NCBI GenBank assembly: GCA_964016885.1
Contig: OZ024746.1
Coordinates: 63,302,001 to 63,366,000 of the forward strand
Source of the DNA: Eledone cirrhosa
Taxonomy: Eukaryota
Reading direction: 5' to 3'
Length of the DNA stretch: 64,000 nucleotides
Shown: piece after piece, positions 1 to 64,000 of the stretch
Layout of the letters: each line of letters starts with the position of its first letter
How positions within the stretch are numbered: the stretch's first letter is position 1
Made by a program: the position numbers and the translations under genes
The notes under the pieces: model-generated
Told to the model about the DNA's origin: nothing
The model's database searches: none
Seen by the model: only the letters and a program-made list of their open reading frames with translations

Positions 1-1
1 C

Positions 2-6
<5 letters not shown>

Positions 7-68
<62 letters not shown>
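7..68. repeat. (CT)n microsatellite
   Basis: Pure CT dinucleotide run. Confidence 0.95.
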
Positions 69-70
<2 letters not shown>

Positions 71-694
71 TTGTATCTATATGTTTTATGTTTGCTTATG
101 CAAATATATATTTGTATGTGTATTTGTGAACACATCAAGTTTAAAATCAACAATTGGAGTCAATTCTCTTTGTTTATACCTTAATGAGAGGCATGAACAT
201 CGCATGATCTCATTGTCATCCAATACATATTGGAGAAAATCATTTGTGTTCACTTTATTTACATGGGATTCTAAAATAAAGCTAACACAAGATTTATCTG
301 TCCATCCATCTCTCTCTCTCTCTCACACCTTCCATGCTAGCATGGGTTAGGCGGGTTGTCCCATTTAGGGCAAATTGGGTCAGGTGATTGTATCCTACTC
401 ATACAGAACTGTTTCTAGCTAGATTTCTACAGCTGGATGCCCTTCCTAATGCCAACCACATTAGTGTGGGTTGAGTGCTTTTTGTCATGACACACACACA
501 CACACAGTCAGAGAGGCAGAATGTGTGTATATATATATAAACCATGCACTCCAACGTATACTTGTCTCAGAGTCTTCCTCTGAAGGAATAATCATCCCAG
601 TAATGTTAAATTGTGTTCGCTGTTGTATAGATTGGACTACCTTCCAGCAACATCATTAAAAACAATGTTTCTTCTCTGATTCTAAGAAACTATG

Positions 695-730
<36 letters not shown>

Positions 731-829
731 AGAGGGAGAGAACTGTTATATTGATATACCTAGATGAAACATTGTGTAAGGAGTACATTTTGTTTTTTAA
801 TGTATTGCCTTCTCCGCCATTTAATTTTG

Positions 830-874
<45 letters not shown>

Positions 875-3800
875 TCTGACAGTTACCTGTCCTTTCCGCT
901 CTAGCCAGATGATTTCTTTTAAGTGCCCCATTACAGATCTCACACTGACTATTACCTACTACATTTAAGAGACTCCCTTCTTTTGGCTCTCACCCCATAC
1001 CTTTATCTTGTGGTCTCATGTCTCCCTTATGACCCCCATTCTCCCTCTTCCCTGTCTCTGTTACTGTAAACATATTTGGTAACCACCCTTCTCTGACTGA
1101 CTGTACTTACTTACACAGGTAAACTTCCTACTATAATTCTGACTTAACCATCACCTCTCTCTTACCAAACATGAGATTTTATGTAAACATCTTTTATCAA
1201 CTCAGGTCTCTATTTCCTGGAAGAAATTGTTATTTCTATAAAGTTATCCATACTGAACATTATTTTGGTTAGTCTTAAATAAGCTTGTTCATTTAGCTAT
1301 AACATGTCTTTCTTAGGGAGTTATATACCTTCATACGCATTTGCACAGATATACATACACACATGCTATTTTTCCCTCAAACTTTCTACAAACAGTACTA
1401 ATTAATATTCCATAGACTTAGGTACAACAACAAAATAATTAGCCACGAATAGGTTTAATTTGATGTAAGTTTTTAACTTAAAATTGTTGGCAAATCATTT
1501 TTTTTTTTAATGTGGATAGCCATAAACTATTTATTTTCTTTAAAATAATGGGAGTAATCATTAATTATAAAGCACCCAGCTTACTCTGTAAAATGGTAGT
1601 GTTGGTGTCAGTACACACTGTAAAGCACTCCACATTAGGAAGGGCAGCCAGTGGTAGAAAACAATCCCAAAATGGGGCATACAAGCAAAATGTAGTCACC
1701 TGACCATCTGCTCAATATCTTCCCCCTCTTGAACTTTAGTTATAACTAACATGTCTAATTGTTATTAAATTTTCTTCTCTGAATTTTATTTCGTTTTTCA
1801 TCTTACCCAGCTTTTCTTTATCATATGTTGTACCTCCATGACTATTTTAACACCTATTTTTTCCAGACTAACATTTGTTGGATGGGTCGTCAATATGACA
1901 AAATACCACTTCTCTGGATCTTATGCCTATTTTATTTATAAGTAACATTTTCCCAACATGCATCATTAATATTTATATCTTGTCCATAATTTGGCAATAA
2001 TCTATCCTGCATGTATCAATTAATGTCATAAACACTCAACTGATTTCTCAGCTCTTATCTAGATATGTAAGAAGGTTTTATAGCTATATACTTTTATAGC
2101 TTAGAGAATATTATCATAAAGACTGAAACAAGGAAAATAAAATAACTTTCACAGGGGAAAACTATAATTATTGCATGAATATAAATATGTTGCCCATATT
2201 ATGTTACCATTTTAAATGTATTAAATTATTTGGTAGGGACCAGGCACATCCCTCAATATATCAGGCATACCATGTTACCATTCTAAACATATTAAATTAG
2301 GTACCCAGATACATCCCACATGTTTTTAACATTGTTGAAGAGTCCTTCTGGCTCTTTGTTTGACAGGTTTTCTGATTGGATCCACTTCCTATCACCAGTA
2401 ACTTTACAGAGTACACTGGATGCATTGTAGATCACCAACACTAGAGAGGTTGTCTTGCCCTGACACAATTTCAACTGACAAAAATCTTAACTCAATTACC
2501 ATATGTTACCTCACTTTATTTATTTTCTCTAGTGTAGATTTTAGTGAGGCCAGCTGTTGTTATTGAAATGACCAAATCTTTCTAAATAACATTGGGTGTG
2601 GAGTTAATTTAGAAAATCTATTTTTGTGAAAGTGTGGTTACAATAAGACCACTGCTGTTCAATAAAAACAGTTAAGGTTAATAACACACCACCAACTGTT
2701 GAACTTTACATTTAATATTTTGAATATAATTAAACAACAAATTATAATTTATATTTTATATTGGGAATATTAACTGCAGATAGTTTTAAAACAAACAAAT
2801 TCAATATAAAACATTCATTATTTTATCATTGTTTGCATTTTTTTTTAAACCTTCATTTGATTGAGAAAATTAAAACTGTCCAAAGGTAAAATTATAACAG
2901 AAAAAATTGAATTTTCAGATCATAGAGAATTTCTACTATATATAATACTCGAGGTTTTGTCGCTCTCTAATGAAATTATTTGGCATTCAGATTATTTATA
3001 AACATATTTTCTTAATGTATTTGTTTCATTACGTGCACCCAGTCCTCCCTCTATATAATTTCCTTTTGACTTACGTCTTATTAATTTTGTACTTCTCATA
3101 GCAAGAAAATAGCCAGTTTATTACTCCTTCAGCATATTTAACCCACTGAATAATATCTGCCTATCTTTTTTGTTCTTTATCTGAATAAGCTGATAGGAAT
3201 GAAAATTTGGAATATTCTGAAGCCCAAGAGCTGTGAGATTTGTTTTCAGAAGGATCCTGTTCTTTGCTAAATATTCTAGACTTAGATTAAAGTTTAGAAG
3301 ATTGAAGTTTTATTTATTGATATGCTGTTAAATGATTGATAAGCACAATTGTCTACCCTAGAACTGATCAGTACTAAATGTATTACATTTATATATATTA
3401 GTGGTTTATATGAAAGCATATATGTTTATATACTATAAACAGGAGAGCCTCGCTATCAAAGAAAAGATAGTTTCATTATGAAAAAAATTGTTTTTCTCTT
3501 TTGCTCTGTGAACATGTTGTATATATCCCAGTAGCCGTTGAGATTGCCAGACAGGTGTTTCAAGATTATTTAATCGGTGACTTTGACTCAACTGGACTAC
3601 AACCTATATTGATTTTGGATATTGAATATTTGCTTGAGATGCTCCATTTGTATATTACAATTATATATATATACACGCGTGCGCGCGCGGAGGACCCTGG
3701 TTGTATCAAAGACCTGACAACCTCTCTAGTGCTAGTGATGATAAAATGCACTTGGTAGAGCTTGGGACCTCGTGTAAGCAAGATGCGAACCTCCAGCCTG

Positions 3801-4382
3801 TCTGGGAGGTCAGTATCCCCATTTGATCTGTAAAATCCTGTCCATCCTCTGCTATCAGAGAAAACAGACTTTAAATGAAGTGGATCATAATGATAATTCT
3901 CAAACATTGATAAAAATCCAAACTAAGGTGTCATTGTTGGTAACTCAATATATACTATTGACTAAGTTGTAATGGGAAATTATGTATTAGGAGAGAAAAA
4001 TATTTGTGTTTCCAAGCTGTTGTAGCCATAAAACAAAAGTATGTTAATGTGTGACTAAGTTTCTCTAAATATTTTTAGATTTTACTAGTTTTATATAATA
4101 TTTGCTCCCACCATTGGTAAATATATATTTCTGTTACTTTGGTGGTAATGATTATAACAATAGTTATAAGAAAAGAATAACATAATAGATTAATTGTTGC
4201 AAGGGGCCCTTTTTTTTTTGTCTTTTGTTGTTTTTTACCAGGTAAATATTACATCATTTCCACATAAACTGGGTTTGACTCATAAATTTTTTTTTTTTTC
4301 CTGTAGACTATCGGTTTAATACCCTCAATAATTCATTATTACTATGGCGCCACTTAGAAGTAGAGGCATGGAAAAAGATGAT

Positions 4383-6410
<2,028 letters not shown>

Positions 6411-9341
6411 TTGGAATAAATGCTCTGAAATAGCGATATATATGTGAATATAGACATAGAATATTCGAAAATATTCTGTATGTTTATAATAAACATTTTG
6501 AAGACCTAATCGCTATAGAATAGAATGCGTCACGTATTACAATTAGATTCTCGATAAAAGCAAGGGAAGTAATCTACGCGTTTCATTCTTGTTAGAAATC
6601 ATCAGGACTACATATCCAGTGCTTTTATCGAGAATGACACAGCTAGAGACTTATAGAATACTTAGCTGTGTACAGGAACTGGTTTGAAAGAGCGGTTGCC
6701 GGTCCGGCAGAAATTAGAAATTGGAATAAATGCTCTGAAATAGCGATATATATGTGAATATAGACATAGAATATTCGAAAATATTCTGTATGTTTATAAT
6801 AAACATTTTGAAGACCTAATCGCTATAGAATAGAATACGTCACGTATTACAATTAGATTCTCGATAAAAGCAAGGGAAGTAATCTACGCGTTTCATTCTT
6901 GTTAGAAATCATCAGGACTACATATCCAGTGCTTTTATCGAGAATGACACAGCTAGAGACTTATAGAATACTTAGCTGTGTACAGGAACTGGTTTGAAAG
7001 AGCGGTTGCCGGTCCGGCAGAAATTAGAAATTGGAATAAATGCTCTGAAATAGCGATATATATGTGAATATAGACATAGAATATTCGAAAATATTCTGTA
7101 TGTTTATAATAAACATTTTGAAGACCTAATCGCTATAGAATAGAATACGTCACGTATTACAATTAGATTCTCGATAAAAGCAAGGGAAGTAATCTACGCG
7201 TTTCATTCTTGTTAGAAATCATCAGGACTACATATCCAGTGCTTTTATCGAGAATGACACAGCTAGAGACTTATAGAATACTTAGCTGTGTACAGGAACT
7301 GGTTTGAAAGAGCGGTTGCCGGTCCGGCAGAAATTAGAAATTGGAATAAATGCTCTGAAATAGCGATATATATGTGAATATAGACATAGAATATTCGAAA
7401 ATATTCTGTATGTTTATAATAAACATTTTGAAGACCTAATCGCTATAGAATAGAATACGTCACGTATTACAATTAGATTCTCGATAAAAGCAAGGGAAGT
7501 AATCTACGCGTTTCATTCTTGTTAGAAATCATCAGGACTACATATCCAGTGCTTTTATCGAGAATGACACAGCTAGAGACTTATAGAATACTTAGCTGTG
7601 TACAGGAACTGGTTTGAAAGAGCGGTTGCCGGTCCGGCAGAAATTAGAAATTGGAATAAATGCTCTGAAATAGCGATATATATGTGAATATAGACATAGA
7701 ATATTCGAAAATATTCTGTATGTTTATAATAAACATTTTGAAGACCTAATCGCTATAGAATAGAATACGTCACGTATTACAATTAGATTCTCGATAAAAG
7801 CAAGGGAAGTAATCTACGCGTTTCATTCTTGTTAGAAATCATCAGGACTACATATCCAGTGCTTTTATCGAGAATGACACAGCTAGAGACTTATAGAATA
7901 CTTAGCTGTGTACAGGAACTGGTTTGAAAGAGCGGTTGCCGGTCCGGCAGAAATTAGAAATTGGAATAAATGCTCTGAAATAGCGATATATATGTGAATA
8001 TAGACATAGAATATTCGAAAATATTCTGTATGTTTATAATAAACATTTTGAAGACCTAATCGCTATAGAATAGAATACGTCACGTATTACAATTAGATTC
8101 TCGATAAAAGCAAGGGAAGTAATCTACGCGTTTCATTCTTGTTAGAAATCATCAGGACTACATATCCAGTGCTTTTATCGAGAATGACACAGCTAGAGAC
8201 TTATAGAATACTTAGCTGTGTACAGAACTGGTTTGAAAGAGCGGTTGCCGGTCCGGCAGAAATTAGAAATTGGAATAAATGCTCTGAATAGCGATATATA
8301 TGTGAATATAGACATAGAATATTCGAAAATATTCTGTATGTTTATAATAAACATTTTGAAGACCTAATCGCTATAGAATAGAATACGTCACGTATTACAA
8401 TTAGATTCTCTCGATAAAAGCAAGGGAAGTAATCTACGCGTTTCATTCTTGTTAGAAATCATCAGGACTACATATCCAGTGCTTTTATCGAGAATGACAC
8501 AGCTAGAGACTTATAGAATACTTAGCTGTGTACAGGAACTGGTTTGAAAGAGCGGTTGCCGGTCCGGCAGAAATTAGAAATTGGAATAAATGCTCTGAAA
8601 TAGCGATATATATGTGAATATAGACATAGAATATTCGAAAATATTCTGTATGTTTATAATAAACATTTTGAAGACCTAATCGCTATAGAATAGAATACGT
8701 CACGTATTACAATTAGATTCTCGATAAAAGCAAGGGAAGTAATCTACGCGTTTCATTCTTGTTAGAAATCATCAGGACTACATATCCAGTGCTTTTATCG
8801 AGAATGACACAGCTAGAGACTTATAGAATACTTAGCTGTGTACAGGAACTGGTTTGAAAGAGCGGTTGCCGGTCCGGCAGAAATTAGAAATTGGAATAAA
8901 TGCTCTGAAATAGCGATATATATGTGAATATAGACATAGAATATTCGAAAATATTCTGTATGTTTATAATAAACATTTTGAAGACCTAATCGCTATAGAA
9001 TAGAATACGTCACGTATTACAATTAGATTCTCGATAAAAGCAAGGGAAGTAATCTACGCGTTTCATTCTTGTTAGAAATCATCAGGACTACATATCCAGT
9101 GCTTTTATCGAGAATGACACAGCTAGAGACTTATAGAATACTTAGCTGTGTACAGGAACTGGTTTGAAAGAGCGGTTGCCGGTCCGGCAGAAATTAGAAA
9201 TTGGAATAAATGCTCTGAAATAGCGATATATATGTGAATATAGACATAGAATATTCGAAAATATTCCGTATGTTTATAATAAACATTTTGAAGACCTAAT
9301 CGCTATAGAATAGAATACGTCACGTATTACAATTAGATTCT
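6411..9341 (-). mobile_element. Retrozyme-like tandem array: 9 complete + 1 partial copies of a 310-bp hammerhead-containing unit (ribozyme sense on - strand)
   Basis: TTGGAATAAATGCTCTG recurs at 6411, 6721, 7031, 7341, 7651, 7961, 8270, 8581, 8891 and 9201, with only a handful of differences between copies. Each full unit reads GTAGTC-CTGATGA-TTTCTAACAAGAAT-GAAAC-GC-GTA-GATTAC on the - strand. No ORF. Confidence 0.88.
6547..6635 (-). ncRNA. Type I hammerhead ribozyme, copy 1 of 9 on the - strand (repeats every ~310 bp to ~9115)
   Basis: Core CUGAUGA (6605-6599); GAAA; GUA triplet (6577-6575); stem I GUAGUC/GAUUAC extended by a perfect 16-bp inverted repeat (6547-6562 / 6620-6635); stem II UUCU/AGAA; palindromic stem III ACGCGU. 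Confidence 0.85.
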
Positions 9342-9532
9342 ATAGCGATTAGGTCTTCAAAATGTTTATTATAAACATACAGAATATTTTCGAATATTCT
9401 ATGTCTATATTCACATATATATCGCTATTTCAGAGCATTTATTCCAATTTCTAATTTCTGCCGGACCGGCAACCGCTCTTTCAAACCAGTTCCTGTACAC
9501 AGCTAAGTATTCTATAAGTCTCTAGCTGTGTC

Positions 9533-9621
9533 ATTCTCGATAAAAACACTGGATATGTAGTCCTGATGATTTCTAACAAGAATGAAACGCGTAGATTACT
9601 TCCCTTGCTTTTATCGAGAAT
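9533..9621 (+). ncRNA. Type I hammerhead ribozyme (+ strand copy 1), predicted cleavage after 9593
   Basis: GTAGTC(9557-9562) CTGATGA(9563-9569) TTTCTAACAAGAAT GAAACGC GTA(9591-9593) GATTAC(9594-9599). Confidence 0.85.
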
Positions 9622-9842
9622 CTAATTGTAATACGTGACGTATTCTATTCTATAGCGATTAGGTCTTCAAAATGTTTATTATAAACATACAGAATATTTT
9701 CGAATATTCTATGTCTATATTCACATATATATCGCTATTTCAGAGCATTTATTCCAATTTCTAATTTCTGCCGGACCGGCAACCGCTCTTTCAAACCAGT
9801 TCCTGTACACAGCTAAGTATTCTATAAGTCTCTAGCTGTGTC

Positions 9843-9931
9843 ATTCTCGATAAAAGCACTGGATATGTAGTCCTGATGATTTCTAACAAGAATGAAACGC
9901 GTAGATTACTTCCCTTGCTTTTATCGAGAAT
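9843..9931 (+). ncRNA. Type I hammerhead ribozyme (+ strand copy 2), predicted cleavage after 9903
   Basis: Identical core 310 nt downstream of copy 1: CTGATGA 9873-9879, GTA 9901-9903. Confidence 0.85.
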
Positions 9932-10033
9932 CTAATTGTAATACGTGACGTATTCTATTCTATAGCGATTAGGTCTTCAAAATGTTTATTATAAACATAC
10001 AGAATATTTTCGAATATTCTATGTCTATATTCA

Positions 10034-10285
10034 TATATATATATATATATATATTTATTTATATATATATATATTTATTTATATATATATTTATTTATAT
10101 ATATATATATTTATATATATATATATTTATTTATATATATATTTATTTATATATATATATATTTATATATATATATATTTATATATATATATATATATGT
10201 TTATATTTATATATATATATTTATATATTTATATATATATATTTTTATATTTATATATATATATTTATATTTATATATATATATT

Positions 10286-10350
<65 letters not shown>

Positions 10351-10695
10351 TTATATATATATATATTTATATATTTATATATATATATTTATATATATAT
10401 ATTTATATATATATATTTATATATATATATTTATATATATATATTTATATATATATATATTTATATTTATATATTTATATTTATATATTTATATATATAT
10501 ATTTATATATATATATTTATATATATATATTTATATATTTATATATATATATATATATTTATATATTTATATATATATATTTATATTTATATATTTATAT
10601 ATATATATTTATATATATATATTTATATATATATTTATATATATTTATATATTTATATATATATACTTATATATTTATATATATATATTTATATT

Positions 10696-10782
<87 letters not shown>

Positions 10783-10810
10783 TATATTTATATATATTAT
10801 ATATATATAT
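10034..10810. repeat. (TA)n/(TTTATA)n tract, right flank of the array
   Basis: Same composition and same T-excess polarity as the left tract. Confidence 0.97.
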
Positions 10811-12593
10811 GATGATGATGATATATACACACACACATACAATTTGGGGATTGTCTTTTTGTTATTTATTGATTTTTTTTGTTCTAGTCAAACTCTACAT
10901 TTTCCTCAGTCAGTGATGTTGAATTGGGTTGGGTTCGGGTTTTGTAAATCACACAAACAAAACATATTTCATCTATCTTTAATGTCATTCAGGACATGTG
11001 GCCCATGTGATTAACTCAAAATAATAATTATATAAGTTTCATAAATATCTGTTTGAATCAGGTATGGCTGTGTGGTTAGGAAGTTTACGTCACAATTACA
11101 TGCTTTCAGGTTCTTTGCCAGTGTGTGGTACTTGGGTAAATAAATGCCTTGTGAGTAGAATCGGTACAGAGAAGTTATATGAAGCCTGACATTGTGTGTG
11201 TCTGTGCATGTATATTTGTCTGTGTCTTTACTTCATATTTCACACTGTTAACAGTTTGACAAACAAAGACCAGTGCCTTACTTATAAAACAAGTGTTGGC
11301 ATCAGGAATATTGCTTCAAAATGTCTTGTTCAATCTATATAAGCATGTGGGGTGAGGGAATAATTCTTAAAGATTTATTTCTTTTTATTTATTTCCTAAA
11401 AATGTTCCACATTAATTAACTCTTAACATTCTGTAATGATTCAGCAGTAAATATGTAAAAATGGGATCTAAGACAAATATCTATAGTGTCTTTATTAGAG
11501 GATAAATCATTGTGAAAATTTGTTGTATTAACTTCAATTTTTAATGTGCTGTCTTGTTAATGTGGTTTCGTATGGTATAGGACATTAAGAGTTATCATTT
11601 AGTATATCTGTCAGTTCTTATACTTCTGAGTAATGTTTGTTTCTATTTTAATATTCTATTCTTTGGCTTCTTTCTTATCCCTTTTGTGGTCATATTTCTA
11701 ATCAAATTACCCTGTTTATATGTCAAAATTTAATTTTGAAAATAAAGAATTTGGAAAGAGTTAATAAAATCCCTGGTCTTGTTATGCCAATCTGCCTAAA
11801 CTCATATTGAAGTTTTCATATTTAGTCTAAAACTTTGAGTAGTCTTTTATTATTACATAACTAACACTAATAAATAGATAAAGCTTCCATCATAGTTTTA
11901 TATAAGAACCATAAGTTGTATTCCAAATAGTTGCTTAATACAATAAATGAAAACGATAACTTATGTTGTCACTGAACTGTTCTAAATTCTGGTTTGTTTT
12001 AACTGAAATATATAAGCTTCCAATTTAAAGACATGTCACTGTTGGATTAAGCCATTTTTTTTTTTTTAGTGTTAATGAGTATTTTGATGGCTATGTATAG
12101 TTTCAACTAGTTGTTAAAGCCTGATTTATGTGACTGAATGCCCCCTTTTTAAATGATAACTAATTTATCATGAAGTGGAAATGATGCTTATTTTTAACAG
12201 ATAACTGAAATTATTGATAAAAATATTTATCAGATTTTAAGTTCATAATATTTTGGTCAGTAATCTCCAGCACATAATTGTTTTGGGCTAGTCCACATTT
12301 TCTTGTCTGACATTTCATTGTACTATTCTGACAAGGAATAATCACTTCACTTTATCTAGCATAAAATAGGAAGCATTGTCATCCCATGACTGATTGGAAC
12401 CTAACAGTAAAATGTTTGCTCCATTCAACATCACATACACATTATCTGAGATAAAAAAATTTCACTTTAAAATGTATTTATTGCACACTGAACATTACAT
12501 ATGTTTCACAGATGATTGGCTTGAGGTCTTTATTGATGTGATAGACTTGACTCTAGTATCAATCTGCTCCTCAGACATGTGGATTCTGACTAT

Positions 12594-12762
12594 TGGTAGA
12601 GGGTCGGACGCCTTGCTTTGACGCATAGTTACGGCCCTTGCAATTCTGAGTTCAAATCCCGCCGAGGTTAACTTTGCCTTTCATCCTTACGGGGTCGATA
12701 AAATAAAGTACCAGTAATGCACTGGGTAATTGCTGGCCTTGTGCCAAAAGTAGAAAATTATT
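12594..12762 (+). mobile_element. SINE family A (tRNA-derived head, Sauria/Meta-like central motif)
   Basis: B-box-like GAGTTCAAATCCC followed by GCCTTTCATCCTTACGGGGTCGATAAAATAAAGTACCAG and an (ATT)n tail. At least 9 near-identical copies in the window. Confidence 0.85.
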
Positions 12763-13296
12763 TATATATATATATATATATATATGGTTGTTTAGCTCAA
12801 TGGCTAGAGCACTCGGCTAGAATTTTAGAATTTGATTCTCTGTAGCAGCTGCTAGCTACTTTTTTTCCATTCATGGGAGTATTTTACCAGATTTTCCGAG
12901 CTATTCTTTATTGCATTCAAATGTGGTTAGTTATTTTCTGCATTTGAAATTCATACCTTTTCTAAGAATACATTTCAGAATTTACAAAGCAACCAATGTC
13001 TTTCTTAACATAGAAAATACATCAAGAAGGAGCAGAAAAAAAAAGATAACCCATCTGCTGCTACTAACATGATGACAGCTTATTTTAAGAAATCATAGCA
13101 AGAATCTTGTATGTTTATTATACATAAACATATTGTATATGTTTTCATATACACACATATCAATGTTCTAAATGTACATTTTCAGAATTAAAAATTGGTT
13201 TAGTATTTTATTGTAGGTATTCAAATTAAGAACCTTTCTGCTTTTAGCTGTAATTGATTTGTATTTTAATTATAAATATATTTTTTTTAATTCCAG

Positions 13297-13421
13297 ACTT
13301 GAAAGCTGACATAGACCATCTCTGGAAATGGCTCCAAGGTGTTGAAAATCGTCTTTTACCATTGTGTATACGAAGTAGTTGGTCCACACCTGAGCTGGAA
13401 GAAAAATTGACTGAGCATCAG
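13297..13421 (+). CDS. Internal coding exon of a spectrin-repeat protein (klarsicht/AKAP6/nesprin-like): (D)LKADIDHLWKWLQGVENRLLPLCIRSSWSTPELEEKLTEHQ
   Basis: T-rich acceptor TTCCAG|, donor CAG|GTATGT, phase 1 in and phase 0 out. The peptide has the spectrin-repeat helix A pattern (LxxWLxxxExxL) and joins in frame to exon 37688. Confidence 0.88.
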
Positions 13422-13853
13422 GTATGTAAAAAAATCTTGTTTATGTATTGTTCTTTCCCTCCTTTTTTTATAAACCTCAGAGAGAAAAAGTTTGTTCAGT
13501 TGTATGGCTGGCTGGACCAACCAAAGTAAAGTTCATAATTTCAATACCTAGTATTGATATTGCATCATATCTCTCTTCTTAAACAAATCACATCTCTTAA
13601 CTCATTCTCAATTATATTTCTTCTATTTCATTCTCATCTCTTATCATTTTTTCTCACCATTCATCCTCTCTTTTTTCCTACTTTCTCTCTCCTTTCTCAC
13701 TCTTTCATTTTACCCATCTTTAATATTTCCTACAAAACTAATGTACATAAAATACTCTTCCAGTGCATCTCCCTTACCATCCTCCAGGGGAAACACCTTC
13801 TACATTGTCTGCCAGGGCCGTGGAGCGGCCAGCATGTGGGACCCCATTTGCTC

Positions 13854-13954
13854 ATAATTGTTTCTACTTTAGGCACAAGGCCAGCAATTACTCAGTGCAT
13901 TACTGGTACTTTATTTTATCGACCCCGTAAGGATGAAAGGCAAAATCAACCTTG
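13854..13954 (-). mobile_element. SINE family A, 3' part
   Basis: Reverse complement of the family A body and tail. Confidence 0.8.
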
Positions 13955-14090
13955 CTCATAATGCAGAGAGATGGGGAGGGCTAGAGAGATGGAGGTGATG
14001 ACAATGGGTGTTCGGCTCTTCCGTGTTTGGAAACATTTATCAGACTAATCTTTATGTACTTGCATTGAACATTATAGAACCTACTGGATG

Positions 14091-14315
14091 TTAACCCTTT
14101 TTATACCAACCTGTTTTTTATGAAACAAAAAAATAAACATCCATTTTAAGGGTTTCATACTTAAATTTAAAATTTCTAACAATGTTATATTAGAACCATG
14201 TTAAGTTAGTATGTGGTAATGAAATAATTAATAATTTTAGTGAATATTTAAAAAATTCTTCATTAATTAATTGAAATAGTGTATTTCATTAGAAATATAG
14301 TATTGAGGGGGTTAA
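14091..14315. mobile_element. Older piggyBac-like MITE
   Basis: TTAACCCTTT...GGGGTTAA ends. The internal motif TTAATTGAAA...GTATTTCATTAGAAATAT is shared with copies at ~26967-27566, ~40616-40926 and ~46051-46320. Confidence 0.55.
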
Positions 14316-15062
14316 GGTTGGCTCTTTACTACCCACATGTATATGCCCTGAAACTACTTTAACTAACATCCTCTATTGAACATGACCTGGTCATGGTCTT
14401 GTACTTAGCTGATGCTTCCCCTCTCCTATAACTGCTCCCATTGTGCCTGTACTTACAAACTCCCTCTCACACCACTGCCATCATCATCACCACCACAGCT
14501 ATTAGAACCACCAACACTACCATCATGCAGCTGTTAAAAACAATACTCAGCTGGAGTTGAAAGTAGCTCTTTGGTTTTGTGAAATTTATAGTTTTAAATG
14601 CATCCAAATGAAAAAGGTAACATGATCTATTTAAACATATTACTGGTGATGTTAATATTTAGGGGAATTTTCATTTATTAGTTTCTAGTGAATTTTTATG
14701 TATTTAATTTAAATTTCTTTGAATTTTTTTTTTGTTCTGGACTTTAAGAAGGTTGTGTGTGTGTGTCTGTCTGTGTTTTCAGAGAAGAAATTGAAGATAT
14801 GATCTTTCATACAAGCAGTCCACTATCAGTGTGATAATTTATAATTTTCTTTGTCTTTTACATTGTGTTCACCTTTTATAGAAATCTTATAAATAATTGT
14901 ATGTTAGGATATGTGTTATCTATCGTTGTTTAGCCATGGGTCAGTTCTCAGCCAAATATTTTTTCTTTTTATATCTAAAGCCACGAGGAAGATTTGGTTA
15001 CTATTTCTAGCATGTTAAACAACCATGTAGAAGCTCTTTCTTTTGCTACTGTTTTGTTGTCA

Positions 15063-15292
15063 CCCACACATACCAGTCTCCCCTCTCCACACCACCTATG
15101 TTATCCAAGGGAAAGACAAAAGCCAGTAGAGCTTGGCACCAATGACCTAGCAACTCATTTCTACAACTGATTAAACTGAAGCAATGTGAAATAGTGTCTT
15201 GCTCAGGGACACAACACTGCCCAGTTCAAGAATCAAACTCATAACCTCGTGATTTGAATCCAACGCTCTAACCACTTAACCATGCACCTTCA
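15063..15292 (-). mobile_element. SINE family B (tRNA head + CORE-like domain), older variant
   Basis: Reverse complement of TGGTTAAGTGGTTAGAGC...GTGTCCCTGAGCAAGACAC...TTTCACATTGCT. Confidence 0.7.
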
Positions 15293-15637
15293 CTTTAGCA
15301 GGTCAAATATTTTCATTCCCACCCTGTTTATAAGCATCTAACAAAACAGAGAAACTTTAGTAATAATTGTTTCTACTTTAGGCACAAGGGCAGAATGATT
15401 CATAGTTTCTTCACCTTCTCATCCATACTTGTTTTCACCACACCCTTACTACTAACATTGTATTTTACCAGAAGTCCACCTTTTATTCTAAACATAAACC
15501 AACACTGCATTTTTAGAATCAAAACTGGTCAACGCCATTACCACCACTACCACCATTACCACTACTGTTGTTACTATTACTACTATTTTTCTCAGTGTAA
15601 AACTTTATCATGGGGAGGTGGGAGAATGATAGTTCCA

Positions 15638-15753
15638 ATAATTGTTTCTACTTTTGGCACAAGGCCAGCAATTAGCCAGTACATTACTGGTACTTTATTT
15701 TATCGACCCCGTAAGGATGAAAGGCAACGTTAACCTCGGCGGGATTTGAACTC
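15638..15753 (-). mobile_element. SINE family A, 3' part
   Basis: Match to family A. A short flanking duplication, AATGATAGTTCCAATAAT, lies on both sides. Confidence 0.8.
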
Positions 15754-18700
15754 AATGATAGTTCCAATAATGTTATGATTTTAATCATCATCATCATTTT
15801 ATGTCTACTTTCCATACTGGCATGGGTTGGATGGGTTGTCAAAGTACAAGAGTAGACAGGTCAGCAGGCCCAGGTCTTGCTCATGCATTCCAATTTTGGC
15901 ATGATTTCTACAGCTGGGTACCCTTCCTAATGCCAACCATTTTACAAAATGTAGTGGGGTGCATTATATCATGGAACTGGTAGTACCACTTAGAGTATAC
16001 TGAGTGTATTTTATCATGGCACCAACACTAGGGAAGCTGTTGTGTTAATGGACTGAGTTTTATTAAGGGTGGAAAAATAACTAGTGATATCCCATCTCCT
16101 TCTCAGGTGCTCCTTCATTAATTTACCCAATAATAAGTATAGTAATTATCATTTCTAACTTTGGCAGAATCCATACAATTTCAGGTAAAGTTTATTTAAT
16201 TAAATAAATCCCCAGGTGAGACCAGCTGAGCTCATAGATATTATCCACTAGATATGATGGTTAGTTGCAATATAAGTGGGCTCCTACCGGACAAATAAGC
16301 AACCCTGAACCAACAGCAGTAAACTACTTGGGGAGGTGGAGCAATGGGTGACACTGTTAGCTCCCAAGAAAACTCTCACAGCCCAGTGAAAAACTTATTT
16401 TATTAAACTCCTCCATATGGTTGATTATTTTCTAAATTAATTAAAACACATAGGCAGTGTATTTCATTAAAATTATTATAATGTATGGGCTGGCATACAA
16501 AATTAGTAATTGTGGAATTTGAACTGTGAGCAAGGTGATATGGTAAATTATATACTACGTGTCATTTTTCAAGTATTGTTTACCCAGGACTTTATTTATT
16601 GCTCAATGCGCCCTACCTTTAAACCGATAGTGTGTGATACAAGGAAGCTGTGGCAACTATTTATATAACACTATAAGTAACCAACCTACATTGTTGATAT
16701 GACATGATATATATCTCCTTCAAGTAGAGTAAAATTGCCTTGTCTAAATAAACAGCTGTTGATTTTCAGATTTTCAACAAAAGTTAATTATAGAAGCACC
16801 TTTTAGTTGGAGAGTAAAGATACTTATATAGATGGGTACCAGATTATAATACTCCCAAAGGACATGATTCACGTTTTTTTAATTATTGCTGAAGGATAAA
16901 GTAAAAGTCCTTTTCTTCTCTCTTACTTTATATGGGTGGTTTGTTTTGTTTTTTGTGGTGTGTGGTTTTTTTGCATTTGTACTCAGTGACCTCTATTACT
17001 CTTTCTATTTTGAGAATTTATTTAAATCAATTCTATATTGAAGCAAATGTGCATTAGAAAAAAAATTTAAATGTAAATAGGTAATGCTAAGCTCTTAATT
17101 AACTTTTAATTTACACAATTAAGTTTATCCCTCGCCCACTCTAAATTTTTTTAATCTTTTATTTCAACATTATTTAATATCTTATTGTACACATTAATTA
17201 CTTCTGGTTATGTCATGCTTATTCTTTGTTGATGTCATAATCTCCCTTATACTAACTGGTTTATATTTTAGGTAATCTTCATTAATTCATCCCTTCTTTC
17301 GTGTGTGAGTGTGTGTATTTTTTGTTTTATTGTGACCCAATATATTTTGTTGAGCATTTTAGATTTTTTTTTTTTTCTTAAACTGAGCAATTAGGCAGTA
17401 TATTTCGTTAGAAATATAATAATCCAAGACTTAAAAACAACTATTGAGAAATGAAATACGTAACTTATTTTCCCTGCATACTAACTCAACACTTCTATTA
17501 CCATAATTCTAATAAAAAAAAAAACACTGCCTGTGATTTTGAAAATAATAAAGAATTTGGACAAATTTAGTAATATAAGTAACTTCCTTATTAACTTAGT
17601 GATTGGTGTATATCAGAACAAAGGTCAGACGATTTTATATCATAGAATCCTAGGGGTCATTTCAAGTAAATTGGTATCAAAAAGCTTAACTATATTGTTT
17701 TTCATGTGGGTGGCATCTCTGAGATTTTTATTCTCTTGACAACTCTATTTTTCTATGCCAACCAAAGCACAATAACTACTTTGATTTTGCTTTGCTGATG
17801 AGGTAAGAATAAGACCAGAACACACATGAAGTTGTCTTTCTTACTTGCCTGTAAAAACGAAACTGTAGTTATTGATTAATATATTATTTCTAGCTAGGTT
17901 TTTAATGCTATCTGCATTAACACTGCTAAAGCTAACTTAACTATTGTTTTTCATGAGAGTAGTATCTCTGAATAATTTATTCTATTGATCAGTTTTGTTC
18001 ATCTGAATTCCAGAAACTTGTATACTACATTGTGTATTATCAATTGTGAGATTTGTAGTGAAATTACTATTTTTGATAATTGTTCTTGTAGTAAATTATA
18101 TATAAATTTTGATAATGTAACTGACTACAAAAGGGTATCTATCTTTGGCACAGTGCCACAAAAGTCCCAAATTTGTAGTGATGAAATAACTGAGTTTGGC
18201 AGTTGAAATTGAAACATTATATATATATATATATATATAATAATTAAGGATGATTTGTTAAGCCTTCATTAAGCCAAATTGACCCTCATTGAGCCTAAGT
18301 TCACAATGAGGTTAAATAGATATTCATCTGCATAAATATTTGTTCATATATGCATGCACACACACACACCCACACACAAATTATATCTTTGGATTATGTA
18401 ATCATCTTAATATCAGATATATAATAACTGATCTGGTATGTAATAATTATTATTCTGTGATAATTTGATATTTGAAAATAACACGATCCCTACTTATGAA
18501 AGTATTAGCTTATAAAATATAATCACTATCATTTTTACCTTCTAAGTATTTAATAGTTGACAGTGGTAATATATTCAAGCCATAAGCAACTTTACAAGAC
18601 ACTTGATGCTAAGTCAAAGTAGTTATTAGATGTTGGTACTTGCTTGTAGATTTAGCACACCAACAATTCAAATGCATGTGGCATATACAAAACTGGTTTT

Positions 18701-18924
18701 ATTTTGAAAGATCATCACCACATATTTTATTTGGTGAAAAAACTATGTATATTGGACATGTCCTGGAATTAGTGCAATTTTAAGTTCTTTCAAAATAAAA
18801 TGAAACCAACTATGAAATAAGATTTTAAATTCATGTTTTTTAAAAGCTTGGTACATAAATTGCCTGAATACATTAGGTGCTACATTTTTCACAAGTTTTT
18901 CAATTAAATAAATGAAATGTGTAA

Positions 18925-19577
18925 TTTAAACCGGCCATATCCAGCCAGAATTCTCTCACCTCTTTCTGTTCAAACCAGCTGTAACCAGCTATTCATACTG
19001 ATGTTAAGGTATTGTTCTCAATATAAATATCAAGATGAATCGAGTTTGGTGCTCAAATCTTTCCAATCACACCAAAATCAGACTCTTCCAAGTAACAATT
19101 CAACCAATCTTGCTATATGGAAGTGAAACATGGAGGCTTTCATTCAAACAACAAAAGTGTCTTGATGGCCTGCTTCAGCGCATTCAGAACATAAGCTGGC
19201 GACATCTAACCTTGAGAGAGATATATGCCGGCCTCCCACGCATATGTCGTATGTAAAAGGAGAGTAAGATTTACTGGCCACTGCCATCGTGCCACCTATA
19301 AGGCTGTGTCCCCATTAGTGCTTTGGAAACCACAAGCATTCACTAATAACAGGGGGCGCAGGCTCTCCTATCCCGATGTCATCTCCAGAGATTCTGGTAT
19401 TAAAATTCAGGATTTGGCAGCAGCAATGAACGACAGATCCATGTGGAGATCAATTGTTGAGTCAATTTTGGCTGAGGTCGCCGGGTGATAATAAATATCA
19501 AAATCTCGTAGGTTCAATATTATGAGATAAAGCCTTTACAATGAAAATATAGAGTAATGTAAATGCTAAAGTGTTAA
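18925..19577 (+). mobile_element. piggyBac-like MITE (family C) interrupted by a LINE fragment
   Basis: Family C body (AAACCGGCCATATCCAGCCAGAATTCTCTCACC...) split at 19033/19491; right end TAAATGCTAAAGTGTTAA. Confidence 0.8.
19034..19490 (+). mobile_element. 5'-truncated RTE-like LINE, C-terminal ORF remnant
   Basis: Frameshifted peptides KIRLFQVTIQPILLYGSETW and RRVRFTGHCHR...DRSMWRSIV. Flanked by an 11-bp target-site duplication ATAAATATCAA (19023-19033, 19491-19501). Confidence 0.85.
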
Positions 19578-20160
19578 GGCATAATAATATAACCCTCTTG
19601 AAAGTACTAGTCCAGGGTTATTGATTGGTAGAGCATGAGATAGGCTGCCTTGCACTGAGTTATTTCTGAGTTCAAATCTGGCTGTGACTTACTTGGATGA
19701 TAGGCATTATCTGCTGTTGCCCAGTTCAATACCTTTGAGCATTTTTTGTAGAGTCCATGTTGGTGGAAGCATTTGGACAAGATGTTTGAAGAGTCATGGT
19801 CATTGCCTTCTTATACAGTTAAAAATAAAATTCACTTCAGTAGATCATACAAGCTGTTTCAGAACACAAATTTTTTTTCTTTTTTTATTAAGTAAAACAG
19901 ATGATTTTCCTCACACACCAACATAGCCTTATCCACCAACCATGGTTAAAATGAACAAACAAATGATCACCTATTGTCACGCAACAATAAACCTTCTAAC
20001 ATAACATTCTTTTCATAACATAGAAGAAAGTTAAGATCTCTAAATGATTCAGACAATAGACTACTTAATATCTGATAGTTTGTCTGCGAATTCATATTTA
20101 CCACTGTACTTACATACTCACCTTGTCATTTTGTCTCTCCACTAAACAATTTTGGTACAT

Positions 20161-20202
<42 letters not shown>

Positions 20203-20801
20203 AGCTAGAAAAAAGATTATATTCAAATCTTAGCTCTCCCACACAGTTGAATAGTTATATTCTTATCATGTAAGTTTTTTTTTACAATTTTATATTAGAT
20301 TGTTGGTATAAAACCTGAAAATATATAACCATTCTCTTTCCTTTCTTTAGAAGTAAGATTTTGTCCTTTTTTTAATCCTGTTTATCTTCCCCTCCACATC
20401 CCCTGTCCTTTAGAATTGAAGTTGTTTCTCATGTCTTTAATAATTTCCTTCAACTATAGAAAATTTGTTTTTCCATTTCTTTACACATGTCATATAAGGA
20501 AGTGTGTGTATATGTGTGTGCATCTTTTTTTTTTTTTGATTTTGATTACAAACCGCTTTCATCATCAGTAACCTGAATTTAAATTGTGCGTTCTTCCCCC
20601 ACCTCCCCGTGTACATGCGCAGTCCTTCCGTATTGATCCACATTCCTTCTCCTATGACAAATTGTTGCTACTATGTAGCAGTGTGGAATCAGAAGGCTAC
20701 AGGGCGTCTTCTTATTTTACAGATCAATACTATTGAATGATAATCATTGTATAAGCAATCAAAATAAACAAAACAACTATAGCAGTCTATATAAGAAAAA
20801 T

Positions 20802-20968
20802 GTGTGTGTGTGTATATATACATGTGAGTGTGTGTGTGTGTGTATACATGTGTATATATACGTGTGGTGTGTATGTATGTGTATGTATATATGTATGTAT
20901 ATATATGTATGTATGTGTGTGTATATATATATGTATGTATGTGTGTGTGAGCATGTCTATGTATGTAT
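20802..20968. repeat. (TG)n/(TATG)n compound microsatellite
   Basis: Direct reading. Confidence 0.9.
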
Positions 20969-23212
20969 TTAATGCTCAATATCCATGGTTTCTTTACTTG
21001 TAGAAAATGAAAGCAATGCACTAGTTACATTATTGTTTTGCTATATGTATATCTATTTTATTGATCTCCCCCCCCCCCCCTCTGACCATCTGACTAACTC
21101 TGACTAACCATAGAATTTAATAAGCTCTTCTTCCTTCCTTTCTTCTTCCCTCACTCTTCACCTCACTAGTTCATTTTCAGTGTAATTTCCCCTTTAACCC
21201 TCACATTTAGTAATCAACCTGGCCATCAGGTAATAAGTACAAGTGAGACATCGAGAGAGAGACTGACACAGTCAGGGAGAGAAATAGAGAGACAGACAGA
21301 CAGACAGTCAGGGAGAGAAATAGAGAGACAGGGAGAGAGAGAGACAGACAGACAGTCAGGGAGAGAAATAGAGTAGAGGCGGGGACAGGCAGAAAGAAAG
21401 AGTGATTCAGAGAGAAAGAGACCTACTGATCTACCTTTCTAACAAGTTATATGCTGTCATTTATGAAAAATAAATCTATCTCTTTATGTTTAGTTTAGTT
21501 AAATATTTATTTTCTTGTCTTTAATTTGTCTCTCCTCTACATTGTCCTTCTATATAATGCTGATGATAGTCATGAGGGACTTCACTATCCAATCAAATGT
21601 ATTATTATAGTATATATATATCTCAGATGTTAATGTGTCTGAGATGTTGTTGTAGTAGTAGTAGTACATGTTGAAGCAGGGACTAGCAGCAGCTCCCAAC
21701 TGTTTGATATAGGGAGTAGATTCTTCGATTTTCTCTCCTTGATTTCCCTATTTGCCTGCTACCATGTGTGCATGCATGGTTTATTTCCCTCCATTTTTAT
21801 ACTGGCCTAGATGATACATGCTATACATTTGGGGGGGTGGGATTGGAGGTTTATTGTTGTAAGGGATAATCTTTTAATCTGTAGCCATGGATGATGTACA
21901 CACACTGTACACACGCATATATCTATACTAGCCCTTGCTTAAACAATGTCCCATATTAACAGGATTACATTTTTCTATCTGAATTCTTGAACTCCTGGTC
22001 TTTGTGTCACTGTAACCATTTACCTCAAATATTTCTAAGCCACGGTAAGATCATAAATATGTATATATGTATATATCTTATTGCTCTCATCTTTAAATTA
22101 TATTAATCACATACATTATTCAATGTCTCTGGTACAAATTTTACTTCTGCTTCTTTGTTGTTGCATCATATATCATATAGAGGTATGTGTGTGAATATAC
22201 ATTTGTGTGTGTCACGGTGTGTTTTTTATACACGTGTCTGTCTGTGTGTGTTGGTGACAGTAATGTGGGGGGGGGGGGGGGGTGAAGAGGGGGAGAAACA
22301 GGAAGACTGTTAATAGATTGTCACAGGTATCTGGGCAACAATGTATGATTTTGTGTGGGTCAGGTGTAAAGAAATGCTTTAAAATTTAGGTGAATGGGAC
22401 TGAAAAGAGAGAGAAAGAGCAGAGAGCCAGTTATGGAAGGGAGTGGAGATAGTAATGCTTGATGTTGTGTTGCTATCATTAGACAGCCATAGCAGCAGTT
22501 GTGTGTTGTTCGCTGTTAATGCACCATCTGACACTATTTTATATTAGATTTGTTTTCTAATGGCTGGCATTGAGAGGATATGGGGAAACACTAGTGACAA
22601 TGAGAGGACACTAAAACTTGTAACGGGGAAACACATGTCAATATTTTCCCCGTGTTTAGCTTCCTTTTAGGAAATCAGTCTCGTAGCTTTCATCTCATTT
22701 TCTACCCTTTACTTGTGTACATATGTATGTATATGTCTATGTACATGTGTGTAAATGTGTACATTTATATACATACATATATACATTCATATATATATAT
22801 ATATACACATTCATATATATATATACACACACATACATGCATGCATGCATCATGGTGGCTGCAACTCGATTTCGAGTAATGCCATCACTTGATCACAGAC
22901 ATGGCATTTTAGTCCTGCTAGGGACTTACCTATGGCCAGTAATGCTATGCATCACAAAAGTCATACATACATATGCATACACACACACGCATACATGCAT
23001 GTGTATGTATACACGCACATGTGTATGTATGTACATCATTTTTACCAGCATTGTTAAGACCCATTGTCTCCCAGTGTGACCAGAATTCAGCTTAAACATT
23101 TATATTTGAAAGTATTCAAAATAAAATTTCAAACTAAAGCAGTAAAAGAATGTTTGAAAAACTTCCTTGTTTTTCCTACATTAAATTTTATTTATTAGCT
23201 GTTTATTTTACA

Positions 23213-23404
23213 ATTTAAACCAGCCATATACGGCCAGAATTCTTTCACCTCTTTTTGTTCAAACCAGCCACTCATCCGAATGTTTATATAAATAAATATC
23301 AAAATCAATATCAAAATCTCATAGATTCAATATTATGTGAGATAAAGCCTTTACTCTATATTTACTATTATATTTTCACAGTAAAGTAAATGCGAAAGGG
23401 TTAA
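23213..23404 (+). mobile_element. piggyBac-like MITE family C (left end degraded)
   Basis: Family C body; right end TAAATGCGAAAGGGTTAA. Confidence 0.75.
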
Positions 23405-24454
23405 AGGTAATTTATATGAATAGAGGAGTATTATGTATCTTAACCATTTCATATTCAGTGAAGCATTAGACTACCCTATCCTGGTCAATGTTTAAACTAC
23501 CTGCTTCAATAAAAAAAATTGTTTTTTTAATAGAATTTGTATAAAGCTGGAAACATCAATAAGTTTTGTATGTCAATGAAAGGCATAAACACCTCTAAGC
23601 CTCAATATCCCTACAAAAGGTTATGTATTTTGTTCATTTATAGAGCAACTATTCTCACAAAAGAAAATATAACATAGCCTATATGTTGTTCAGTCAACTG
23701 AGTTAATTGAAAACATCTCGCTTATTACTTCCATCCGTTATATCACCTGCATAAAATTTTGTTATATGCAATGTATTGTACAAAAACATTTTGTTGGATA
23801 TATTTTTAAACAGAATAATCGATGTCTTTGTCCTACTTTATTCATTGCTTGAATAAATCATCACCTTATTTAACATGGCTCAATGCCCATCATTTTTAAT
23901 ACAGAAAAAAGCTTGAATCTCTGGCTTAATAATGCAAGCCAAGATCTGGCTGCTCTAGAAATTTAAGTTTACATTGTCAACATTTTTTTACTGAGAAGAC
24001 TGGAGTAAGTTGAAAGATTACTTCTTCAAATTTTGTAGTTATATAATTTTTAGTTTGAGACAACGTGGAAGTTTTGAACTGTTTGGTAAGAGTGTAGTTA
24101 TGTTTGTTTTAATACACCATCAACATTGTTTTTCTGTTTGTTTTTCCATGACGGCATAGTTTTGGCAATATTCTATAACCTGAAGCCTTTCCTAATGCCA
24201 ACCTTTGTTTTTTAAATAGCATACTGATCTTCACGTCAAACTACTAAGCCATATAGCTTGAAATAAACAAACCCATGCAAGTGTGGAACAGTGCATGTAA
24301 AATGAAATTCGGCTACTAGTGATGTCAAATGTGAAGCAAGCATGTGCACGCACACATATATATATATATAAACACACACACACACAGTCTGCTTCCATAG
24401 TTTCCATCTACCAAATTCTCTCACAAAGTATTTATCAACCCCATGGCTATACTC

Positions 24455-24644
24455 ATCCTCATCATCAATGTTTAACGTCCGTGTTCCACGCTTGCATGGG
24501 TTTGGACGGGGGTTTTCCCACTTAAGGCAAGAGTGATTATCTTTGCTCGCACAGGACTGTCTGGCGGGTTTTCTACAGCTGGATGCCCTTCCTAACACCA
24601 ACCACATTTACAGTGGTTGGTGTTAGGAAGGGCATCCAGCTGTA
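24455..24644 (-). mobile_element. RTE-LINE/SINE 3' tail fragment ending in a 32-bp fold-back
   Basis: CATCATCAATGTTTAACGTCC...CAGCTGGATGCCCTTCCTAACACCAACCAC followed by its own reverse complement. Confidence 0.8.
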
Positions 24645-24940
24645 TACTATACTTGACAAAGTTCACAATAGAATAGACCTTGAAACTTGTGGTTATGAAG
24701 CAAATTAGTTTTCTTCTTTGCCCTCAGTCATGGGTGCAAAGACCTCAGACATGCCTTCTGGAGGGTCATATCAGAAACAACGGTCTCCAAATGATCTGAC
24801 TGGATCTCCATTTGAGACCAACAAGGCTCATGATACATTGAATAATGTATTGCTAGATATAGAAAAATATGGGATTGTAATAGCCGGAACACCTTTGATC
24901 ATAGGTCTGCTGACTTATAAGTTTTTCATACTGTAGTTGT

Positions 24941-25498
24941 TTTAACCCTTTAGCGTTTAAACTGGCCGTATCTGGCCAGAATTCTCTCACCTTTTTCTGT
25001 TCAAACTGGCCATAAATGACTACTCATCACCATTTTATGTCCACTTTTCCCTGCTTGCAAGGGGTGGAACGGGAACTGATACTGGCTTGATTTCTACAGC
25101 TGGATGCCCTTCCTAACACCAACCTCATTTACAGTGAGTGCTGGGTGCTTTTTTGCCGTGGCACCTCCACGACCACTTTGCAGTGGAATGATAGGGACCC
25201 CAGTCCCTATCATCTCATTTCTACAGCTGAGTAAACTGGAGCAACGTGAAATAAAGTGTCTTGCTCAAGGAAACAACACATCAGCCGGTCTGAGAATTGA
25301 ACTAACAATCTTTCGATTGCAAGGCCAATGCTCTAACCACTAAGCCATGTGCCTCATACTTATGTTAAGGTATTCTTCTCAAAATAAATATCAAAATCTC
25401 ATAGATTTTATATCATGTGAGATAATTATGTGAAATAAAGTGTTTACTGTGACAATACAATAGTAAATATAGAGTAATGCAAATGCTAAAGGGTTAAG
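24941..25498 (+). mobile_element. piggyBac-like MITE family C with a nested SINE B
   Basis: TTAACCCTTTAGCGTTT ... AAATGCTAAAGGGTTAA terminal inverted repeats with TTAA at both ends. Confidence 0.85.
25026..25355 (-). mobile_element. SINE family B (young subfamily)
   Basis: tRNA head (TGGCTTAGTGGTTAGAGC...GTTCAATTC), CORE-like TCCTTGAGCAAGACACTT and an RTE-like tail. Nearly identical to the copies at 27030 and 29555. Confidence 0.88.
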
Positions 25499-25574
25499 TA
25501 TACCTTTATACATTGCATAGATGTTTCTATAATTATAAAGAAAATCAATCTCAAAATTATTATTATTATTATTA

Positions 25575-26095
25575 ATCATGGACATTGTCCTTCCCATTGG
25601 TGTTGAAGACTTCCCACATCCTCCTTTTTCATTGGAACTGGTCCAGTACACGTCTGACGGCAGTTGCCAGAATCATATCACACCAGCCAATCATCCTGCC
25701 ACCATCTTACCAAGTGACCCCCACCTGTTTTTGTTGAAACAACTCTGAGCATCACCCTCTTGGTCAGCCTGCTGTCTGGCATGTGACATGTGTAGCCAAA
25801 AAGCCCAAGCTACCTCAGCATAATTGTCTGCCATAACCTTCTTGGCGCCATAACCTTCTTGGCTCAATGCACCCCAGGACTTCTGTGTTAGTAACATGTT
25901 CTGCAGATGTCTATAGCAGCACATCTCAAATACTTCCAGCTTGCACCAGTCTCCCTTCCACAATGTCCACTTTTCGGTAATGTATAGCAGAACACTGAAC
26001 ATATTCGTGCAGAGAACATCTATCTTCATGGCGAGGGCTATATTTTTACTTCTGCAGATCTTGCCCAAACTCTGCCAGTGTGCTGCACAACAATG
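25575..26095 (-). mobile_element. Degenerate RTE-like LINE 3' fragment
   Basis: ORF 25691-26101 has FSVLLY.TEKWTL...KLEVFEMCCYR, a typical post-RT region of RTE elements. Confidence 0.75.
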
Positions 26096-27029
26096 TATCA
26101 AAATAGGGGACTAAAATATTTAAAATGTTAAGAACCTGGTCCATCCTTGGTAATATAAAGTTGATTTTTTTTTTTATCAACCAACAAAAAGGCAGATGAA
26201 AAAATAAAAGTTATTAAAAGTAAATGGATATTTTTAGAATATAATCTGGCTGAACAACAGGAAATATTAATGTCAAGTTTGTATTTAGATACAGAATGAT
26301 TGAGTGGCTCAGCTGCCAAACTCAGATCATGCTTCAGGAATCCCTATTCTGTGGCACAATACACTTTCTGTTTTAACAAGACCCTTAATTCTACTTGTAA
26401 AGGTACATGACCTGGCGGTTGGGGTATGATTCTAATTCCAGGGTGGATGTTGCACTGTCAGTAATTCAATTTGTGTCAACTTAAGTTGTAATGAATATTA
26501 AGGTAGTCAAAACAATTAAAATATAAAAACAACCTTTAAATAGTTCATGTTCTGTGTAACTTATTTACTCAGAAAACATTTGTATATTTGATTAAGTGAC
26601 TAACAGTTTAATGGAAGTTGTAATAATGCTCAGGAGAGGGATTAAAGATAAGAGCGTATAGTAATAAGATTACAGATGTCTTAAGATGTTGGTAACATTA
26701 ATGTATAGGAAAGGATTAACAATATATTGTTTCTTTTACTGGTTGGTTCAGATAGGTGATTGCTTCTCATTCGCAATAGAATATCTTCATATTCTCTTTT
26801 TTACTTTATTATTAGTTTAGTCAAGAGAAAAAAAAGCCATGCTCATGGCCATCAGGGAGCAACCAAAACTGGCCAGATTGATGTCATTAAATTGACCACT
26901 TCCTAGATGAGAGTAGTCATGCTGCTTCCCTGTTAACTAAAATATTTGTCTTTGCTAGGTTTGATTTAACCATTTGATACTGAACTGACTGAAATTGCTC
27001 TGGATTTATGATAGAAAACTGCTTATTTT

Positions 27030-27363
27030 CATCATTTCATTTTACGTCCACTTTTCCCTGCTTGCAAGGGTGGGACGGGAACTGATTCTGGCTTGATTTC
27101 TACAGCTACATGCCCTTCCTGACACCAACCTCATTTACAGTGAGTGCTGGGTGCTTTTTTGCCGTGGCACCTCCACGACCACTTTGCAGTGGAATGATAG
27201 GGACCCCAGTCCCTATCATCTCATTTCTACAGCTGAGTAAACTGGAGCAATGTGAAATAAAGTGTCTTGCTCAAGGAAACAACACATCACCCGGTCTGAG
27301 AATTGAACTCACAACCTTTTTGATTGCAAGGCCAATGCTCTAACCACTAAGCCATGTGCCTCC
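27030..27363 (-). mobile_element. SINE family B (young subfamily), nested in an older TTAA MITE (~26967-27566)
   Basis: Near-identical to 25026-25355. Confidence 0.88.
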
Positions 27364-29118
27364 ATATTTTAAAATGTTTATTTTTATATTAAAACATTCC
27401 ATCATAATTTCATTTTAGAAATTTTAAAGTAATATTTTAAATATCAGCTTACTAATGAAAAACTTAATTATTTTATTAAATTCTTCCAAATTTTTGGTTA
27501 TTTTCAAAATTAATTGAAACACATAGGCAACGTATTTCATTAGAAATATGATAATGAAAGGGTTAAAGCCTTTCAATTCTGTGATTTGTTTTTACATTTG
27601 GAATTTCTTAAATTCTTCAAGAAAATCATCAACTGTGAGAAATAGTATACAAACGTTTCCATGGACAGCCAGATCTTAATCTGTTGCTTTGGTTTGGAGA
27701 TAATAAACTTACTTGTAAATTTGTTTCATATAATGTGGTGGTAGTAGTGATAGTACTGGTTGTTGTAGTTTAGGATGGGTCAAAACTTCTTGAACAGACA
27801 TTCCGTAGCTGACTGAATCATTTGAATCAACACTGCAGGCCTGACTGTGGATCAGTTCACTACTTCGTAGTTCTGAGTTTGATCCCACTGTGCAGCATCT
27901 TAAGCTACAGTCTTCTATCATTGCCTTAGATTGACCAATACTTTCTGACTGGAGTTCAGTTAACTCTATGGAAGCTTATTGTGTATGTGTTTCACCAATG
28001 CGTATTGCCAAAGGATATACACATCAGTGAGGAACCAAAAGCCAATATTTGTTCTGCATTTAGTTGCAGAAACTCCTGTGTCAATTCTGACAGAAAAACT
28101 GAAGCAGTGATTGACCTTTTTGAAATGCATAACTGACGACACTGTTTCCAATTGGAAAATAAATCAATCATAATTATATCCCATGTGTATTTGTATATTT
28201 ATATATATCTCCATCTGTAACTCTTTAAAATTTACACTCTTATACACACAATGCGTCTCCTACCTTAGTTATGTTGTCACAATAAGAATTTCACTTTCCA
28301 ATCACAAGGTTCTGTAAAGAGTTATTTTATTTCTCCAAACTTAAAATTATACATTTAATCCTGTATGTCATTTGTACATATATGCTGACTAGTTACATAA
28401 TTATAATCATTTCCCCATGTCAATAATTAACTTAAACTATAGGGTTTGTTTTATGCAAACCATAGTCATAACTGCTATGATATACTGGTTAAACAATGTA
28501 CTTTCCATGGTGTCATTTAATTTACCCGATTATCAAACACTCAATTATATTGATGAAAATATTTTTTTTCTTATCATTGTCTAGTAAATTATAATTAGTT
28601 TATTATAACAATTGAATTTATTTAATGCAATTCAAATCTGTTTAATGGTGATTTAAAAAGAAAAAATAAAGTCTTTTAAATCAGCCTAAATTAAAGCAAT
28701 GACATCATATTTATTGTATCTGGATTTACATTATCTCATAGACAACTTTTAAACAATGAGGTAATATTTAAATCAGAATTAAACTAAATTGATACAAAAA
28801 AAACAAAAACAAATCCTTGAACAATAGATGTCAGTCTTATTTCCTAAAGTTTACAGTTAAATCGCCTTTAATGTACTTCCTGTACTACACCTTCAGGTAG
28901 TAATACAACAACCAATGAGATTTTTAAAAAGCAACTTTGAAACTGTTGAAAATCTAACGATCATACATACGAGTACAATCATGTACATTCTTTGTCTACT
29001 CTTGCTGGTGTAGCTGGGGGCTACAATATGCAGCTGTATGACAGGTTTGAAAGTGCTAAATAGGTGAGTGGGAACAGAGTATTTGTTAATCTTTCTCTCT
29101 TTCTAAGGTTAGATTAGT

Positions 29119-29319
29119 TTAACCCTTTAACATTTAAACCAGCCGTATCCAGCCAGAATTCTCTCACCACTTTCTGTACAAACTGGCCATAACTGGCCAC
29201 TCATACTGATGTTAAGGTATTGTTCTCAAAATAAATATCAAAATCTCATAGATTCGATATTATGTAAGGTAAAGCCTTTACTGTGAAAATAGAATAGTAA
29301 ATATAGGCTAAAGGGTTAA
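29119..29319 (+). mobile_element. piggyBac-like MITE family C
   Basis: TTAACCCTTTA...TAAAGGGTTAA. Confidence 0.88.
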
Positions 29320-29554
29320 AGTAGCTAAATTTATTTAGTATTCTAACGATATAGAGTTTGAAAACTTAACACTTCAACTTTTTGTTAGGACTAAAATCAA
29401 TTTCCAACCACACCAATATGTTTATCTTTTGTTCAGGCAATAGAGGGGGGTTGTACAAGTTATTAATATCTCATGTATGTTCTTACATTAGACATTACTT
29501 TTGCCAGTAAATAGACATTTATACTTTCTGGTATTTGTATGATTGTTTACAGAA

Positions 29555-29866
29555 GGCTTAGTGGTTAGAGCATTGGCCTTGCAATCGAAAGGTTGAGAGT
29601 TCAATTCTCAGACCGGGTGATGTGTTAGTTCCTTGAGCAAGACACTTATTTCACATTGCTCCAGATGTGAAATGAGATGATAGGACAGGAGTCCATATCA
29701 TTCCACTGCAAAGTGGTCATGGAGGTGTCACGGCAAAAAAGCACCCAGCACTCACTGTAAATGAGGTTGGTGTTAGGAAGAGCATCCAGCTGTAGAAATC
29801 AAGCCAGAATCGGTTCCCGTCCCACCCTTGCAAGCAGGGAAAAGTGGACGTAAAATGAAATGATGA
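29555..29866 (+). mobile_element. SINE family B (young subfamily)
   Basis: A-box GGCTTAGTGGTTAG, B-box GAGTTCAATTCTC, CORE-like domain, tail GGACGTAAAATGAAATGATGAT. Confidence 0.88.
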
Positions 29867-30005
29867 TTACATTGTGGTTTGTGTGTGTGTGTGAATACAG
29901 GTATATTTCTTTCTTTATCTATGTGTGTGTGCATATACATGTTTGTTTCGTTCTCAGTATGTTTGTATGTGTTTCTTTCTTTATATATGTGTATGTGTTT
30001 GTTTG

Positions 30006-30160
30006 TGGTTGGTGTTAGGAAGGGCATCCAGCCATAGAAAACCTGCCAGAAACAGTTCTGTATGAGTGAGACAAGGTCACCCGACCAATCTCCCCTGAAG
30101 TGGGTCAAAACCGTCCGACCCATGCTAGCATGGAAGATGGACGTTAAACGATGATAATGG
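30006..30160 (+). mobile_element. RTE-LINE/SINE 3' tail fragment
   Basis: GTGGTTGGTGTTAGGAAGGGCATCCAGC...CCCATGCTAGCATGGAAG...GGACGTTAAACGATGAT. Confidence 0.8.
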
Positions 30161-30742
30161 TGTGTGTGTTTCATTCTCTATATGTATTTGTCTGTAAGCA
30201 TTTGTATCATATTTATGGATTTTGCACAAGTTCTCAGAATTTCTAAATGTATGTATTCACAATCATTCAATATAAATGTGAATTATATAGATATATATTT
30301 ATATATTAGAATATGTCTTCATACCAGTTATGTATGTATAGACAGAGATGTATATAGTTTCTTTATATGGGAAACCAAAACTAATTTACCTGTTGCAGCT
30401 TACTTTAATTCTCTCTCATTGGTATTTTCTGTACGACATGGGATTAATTTATATAATAAACCTTTATCAATAGCCATGTCATGAAAATCTTTCTGACCAT
30501 TGCTACTATGAAACAAGAAGTCACATTTCATGCACACTCTCTTACTCTCATGCCCACCCTCACATGCTCTCTCTCCCTCTCTCTCTCTCCCCATCCCCCT
30601 CTCCCTCATACACAATAATATAAAGTCAATCAATCATTTGACTATAAATAATCCATTACTTTCATGGTCATGAGTTTGCACTATCAGTGGTTGACCAGCG
30701 CCATTGATTTATGAATATCTACAAATAGAAGTTCTGACTTTG

Positions 30743-30957
30743 TTAACCCTTTAGTGTTCAAACCGGCCAAAACTGGCCAGAATTCTCTACCCTTTTCTGT
30801 TGAAACTGGCTGTAACTGGTCACTCATACTGATGTTAAGGTATTGTTCTCAAAATAAATACTTTCAAAATCTCATAGATTCGATATTATGTGAGATAAAG
30901 CATTTACCATGAAAATATAATAGTATATATAAAATAATGTGAATGCTAAAGGGTTAA
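30743..30957 (+). mobile_element. piggyBac-like MITE family C, full length
   Basis: TTAACCCTTTAG...CTAAAGGGTTAA. Confidence 0.88.
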
Positions 30958-31799
30958 ACATATACCACCTGGAATCCATGTGTTTGTGTGTATTTGTGAA
31001 CATTTGTACTTACTATTTGCTAATTCAGGGCTTCTGTAAGCTTCATAATCTCTGCCCTTTTCTTTTGACTAAACCATTAAAAAGATATTATGTAACAGGT
31101 AGATATCCATTAATATAGCCTTACTTATATCCTGTTATTTTAAAATGCACCCTGTATACACTATAAAGTCGTTGGTGTTAAGAAGGGCATCCAAAGATAG
31201 AAACCATGATCCCCAGTACACACTAATGTGGTTGGTGTTAAGGGCATCTGGGAGCATCTTACTGTGATTCCAGTAATACCAGCCTACAGAATGGATTGTT
31301 TTTTTTATTGTGGCGCCAGCACTACCACCTTGCAGGATAGACTGGATGCTTTTTGTAGAGGCACCATGACTGGGTGCTTTTTATCATGTCACCAGCACCA
31401 CCGTACAGTGTTTTAGTCATGGCCCCAGCACTACTACTTTACAGAGTGACTTGGGTACTTTTTGTCATGTCACCAGCACTACTACCTTACCAGGTGGGCT
31501 GAATTCATTTTATCATGGCACCAGCACAAGTAAAATGGCTTCAGTTGAAAATTGAACCTGAATCTCGTCTTCAGCTCCACGACTTGTCCCCTTAACTCTG
31601 TCATACTTCACACAGATGACACAACATAAGTTTTGTAGTAGTGGGTAGGGGATTAAGCATTTTATTATGTACCGGATTAACCTATCTTTAAGGCTCTTTT
31701 TCATATCACTGAAAATTTAATCAAGATACACTCCTCATTATAAATGTATCACTATAACTGCCAACATTAATTTCCTCCTTCTCTACCTCCTCCTCCTCA

Positions 31800-31837
<38 letters not shown>

Positions 31838-31924
31838 ACATTGTTCTCATCCTCCTCTTACACTATTACCATTATCATTTTTTTATAATCCCATCCCACT
31901 GTTGAATTTGTGCTGGCTTTTCTA

Positions 31925-32070
31925 CATTCTGAGTTCAAATCCTGCCAAAGCCAACTTTGCCTTTCATCCTTCTTGGGGTCGATAAAGTACCAGTGAAATA
32001 TTGGGGTTGATTTAATCGACTTTGCCCCTCCCTCAAATTTGCTGGCCTTTTACCTAAATTAGAAATCAAT
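31925..32070 (+). mobile_element. SINE family A, older variant
   Basis: GAGTTCAAATCC...TTTGCCTTTCATCCT...GGGGTCGATAAAGTACCAG. Confidence 0.7.
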
Positions 32071-32810
32071 ATACACTATCATCACTATCATCATCATCAT
32101 TATACCTTTTATCAAAAGAATTACCAATATTCTTTTCCTACAAATACCATCATCATCATCCCCTGCCACTGCCTTCTGCTTTCTTCCCCCTATTTATCAT
32201 TATCATCATCCCCAACCACCTACCCTATTAAAAATCTACCACCCTTACTGCCATCATCAATTTTACTTCCTGGTATAACCTCACCATTCCAATCATCTCT
32301 TTATCGATGTTTGAGTTTTTGCCCTTCTGCTCCCTTACCTAATTATTGATCTAATTCTCAGTCTTCTGTAAACATGTGGTGGTAAGGAAATGCAGCACTT
32401 CATCCTTTTACTGTAAATGAACACTTTCTTTTAAATTTTGTTGTTGTTTTTATACATCCTCACCCTTCCCTTCTTTCTTAATGTCTCTATTTCACTTTCT
32501 CTTTATCTCAACCCCTACTTACATTCAGATCCTTATCTAAATTTAACATTTTAAAATCTATTAAGCTGATATTCGTTTCCCTTATTTTGCTCTCATTTTT
32601 TACCACCTATCTCTCTCCATTACCTCCATCTTTCTCTTGCCCCTCCCCCCATCTCTATGTTCTCCACCCTTCTCCATCTATGTTTTCCAACTATTCTACA
32701 CCTTTTGATCTTTGTTTAACCCGATTTCTTTTCATGTTACTTTTAAGATGAAAATAAAACCACTCATTTATTTCCCAGACAAACCTATCCCCTAATTGCA
32801 AGTAATTAAC

Positions 32811-32856
<46 letters not shown>

Positions 32857-33233
32857 ATGTTAATTAATGTATATGTATTATTATAACTATGTATACAAAG
32901 GTTAATTGCAATTGGAGGATAGGTTTGTCTGAGATGTTTTGCCCTGTGCTACACATGCTCACAAAGGGACCAGTGAGTCCCCCCACCCACCTCTACCTTG
33001 AATAAAAGGAGGGTGTAGTAAACTTGGCAGACCTATCAATACCTGGTTATCATTGGTGGAGGAACACCTGGCAGACATGGGCAGCCCTGAGTGCAGGTTC
33101 ATGACAAGGCTTGCAACCATGTGGAAAGTAGATCTCTCATTGTTCAATTCTTCTTAGGAAGCAATAGAAACTAAAGATCTCTGCTTGTTTTTATATTTCT
33201 ATGTATTTGCACCTCGAACATCTTTACTATTTC

Positions 33234-33291
33234 TTAGACTTAGACTCACATTAGACTTAGACTCACATTAGACTTAGACTCACATTAGACT
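33234..33291. repeat. 20-bp tandem repeat x~3 (TTAGACTTAGACTCACA core)
   Basis: Direct reading. Confidence 0.75.
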
Positions 33292-33509
33292 TTTGATGAA
33301 AGGTATTCTAGCCATTGACTACATACAGGATCTAATAAGTCCTTTTGGTAGATTCTTCTTTTTTATGAAGATTTGGCTGCTATTTGTAGCAGTCTGAGCA
33401 AGCACATAGAGAAAGGCAACTTTGTTGGTGGACACCTGCTGTTGAATCAGTGTACACATATATCTGATCACATCTACAATTTACATATTTGTTAATACAT
33501 GTGTTTCAA

Positions 33510-33545
<36 letters not shown>

Positions 33546-33548
<3 letters not shown>

Positions 33549-33835
33549 AAGTTATGTTGGTGCCACAACATCCAGGCCGAAGCAAATGAGATCGTGTAGG
33601 TGTCACAACAAAAAAAAACACACAGTCCACGCTGTAATGTGGCCGTGTAGGCAACACGGTAAAAACCTCCCAGTCCCACACTGTAAATGTGGTTGGTGTT
33701 AGGAAGGGCATCCAGCTGTAGAAAACCCGCCAGACAGTCCTATGCGAGCAAGACAACCACTCTTGCCTCAAGTGGGAAAACTCCCGTCCAAACCCATGCA
33801 AGCAGGGAATATGGACGTTAAACGATGATGATGAT
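33546..33835 (+). mobile_element. RTE-LINE 3' UTR fragment
   Basis: Reverse-complement match to 47904-48180; ends in (GAT)n. Confidence 0.8.
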
Positions 33836-33852
33836 ATATATTTATATATATA

Positions 33853-34038
33853 TAATTGTTTCTACTTTAGGCACAAGGCCAGCAATTATCCAGTGTATTA
33901 CTGGTACTTTATTTTATCGACCCTGTAAGGATGAAAGGCAAAGTCAACCTCGGCGGGATTTGAACTCAGACCGTAAAGGGACGTAACTATGCTGGAAAGC
34001 ATGACGTCCGACCCTCTACCGATACTGCCAATCCACCG
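33853..34038 (-). mobile_element. SINE family A, full length
   Basis: Complete from head (CGGTGGATTGGCAGTATCGGTAGAG) to tail on the - strand. Confidence 0.88.
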
Positions 34039-34352
34039 AATGATGTGCATATACATTTCCACCAACCCTTCTTCATCTAACTATATTTTATACACCTGAT
34101 CTCGTACACAGTGGGTAATAATATCAATACCACTTGCAACTGATATTTTGCAACTGCAGTAATACAAGCTTTAAAATCAGCATCAATTTAATGCAATAAC
34201 AATAATGAATACAAGGAGTGGGTGTCATATAGTCAACATAGGAGTTAGGGGTGAAAGTTAAATAGGTAGTGGGTTCATGAAATACCTTACAATGAGTATT
34301 TTTTTTTTAGTTTTTTTTACTAGGCATAAAGAAAGGGAAATATTATATAGAT

Positions 34353-34420
34353 CAGGCATGTCAAACTGTGGGTCCCCCAAGGGCCACATGGGTCACATGT
34401 TGTCCGAGGGCCACACATAA
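34353..34420 (+). mobile_element. Possible hAT-type DNA transposon end
   Basis: CAGGCATGTCAAACT start followed by repeated GGGCCACA subterminal motifs. No partner end identified. Confidence 0.4.
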
Positions 34421-35141
34421 CTAATTGCGCACATTACAACTAATTTTTTTAATTTTATATTACAAAGATAAAACATGCCTGATATAGATCATCATCATCA
34501 TATGTCTGTTTTTCCTGCTAGCAAGGATTGCATGGGTTATCAGAGACTAAATCAGTGTTTAATCAAAGTCGCTGGTCTCTCTAATGAGCCAAGGGTTGTA
34601 TCTTGCTTATGTATATTCCCACATATATTTTATTGCACTATATATGTTATTGTGGCACCAACACTAGGTAGATCATCACAACAGAAGAGTCCTCTCTATC
34701 CTTTCTTTGGCAAGTTTTCAATGGCTAAGTGCCCTTCCTATTACCAACCACATAACAGGGCATACTAAAGGGTACTCTCAACCCTTTTTTGGCATGATTC
34801 TAACCCCACATAGTGTACTAAGTGTATCATATCATGACATCGGTACTAGGTAGGCTATCGGTCAGTGATTCAACCGAAGTGCATACTTGTCCCACATCTA
34901 TCCAGTCATTGATAAGGTTATAAACTGTGATAAAAGAACTTTGGCAAATCCATCAGTTAATTTACTAATTAACTAATTGATTGTTAATAAAACCATAGTA
35001 AAATACAACCTGTGTGTGTTTGACCTTATTACCTTCCCAAAGTACAACAACATCTGTTTCAACATACAATTTCACATCAAGAATCTTGCAAAACAAAATA
35101 GAAAAATGAAATACAAATATTTACCAATTGTTAAAATATTT

Positions 35142-35485
35142 GAGATACACCACATGATATCCCACCAATATTTAGGATACACCACATCATATACCACCAA
35201 TACTTAAGATACACCAAATGATATCCCACCAACATTTGAAATACACCGCATCCTATCCCACCAACATGAGATACACCACATCGTATCCCACCAATACTTG
35301 AGATACATCACATAATATCCCACCAATACTTAAGCTACATCACATGATATCCCAGCAATATATGGGGTACACCACATCATATCCCACTAATATGAGATAC
35401 ACCACATGATATCCTAACAATATATGAGATACCACATCGTATCCCACCAATGTATGGGATACACCCCATCATATCCCACTAATAT
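35142..35485. repeat. ~29-30-bp minisatellite, ~11-12 diverged copies (GAGATACACCACATCATATCCCACCAATA)
   Basis: Recurring ATACACCACAT..TATCCCACCAA motif. Confidence 0.88.
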
Positions 35486-35722
35486 TTCATACTATTTTAT
35501 TTCTACTTTTTGCCGTGTCTTCATCTAAAAGAATTGAAGCAGAATAAGTAGTGGAACTTACTTAATAATGTGATTAATTTTGTATTTATTTAATTCTTAT
35601 CTACTTAAAAGTTATCCTGTCAGATCATGGCTAATTATTATCTCCACTAATCAACACAGTGGTGCATTTATCTTCAAAATTCTATTCATATGTGTGTCAA
35701 GGTCATTTTATTTAAATTCATG

Positions 35723-35759
<37 letters not shown>
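35723..35759. repeat. (TCA)n microsatellite
   Basis: Direct reading. Confidence 0.9.
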
Positions 35760-35974
35760 TGTTTTCATTCATCATATTTTTTGCACTGCATCAATATTAG
35801 ATTAAGACACTTACTTAACAAGATCAATTCAACTTAACATTGACTTAAAGTATCAGATATTTTATGCAGTCAGTTCTTGAATGTCAATATCAATGTACTG
35901 CTACTGACATGCTCTCTGCAAACATCACCAAATGACCTCAGCTCTGATCCTCTAATTTTGATATTTTGATATAA

Positions 35975-36230
35975 AGGGAATTAGGTGTAATGTTCAAGAG
36001 AGAATACTGCACTGGTATGTTGTGTATGGATGATAACCATTGGGTGAAGAAGTGCCAAGAAATCCCAGTGGAAGGAAACTACAGTAGAGGGAGGCCAAAG
36101 AAAACCTGAGCAGAGGTTGTGAGAGCTGATATCAAGTACTGAATCTCAAAACTGGGTTGACGAAAAGCCACAAGTGGGGAAATACTATGCTGAAAAGGAC
36201 CCATCTAAGCATGAAAAAACGAACGCAAAA
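35975..36230 (+). mobile_element. Degenerate RTE-like LINE 3' end
   Basis: Encodes ...VEGNYSRGRPKKT*AEVVRAD, the GRPxKTW motif at RTE C-termini. Confidence 0.65.
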
Positions 36231-37687
36231 TGCTTAATTTCAAGCACAGGAAAGGCTGTGCGGTTATGAAATTTGCTTTGCAACCACATGGTTTCAGGCT
36301 TCATCCCACAGCATTATGCAAGTTTCTTCTACAATAGTCTTCGGCTGACCAATGCCTTGTGAGTGAACTTAGTTGACAGAAACTGTAAAGAAATTTATCT
36401 TACATATGTCCGTGTATGTGTGTATATCAATTTACCAACAACACTAAAAAAAGCAACTAGTAATGTTTTTGTTCTGTATAAATCTTGCAGTGTAGCCTGT
36501 TCAACAAAAATGAACAGTATATACCATATTTCTAAGTATGGGTTGACATCAGAATCACTGCCTCAACATCCTATCCATGCCAACAGAAAAAAAAATGAGA
36601 ATGATGAGGATAATAAATCTTATAATTCAGAGAACTCTAGATTAACCCTTTTAATACCAGCCTTCCTATGACTACATATATTAAAGTGCTCATATTTAAA
36701 TTTTTGTGAGATTTTAGCAAGGAAATCTCCCTCACATTGAATAACACAGTACCTAGTTACACTTTCTGAATAAAGAATGGGATGTTTATGGCTGGAATAG
36801 TTTTGATATGTCTACTTCGTGAGAACTAACCTGGCTAAACTACAACTATTAATATATTAAGATTATTTTATGAAATCCCTTTAGAGTCTTGATTATATTC
36901 AAAATCAACTGAAACAGGCAATCTCTCATAAATAGTTATGAAAGGCTTAACACGGTCTACTTAAATATGTGTAAACTTATGTAGCGACATAATAGGATAG
37001 CCAGTATTCTGTTCTAGGGAGAATCTCTAACTACCTAACATTTACATTATTTAAGGGTCTAACAGATGACAAAATCCAATGAATGGAAGGATGCTGGAAA
37101 AAATCCTTCCAACTCATGCATATTTAAAATGATGTAACTGCTCTTTTTCATATCCATTTTCATTTAATAGCTACTGGAACACTAACTAAATGTGGAGACT
37201 ATAGTATTGGGCAATTGAACAATGACACCTTAGTGTCTAAGAGGATTTTTCAGTTTGGATGATCATATGACAATTTTCTCTAGTGTTAGTGCCATGATAA
37301 GATGCACCCAGTCCACCCTGTAAAGTGGTTGTGCAGGTGCCATGAAAAAATGCATCCAGTGTGCTCTGCAAAGTGGTTGATGTTAAGAAGAGCATCCAGC
37401 CATAGATGCCAGGCCAAATATGGAATATATAAGCAAGACATGGTCCCCTGACCAATTTAGCCTCAGAACTAGACAACCTGTCCAACTCATTCCAGCATGA
37501 AGATTGGATGTAAAAAGAATGATGATGATGATTTATATATATATATTTATATATATATAATTACAATTATATAGAATTATCTCAGATTTTTTTCTGCTTC
37601 AATATATGATATTCTTTTTCTTTGCTATTTGTATTCTTTCTAACAATTTAAAAATGTATAATTAAATCCTTCTTGGTTTCTCTTCAG

Positions 37688-37915
37688 ATATTGCAAAAGG
37701 ACATAGAATCCCACTTGAGAGTGGTTTCAGCAGTTCTTAAGCTTGGTGAATGCCTTCAAAATGGAACAAACGAAGACCAGCTATGTGAAGAATCTATCAC
37801 TTTTCCAGAGTCACTCAATGATGTCAGCCACAATCTGGAGAAAAGATGGCATACAATTTGGTTACAGTCACTTGAGTGGCAGTGTCGTTTAGAACAAGCA
37901 ATCATCTCTAAGAAG
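37688..37915 (+). CDS. Internal coding exon, spectrin-repeat protein (klarsicht/AKAP6/nesprin-like): ILQKDIESHLRVVSAVLKLGECL...NLEKRWHTIWLQSLEWQCRLEQAIISKK
   Basis: Acceptor TTTCTCTTCAG|, donor AAG|GTATGT, 228 nt, phase 0/0. Spectrin-repeat helices B and C (LQxDIExH...LExRWxxIxxxxxEWQxRLE). Continues exon 13297-13421 in frame. Confidence 0.92.
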
Positions 37916-40900
37916 GTATGTTTTACTTACTATCACTTCTTCAGTCATTTTCAAACAGACATAATTTTCCAGTTGAAAGAAAAAGAAACAATTAATCTTA
38001 AAGTATCTGAGGACCCAAATTTTGTTAGTTTTTATCTTCTTTACCCACTTATTCCTGGGAGGGTTATGGGGGACTTCCAACAAGTCCTGTCAGAAACAAG
38101 TCACCAATTGATCTGGGTAAATCCCCTAGCAAAACCAACCAAGCTCATTGTTGTTATTCAACCATCTTGCTTATTTATGGTCTACCACTGGGTCTCCTGC
38201 CAGTTAGTTTTGTTAGTTGATAGCAAAATAGGTAATAAATTTAGATTCTGTCAGTAAGTTAAGCAATAGTAGCTGAACAGATTATTAAAATAATTTAAAA
38301 ATTATAAGAGTATTGTGATAGTTTATAAACCAAAGGATCAGCATTTTCTATTTCAGCACAGTACTATGAACAAAGAAAAAAAAATGTAACACTCAGTCAA
38401 CTTAGCTAAAAATAGGTACCATAAGGAGGAACAACAGTTCATAACTCCTAGCAGAGTCTGAAGTGGGTACTGAAAAGGTAATAAGAAATTGCCTTAGTAT
38501 AACTATCCTTGAATTATTTTGAATGACATTTTCACTAATGCCTCAACAACTCCAGTAGTTACAAGATATTACTACCAATACAGTTTTTTTTTTGTAAATT
38601 TGGTATTAGAACTATTACAGTTTTGTGGGCAATATAGTTACTCCTTTAATAAGAAAGCACCTAGAAACATATTTACAGTATGTATCTCAGATTTTAGAAT
38701 AGATACACCTCATATATTGTGTTGTAAGAAGCAATTATAAGGGCTAGTGTCAATAAGGAACTACAGTTATATAGCACTGCTTCAAAAAGTACTATCCAAC
38801 CCATGCTTACATAAAAAAATTGATGTGAAAAAAAAACAATATTCAAAACAAATATTCTCAATAAACTTATTTCGTTTATGTACACAGGTATTTTGTTTAC
38901 ATAAATCTCTATTAAACTTCAATTCAACATTGACACACACCTTCATATCCAATGAACCATGTTATAATAGCTATAATTCCAGTCCACTCTCTACTGTACT
39001 TGCTACTTTCCACTATTTTTTAGCTGTTCTATTATTTTATTTATACTACATATAGATTTCTGTGTCTACTTTGAAATTTTCATTGAATCAGAACATCAAA
39101 TATTTACTAATGTTCTCTAGAAAAACTATAATTCAAACCTTTGCCTCAATAGTTGTTTTATTTTTTTTTTTACTCTTTTATGTTTGTATTTTAGTATTCT
39201 CTATTATTTGTCTTTGTTGTGTGTGTATTTGTATAATTATACATATACATACACACACATATGTATGTGTATATATATTTATATAATGATTTGTTTTTCT
39301 AACAAATATACATTGCTTAATAGATGTTTGCTTGCCACAAAAAGGTCTCTTCCACTGAAAGCTGTTGACATAGACCCACAGAAACAATCCCATCCAAATC
39401 ACATAGTATGGCTTATTTGAGGAGTGTCTCTTAATTTCCTAATTCCCTTCCCTTAGTCAACATTAGCAATTAGGAATTGAATAACAGTTTATAATGAACA
39501 CCTTTTTTTCTGTCTTTTTTTCCCCCCTATTTCTTAAATCAATCTTATTGATTTTAAAGTGTTACTTCCTTGAAAACTTTTGGATTCTAGTGCAATGTTC
39601 TTAATCTTAGGTTTATGTATATATTGCTCTCCCTTAGTTTAAAAGTACCTTAGATTATATCAGTGTTTACATTACTGGAATATAGTTACATGTTCACTGC
39701 CAAACAATACCAATAAGGAATTGTATTAAACATTTTTCTATAGTGTTTGTCTTCACTGTAGAGTTTTAGTTTTCTGGCTGCTTAATTGGAGGATCGGGGA
39801 GAGGAGAAAGGGTGATGTTATTGTTTTCTTTCACTCCCATTCCTCTGGTATATGTTGTGTTCTTGATCTTATTGAAAAAATTATGATGCAATCATTATCT
39901 CTAATTGTGTTACACATTAAGTATCCATAACTTTGGACTTTCTACCTCCACTCATGGGCGTTCCTTAGCCATCTCCTCTGAAGTTCAGCAATTTGAGATC
40001 AGCTCTAACCTCCTCTTCACAGGTTGTTCTCAAGTTTCTTCTATTGCAGCTTCCTTCTCTTGGAATCTCCTGCCACCTCTTCACCTAGCAATCATCATCC
40101 ATATGCATCACATCATAACCAGTACAGCCTTTATAATTCTGACTCTAAACGAGGTGTATAACTTTGCATATTACCCTGATAAACAAGACTTTCACAGTTA
40201 AGTAGTTAAGTTAGCTGTATGTAGAGGTCCACTAAAAGCCATGGAAAACATACAAAACTCTGTGCATGCATGTATATATGCATATGCACGTGCCACAATG
40301 TTACACTTTGAGCTAGCTATCTAACTCTACTTATTCTAGTCTATTTATTGATCAAAGAACAATAAAGTGGTTAGCGCTAAGAAGCTTCATCCAGATATAA
40401 AATTAATTGCTCCAACAAATAAAACATCCCACCCATGCAAGCATAGAAAAGCAGATTATAAACAGTAATGTGTGTGTGTGTGTGTGATGTTACATTCTTG
40501 TGCAACTTTCAACATACTAACAATAATATTTGTATTTGCTTTTAAAATTTTTTGGTATTCAAGCAGAGGAGTAATTACTTCTTACATAAAGTTTATACTG
40601 TATTGACTGGTTTATTTAACTCTTCTGATACCGTCCTAGCCTAAACCAGATCTTGGTCTATGAAACAAAATTACGCCTTTTAACCATATTCATACTGATC
40701 TAACCTAAACTTGACTTGGGTCTATGAAACAAAACTACCTCTTTCAAAGGGTTCCTATTTAAATTTAAAAAATTTTCCAACATAATTATATATAAGAATC
40801 TTATGTTAAGTTACTCTCTTAGTAATGTAATAATTCATTTTCATAAATCACTTAAAATTCTTCATTAATTAATTGAAATAGAATGTTGTTCATCAGAAAT

Positions 40901-41501
40901 ATGGTCCCCAAAGTGTTAATGGGTTAATCAGAAGTTCTATAGAAAGTATTTGTTTTCATGGCTACACTTTGAGGATATCTCTTGTTTCTTGTTAAAGATT
41001 TTGAAAGGTTGCTTGAGAAGAAAATCAGCAGATCATAGTCCGAATTTTTGGTTTCATCAACTATTTCATACAAGACACTTTTCTTTATATCAATCTACCT
41101 ATCAGAGAATAATGTAAATATTTAACATGGAAAAATTGAATGATGTCAATTTTAACAATGTTCTTCTGGCAATAACGTAAAATAGAACTAGTGGCCTAAA
41201 ATGTTATAAAGCAGAGGAAAATATTTGAGAAATCTTATTTTTATTTTTTCAATTTAGTTTTCTTTTCAAATAACATTTTTTATTCCATTACTTCGTTTCC
41301 AGTTGACCTATTAATTTGCCCATCCTTTCTTTGTTACTTAAAGAAAATACCAACAGAAATGTGTGGGTGAGAGAATATATCTGATGTTGTTATACATCTG
41401 TAATTTAACACTATCTTTATGGATACTTCTAGTAGGATCTGAATTATTTATTGGGTCAAGTTACAAATGCTGCTGATTAGTGAACTCATGTGTGTGTATA
41501 T

Positions 41502-41635
41502 ATAATTGTTTCTACTTTTGGCACAATGCCAGCAATTACCCAGTGCATTACTGGTACTTTATTTTATCGACCCCGTAAGGATGAAAGGCAAAGTTAACCT
41601 CAGAGGGATTTGAGCTCAGACCATAAAGGGCCGTA
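41502..41635 (-). mobile_element. SINE family A
   Basis: Match to family A. Confidence 0.85.
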
Positions 41636-41700
41636 AGTCTTTACTATGTGTATATATATATGTGTAATATATATATGTATAATATATATGTATATATGAT

Positions 41701-42063
41701 GGAGGCGCATGGCTTAGTGGTTAGAGCATTGAGCTTGCAATCGAAAGGTTGGGAGTTCAATTCTCAGACCGGGTGATGTGTTGTTTCTTTGAGCAAGACA
41801 CTTTATTTCACATTGCTCCAGTTTACTTGGCTGTAGAAATGAGATGATAGGACTGGGGTCCCTATCATTCCACGGCAAAAAAGCACCCAGCACTCACTGT
41901 AAATGAGGTTGGTGTTAGAAAGGGCGTCCAGCTGTATAAATCAAGCCAGAATCAGTTCCCGTATGAGCAAGACAAGGTCAGCCGACCGGACACTGCCCAC
42001 AACAGGACAACCTGTCTAACCCATGCTAGCGTGGAAGAACGGACGTAAAACGGTGATGATGAT
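41701..42063 (+). mobile_element. SINE family B, full length
   Basis: GGAGGCGCATGGCTTAGTGGTTAGAGC head, CORE-like domain, RTE-like tail with (GAT)n. Confidence 0.88.
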
Positions 42064-42315
42064 ATGTATAATGTGTGTGTGTGTACACATACATACATAC
42101 AGTGTATACAGGTTTATATCATAGTTTGTTTCTTTTTATTGAAACGTTTGTATTCAACATAGTATTTTCCAATTTTATCCTATTTCTAATATTAGTGAAG
42201 TTAGTTGTCAGGTGTTTCTCTCCAATACTAACAACGGTTAACAAGTGATAAAGCAAAATTCAGGTAAATGAGCTAAAATATTTGTTAAAGATGTCCTGGT
42301 ATTATTATTATTAAT

Positions 42316-42505
42316 AGCGGTGGATTGGCAGTATCGGTAGAGGGCCAGACGCCATGCTTTCCAGCATAGTTACGTCCCTTTACGATCTGAGTTCAAATCC
42401 CGCCGAGGTTGACTTTGCCTTTCATCCTTACGGGGTCGATAAAATAAAGTACCAGTAATACACTGGGATAATTGCTGGCCTTGTGCCAAAAGTAGAAACA
42501 ATTAT
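42316..42505 (+). mobile_element. SINE family A, full length
   Basis: Complete from head to tail, flanked by ATTATTATTATTAATA on both sides (TSD/tail). Confidence 0.9.
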
Positions 42506-44027
42506 TATTATTAATAATAATTATTATTATTTGGCAGAGGGAGAGTGAATTGACAGTGTCAGTAGAGCATCGGACATGTTTTGCAACATATAGTTACAGC
42601 CTTTCATACTTACAGGGTCGCATTGGGGTCGATTTAATCGACTTTCCTCAAAATTGTTGGCCTTGTGCCTAAATCAGAAACCATTGTTATTGTTGATGGT
42701 GGTAGTCGTAGTATATTTGTAATTTGTGAAAACAATGATTTCAAAGTGAGATTAGTGATTTCATAGTGAGTTCATGTCACTTTTAAAAAAATCCTAAACT
42801 TACTTGATTTAATTAGCCAAGTGGAAAGTAGCTGCAGAAGAGGAGGACCAAGGAAAACCTGAGCAGAGGTGATCATAGATGATCACAGAGAAGATGAAGG
42901 AACATGGCAGGTGGGAAAAGGCTGTGCTTAAGATTTGTCCGACCCATGCAAACATAGGACTGAAGTAAAAATGATGGTTGATGTGTGTGTGTGTGTGTAA
43001 GTGATCGATCTTGGTGCCATAATGAAATGCACCCAGCCCACACTCTAATATGATAGGGTGGTGCCGTGATAAAACACACCTAACCTGCACTGTAAGGGGG
43101 TAATGGTACCATGATAAAATAGACCCAGTACATGCTGGGAAGTGGCTGACATTAGGAAGGGCATCCATCTGTAGAACCCATACCAGAATGAAACATATGA
43201 GCAAGATATGGTCACCTAACTGGTCTAGCCTCAGAACGTGACAATCTGTCTAACTTACGCAAGCATAAAAAATAAATGTAAAATGGTGATAATGATGTGT
43301 ATGTGTATATATACACACACACGCACACACATATCAATGGTGTATTTTAACATTATAATCTCTATACATGTAGCTGCAAGATATCTAGAGTGTTAGTACT
43401 GCAGTTGCTAATGTTGTTTGATATGCACAGCTGCCACATGTTTATAAGGAATTGAAATTTGAGCCTACGTGACATTCATATCTTTGTCAATCACATTTTG
43501 GAGCTTAAGTTTGGGGTTGAAGTTGTGGACTTTGCTTGTCTGAAAGATTATCTATCATGACTGTTTTAGTCTTTTCTGTTTTTCCTTGCTGCTTGTATGT
43601 ATGTATGAACCCATAATTTCTAATGAAGTTGTAGGGGCACTGTAGAAATATAATGGTGTTTCTTGGGTATTTTAAGCCTCCCCATGTTTGATCTCACTCG
43701 ATTTCTTCCAGAAAAAGATAGTGATAGAGCAGAAGTGAGAAAGAGATATAGAAGAATCTACCTCAGTATTGAACTGCTACTTTTTTTATTGACCCCAAAA
43801 AGATGAAAACCAAAGTTGACCTTGATGGGATTTGAACTCAAAAAGAAAAGACCTGTGACGAATCCCGCAAAGCATTCTATGCTAAGTTCTAACAACTCTG
43901 CCAATTTGCTATCTTTCTTAGTTGTTTAACCCCAGGTTAACTCTGATGCAAGCAGACCTATGGTTAAATACATCTCAGTTATGATCATCTCTGCTTTGCA
44001 TAAAGCTACACTGTGTCCTTTCCTTAT

Positions 44028-44252
44028 TTAACCATTTAGCATTTGCGTTATTCTATATTTACTATTGTATTTTCATAGTAAACACTTTATCTCATATAAT
44101 TATCTCACATAATATCAAATCTACGAGATTTTAATATTATTTTGAGAACAATACTTTAACATAAGTATGAGCAGCTGGTTTTGGCCAGTTTGAACAGAAA
44201 GAGGTGAGAGAATTCTGGCTGGATATGGCTGGTTTAAATGCTAAAGGGTCAA
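44028..44252 (-). mobile_element. piggyBac-like MITE family C
   Basis: Reverse-complement copy with slightly decayed TTAACC.TTTAGCATTT ends. Confidence 0.82.
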
Positions 44253-46732
44253 GTCAGCAAGTCATGATTTAATGGAGGATAATTTGGTTGCTATTTCACA
44301 GAGTTTAAGCAACCATGTAAAAGATCCTTTGTTCACAATATTTTTGTTGTATAAAAACAAGTCTGTGTATTTTCTAAATTATCCTTACATGCCTACTTAC
44401 CCTCTGTGTTTTGTTTTTTACCCTGTTTATGAGCCTCATTTGTTTTTCTATGTGTACATGTGTGCACGCACGTATGCACATCTGTCCACGTGGATGCATA
44501 CACACTCACACACACATCTGATCACACACACACACTCACCCACCTCCCTTCCATCATACTCATTTTAATCATTGTGTCATATCTTGTGTCAGTTATATTG
44601 TTGGAAGAAGTTAATAACAGATCCAAACAAAACCAGTTAGGTGTTTAGAGTCTTAGGCTTACAGCCCTATCTCTAGTGTCAGGCCTCTATACATCCACCC
44701 ACTCATCCACACCTACTGTTAATACTACTACCACTACTACTACTACTACTACTGATATGAAGAGATATAGTTATAGCAGATATTCATCTATTACATATGA
44801 GATTAACTTTTGATTTATGTAGTCAGGTAATTTTCTCTTTTGTTACACATGTTTTTGTATTACCATTTTCCCCTCCTATTTCTCACACTTTTTTGTTTAC
44901 TTTATTATACCGGTTCATTAGAAATATCTTTTTAAAGAACAGTTTTTGTTGGTTGACCAAACAACTGAATAAGAGAAAAGAAAAATATGATCAATTTTTA
45001 ACTCTTAGCTTTAGTAATAGTAAAGATAAAAACAATAAAAACTAGAGAGAAACAGGCTTATTGTTGTTAGTGATAAAGGATTTTCACAGCTTGTACATCA
45101 TCATCATCATTTTATCTCCATTATTCCACACTTGCATGGGTTGGACAGGTCCTTCTCAGTACAGTATCTCTCCACTTATAATTTCCCTTTGTCGTCTCCT
45201 TCCTTCTGGGATCAGTTTCACCACTTCCATCCAGAGAGTTTGTTATAAATAGATTAGGGTCTTCAACAAGCAAGATTAGGTGGAGATTTTTTAACAATAT
45301 ATAATGCAAGTAGTAGATCTGGTGAAAGTAGTGGATATGTTTCAGTCTTATTAGACTTCTTTAGTGAATACATCATCACCATTTAACATCTATTTTCTAT
45401 AGTTGCATGATTATGTGTGGACATGTAATTCCTGTTGGATTTGGAGGGGTGCTGTTGTGATAAGTCTTGGGCAATTTAAACTTGATGCTCCTTGAGATAA
45501 TGACAAAGAAATACGATGAATGGAGGATTATGCTAACAAAAAAAAACATTCAACCTATGCAAGCATGGAAAATTGGATGTAAAATGATGTCGAACTAGAT
45601 GTCCCTTCACAATACAGTTTTAGTGAACTTGCAGGCTGCTGTTATTTGCATTGCTGCTTCAATACCTGCTTGAGTCATTCCACTTAATCTTCTCCTTGTA
45701 TCGTTTTTTTTTTCATTGAAATGATAAGCACTTTTCCCTTGCAGTGTCTTGTTTCTTGGTGTGTGGCATCAGCAAAATCAAAAATGCAGTCATTTCACAA
45801 CATGCACTGCTTTCTTTCTCCATTTTAACTAGATACAGTAAGAAAAAAAAAACCTTGTCAGCTATCTCTGCTCTTAAATACTGTAAATATTTAGCCAGGT
45901 GGTCCTTTGTACCAACTATTTACACTCTGTCTTTTCCTGGATATTATAATTAAGAATCTAAACATAGGCTTTCAACTGATAGTTTTAACTGAAAGTCATG
46001 AGAAAATTACTCAGTTTTAACTATATAATGGAGGCACAAACTCAGAGAGGTTAACCCTTATGATATCAAACTTTCCGAAACCACCCTTGGTTTTACGATA
46101 TAAAACTGTTTATTTTAAAGGGTTTATATTTATCTTGAAACCTTCAATCATAATTTTATGTAAGAACCTTTACAGAGTTATGTTCCAAACACCAGCTTAA
46201 TAAGTAAGTTAATTATATTACTTAACCCCCCCCCCCCCCCCCCCGAAATATTCTCAAATATTTTCAGGTTGATTTGAAAACCATAGTCTTTCATTAGAAC
46301 TATGGTAACAGGAGGATTAATTAAAGTGATGATCTGTCCTGTTTTCTGTATTTAAGCAAGACATCTAACTTCAATGTGACTTTCCTCAAATATCAAACAC
46401 TAGTTGATATTTACTGGAAATTTCTTTTAAAAAAGCATATATTTCATGAAAAAGGTATATAAAAACAATTCAGATCTCTTAATATTGATGATGACCACTG
46501 AAAATACAAAATAAACCCAAATATATTTTCTGCTAATAGGTCTATGTTGAAATCTAATCAAATTCTTTGAATTCCACCTATCCAGGTGAAGAAAATTAAT
46601 ACTGATGTTACTCTATGGTTGAGTTGATCACTGGTTGACTGTATAACAAGATCACTGAGTCTATAGACTGACTAAGGTAGTGTGCAGATAAGGTCTCATT
46701 TATTCCTAACTAGAACAGACAGACAGTGTCTT

Positions 46733-46945
46733 TGCTGGTGAGACAACAAAAATACCCAGTTCACCCTATAAGATGGTCATATTGGTACCATGACAACTAA
46801 AATACCCAGTTCAGCCAGTGAGATGGTCATACTGGTACCATGATAACAAAAATACCCAGTTCACCCTGTGAGATGGTCATGCTGGTACCATGACAACAAA
46901 AATACCCAGTTCACCCTGTGAGATGGTCGTGCTGGTGCCACAGCA
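46733..46945. repeat. ~47-bp minisatellite x~4 (CATGACAACAAAAATACCCAGTTCACCCTGTGAGATGGTCATGCTGGTAC)
   Basis: Direct reading. Resembles the internally repeated unit of the RTE 3' UTR. Confidence 0.85.
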
Positions 46946-47299
46946 AAAAGCACCTCTGTATGGTTCTTTGGTGGGTAGGGAGCTATGAATGGTGCATAAT
47001 GACCTGAGTAAGGAATAATAAGCAGAAAATTCCAAATAAATAAAAGCAGGATACAAAGATAAAAATACAAAGATAAGAAATAAAAAAAATATATAAAAAA
47101 TACATTAATAAAAATATATTAATAAGGTAAAAAGTAAAATACATGAATAAAACGCTGTCATACCTAGGGTAGTGATGTAGTAAGATAGAAATATATAAGA
47201 ACATATCGGAGGAATCAAGGCAAAGGGGAAATACAAAATAGATCAAGTTGCAGTAAGATAATGCAAGGTTGTACATATAGATATAGAGGATGGAAGAGA

Positions 47300-47700
47300 T
47301 GGAATGGTATCAAGTGGTACCTAGTGTAAAGTTCGGGTCTCCGAATTCAGTGTGAGTCACAAAAGGTCTTGAGGTATAGCGTAGAGAGTTCAGTCAATAC
47401 AATATGTGCTTAAGTATAATACGTAGAATTTTGTCGAAATCCGAATATTCACGACAAGGAAGCAGCATTGGATAGGGTGGGCGGTAGACAAAGCACAGAG
47501 CAGCCAAAATCCGAATGGTAAGTAGATCAGTTAATCCCATGCTGGCAATAGCTGTACACTGAATTCAGTGCCGCTGTTCAATATTACATCTGAAAGTGCT
47601 CAACATTATTGGAGCATTATTTATTTAGGTTTGTTGGTTCACCACTGGATAGAATTGGTCATTCCGTATGGTCAATCTTGATGTAATATTATGGAGAGTA
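47300..47700 (-). mobile_element. Possible decayed non-LTR retrotransposon C-terminal (zinc-knuckle) fragment
   Basis: The - strand gives LLTIRIL and ILKHILY*LNSLR, reminiscent of the LTRLRIGH...TVKHILxxC motifs. Heavily degraded. Confidence 0.3.
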
Positions 47701-47707
47701 CTCAACG

Positions 47708-47763
<56 letters not shown>

Positions 47764-47903
47764 CAGAAGTCTGATGAGCTCTTGATTCCAGAGTCTGGCC
47801 CAGTCGATACAAATCGAACCTTGAGCTGATCAATCCCGAAATGCGTGTCACGCCTCAATAAACATAATGAAAATTTAAGACCTCATCCATATTATTATAT
47901 ATA

Positions 47904-49481
47904 TCATCATCGTTTAACGTCTATCTTCCACGCTAGCATGGATTTAGATGAGAATTGTCCCACTTGAGGCAAGATTGGTCGTATGGGACTGTCTGGCAGG
48001 TTTTCTACGGCTGGATGCCCTTCCTAACACCAACCACGTTTACAGTGTGGACTGGGAGGTTTTTACCGTGTTACCTACACGGCCACATTACAGCGTGGAC
48101 TGTGTTTTTTTTTTTGTCATGACACCTACACAACCTCATTTATTTAAGACTGGATGTTGTGGCACCAACATAACTTTACAGAGAAAGGGGTGGTGTTGAT
48201 GGGGATGGGGGTGTATTTTTGTTAAAGGTGCCTACTGACTGTAGGTTTCGCTTTGTATTTAGGTGGGTCTTCTGTATTACTGCGTAGTGCCAAATATCTC
48301 GATCCAGCAACATTGTCTCAGAGTAAGAGTGTAAGGTCAGAATTTATGAAATCGTCCCAGGTTTTTCTGGGTCTGCCTACTCCGTAACTTCCGTCAATTT
48401 TGATTGCCCTGCACTTTTTTATACAGCTGTCGTCTTTCATGCGCATCTTTGACCATACCAACCTAGTCTTCTCTCGAGTAAATGTGAACGGCAAAGCATA
48501 AATGAACTAAGTGAGAAATTAGGAATAAGAGGGATCAGATGCTGTTTATGTTACTATTACACATCCAACAGAGCATGCAAGCTTCGTTCCTCTCCAGTCT
48601 GAGTAGATCCTCTGCACACAGTGCCCAAGTCTCACTGCCATGTAACATTGCTGTTTATATGCATGCATCATACAGCCTGCCTTTCATTTTTAGAGAGAAA
48701 CCTTTAGCGGCCAATAGTGGTATAAGCTCTCTGAACTTTTTCCATCCCGTTCTGACTCTGGCTACTGTACTTTCTGAGCACCCTCCACCACTGCTGAATT
48801 TGTCACCCAGGTAACGGAAGGTGTCCACTATTTCTATAGAGCCATCTAGGCAGTAGGAGCTAGTATCCTGTGGGTGCTTGCTACTTATTGCATCTGAGCA
48901 CCGGCCATATATAATATCTACATTCTTAGATAGCTTACCTGTGATCCCACTACATCTTTTATGAACCCATACTTTGCATTTGGGACATAAAATGGAATTT
49001 CTGCCTACTCCTTTCCTACACACTGAGCATGGTCATTTCCCAGAGGGGACCTGTGCTCTATTTTCCGTCCTACATACTAGAACTTTAGTCTTAGCCAGGT
49101 TAATTTTAAGGCCTTTTGATTCTCGGCCATGCTTCCATGTTTGGAATTTCTTCTCTAGTTCATCCATCGATTCAGCTATGAGCGTTAGATCATCTGCATA
49201 TAGAAGTTCCTATGGGCAGCCGGTCTTGAACTCCTCTGTTATAGCCTGAAGGGCAATAATAAATAGGAGGGGGCTAAGGACAGAGCCCTGATGAACACCA
49301 ACTTTTACGCTAAATTCTTCACTATATTCGTTGTTAATTCTAACCTTGCTGACTGTTTCTTTATACATGGCTTCTATAGCTCTCACAAGCCATTCATCAA
49401 CACCTAGTTTTCTAAGGGCCCACCAGATAATGGCGCGGGGGACTCTGTCAAATGCTTTCTCCAACTCAACAAAAGCTAAGT
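47904..49481 (-). mobile_element. 5'-truncated RTE-clade LINE (RT domain, Cys-rich insert, C-terminus, 3' UTR)
   Basis: LEKAFDRVPR...GVHQGSVLSPLLF, then LLYADDL after a stop, then CSVCRKGVGRNSILCPKCKVWVHKRC, FRYLGD, HGSETW and GRPRKTW. The 3' UTR ends in GACGTTAAACGATGATG. Confidence 0.92.
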
Positions 49482-49619
49482 ATACGGGTATATATATATA
49501 TACCCCTATACTTATATATATATATACGTTCAGATCTAGCTGTCGAAACGGCCATCGGGGTCCTGACTCTTTTCCTATATATATATATATATGTATATAA
49601 AATCGTCATTATTATTATT

Positions 49620-49803
49620 GAATTGGCAGTGTCGGTAGAGGGTTGGACGCCATGTTTTCTAGCATAGTTACGTCCCTTTACAGTCTGAGTTCAAATCCCG
49701 CCGAGGTTAACTTTGCCTTTCATCCTTACGGGGTCGATAAAATAAAGTACCAGTAATGTACTGGGTAATTGCTGGCCTTGTGCCTAAAGTAGAAACAATT
49801 ATT
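49620..49803 (+). mobile_element. SINE family A
   Basis: Near full length with an (ATT)n tail. Confidence 0.88.
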
Positions 49804-49893
49804 ATTATTATTATATATGTGCGTTCGGATCTAGCTGTCAAAACGGCCGGAGCTCAGCCGTCGGGGTCCTGATTCTTTTCTTTTATGTATATA

Positions 49894-49953
<60 letters not shown>

Positions 49954-51238
49954 CATATGTATATAATAAAATCATCATATATACCCACACACATGAAAAC
50001 TGTGAAAATAGCTGTTACTACTGATAATAATTTTAAAACAATGTTCTATAAAAAGAGTGAATAAATACATAAACACTCAGTTTTCTCTATCATTATATGC
50101 CCCCATTATGATAAAAAAGTTTGTTTTGGGAGGTTTAACCCTGGGTCAAGTGGGAAGTTTTGTTTTGAGAGGAGAGGGGGTTCTCTCTGGAGACAGACCT
50201 GTAAATCAAACAAGAATACCTTTTCTTTCCTACCTTCCTTCCTGGTTAACAAACTAGTTGAACAGTTAGTTGGCTGGCTAGCTGCCTGGCTGACGGCTAC
50301 TATCAGGTGGCCTGAAATATGGAAAGCTAACTGCTGGTGAAGGGGGGGAGTGAGTTTACTGCTTGCTGGGAAGTATTAATGACAGGTAAACAGAAGGCGT
50401 GAGCAACTTACCAATCAGGGCTGAGAGAGGACAGCATTGAAAGCTGAAGTGCTGGTACCTTCTGCTGTTTTTGTCTCCTGTTCCTTAGTTTCCTGAACAG
50501 TAATCACCTTGATTGTATCTATGGCTTTTACTCTCTCCTTCTACAGTTAGTCTGGATAGTTTTAGCAGAAAACTAGGAAATCTTCTAACATTTGTAAGTA
50601 TTGTAAAAGTGTCGAATTTTGTATATCTCATTATTATTATTATTATTACTATTTGTCTTGCCCGAGGTTTGTGTTGGCGATAATGTGTTGCTCACATATT
50701 AGGAAGAAAACTGAATGGAAGATATAACTTTGAGAAAGTTGTGCGTGTGTGGATGTGATTGAGAGAGAGATAGAGAGAAGTGTTTGTATGTGTGTGATTG
50801 AGAGAAAGTCATTGTGCATGTTATAATTTAAATTTTACCTGTTAAAAATCAAGTGGGTGGGGTGGGCTGGGCTTCTCTTGTAGTGCAGTAGACAGAATTC
50901 TCTAATCATTGTTTTGAGTTATAAATAAAACTAAGTGCAGCGAGTCGGAAAAGACAACTAACAAAGCCAAACAAACACATTTCTACTTCTTCTCATTTTC
51001 TGCATCCTTTAAGGCCTCCATGCTTCCCGAGATTCGCCAACACTACACCTAATGTTCCCCCTCCATACACATACACACATGTATATCATGACTCATACAC
51101 TATTCACTTCCCTGACATTTGTATATTATTCTATGTACTATACATGCACCTTTGACGAGTTGTAGTGCATCTGAGCACTTTACACAATAATTTCATTATT
51201 ATTATTTTTTTATTATTTCTTTATATATATATATATAA

Positions 51239-51450
51239 TCATCATCGTTTAACATCAATTTTCCATGTTAGCATGGGTTAACGACAGGTTGTTCCATTTG
51301 AGGCAAGTCAAGTGGTCAGATGACCATGTCTTGCTCATACAGAACTGTTTCTGGCTTGGTTTCTACATCTGGATGCCTTTCCTAATGCTAACCACATTTA
51401 CAGTGTAGTTGGCATTATCATGATACCATAACGAACACTTTGCAGTGTGG
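51239..51450 (-). mobile_element. RTE-LINE/SINE 3' tail fragment
   Basis: CATCATCGTTTAAC...CTGGATGCCTTTCCTAATGCTAACCAC. Confidence 0.75.
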
Positions 51451-51531
51451 GCTTGGTGCTTTATATACATAGGACCGGCTTATCCTCAAGAAGTTACGAC
51501 GTAACTACTACTTATAAGCAACATTCTTCTG

Positions 51532-51571
<40 letters not shown>

Positions 51572-51614
51572 TATATATGTATATATATTTGATGTGATTT
51601 TTGTTGTGTTAACA

Positions 51615-51702
51615 CTGGTCTGAGGATCAGGCAGACTTGGAGTCTGGTCTGGAGTGCCAACCCAGATCACAAGCCGGCTGCTTGAGAAACATTTGTAACC
51701 AG
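51615..51702 (+). ncRNA. Type I hammerhead ribozyme with extended stem II (solo copy)
   Basis: CTGGT | CTGAGGA | TCAGGCAG...CTGCTTGA | GAAAC ATTT GT A | ACCAG: 5-bp stem I, 8-bp stem II (one G-U), 2-bp stem III with tetraloop, GUA cleavage triplet 51695-51697. Confidence 0.72.
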
Positions 51703-52648
51703 AATTGAGCAATAAATCTCCTATGTAACACATCCACTTTGTTCTTATTATATACGCTCTGCTCTGCATCGAGTGCTGACGTTGGTTCTCTCACCAGTTT
51801 TATTCGGACTTACTGAACTTTCTGCGTGTATATATGTGTGTGTGTTTGTGTGTGTGAGTGCTGGGGTGCATGTATGTGTGAGTAATGTATTCTTTTTACA
51901 ATTTATAATAAGTTAAGTGATTGCTTACTAAATGCCAGCTTCACCTGGTTACTACCTGTATATCCTACTTCACGACAATTAATCTTGTTAACTGTAACTA
52001 AGTAAACTTGGAAGTCACACTGACTTCTTCCACCTCCCCTCTCCCCAACGTCAGATGATGTAAATCGACTTTTGAAATACCATTTGAGTTTGGAAACACT
52101 CATAACCTGTTCGACCATGTGTTTTACTATTGTTGTTTTAATGTTGTGGATAAACGTGGCTGTTTATATATCTACTTTAAAAACTAGTATCTATTTATAT
52201 AGTTTCGGGCTTATTATTTCAGTATGGTATTTGATAGCTGTTGTTTTTTATATATTTTTTTTGTTATTATTGCTGCTATTGTAATACTTTTAGGCAGTGG
52301 TCAGTGGTATTTTTACAGCATCAGACATGATACCTTGTAATATTTGTTTTGTCACTTTGTTCTCAGTTCAAATCTTGCCGTGGTTTACTTTTCATTTCAT
52401 CCTTCCGTGGTTGAAAGTACCAATAAATTTTGAGGTCATTTTAATCATCTAACGCCTTCACTCAAATATCTGTCCTTGTGTCTATGTAAGAAATCACTAT
52501 TACTGGTGAGGATCATTAGTATAAAGGAATAGGCAGAAAATTGACAGTCATTAAAACAACAGATAGAATGCTTTCAAGGTACATAAAATGTACCAGTCCA
52601 ATACTGGGGCCGTTTATTTTACTGTATCTCTTTCTCAATTCGTTGCTA

Positions 52649-52651
<3 letters not shown>

Positions 52652-52723
<72 letters not shown>
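52652..52723. repeat. (CT)n microsatellite
   Basis: Direct reading. Confidence 0.95.
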
Positions 52724-52726
<3 letters not shown>

Positions 52727-52771
52727 TCCCCCCCTCCCCCTCTCTCCACCCTCCCCCTCCCCCCTCTCTCT

Positions 52772-53005
52772 GGGCCAGGTAGTGGTGTTAACCATGCCCC
52801 ATATGCTTGCAACAGAGAGGACTCTACTACTGGCACCCAAGGGCCAGATAGTGGTGTTAAACTTGGTCTGAATGCTTGCAGCAGAGTGGATTCCACTAAA
52901 GACACACCCAAAGGCCAGGTGATGATATTAAACCTGGTTCATATGTTTGCTACAGGGTGAACTCTACTAAAGACACACCCAAGGGCTATGTGGTGGTGTT
53001 AAACT
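52772..53005. repeat. ~70-bp diverged tandem repeat x~3.3 (GGGCCAGGTAGTGGTGTTAAAC...ATGCTTGCA..AGAG.GGACTCTACTA...CACCCAA)
   Basis: GGCCAG.T..TGGTGTTAA recurs at ~52772, ~52841, ~52912 and ~52983. Confidence 0.7.
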
Positions 53006-53481
53006 GGGTAACTGATTGTCTACCACCCATGTGGGATTTGAACTCAAAACACAAAGAGCCAGAATAAATACCACAAGGTATATTATGTTATCCAACAATT
53101 TTTCCGATCCCTAAACTGGTACTTTATTTACTGATCCCAAAAAGGATGAAAGACAAATCTGACCTCAGCAGAATTTGAACTCAGAGCACAGAAAATCAAT
53201 AGAAATACCATGAAGTATTTTTTCCTATGCTCTAATGACTTTTCCAATTTGCCACTAATGAGGGATGAGCAACTCTCAGCTATTCAACTAGTAAAATACT
53301 GGTGCAAAAAAAAAAATCAGTTGATCTTTTGCCTTATAAGATAGAAATCTATATTTCATTTATTTTGGGGTTTCCTGTCCTGTCTGGGATGTCAGTAGAC
53401 CCGCTGGAATACTAACTCAAGTCTGTGAAGACCTGTCTATGATGATGATGGTGGTGGTGTAGTATATTTACACTACTCATT

Positions 53482-53669
53482 AATAATTGTTTCTAGTTTT
53501 GGCACAAGGCCAGCAATTACCCAGTGTATTACTGGTACTTTATTTTATCGACCCCATAAGGATGAAAGGCAAAGTTAACCTCGGCGGGATTTGAACTCAG
53601 AATGGCAAGGGCTGTAACTCTGTGTCAAAGCATGGCGTCTGACCCTCTACCGATACTGCCAGTCCACCA
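53482..53669 (-). mobile_element. SINE family A, full length
   Basis: Complete copy flanked by CACTACTCATTAATAAT / CACTATTCATTAATAAT (probable TSD). Confidence 0.9.
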
Positions 53670-54213
53670 CACTATTCATTAATAATATCATATATCAACA
53701 TAAAAGGTTAGAATACCTTTTAATAAATTTACAATAAATCATTGTCTGTTGCAGACAAACAAATGAAAATAAAATATCAAAATAACTTAAATATAGATAA
53801 AATTCAAATTTGATGTACTTCAATATTGGGTATAATATATAAACTGATTGAGTGAGCGTTTCAGACTAATCTATCTTGTGATAATAATCTAGATTCCATT
53901 TAGTCAACATTGAGACTATCTCATTCAAATTATTTTCCCCTTGTTTTGTTTTTTCTATATATATTTCTATGCATTGCTGAATGTACGTTTCACCTCTGCA
54001 CATTACATATTAACTAATTATTTATTATGCTGGATTTTTTTTTTTTTTTTTTTTTTTTAATACTTCTTTATACTTCTTTATATTTGTCCAACAATAACCC
54101 CATTGAAAATTTCTTTATCTCAACCTAGACCTATCTTACAAATTCTCTCTTCCTTATTGTTTTCTTTATTGATATGGCAGGAATATAGTTTTTCTATAAC
54201 TGTATCCATTAAA

Positions 54214-54510
54214 GGCACATACTTGGCTTAGTGGTTAGAATGTTGGATTCACAATCGTAAGGTTGTGAGTGCGATTTCCGGACCAGACTGGGCTTTGTGT
54301 CTTTGAGCAAGACACTTTATTTCACATTGCTCCAGTTCACTCTGTTGTAGAAATGAGTTGTGACATGACTGGTGCCAAGCTGGACAACATCAGTGGCATC
54401 TAAAGGGGAGACTGGTATGCATGAGTGACTGCTGATGCCTCCACAAAAACACCTTACCTAGGCTTGTGCCTCAAAGAGCAACTTTCTAGTTGCAAAATTC
54501 ATGGTCATTT
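54214..54510 (+). mobile_element. SINE family B, older variant
   Basis: TGGCTTAGTGGTTAG head and TTGAGCAAGACACTTTATTTCACATTGCTCCAG domain. Confidence 0.75.
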
Positions 54511-56596
54511 ATGATCAAAGAAGATCGTTATTCACAAAATTCACAACTAACACCCTAGTGTTGTAAAGTAGTAGTGCTGGTGCCAACAGTAAAATGCACC
54601 CAGTTCACTCTGTAAAGTGATTGGTATTAAAAATGGTATCCAGCTGTGGGAACCTTGCCAAAATAAAATATGAGTTAGATGTGGTCATATGGCTTGTCAA
54701 ATCTCAAAATGTGACAACCCATCTAACGCTTTATAGATTTGTGTGTGTGTGATAATACAAACACACACACACACACACATATATAATATGATGGGCTTTT
54801 GTGTGTATGAGTAATGATAACTATTTTAAAACACCCACTACAGAAATCACAGCTGTGCTCAAGTTATGATTTTTTTTTTGTTGTTGTTTAAAGATTTTCC
54901 ATATATTATTATTTTTTTATATTTTGTATGGAACATTAAATTTATAGGGGCAAAAACAAATATTTGAGTAGTTGCTTTTAGAGAGGTTCTTGATTTATAT
55001 AAACATCTCTTTGAAAACACTAACACATGGGAACATTCTTAGAATTTATGCAAAATGTCTGAATTTCTAGATAAACTGAACTCATGCTAGTATTCCCCAG
55101 ATATTATTCATTTATCCTATTTTTATTCCCACTATAAAACATTTATAGATAGTAATAAATACTTTGATAATTACTATTACTAATTTATTGCTGCGATTTC
55201 TAGTTTATTTCAATTTTAGTTGTTTCTCTTAACCATCAATGTTCACTAACACGTGGGAATATATTTTGGAGTCGATGTTAAATTATAACAATTTTGTTTC
55301 TTTCTTTTGCTTGCAATTATATTTTTCTGATCTGTGCTAAGTTTATAGGGGCACCTGCTGTGATTAACATTAACCCTTTCATTACCATAATTCTAATGAG
55401 AGACACTACCAATAATTTTCAGATAATTTTTAAAATAAAATAAGGATTTGGAGGAGTTTAGTAATATAACAAACTTTGTTTATTATTAAGCTTGTATTTG
55501 GAACATATCTTAACAAAGATTCTTACATAAAATTATGAAGGAAGGTTTTTAAATGAATATAAAGATCCTGTAATGAATGATTTAGCCGAAAATGGTTTGT
55601 AATTCAAATATTTATGGTATCTTTACTAGAAGATAGATTGTTGTGAAAATTTGCAGTATTAAAGACTTTAATGTGAAGTTATAGTACTGTTTTATACTTT
55701 TCAAGAATGTCTTGTTAATGTGGTTTCATGTGGTACAGGATGTTAAAAGTGAAAATAAACTGCTTAGTGTCATAGAACTAGAATCAGTTGGTATCAAAGA
55801 CATTAAGTTATTGCTTTTATTTGACCAGGTGGCAAATTAGCAGAGGCATTAAAGCATAGAACAAAATGCCTTGCAGTACTTCTTCTGGCTTTCTGTATTC
55901 AGAGTGCAAATCCCTTTCATCGTTATGGAGCTCATAAAATGAAGTACCAGTCTATGGCAGTGTATTTGCAAAACTGTTACAATATCAAGTGAGATACCTT
56001 GCTGTGTTTATTCCAACTCTTTGCATTCTGCTATATTTTATGTGTTGCCAGGAAACGGACTTTGTCAATTCTAAATATTACGAGTTGAAAATAGTTAAAC
56101 AGTAGTTTTGTAATGGACAGCAATGCATATGATGAAAAATAAAATGCATGTTCAGACAGTAATTCATGCATATGCAACATGTTTCAGTGTGCTACATTAA
56201 GAGTTTGAATAAAACGTGTAGGAAAAATATTATGTGTATGGTCATGTTTCTACAAGTCCCTTGAAACATTCAGGTATTGTTTAAACTGTTATTAATATAT
56301 GACCTGGCAGAAAGAGATAACACTAGATGGTGTCGCATTTGGTTTTGTGGTGTAACTAAGAGTAGAAATACCATTGAAAAGATTACCGATAGTTCACTGT
56401 GTATCGGTGTCATCTCAAGAGCTAACCACTTGCTAAGGAGAAGAAATAGTTCTGACTTCTGATTAATGTCTGATAAATCACTGGGTTCCTATTGGTGTAA
56501 ATTAAATCTATGACAAAATAGCAAAACACCAAACTCTCATCTATTACATTACAGATCCAGAAGGTGCTGATAGTAATAAATTGTTTATTAAATATA

Positions 56597-57262
56597 CTAG
56601 CAGAAAAACCACCCTTCGGGTGGTTTTCTGCTAGCATGTGTAGTGTGTATATTGATATTATACGCAGGTATATATATATATATATATACATGTAGATATG
56701 ATACATCAAATAAAATCGTAATTGACAATATACACAGAAATTGAATGAAGATGTAGTATGTAATCAGTAACGTAATCCATGATACATTAAAAAAGACGAT
56801 ATATATAAACTGCATTAGGAGAAAATTAGTATGTTTATTTAAGCGATTGCCACCAAAGTGTTGACATCACACACTCTCTCTTTCTATATATATGGTAGTT
56901 GAAGTGGTGGTGGTGGCGACGATATACCGGAAGTGTAACTTTGAAAAGAAGTCAATTTTAAATTATTTATTTTTACGAAATTATTTTTATTTACGAAATT
57001 GAGTAGATAAATTATGTAATAATAGTTACGTCTCTTTGCGGTCTGAGTTCAAATCCCGCCGAGGTTAACTTTGCCTTTCATCCTTACGGGGTCGATAAAA
57101 TAAAGTACCAATAATGTACTGGGTAATTGATGGCCTTGTGCCAAAAGTAGAAACAATTATTTATTCAAAGTAATCCAACTTATTTTACAAACGGGATAAA
57201 AAAAATAAACCGTACGCAATCCTGCAGACCTTCCTTTATTATAGTTTAGATGAATGTATAGA
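56597..57262 (-). mobile_element. Probable non-autonomous Helitron
   Basis: The - strand begins A|TCTATAC...TCTAAACTATAATAAAG and ends with hairpin CCACCC-GAA-GGGTGG, 8 nt, then CTAG|T. No TSD; inserted between A and T. Confidence 0.55.
57022..57160 (+). mobile_element. SINE family A nested in the putative Helitron
   Basis: Match to the family A body and tail. Confidence 0.85.
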
Positions 57263-58689
57263 TGTGTAACTCCTGATGAATCATAGGGATATTATTAAGA
57301 CAAACAGTGTTTCTTGAGCACTTTAAACCTGGTGGAGTCCATCACCTCTCCAAGTCAAAACACAACTAATTTCTTCCAGTGACGGAGAGAGAGCAAGAGA
57401 GAAAGAGTGAATGGGTGATAGAGAGGAAGTGAAAAATGAGTGGTAGAGATAAGTGAGAAAAATATAGAGGAAGGATCAACCCTATCTTTAGACAGGTACT
57501 TTTTTATCAACCTTGAAAAGATGAAAGGCAAAGCTGGCCTCAACATGTTTTGAAGACAGAATGCAGAGAACAAGAATGAACACCGCAAAACATTCTTCCA
57601 ACTCTGCCAATATGCTGTCTATTAAATAAATGTTTCAATAAAAAAGAACTATTGATTCCTTTATATATCAGCTCAAGGAAACAAATCTAGAGGGTTGATT
57701 CAATCAACTCTTAGTATATTATTAACAATACTTTATCAACCCCAAAATGATATAAAAAATAAAGTTGGCCCCAGCTAGATTTGAACTCAGAATACATCTA
57801 AATATTGCTAGATTTTTTTATGAATTTACTAATTTTACATAATTTACTATGATAAAAATGTCCCCTTTGTTGTACTTTCTTTACTGGGTAATTCCTGTTA
57901 ACCTTGAATATTTAATATTACTTAACCTGAATATATTTATTTTTTTAATTTTTGTTATTGGTTTTTCATTGGACTATGATCAAACTAGAGCATTGCTTTT
58001 AAGGGTTTGGGTCAATCATATCAACCCTAGTACTTCTTTCAATCTGTCCCATTTATCAATTTATTAATCAAACTACTAAGTTACCGAACATAAAGGAAAA
58101 CAGCATAAACACTGGGTTTTTAGACCAATGTAAACAGACAAGGACAGATATATCCAGACACTTTTGCAATAATCTTTTTTTCCCACAAATTTTACTGTAT
58201 TATTGAGTAACAGTTTGTTTTTTATGTGTACAGGAAAAAACATCAAAAAATCTGTTAGATAATACACTCACTAAGTAAACCTTTTGTTATTTATGGTAAC
58301 ATTTGGATTCCCACCAGTAGGCCACTTCTTTGCTTGTGTTAGCTGATGTGTATGCATGAGAGAAAGCGAGGGAGAGAGAGAGACTTTGGGCAAAATGTTT
58401 CTCTGGCTGTCAAATTCACTTGTTAAAAATTTAATTTCAATGTAGTTTTTTCATACTAGCTTCCAACTTATTCTTAAAACATAACCTAAATGAATGTGTA
58501 GTCCAGATAATTTCACAGAAGCTCAACATAAATTCTCTGCATTTTATAAATATTCTTATTTCTTTTGATGCATAAATTTGTCAATCTTCATAAATTTGTT
58601 TTATGTTAACCTAACACTCTGCCCCTCACACAAACCCATATAACCACCTCCCTAATTCCCACATACCCTTCCCACCAAAGCCCCCAGCC

Positions 58690-58900
58690 CACACTGTAAA
58701 GTGATCATGTGGGTGTCACAACAAAAAGCACCCAATACTCACTGTAAATGTGGTTGGCATTAGGAAGGGCATCCAGCTGTGGAAACCAAGCCAAAATCAG
58801 TTCTGTATGAGCAAGACATGGTCATCTGACTTCAACTTGCTTCAAATAAAACAACCCGTCTAACCCATGCTAGTGTTGAAAAGGGATGTTAAATGATGAT
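58690..58900 (+). mobile_element. RTE-LINE/SINE 3' tail fragment
   Basis: GTGGTTGGCATTAGGAAGGGCATCCAGCTGT...AACCCATGCTAG...GTTAAATGATGATG. Confidence 0.78.
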
Positions 58901-59002
58901 GAGAGTGATGGTCATTTTGTCCCATAGTTAAAGTAGTTTAAAGGTTATAGATTATATAAATAAGCAACATTTTGAAATTTGTTGTTTTTTCTTTATTCAC
59001 AG

Positions 59003-59142
59003 TGGGAGATGATATGGAAGAAAATAGAATTAAGGAGTTATTAGATACTCCCCCCGCCCCACCTCTTCCCCCTTCCTCTTCCATCACACCTCCATTATTA
59101 CCACTCAGAGAAATTATATGGACATTCTGCTTTATGTGCCAA
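59003..59142 (+). CDS. Candidate exon (GDDMEENRIKELLDTPPAPPLPPSSSITPPLLPLREIIWTFCFMCQ)
   Basis: Strong acceptor TTTTTTCTTTATTCACAG|, open frame, weaker donor CAA|GTAACT. No recognisable homology. Confidence 0.25.
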
Positions 59143-60859
59143 GTAACTGGCAAAATAAATAAAGTTCGCATTAGTAGACATTAGTAATTATCCAGTTCAG
59201 CTACATATGTCTTTCTTTAAATGTTATATTGTTGATGACCGAATTCTTTTTCCTGTCCATCATTTATGGTCCTGCTTTTGTAGAGCACAGTGTGTGTGGA
59301 GGGTTTTTTTTGTTGTTTTTTTTCCTCTCATTTATTTTCCTAGTGTCTTTATTCGGTCATCAAGTGCAAATCATTAGCTGGATTCACCATCCCTGTAGCC
59401 TCTTTCTGGTTTATATACAGATAAAAAAAGATTTAAAAAAACATGCGCCAATGGATGTACAATAGATATGGTCTACTAATCAATCAAGAAATCAATATCA
59501 GGATGGGTTTCAATGGACAGTTTTGTTTTTTTTATTCAAAGTAGTTTATATTTGTTTTAATGGTGTTTTTGTTTCACTGGACAATTTGTTTGAGTTCCTT
59601 TATTTACCTTTTTACCAAGTTTCGATACAAAATATATCTCCTTCACTTTGTGAGAGTTCCTGCTATTTGTATATACTTAGCTTTGCTAGCTGGTTTCATA
59701 GATATACATCTGTGTTGATATATCTTTTTAATAGCCAATGTTAGTAATTTCTTGCTAATTATATTGATAGCAAATATTCATTTGATATTTAATGTATCGA
59801 AGAAACAAAACACTGATTTGATACCTCTTTCTATAGATTTCTCTAGCAAATTGGTGCCCTGATTGAGCACAGACATGACCAAAGGCACTTTAGCTGTGAC
59901 CATCCTGACCTTTATTTCATGTTTCTAACAGTACATTATCTAGTATTAAGACAGTAGGGAGTGATTTGTGATTTTGTTGCTAAATCTAGCAAGTGAAACA
60001 ACCCCTTAGAGGGTCTTTTAGTGGCCCGTAGTAGTAATTTTGTTATAAATTTATAAGAACTATATTTTTAAATAACCATCGGGATAAATTAGTGAGAATT
60101 ATTTTTGTACTTTTGAAATACCAAGGCAGAATGTGTCAGGTATTTGACAGTTGCTATATGGATCTTTAATTATTCTGATCTGCTGCTGAGTATTCCATTG
60201 TCTCTTTAAGTTGAGACTCTTAATTCTACATACCTCAGCTTATTTAATTATCTATCTAAGTTCATTTAAAATATCTGGAGAATGTTATCTACAATGGACA
60301 GGCTTACTTTCCAAGAGAAGATTCATCTCTCATCCACTAATTTCTATTAAAACAAGCCAACAACAGTGATTCTATGTGATCACAAATTCCCCTTAAATTA
60401 CATCTTGCCATCCTTACAAAAGGAAAGACATATTTAATATTGAAGTCTTGCATATGTCTGAAAACAACATAGGATGATTATGCCTAGACTGCTGTGATCA
60501 AAGCTAGCCTAGGGCTCAAAAACTATAAACTAAAGCTAAACACTAGGCTTAAGAGTCCTGCCATGTACTTTAGGTGTTATGTAATCCATTGTTGAATGTC
60601 TTTCTGATTGACACAAAGCCACTATACTATAAGCAAGTCGATCTAGTCAATTAAATTAACAGACATCATTACATGACTTTAATTTATTATATCACACCTA
60701 TGTACCCCAAATGAATGAGAAAATTCACCCTCAAGAGGATTTAAACTGTGAAGATATAGATGTAATTAAACATTATGCCATGTACACTATCATTTCTGTA
60801 GCTCCAATACCTTTATTTTTTTTCCCATTTATTGATTTCTAACCTTGACACAAGGTTGA

Positions 60860-60993
60860 TTAAACCTTTAGCATTTACATTACTCTATATTTACTATTAT
60901 ATTTACCTCACATAATATCCGTTACAACCGGTTTGAACAGTAAGAGGTGAGAATTCTGGCTGGATGTGGACGGTTTAAATGCTAAAGGGTTAA
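60860..60993 (-). mobile_element. piggyBac-like MITE family C, internally deleted
   Basis: TTAAACCTTTAGCATTT...AAATGCTAAAGGGTTAA. Confidence 0.8.
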
Positions 60994-63167
60994 ATCAACA
61001 CTGGTTCTTGACTGGTATTTTTTATAAACACTACCAAAAGGATGAACAGCAAAATTGACTCCAATGGTATTGGAACTCAGAATATAAAAGACCCTAACTA
61101 AATACCACAAGGTATTTTGTCCAACACTCTAACAATTCTGCCCATTCAAATCCTTTTCCAAATATTAACTCAGCCCAGAAAATCATAATGGTGTCTTATT
61201 TAACATATTTAATGAAAAGAGTATCATAAAGCTAATTATAAAAAAAACTGTGGTGAGTTTTGAAGTCGGGACCTTTTAGATAAATAATTTATTAATGTAA
61301 CAACTCCGCAATTATGCCCCAGTTACTCTACATACATAATTTCTATATAATTTGTTACATTATTGACTTCCACAGTTTGTGACTGTTAACATTAACTCTC
61401 TGCTACTAGTAATTAGTATTGTCTTGCATTTAACGGAAGTAGTGCCAACTAGTGCGAAGAGAGTGTTTTAAAAATAAATATTAGTAATAATAATAACAAT
61501 AGTAAATAACTTTAGTGGCAAGACAACAGCAATTACACCATAAATACGAATCATTATTAATGTATGTGTTTATATTTTTAAAGTGGGTCGGTGGCCTACT
61601 CATGGCTATGTTTAATTAAAAACAAAAAATGACTAATAGCACATACACACAAAGTATGTACATATGTTGATATTGAATAAGATTTTTTTTATGACTTACT
61701 CAGAAGAGGAAGGGCAGTGCCCATGACCCTTTTCAGGATTGTAGAAACTAGTAGGAGGAAAGAAGTTATCCTCAGACTGTAAACCTGACTTGAATGTTCA
61801 CAACAGAATGGACTAAGCTAAATGCACCTTTGTGGTGCATTTAGCTTAGTCCATGGTTGAAGCGTTAGAGAATCAAATGAATTATCTTGATGTTTGTGTT
61901 GAGTTCAAATCCTTGCCAAGGCCAACTGTGTCTGTCATCCTTTCAGGGTTTATTAATGAAGTACCTGTTTAATGTGATGAACTGGCAGAATTGTCAATCT
62001 TTGTTCCAGTTATTTGTATTTCTGAGTTCAATCCCTGTCATGGTTTACTTTGTGAGCGACTTAATCTGTGGTGATGATGGCATATAAAGATACAGATAGA
62101 AGATATTTTATTAAAAGTTCCATTAATCTTGATTATATTGAAAATGAATTGAAACACAGGCAGGGCAGTGTACTAGTCACAAATAGTCATAAAGGGGTTA
62201 AAATATGAAAATAAATGTTTCCTGGTAGTCCTTGAAAAATTGAGGATTCAGGTAATATATTTCATACTTTACTAGTAATTGAACTGGAATAACCATAATC
62301 TGTTGTATGTACATGGCTATTATATCTTCATTACTTTACTGTCTATGACCAATACGCCAAACTATAATTAGTGTGGCTAAAATAGATTGTTGTTACACCA
62401 ACTTTGTCTCGGTTATAAGCATTTATTTTTTTCTTTCTTTCTTATACCCACCCCCCACCCACCCCCCACCCACCCACACGCACACTAAATTTTCGTTCCT
62501 CCTCCTCCTGTGGCTGAGACTTGTTTCTTTATGTTGATTAATTTCATAATTCTTTTGTGTGTGTTTCCTTTCGTCTCTCCCCTTTGGGACTCCAGTATAG
62601 ATACTTTTTTTTATTATTATTACACTGTTTCATTGCATTCACTAATTGTGTCTGCAATATCTTAAAATTATAAGGAAAGTTGTAAGGCAATGATTTTAAA
62701 TACAGAGGAGAACAAGTCCCACAGGGGAGTAATTTGAATATTTGTGGGATGTTAGGGTTATATATATGTGTGTGTGTGTGTGTGTATATATATATAGAGA
62801 GAGAGAGATAGATATATAAACATGAAGTTAAGGAAAATTTAAATATGTTTTAATATTTCTTAATATTGTAAATTTAAAGTGTTGTTATCATTGCTCTGAC
62901 ATGCAGTGCAGATAGATAATACACTGTGGTATTTAGTCATCTATCAGGTCGTGACAAGGACCTCAGACAGATAATGCTTTTCTCAAAATGTGAACACTCA
63001 CCTTTTGTATGATACCCTAACCTGTATGGTATTCCCAGTCGCTTTAAGAAGTTTTGAAGTTTCAATGGGATTTACCCTAATGTCCTGATCACAACTGGTA
63101 TCACTTTCACATTACCCTCTTACATTCTAAATAGTTTTGCCAACTCTAATTTCAATTCAGGGTACTA

Positions 63168-63396
63168 TTAATCCTTTAGCATTTACATTATTCAATATAT
63201 ACTATTGTATTTGCACAGTAAAGGCTTTACCTCACATAATTATCTCACATAATATTGAATCTATGAGATTTAGATATTATTTATTTTGAGAACAATACAT
63301 TCATATAAGTATGAGCTGCCAGTTACAATCAGTTTGAACAGAAAGAGGTGAGAGAACTCTGGCCGGGTACAGCCGGTTTGAATGCTAAAGGGTTCA
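63168..63396 (-). mobile_element. piggyBac-like MITE family C
   Basis: TTAATCCTTTAGCATTT...AATGCTAAAGGGTTCA. Confidence 0.8.
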
Positions 63397-64000
63397 GCCT
63401 ATCAGCTGTATTGCAGATTAGCATTATAACTAGTGGAAATTAGCACACACACCCCACCGTAATTTCTCATTTGGTTCACTGTGCTTCTCTTTGAGCTAAA
63501 AATCTCCTGGTGTCAACAGATAGTTCAATGTTTAGAATAATTATTACCAACAACTTTTAAGCACTTCTGGTAGATTTAATATGGTGTAATGCTAAGATAA
63601 TTTTATCAATTCTATCAGCTTTGTCTGTTGTTTGGCCTGTAGGTCACGGATTCCCAACTTTCTCATCACATTTATCCTGTAGCAATTATTCGATAGTAAC
63701 TTCTTTAGTTATAACTGAATAAAATTATGTAGAAATCTAGAATCGGCAAATATACCCCCTGAAGAGGCTAAACTTTGATCAAATGTACTTGTAATCAGAA
63801 GTATTCCAGTCATCTAGAAGATATATAAAGCTACATTCTAATATAACCTACATTGAATTAGGGTTTTGTTTTTTTTTCTGTATTTTTTTACTATAGAAAA
63901 TAGCATAATAACAAAGAATATGTCCCCAGAATGAAAAAGAAATGGGCATTAGCTCATATGGAAGGATGTCGATCAAGTGTGCTACCCTTTACACTAGCTT

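Follow-up and report, generated by a model that had tools for sequence, protein, structure and literature searches.

The repeat array between positions 6410 and 10033 of the window, the 64,000-nucleotide stretch of Eledone cirrhosa DNA analyzed here, most probably represents one insertion of a non-autonomous non-LTR retrozyme, made in trans by the reverse transcriptase (RT)-endonuclease of a Penelope-like element (PLE); we assign this reading a probability of roughly 0.6. The 310-bp repeat unit and the approximately 11.7 copies reported in the initial annotation were confirmed, and the copies match one another at 99%. That annotation described a single head-to-tail satellite. Instead, the array is made of two divergent arms that overlap by 5 nt, with both RNA 3′ ends facing outward, and it is enclosed in a (TA)n tract. 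The overlooked inversion is the most informative feature of the array. In the list below, u1 is the first nucleotide past the GUA cleavage site, and the extents of the nine minus-strand hammerheads include stem I as counted from the core starts.

4385 to 6409, no strand: (TA)n-rich target tract to the left of the array; the T-rich strand bias is the same on either side
6410 to 9341, minus strand: left arm, 9.46 units, outer (distal) end at u165, inner end at u24
6410 to 6444, minus strand: 35-nt "tail", u131 to u165, present only at the left outer end (cf. the tails of PLEs described in PMC8557442 and PMC11167929)
9049–9091, 8739–8781, 8429–8471, 8119–8161, 7809–7851, 7499–7541, 7189–7231, 6879–6921 and 6569–6611, minus strand: nine type I hammerheads
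9337 to 9341, no strand: head-to-head inversion junction with 5-nt microhomology
9337 to 10033, plus strand: right arm, 2.25 units, starting at u54, outer (proximal) end at u130
9557 to 9599, plus strand: type I hammerhead, predicted cleavage after 9593
9594 to 9903, plus strand: full monomer bounded by two successive cleavage sites, corresponding to the predicted 310-nt RNA
9691 to 9710, plus strand: 8-bp hairpin, u98 to u117, a short way upstream of the proximal end
9867 to 9909, plus strand: type I hammerhead, predicted cleavage after 9903
10034 to 10810, no strand: (TA)n-rich target tract to the right of the array

The unit had been described as ORF-less, and indeed no ORF of at least 110 aa was found inside the array except for frames entering from the TA tracts. 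The array contains no ORF with RT and GIY-YIG domains and is not an autonomous PLE. No convincing Pol III boxes were found in the unit. Similarity to a tRNA-Ala-like gene over 11 nt was rejected as being at chance level (45 of 500 shuffles), and an Rfam match to MIR5380 (81 bits, 9246 to 9402) is not a microRNA, the perfect hairpin being created by the inversion. The monomer is predicted to fold with an energy of −72.5 kcal/mol (z = −4.4 relative to shuffles). Its hairpin at u98 to u117 is kept, with altered letters, in a sister family, and is a candidate part of the RT recognition signal.

Eleven identical type I hammerhead cores, nine on the minus strand and two on the plus strand, were identified, all intact and with the GUA triplet, as expected from the eleven copies with type I topology noted initially. 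The cleavage positions predicted at that stage on the plus strand agree with the GUA triplets. Stem I comprises 6 bp, stem II 4 bp over a U·U, and stem III 2 palindromic bp, and loop III is likewise palindromic, as in the canonical metazoan layout (PMC4209133). The motif as first written missed an extra U on either side of stem II. Thus, position 10.1–11.1 is a U·U rather than a G10.1–C11.1 pair, except in the T287A haplotype, which has an A–U pair there; helix II of axolotl HHR_Amex2 similarly has a U·U mismatch at its base (PMC7229834). The Rfam search suggested earlier did match a hammerhead at all 11 sites, but as Hammerhead_HH9 with 19.2 bits (E = 0.54), weak support that falls far short of the gathering score of 52; the listing keeps only the best family per clan, and Hammerhead_1 is not listed. 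Of 20,000 mononucleotide-shuffled units, 2 matched a relaxed type I descriptor in which stem I has 5 bp.

In the sister family, two stem II pairs are altered on both sides, a covariation that involves two families only and few independent events. Nine of the 23 distinct locus-fixed substitutions fall in the hammerhead, all of them at N7, in loop II, at 10.1 or as wobble swaps. None affects the 14 core positions, which is not significant alone as about one would be expected, and 5 of 78 singleton substitutions are in the core. The locus-fixed changes and the stem II covariation may be read together as selection on the ribozyme.

With ORF-less tandem units in the 150- to 450-bp range that each contain a type I hammerhead, a GC content under 50% and dispersion over multiple loci, the family has the characteristics of non-LTR retrozymes. 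Those of coral, mussel and axolotl similarly have ORF-less, low-GC tandem units of ~300 bp, each with a type I hammerhead, and strongly folded monomers, and newt satellite 2 and schistosome repeats are cited among them (PMC7229834). RNA, cleavage and circles were demonstrated for the retrozymes of that study; for the Eledone family they are predicted. The Eledone insertions differ from them in consisting of a pair of divergent, multimeric arms that lie in (TA)n tracts and end at two fixed points. The word "inverted" is absent from the main text of PMC7229834, and our searches turned up no account of a two-arm layout for retrozymes.

Genome-wide, exact patterns yielded 19,121 copies of the core (15-mers; control, 1) and 4,217 copies of a 32-mer of the window's haplotype (control, 0), very common words having been skipped in the similarity search with the unit. 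We estimate the family at roughly 1,900 insertions. Exact junctions of TA with u165 numbered 1,041 and those with u130 to u139 numbered 1,256, with no matches for the controls. In the part of C1 that reaches to 218 Mb, 104 of the 179 ends listed form 52 divergent pairs within 20 kb, and among these listed ends all 52 pairs have one end of each kind.

We analyzed 70 regions, which, besides the window, all come from C1 of one assembly; L027 (low-complexity false hits), L029 (overlap with L030) and L036 (partial cover) were excluded from later locus counts. The two-arm layout, minus then plus, was found in 58 regions, and the other 12 were single-arm (9) or compound (3). No convergent arms within one insertion were found among the 70 regions. 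All 58 two-arm loci pair one proximal end, at u130 to u139, with one distal end, at u165 to u170, in the other arm. Forty of the fetched regions had been selected on both ends; in loci not selected in this manner, the pairing held in 21 of 21 cases (binomial p about 1e-6). The outer ends are at u130 (39), u139 (25), u165 (58), u167 to u170 (8) and u134 (1), and 114 of 116 adjoin TA repeats, which would hide any target-site duplication. Most loci were found through TA-junction patterns, and those found with the hammerhead pattern show the TA bias too. The inner junctions occur at arbitrary points, with microhomology, blunt joins or short insertions. They do not cluster at the cleavage site, with 5 of 116 inner ends within 3 nt of it versus 2.6 expected, 3 of these 5 being artefacts of a fixed insertion.

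These data bear on the possibility that the inversion is a long-read chimera or an assembly artefact in an ordinary satellite. Palindromic chimeric reads exist, and one assembly was examined. However, the flanks are not mirror images, and the offset between the two outer ends is fixed in 58 of 58 loci. In addition, in run X2, which may not be independent of the assembly, 10 contigs pass from the unit into TA repeats at u139, and 1 does so at u170. We thus consider an artefact extremely improbable.

The inverted arms and fixed ends correspond to the inverted repeat and 30- to 40-bp tail of PLEs. PLE insertions comprise an inverted truncated copy and such a tail at one end, with a bias for (TA)n (PMC8557442). 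The tail is bounded by two internal RT start sites, and both target strands are cut and extended by a predicted dimer (PMC11167929). Endonuclease-bearing Neptune, Naiad and Poseidon elements resemble the Eledone insertions in having a head-to-head inverted copy, a tail of this size at just one of the ends, initiation at internal sites downstream of a hammerhead, and AT or (TA)n targets (PMC8557442, PMC11167929, PMC3846280). They differ in that the Eledone unit has no ORF and its arms are long perfect multimers of 310 nt, whereas PLEs form partial tandems of a 3- to 4-kb element. The MRC1-type elements of Chlamys are also non-autonomous PLE dependants with multicopy head-to-tail insertions, but their 3′ ends resemble those of autonomous partners and they mostly lack hammerheads (PMC8557442).

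Potential partners are present in the genome, in which 150 GIY-YIG matches were scored and ORFs with RT, a CxxxCxxC linker and, at the C terminus, GIY-YIG were found. Its Neptune-like PLEs insert in the same divergent manner, and a divergent layout that combines a short end with a long one is likewise seen in the PLE insertions L133, L134, L135, L141 and L200. The family thus shows an inverted 5′-truncated copy, a 30- to 40-bp tail at one end and a microsatellite target bias, in keeping with the initial proposal of mobilization by PLEs. In contrast, the unit has no similarity beyond TA-driven matches to the pLTRs of the sampled families (four Neptune-like, one Poseidon-like and one further family); the translated GIY-YIG hits all have a C-terminal endonuclease, and Naiads lie outside the partner sample. 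L143 (z = 5.8) was rejected as a partner, its score being due to a TA tract. Looking for U3–A8 hammerheads that share the retrozyme's stem III gave 8 matches versus 2 for the control, with no family behind them. Vertebrate non-LTR retrozymes similarly co-occur with Neptune and Poseidon PLEs and were proposed to be mobilized in trans, on the basis of this co-occurrence and of pLTR similarity, with local amplification invoked and the mechanism left open (10.64898/2026.07.22.740005). For Eledone, the link is an insertion footprint instead of pLTR similarity; the words "tail" and "orientation" are absent from the text of that report. The early suggestion that the family is probably cephalopod goes no further than being consistent with one PLE protein of this genome, whose closest named animal relative is from Argonauta hians (55% identity).

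A more specific proposal, to which we give an even chance, is that each insertion records an event in which both ends of a double-strand cut were primed by one PLE dimer, at two fixed internal positions on the same 310-nt RNA circle, which was then copied by rolling-circle reverse transcription. In the main reading, arrays would be transcribed into multimers. As in other animals, hammerheads would cleave these into monomers of 310 nt, probably acting as dimers by way of the palindromic stem III, and the monomers would be circularized by a host ligase. The PLE protein, probably a dimer, would nick both strands of a (TA)n tract. In agreement with the end positions observed, one 3′ end would prime RT 130 to 139 nt past the cleavage site and the other 165 to 170 nt past it. 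Each RT would then circle the same monomer for less than one to 27 turns, so that arms would be born multimeric, as their homogeneity suggests, and joining of the two cDNAs at arbitrary points would generate the head-to-head inversion and the junctions observed. In L1 twin priming, two primers from one break act on one RNA and similarly yield a head-to-head inversion. In L1, priming occurs at the poly(A) end and at an internal position that varies, whereas both sites of the Eledone retrozyme are internal and fixed, with no poly(A).

We identified 23 monomer haplotypes across 59 loci. Both arms of a locus nearly always have the same haplotype, no difference is fixed between arms in any of the 59 loci, and every unit of both arms carries the locus-private variants. 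Within-locus variants comprise 78 singletons versus 11 common to at least two units, some in blocks or at intervals, and divergence is 4e-4 per base. This low divergence, the high copy number, the haplotype changes that spare the core, the stem II covariation and the PLE-type inverted arms with their tail support the earlier view of a young non-LTR retrozyme family mobilized by PLEs. The longest arms reach 27 units, and 44 of 116 have at least 5. Arm lengths are not cleanly exponential (Kolmogorov-Smirnov [KS] p = 0.008) in this sample, which is bounded by the size of the fetched regions. Runs X1, X3 and X6 each gave one 340-nt contig returning to its start, which fits a tandem and a circle equally, the run type not being known.

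Unequal crossing over might have lengthened initially short PLE-type insertions in place, a process put forward for the retrozymes of vertebrates (10.64898/2026.07.22.740005), and the 11 shared substitutions would fit such events. Nevertheless, the preponderance of singletons, the absence of arm-fixed differences, and the low divergence despite so many arms of at least 5 units make local expansion very unlikely. Another model, proposed for the inverted repeats of rotifer Penelope elements (PMC3846280), is that one cDNA self-primes by fold-back, the second arm being its DNA copy and the tail resulting from endonuclease resolution. It accounts for the haplotype common to both arms, and some junctions are in palindromic parts of the unit. 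However, either arm may be longer by more than one unit (proximal in 17 of 58 loci, distal in 24), and when the proximal arm is the longer one, a copy cannot gain the 35-nt tail without fresh priming on RNA. Arm lengths are also at best weakly correlated (rho = 0.21, p = 0.11). We therefore deem fold-back highly improbable.

For a few loci, a single monomer circle is a poor fit as template, and linear multimers would suit better. Both arms of L062 change haplotype at the same offset, those of L053 have one variant of one unit in common, two variants of L030 recur at a 7-unit interval, and part of one arm differs in L091. A PLE might perform two-site priming on a long uncleaved transcript of a donor array, linear or multimeric-circular, in which case the hammerhead would matter little and array length would be inherited or regained by recombination. 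L062, L053 and L030 argue for such a template, as does the anole PLE assay, in which hammerhead cleavage was dispensable and unprocessed RNA was the main template (PMC11167929). The U·U base and the 2-bp palindromic stem III also predict slow cleavage and make efficient cleavage of the monomer doubtful; 8 of 9 predicted retrozyme dimers of Xenopus were uncleaved in vitro (10.64898/2026.07.22.740005). Homogeneous arms do not decide the issue, because donor arrays are themselves homogeneous. In contrast, locus-private variants in every unit of both arms require a monomer bottleneck, and among substitutions at offsets covered by both arms, only 7 of 61 are mirrored, a single locus contributing 6 of these, and 54 are unshared. 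Arms of up to 27 units and one-nucleotide insertions fixed two bases past the cleavage site in 5 loci also speak against an uncleaved template. We regard it as unlikely, though worth serious consideration, and favor two-site priming on a monomer circle.

On the question of how animal retrozymes return into DNA, the literature names PLEs as candidate agents and circles as their templates but gives no direct evidence, and it explains the origin of the PLE tail and inverted repeats only in part. The Eledone family offers a countable footprint of the process, with its strict rule of one proximal and one distal end, a single haplotype in each insertion, and arms as long as 27 units. If two-site priming on one circle is correct, the ~1,900 insertions record how retrozymes move, and the PLE tail and inverted repeat would be the product of obligate two-site twin priming. 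The family supplies a predicted 310-nt RNA and two start sites for a trial with purified PLE protein, and it draws attention to a natural system that would make targeted, multimeric insertions from an RNA template.

Tandem Repeats Finder resolved the repeat of the window into two period-310 arrays with 99% matches, which interrupt a TA tract of approximately 2.8 kb. The initial annotation had described a single array; instead, the two arrays lie on opposite strands:

6410–9341, − strand, left array, 9.5 copies
9337–10042, + strand, right array, 2.3 copies

They hold 11 identical hammerhead cores, nine on − and two on +, confirming both the 310-bp unit and its hammerhead motif. The annotated core and GUA cleavage triplet stood in every copy, but stem II had to be redrawn to include an omitted U·U mismatch. 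The redrawn hammerhead has stems of 6 bp (I), 4 bp above the mismatch (II) and 2 bp (III, the palindrome ACGCGU). Support from Rfam was weak: HH9, the sole hammerhead model returned, matched at 11/11 sites, with a score of 19.2 bits (E = 0.54) against a gathering threshold of 52. A relaxed hammerhead descriptor matched 2 of 20,000 shuffled units, and the monomer fold was better than those of 100/100 shuffles (z = −4.4). Elsewhere in the window are a probable exon for a spectrin-repeat-like product without a Pfam match (37655-37915, +), pieces of non-LTR retrotransposon ORFs (25691-26110, −, and 48655-49605, −, the latter with weak Pfam matches to RT and PHD), minisatellites of periods 32, 50 and 71 (35135-35487, 46742-46940 and 52772-53009, respectively) and numerous dispersed 100–200-bp repeats.

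In the 3.0-Gb assembly (1,796 contigs), an exact 32-mer of the window haplotype occurs 4,217 times (control, 0) and a 15-mer common to most haplotypes 19,121 times (control, 1). From about 10 units per two-arm insertion, we estimate approximately 1,900 insertions genome-wide. The scarcity of singleton substitutions within loci, 78 per 179,888 bases, part of which may be assembly errors, argues that the family is young, as initially proposed. A 318-nt sister family shares 213/310 positions with the unit, as well as its ends and inverted layout. Its copies (regions L099:2432-2870 and L145-L174 of our numbered genomic set; 3,203 candidates at first look) are about 95% alike, have a longer stem III and mostly comprise one or two units.

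In 12 regions found by the hammerhead pattern, a − arm precedes a + arm, and the outer ends lie near u130–139 (proximal) or u165–170 (distal), counted from the base that directly follows the cleavage site (u1, window position 9594); the stretch between them is the tail. A genome-wide pattern search yielded 1,041 exact distal and 1,256 exact proximal junctions to TA. On one contig (C1, up to 218 Mb), 179 ends were listed. Divergent pairs spaced by no more than 20 kb accounted for 104 of them, and 52/52 such pairs joined one proximal to one distal end; 75/179 were left unpaired by this test. A further 60 regions were sampled, 40 for paired ends and 20 for unpaired ones. The locus analysis comprised 70 regions including the window, with L027, L029 and L036 left out: 58 simple two-arm, 9 single-arm and 3 compound. 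Hetero-pairing held at 58/58 two-arm loci, and at 21/21 of those picked without regard to both ends. Inner junctions at the 58 loci were spread along the unit: 29 show microhomology, 6 are blunt and 23 contain additional bases, with a few in this last group produced by the junction-walking procedure itself. Median arm lengths were 1.0 and 1.5 kb (maximum, 8.5 kb). At L031:2899-3170, 272 nt of unrelated sequence without a match among sampled loci is caught between the arms, and at L029:4760-4833 two insertions flank either a tRNA-Ala(GGC)-like gene or the head of a SINE.

The mobilisation by Penelope-like elements (PLEs) put forward in the initial annotation gains weight from these hetero-paired inverted arms, the 26–40-nt tail and the TA repeats adjoining 114/116 outer ends; PLE-type integration is well supported by this footprint. 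PMC8557442 reports a truncated copy in inverted orientation, a tail of 30–40 bp at a single end, and a (TA)n bias for Naiad PLEs, and the CX2-5CxxC linker of Neptune was put forward as the source of microsatellite bias. A purified anole PLE, predicted to be a dimer, cuts and extends both strands and starts at two internal RNA sites, which bound the tail (PMC11167929). GIY-YIG copies are many in the Eledone genome (150 scored among 10,597 candidates), with ORFs combining RT, a cysteine linker and GIY-YIG at the C terminus, features from which alone we call them Neptune-like. Hammerhead variants occur in their terminal repeats (pLTRs), and several of these have the U3–A8 core known from PMC4209133. 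Neptune-like insertions (L133, L134, L135, L141, L200) are divergent, each having a short end and a long end, and tails in two PLE families are about 40 nt, close to that of the retrozyme. The unit showed no sequence likeness to the PLE families sampled (four Neptune-like, one Poseidon-like and one further family). Among named animals, Argonauta hians has the nearest relative of one PLE protein (55%), followed by bivalves (about 44%), which makes an octopod host plausible.

Several (TA)n-targeting families accumulate in common tracts (L128, L129, L130, L131), where long open PLE frames span 938 (L128:3809-6622, −), 844, 1096 and 636 aa, respectively, stop to stop, and pLTR hammerheads are U3–A8 or canonical. 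At L198:900-1710 (G000:C1:4922160-4925183), a retrozyme relative on − is fused, with a 3-nt overlap and no TA spacer, to a pLTR fragment, in inverted orientation, from the most abundant of the Neptune-like families; this single case may reflect a template switch between retrozyme and PLE RNAs, a lead to the partner PLE. A third hammerhead element (L130, L133, L135, L136, L208), its stem II almost that of the retrozyme, is inverted in (TA)n and ends about 32–42 and 100 nt past the cleavage site; its tail is similar in length to that of the L128 PLE family. Two more hammerhead-like families occur at L187, L194, L195 and L202, and at L190 and L203; L203, of 484-bp period, may be another retrozyme. 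A dense one-strand cluster of an irregularly spaced, short hammerhead-like motif (G000:C1:20932405-21273337) is probably a satellite.

We distinguished 23 haplotypes over 59 two-arm loci, many found at one locus only. Such private haplotypes occupy every unit of both arms, and no fixed difference between arms was found at these 59 loci. A variant that fills an entire new array must have passed through a single monomer. RT run-off at cleaved 5′ ends would have piled up inner ends at the cleavage site, where they do not cluster. A fixed 1-nt insertion two bases 3′ of that site (5 loci, perhaps two events) is possibly a ligation scar. Together with the private haplotypes, the dispersed inner ends and substitutions at offsets within both arms that are mostly unshared (54 versus 7 shared), this insertion fits a single RNA circle copied repeatedly, as modelled for retrozymes in PMC7229834; such a template is likely, not proven. 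Some insertions speak against it and fit a linear or multimeric RNA: two variants recur at 7-unit spacing (L030), one variant is mirrored between arms (L053), a variant block is confined to one arm (L091), and both arms switch haplotype at one offset (L062). The last indicates that one molecule can give rise to both arms. Self-priming has been offered for PLE inversions (PMC3846280), but the longer arm can be of either kind (proximal at 17/58 loci, distal at 24/58), making it unlikely that the second arm is a fold-back copy of the first.

The 43-nt hammerhead contains nine of the 23 distinct substitutions fixed at a locus, and all nine spare the core: N7, loop II or 10.1 account for six, and the other three are G·U/A–U exchanges in either direction. 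Of the singletons, 5/78 hit the core. In the sister family, two stem II pairs are altered on both sides and the base stays U·U or A–U, a covariation representing two lineages rather than many independent events. The short, palindromic stem III suggests that cleavage would be dimeric (PMC4209133); 8/9 Xenopus retrozyme dimers did not cleave (10.64898/2026.07.22.740005).

The retrozyme class is already known, and PMC4209133 remarks on PLE hammerheads that are paired on opposite strands. The openly accessible literature searched, Repbase and Dfam apart, contained no report of a cephalopod retrozyme, nor any description, in main texts, of retrozyme arrays that diverge and end in a tail; wording for an inverted layout is absent from the main text of PMC7229834, and wording for a tail or orientation from that of 10.64898/2026.07.22.740005. 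The 310-bp repeat is a real, young retrozyme family, and what it adds to the class is the strict pairing of two kinds of end, together with evidence of a single monomer per insertion.

Follow-up and report, generated by a model that had tools for sequence, protein, structure and literature searches.

A young, two-armed hammerhead retrozyme insertion in an intron of the octopus Eledone cirrhosa, with an arm layout predicted to mask its sense ribozymes

The window analysed here is a 64,000-nt stretch of the Eledone cirrhosa genome (assembly GCA_964016885.1, contig OZ024746.1, positions 63,302,001–63,366,000 of the forward strand), and all coordinates below refer to it unless another source is named. 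At 6410–10033, between two (TA)n-rich tracts to which no strand applies, lies an array of a 310-nt repeat arranged as two divergent arms. The long arm (6410–9341, minus strand) comprises 9.46 units with nine hammerheads and has its 3′ end at unit position 165, whereas the short arm (9337–10033, plus strand) comprises 2.25 units and has its 3′ end at unit position 130. The arms overlap by 5 nt (ATTCT, 9337–9341), and the inversion junction (9312–9341) consists of this microhomology and the 25-nt loop of an inverted repeat (8615–9311 and 9337–10033) that extends for 697 bp with two mismatches. A 35-nt tail at 6410–6444 (minus strand, unit positions 131–165) is present at the long-arm end only and constitutes a Penelope-like signature. 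The left microsatellite (4381–6409) is also the insertion target, and in a search for a target-site duplication we found (TA)n on both flanks, the right one at 10034–10810. Compared with the unit at 9594–9903, the array shows three substitutions and three small indels in 3.6 kb, the indels all falling in one unit, which marks it as very young and nearly undiverged. A core-pattern search (CTGATGA-N14-GAAACGCGTA) recovered nine matches on the minus strand, with cut positions from 9055 to 6575 at a spacing of 310, and two on the plus strand (9563–9593 and 9873–9903; predicted cuts after 9593 and 9903), confirming the nine antisense and two sense hammerheads, the latter 310 nt apart, that an earlier note had described.

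Using tblastn with three homologues, we mapped coding exons of a host gene on the plus strand at window positions −45815, −30005, −17616 to −17416, 13297–13421 and 37688–37915. Three of these five exons precede the window, the nearest ending about 17.4 kb before it; the fourth (13297–13421, plus strand) lies 3′ of the array, and the next (37688–37915, plus strand) encodes part of a spectrin-repeat protein; its matches are spectrin-repeat proteins of about 1,400 aa, one of them from Argonauta at 86% identity, in keeping with an octopod host. The gene is presumably klarsicht-like, and a Pfam search of the two exons within the window, each taken singly, gave no match. The exon ending near −17415 and exon 13297–13421 have compatible splice phases and join in frame. 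The exon map thus supports an intronic placement of the array: the spectrin-repeat gene runs on the plus strand, and the intron measures ~30.7 kb, with its acceptor 3.4 kb past the array; the earlier note had proposed plus-strand host exons with the array in the upstream intron and had called for the upstream exon to be located, and both the orientation and the missing exon are borne out by these homologue-mapped positions.

Of the host exons, a 1,490-nt contig from sequencing run X20 covers only 13297–13421 and continues in a way compatible with the start of the following exon, so that the host gene appears to be expressed and spliced, with the upstream junction lying beyond the contig, and the run itself appears, from this spliced contig, to be RNA. 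Run X20 contains 0.76 of the unit's words, and none of the sequencing runs matching the unit is recorded as RNA. Run X2 lacks coverage of the host exon. The X20 contig reaches no further upstream than the 5′ edge of exon 13297–13421, as it might if the main isoform started downstream of the array; alternatively, early polyadenylation within the antisense arm could keep the polymerase from the sense arm, since the plus strand of that arm carries 20 AATAAA hexamers (a density of 6.8 per kb, compared with 0.7 and 2.4 in intron sequence flanking it). We regard a sense arm that is seldom reached or irrelevant, by either route, as very unlikely, because homologous proteins connect the upstream exons to exon 13297–13421 and the end of a contig is not equivalent to a transcript start. 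AATAAA is also frequent in AT-rich introns and requires further elements to direct polyadenylation. Separately, the exon at 13297–13421 is flanked by inverted copies of a short dispersed repeat (12647–12756 with 13861–13952 and 15645–15754; 92–110 nt, 96–97% complementary), which on sequence grounds are a possible substrate for editing or back-splicing of this exon.

The two sense motifs occupy 9537–9617 (plus strand; core 9563–9593, GUA triplet, predicted cut after 9593) and 9847–9927 (plus strand; core 9873–9903, predicted cut after 9903), the first bearing a G>A change at 9546 that weakens distal stem I. Folding of the hammerhead region gave a z-score of −4.65, and the motif has the CUGANGA, GAAA and NUH elements and the helices I and II of a type I hammerhead: a 6-bp helix I, a 4-bp helix II above a U-U pair, and a GUA cleavage triplet. 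Helix III is a single pair closed by a palindromic CGCG loop; a stable helix III is absent from a single copy and is predicted to pair only across two copies. The G10.1–C11.1 pair is likewise absent, with U-U at these positions, or A-U in 65 of 299 units. An Rfam search returned nothing at the gathering threshold, the nearest model being HH9 (19.2 bits, E 0.021; cut-off 52). Across the same 299 units from 40 loci, which were chosen without the ribozyme pattern (units within one array not being independent), the core is nearly invariant: only two catalytic changes occurred, one at A6 and one at A15.1, and common variants were confined to N7, position 10.1, loop II and helix I, the last with wobble or standard pairs. 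Such invariance suggests that the ribozyme is probably functional somewhere.

Natural hammerheads with such helix III and 10.1/11.1 features are on record, and for two axolotl motifs, each with one of the two features, monomer cleavage reached 6% and 22% after one hour (main text of PMC7229834). Hammerheads of this build are described, in the portions of PMC4209133 and PMC7229834 consulted, as weak alone and active as dimers. The octopus motif resembles the newt and axolotl satellite double hammerheads of these two sources in its one-pair helix III, its palindromic loop and the predicted need for a second copy; it differs from them in the additional U-U at the base of helix II, and it is known here from sequence. 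For the sense region folded by itself, the lowest computed energy belongs to the double hammerhead (−104.0 kcal/mol, against −88.2 for two single folds). The sense ribozymes are thus best modelled as weak, dimer-type motifs, the two copies together forming one predicted dimeric ribozyme that would be complete only ~590 nt past the junction.

Genome-wide, the core of the 310-nt unit yielded 4,584 exact matches against none for a reversed control pattern, which shows that the core pattern is not due to chance. The unit is dispersed and multicopy, and it occurs in tandem, within the 170–400-nt size range, with a type I hammerhead in each unit and no LTR, as defines non-LTR retrozymes. Of the first ten arrays retrieved by the core pattern, eight were two-armed, one was single and one was interrupted by a gap; locus L033, interrupted by a gap, was excluded from arm counts. 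Arm ends in (TA)n are concentrated at unit position 165 (1,051 exact matches in the genome) and at positions 130/139 (1,255 exact matches). In the first 218 Mb of contig C1, containing 81 and 100 such ends, all 53 divergent end pairs join a 165-end to a 130-end, and 14 of 20 ends lacking an exact partner turned out to belong to two-armed arrays as well. All 42 mapped two-armed arrays, 20 of which were selected as paired and which overlap with the 53 pairs, are minus-then-plus and heterotypic, with the 35-nt tail on one end only. Across these 42 arrays the two arm types do not differ in length (p 0.63), the median length of the shorter arm is 772 bp, and junction positions vary from array to array. 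Inversion is therefore the usual insertion form of this retrozyme family rather than a peculiarity of the locus.

The near-identity of the arms, together with the fact that no read was seen spanning this particular junction, would fit a sequencing or assembly fold-back artefact. We consider this exceedingly improbable, because the two sides continue into different flanks, the end positions are stereotyped and consistently heterotypic while the junctions differ between arrays, and contigs from run X2 contain (TA)n loose ends at unit position 139.

Several arrays depart from the simple layout. In the 19-unit arm of L035+L036 (G000:C1:43587906-43593778), two variants each recur at an interval of seven units (7 and 14; 6 and 13), which may reflect duplication of a 7-unit block or a multimeric template; L051 (G000:C1:1239726-1244451) contains the inversion junction twice over; and in L037 (G000:C1 near 45281600-45281870) about 270 nt of unrelated filler separates the arms. 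A related hammerhead repeat family, about 69–82% alike to the unit, occurs at L188:2438-2871, L231:9063-9232 and L217:331-723, the L188 copy being minus-then-plus two-armed too, with a longer tail end in (TA)n. Very short two-armed (TA)n insertions (L233:3130-3330 and 9640-9840; L226:7805-8010; L222:979-1150) fold back at a hammerhead-like core, with one arm ~70 nt longer. The unit was also found in sequencing runs under 17 organism labels, for which cross-contamination is a simple reading; in runs X1 and X3, under other organism labels, it forms one 340-nt circular contig each at a depth of 10–12, which may reflect contamination or a circle. The Hi-C run X24 contained no reads with the unit in 1,938 million letters.

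In tandem non-coding units of 170–400 nt, one type I hammerhead per unit, a GC content below 50% and thousands of copies, the family matches the metazoan non-LTR retrozymes (main text of PMC7229834; bioRxiv 10.64898/2026.07.22.740005, as far as consulted). In contrast to those elements, which these texts describe head-to-tail only, most arrays here have two arms that diverge, each with its 3′ end fixed at a different unit position; the words ‘inverted’ and ‘octopus’ each occur zero times in the main text of PMC7229834.

Inverted 5′-truncated copies, a tail of 30–40 bp often at one end and (TA)n targets are, by contrast, documented for Penelope-like elements in the consulted part of PMC8557442, and both an inverted 5′-truncated copy and a 35-nt tail at one end are found at the present locus. 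According to the part of PMC11167929 consulted, a purified enzyme nicks both strands of the target and extends them, starting at two internal sites whose positions define the tail. By analogy, the array is likely a young non-LTR retrozyme insertion made by Penelope-type machinery. Reverse transcription would start from both ends of the cut target DNA on a single RNA template, probably a circular monomer, on which two fixed start sites would set the arm ends at ~165 and ~130–139. At least seven arrays have a private variant, absent from the other sampled arrays, that recurs on both arms in all units covering its position. Copying of the two arms from a single circular monomer would produce this pattern; a donor array of uniform units may be an alternative source of such variants. 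The likeness to Penelope-like elements in the same two sources further includes a hammerhead in the repeat, whereas the 310-nt repeat differs from them in lacking an ORF, in its many units per arm and in its array-private variants across arms. In the in vitro work of PMC11167929, moreover, the start site was not seen to differ between the strands, unlike the different sites in every pair examined here.

Open frames combining RT and GIY-YIG, of 844 and 938 aa, exist in the genome. Among 50 GIY-YIG loci examined (150 matches scored), none proved to be an autonomous partner with the unit as its terminal repeat, and the examined loci contained only related short retrozymes inserted nearby. Frames over GIY-YIG matches include L217:4809-7622 (minus strand, 938 aa), L218:2688-5219 (plus strand, 844 aa) and L219:1875-5162 (plus strand, 1,096 aa), with RT matches in the L217 and L218 frames; at L222 and L232, frames lie on both strands in an inverted layout.

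Because the arms diverge 5′-to-5′, a polymerase entering from either side transcribes an antisense arm first and a sense arm second, whatever the direction of the gene. In the host pre-mRNA, the long arm (6410–9341) is antisense and comes first, and the short arm (9337–10033) is sense and comes second. Considering the 42 arrays in both directions, at least one sense ribozyme was present in 80 of 84 cases and two or more in 65, and a colinear fold-back covers all sense ribozymes in 51, leaving at least one free in 33 and two or more in 26. Any intronic copy thus by default carries hammerheads in sense orientation, the odds of full masking are about 60:40, and in this geometric model the relative arm length would decide which ribozymes are masked and which are free. 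At the present locus, the same geometry exposes none of the two ribozymes on the plus-strand transcript and seven of nine on the minus-strand transcript.

At 2,932 nt, the antisense arm read first exceeds the sense arm (697 nt) in length, and a 697-bp RNA fold-back (8615–10033, plus strand) spanning both sense ribozymes is accordingly predicted to bury them. In this fold-back, 695 of 697 bases pair colinearly, 80 of the 81 bases of one ribozyme and all 81 of the other pair with the antisense, and its folding energy is −1228.7 kcal/mol against −372.2 for separate arms, a gap of ~856. Stepwise equilibrium folding at 37 °C, a model with proteins and kinetics outside its scope, yielded cross-junction pairing from position 9350, within ~14 nt of the junction; when more upstream sequence was included, strictly colinear pairs were first scored at 9450. 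In both stepwise folds, pairing sets in before the first cut site, which lies 257 nt past the junction. Zipping onto the antisense would hence begin well before the first cut site, and well before the full double hammerhead (~590 nt), came into existence. The resulting duplex would, judging from known biology, be hyper-edited by ADAR, catalytic adenosines included, Dicer processing being possible as well, and the intron would mostly be spliced out with little effect on the host mRNA. As a long (predicted) duplex from a young repeat, it resembles the ADAR-edited inverted-repeat dsRNA of PMC9989829, the consulted part of which identifies young repeats as the main A-to-I targets of ADAR across animals, octopus being among the species studied.

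We therefore favour, with a probability of roughly 0.7, the reading that this is a young two-armed insertion in which host transcription folds the sense arm back and masks its ribozymes as a by-product of insertion geometry. The fold-back into ~700 bp of dsRNA that the earlier note envisaged was thus recovered as a 697-bp duplex favoured over cleavage, on computational grounds. Its other proposal, the co-transcriptional release of a unit-length monomer (9594–9903, plus strand, exactly 310 nt as the predicted product of double cleavage), is structurally feasible for the sense arm alone and would require the fold-back to be blocked.

That proposal corresponds to a rival in which the two sense ribozymes pair up in the nascent transcript as a double hammerhead, cleave the intron at both sites, free the 310-nt monomer as a circle precursor and lower host expression. 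The hammerhead core is conserved, the double hammerhead is 15.8 kcal/mol better than two monomeric folds, and cleavage would be available were zipping blocked. There is also precedent for intronic ribozymes affecting their hosts: in the consulted text of PMC11856399, an engineered intronic hammerhead reduced zebrafish mRNA by up to 20-fold, and in that of PMC10919898 the intronic Cpeb3 ribozyme influences splicing. An exposed strong intronic hammerhead can thus lower expression, so that masking could matter. The octopus array shares with Cpeb3 a sense ribozyme in an intron; Cpeb3, however, is a single ribozyme with a shown role in the text consulted, whereas here a putative ribozyme and its perfect antisense lie in one young insertion. 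We judge cutting of the intron unlikely, given that the fold-back is the far more stable structure and nucleates ~250 nt ahead of the first cut site, that the dimeric ribozyme requires the second copy (to ~9927) and that comparable motifs cleave weakly; the minus-strand transcript, with most of its ribozymes exposed, would be the better monomer source.

Masking might instead have been selected, with intronic insertions surviving when the second-read arm is the shorter and the hairpins feeding small RNAs that silence the family. This locus, with both ribozymes covered, fits such a scenario, the divergent geometry always supplies the antisense shield first, and Xenopus genes are reported to be depleted of retrozymes (bioRxiv 10.64898/2026.07.22.740005, in the part consulted). 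Selection nevertheless seems improbable to us: geometry alone already masks fully in 51 of 84 cases, so that one fitting locus is close to a coin toss, and the array has barely diverged. An arm-order test over 10 kb on each side of 48 loci, excluding seven single-arm arrays, relied on T-over-A skew to stand in for gene direction. Around the host gene, 15 of 16 blocks show a positive skew, yet the proxy failed its own control, as the left and right flanks of the 42 arrays disagree (rho −0.08). The outcome obtained with this failed proxy, a longer first arm in 7 of 20 (rho −0.15, p 0.33), gives no evidence either way on selection. A broader proposal, which we hold to be doubtful, treats the 5′-to-5′ geometry as a safety catch: the shield made before the ribozymes would let the element colonise introns, selection would favour short second arms, more than 1,000 perfect hairpins (shorter arm median ~770 bp) would form a major ADAR/Dicer substrate restraining the family, and copies with long second arms would serve as RNA-circle sources.

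Returning to the by-product reading, the description of the locus as a ‘built-in self-silencing arrangement’ in the earlier note was too strong, since inversion is the usual form, 33 of 84 cases are left unmasked and the insertion is almost undiverged. The layout is probably not a switch built for the host gene but a by-product of repeat insertion, and its effect on this gene is likely small. Our literature search, with subscription papers and supplements largely outside it, found neither a description of a retrozyme from octopus nor any account of inverted retrozyme arrays being masked by fold-back, and the antisense-first consequence predicted here from sequence for intronic arrays appears to be without a description in the literature found. 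The finding offers a testable rule: two-armed retrozyme insertions always give antisense-then-sense RNA, and the ratio of arm lengths sets the masking. This rule bears on how ribozyme-bearing repeats are tolerated in genes, on which copies make RNA circles and on the origin of long perfect dsRNA in a heavily editing animal.
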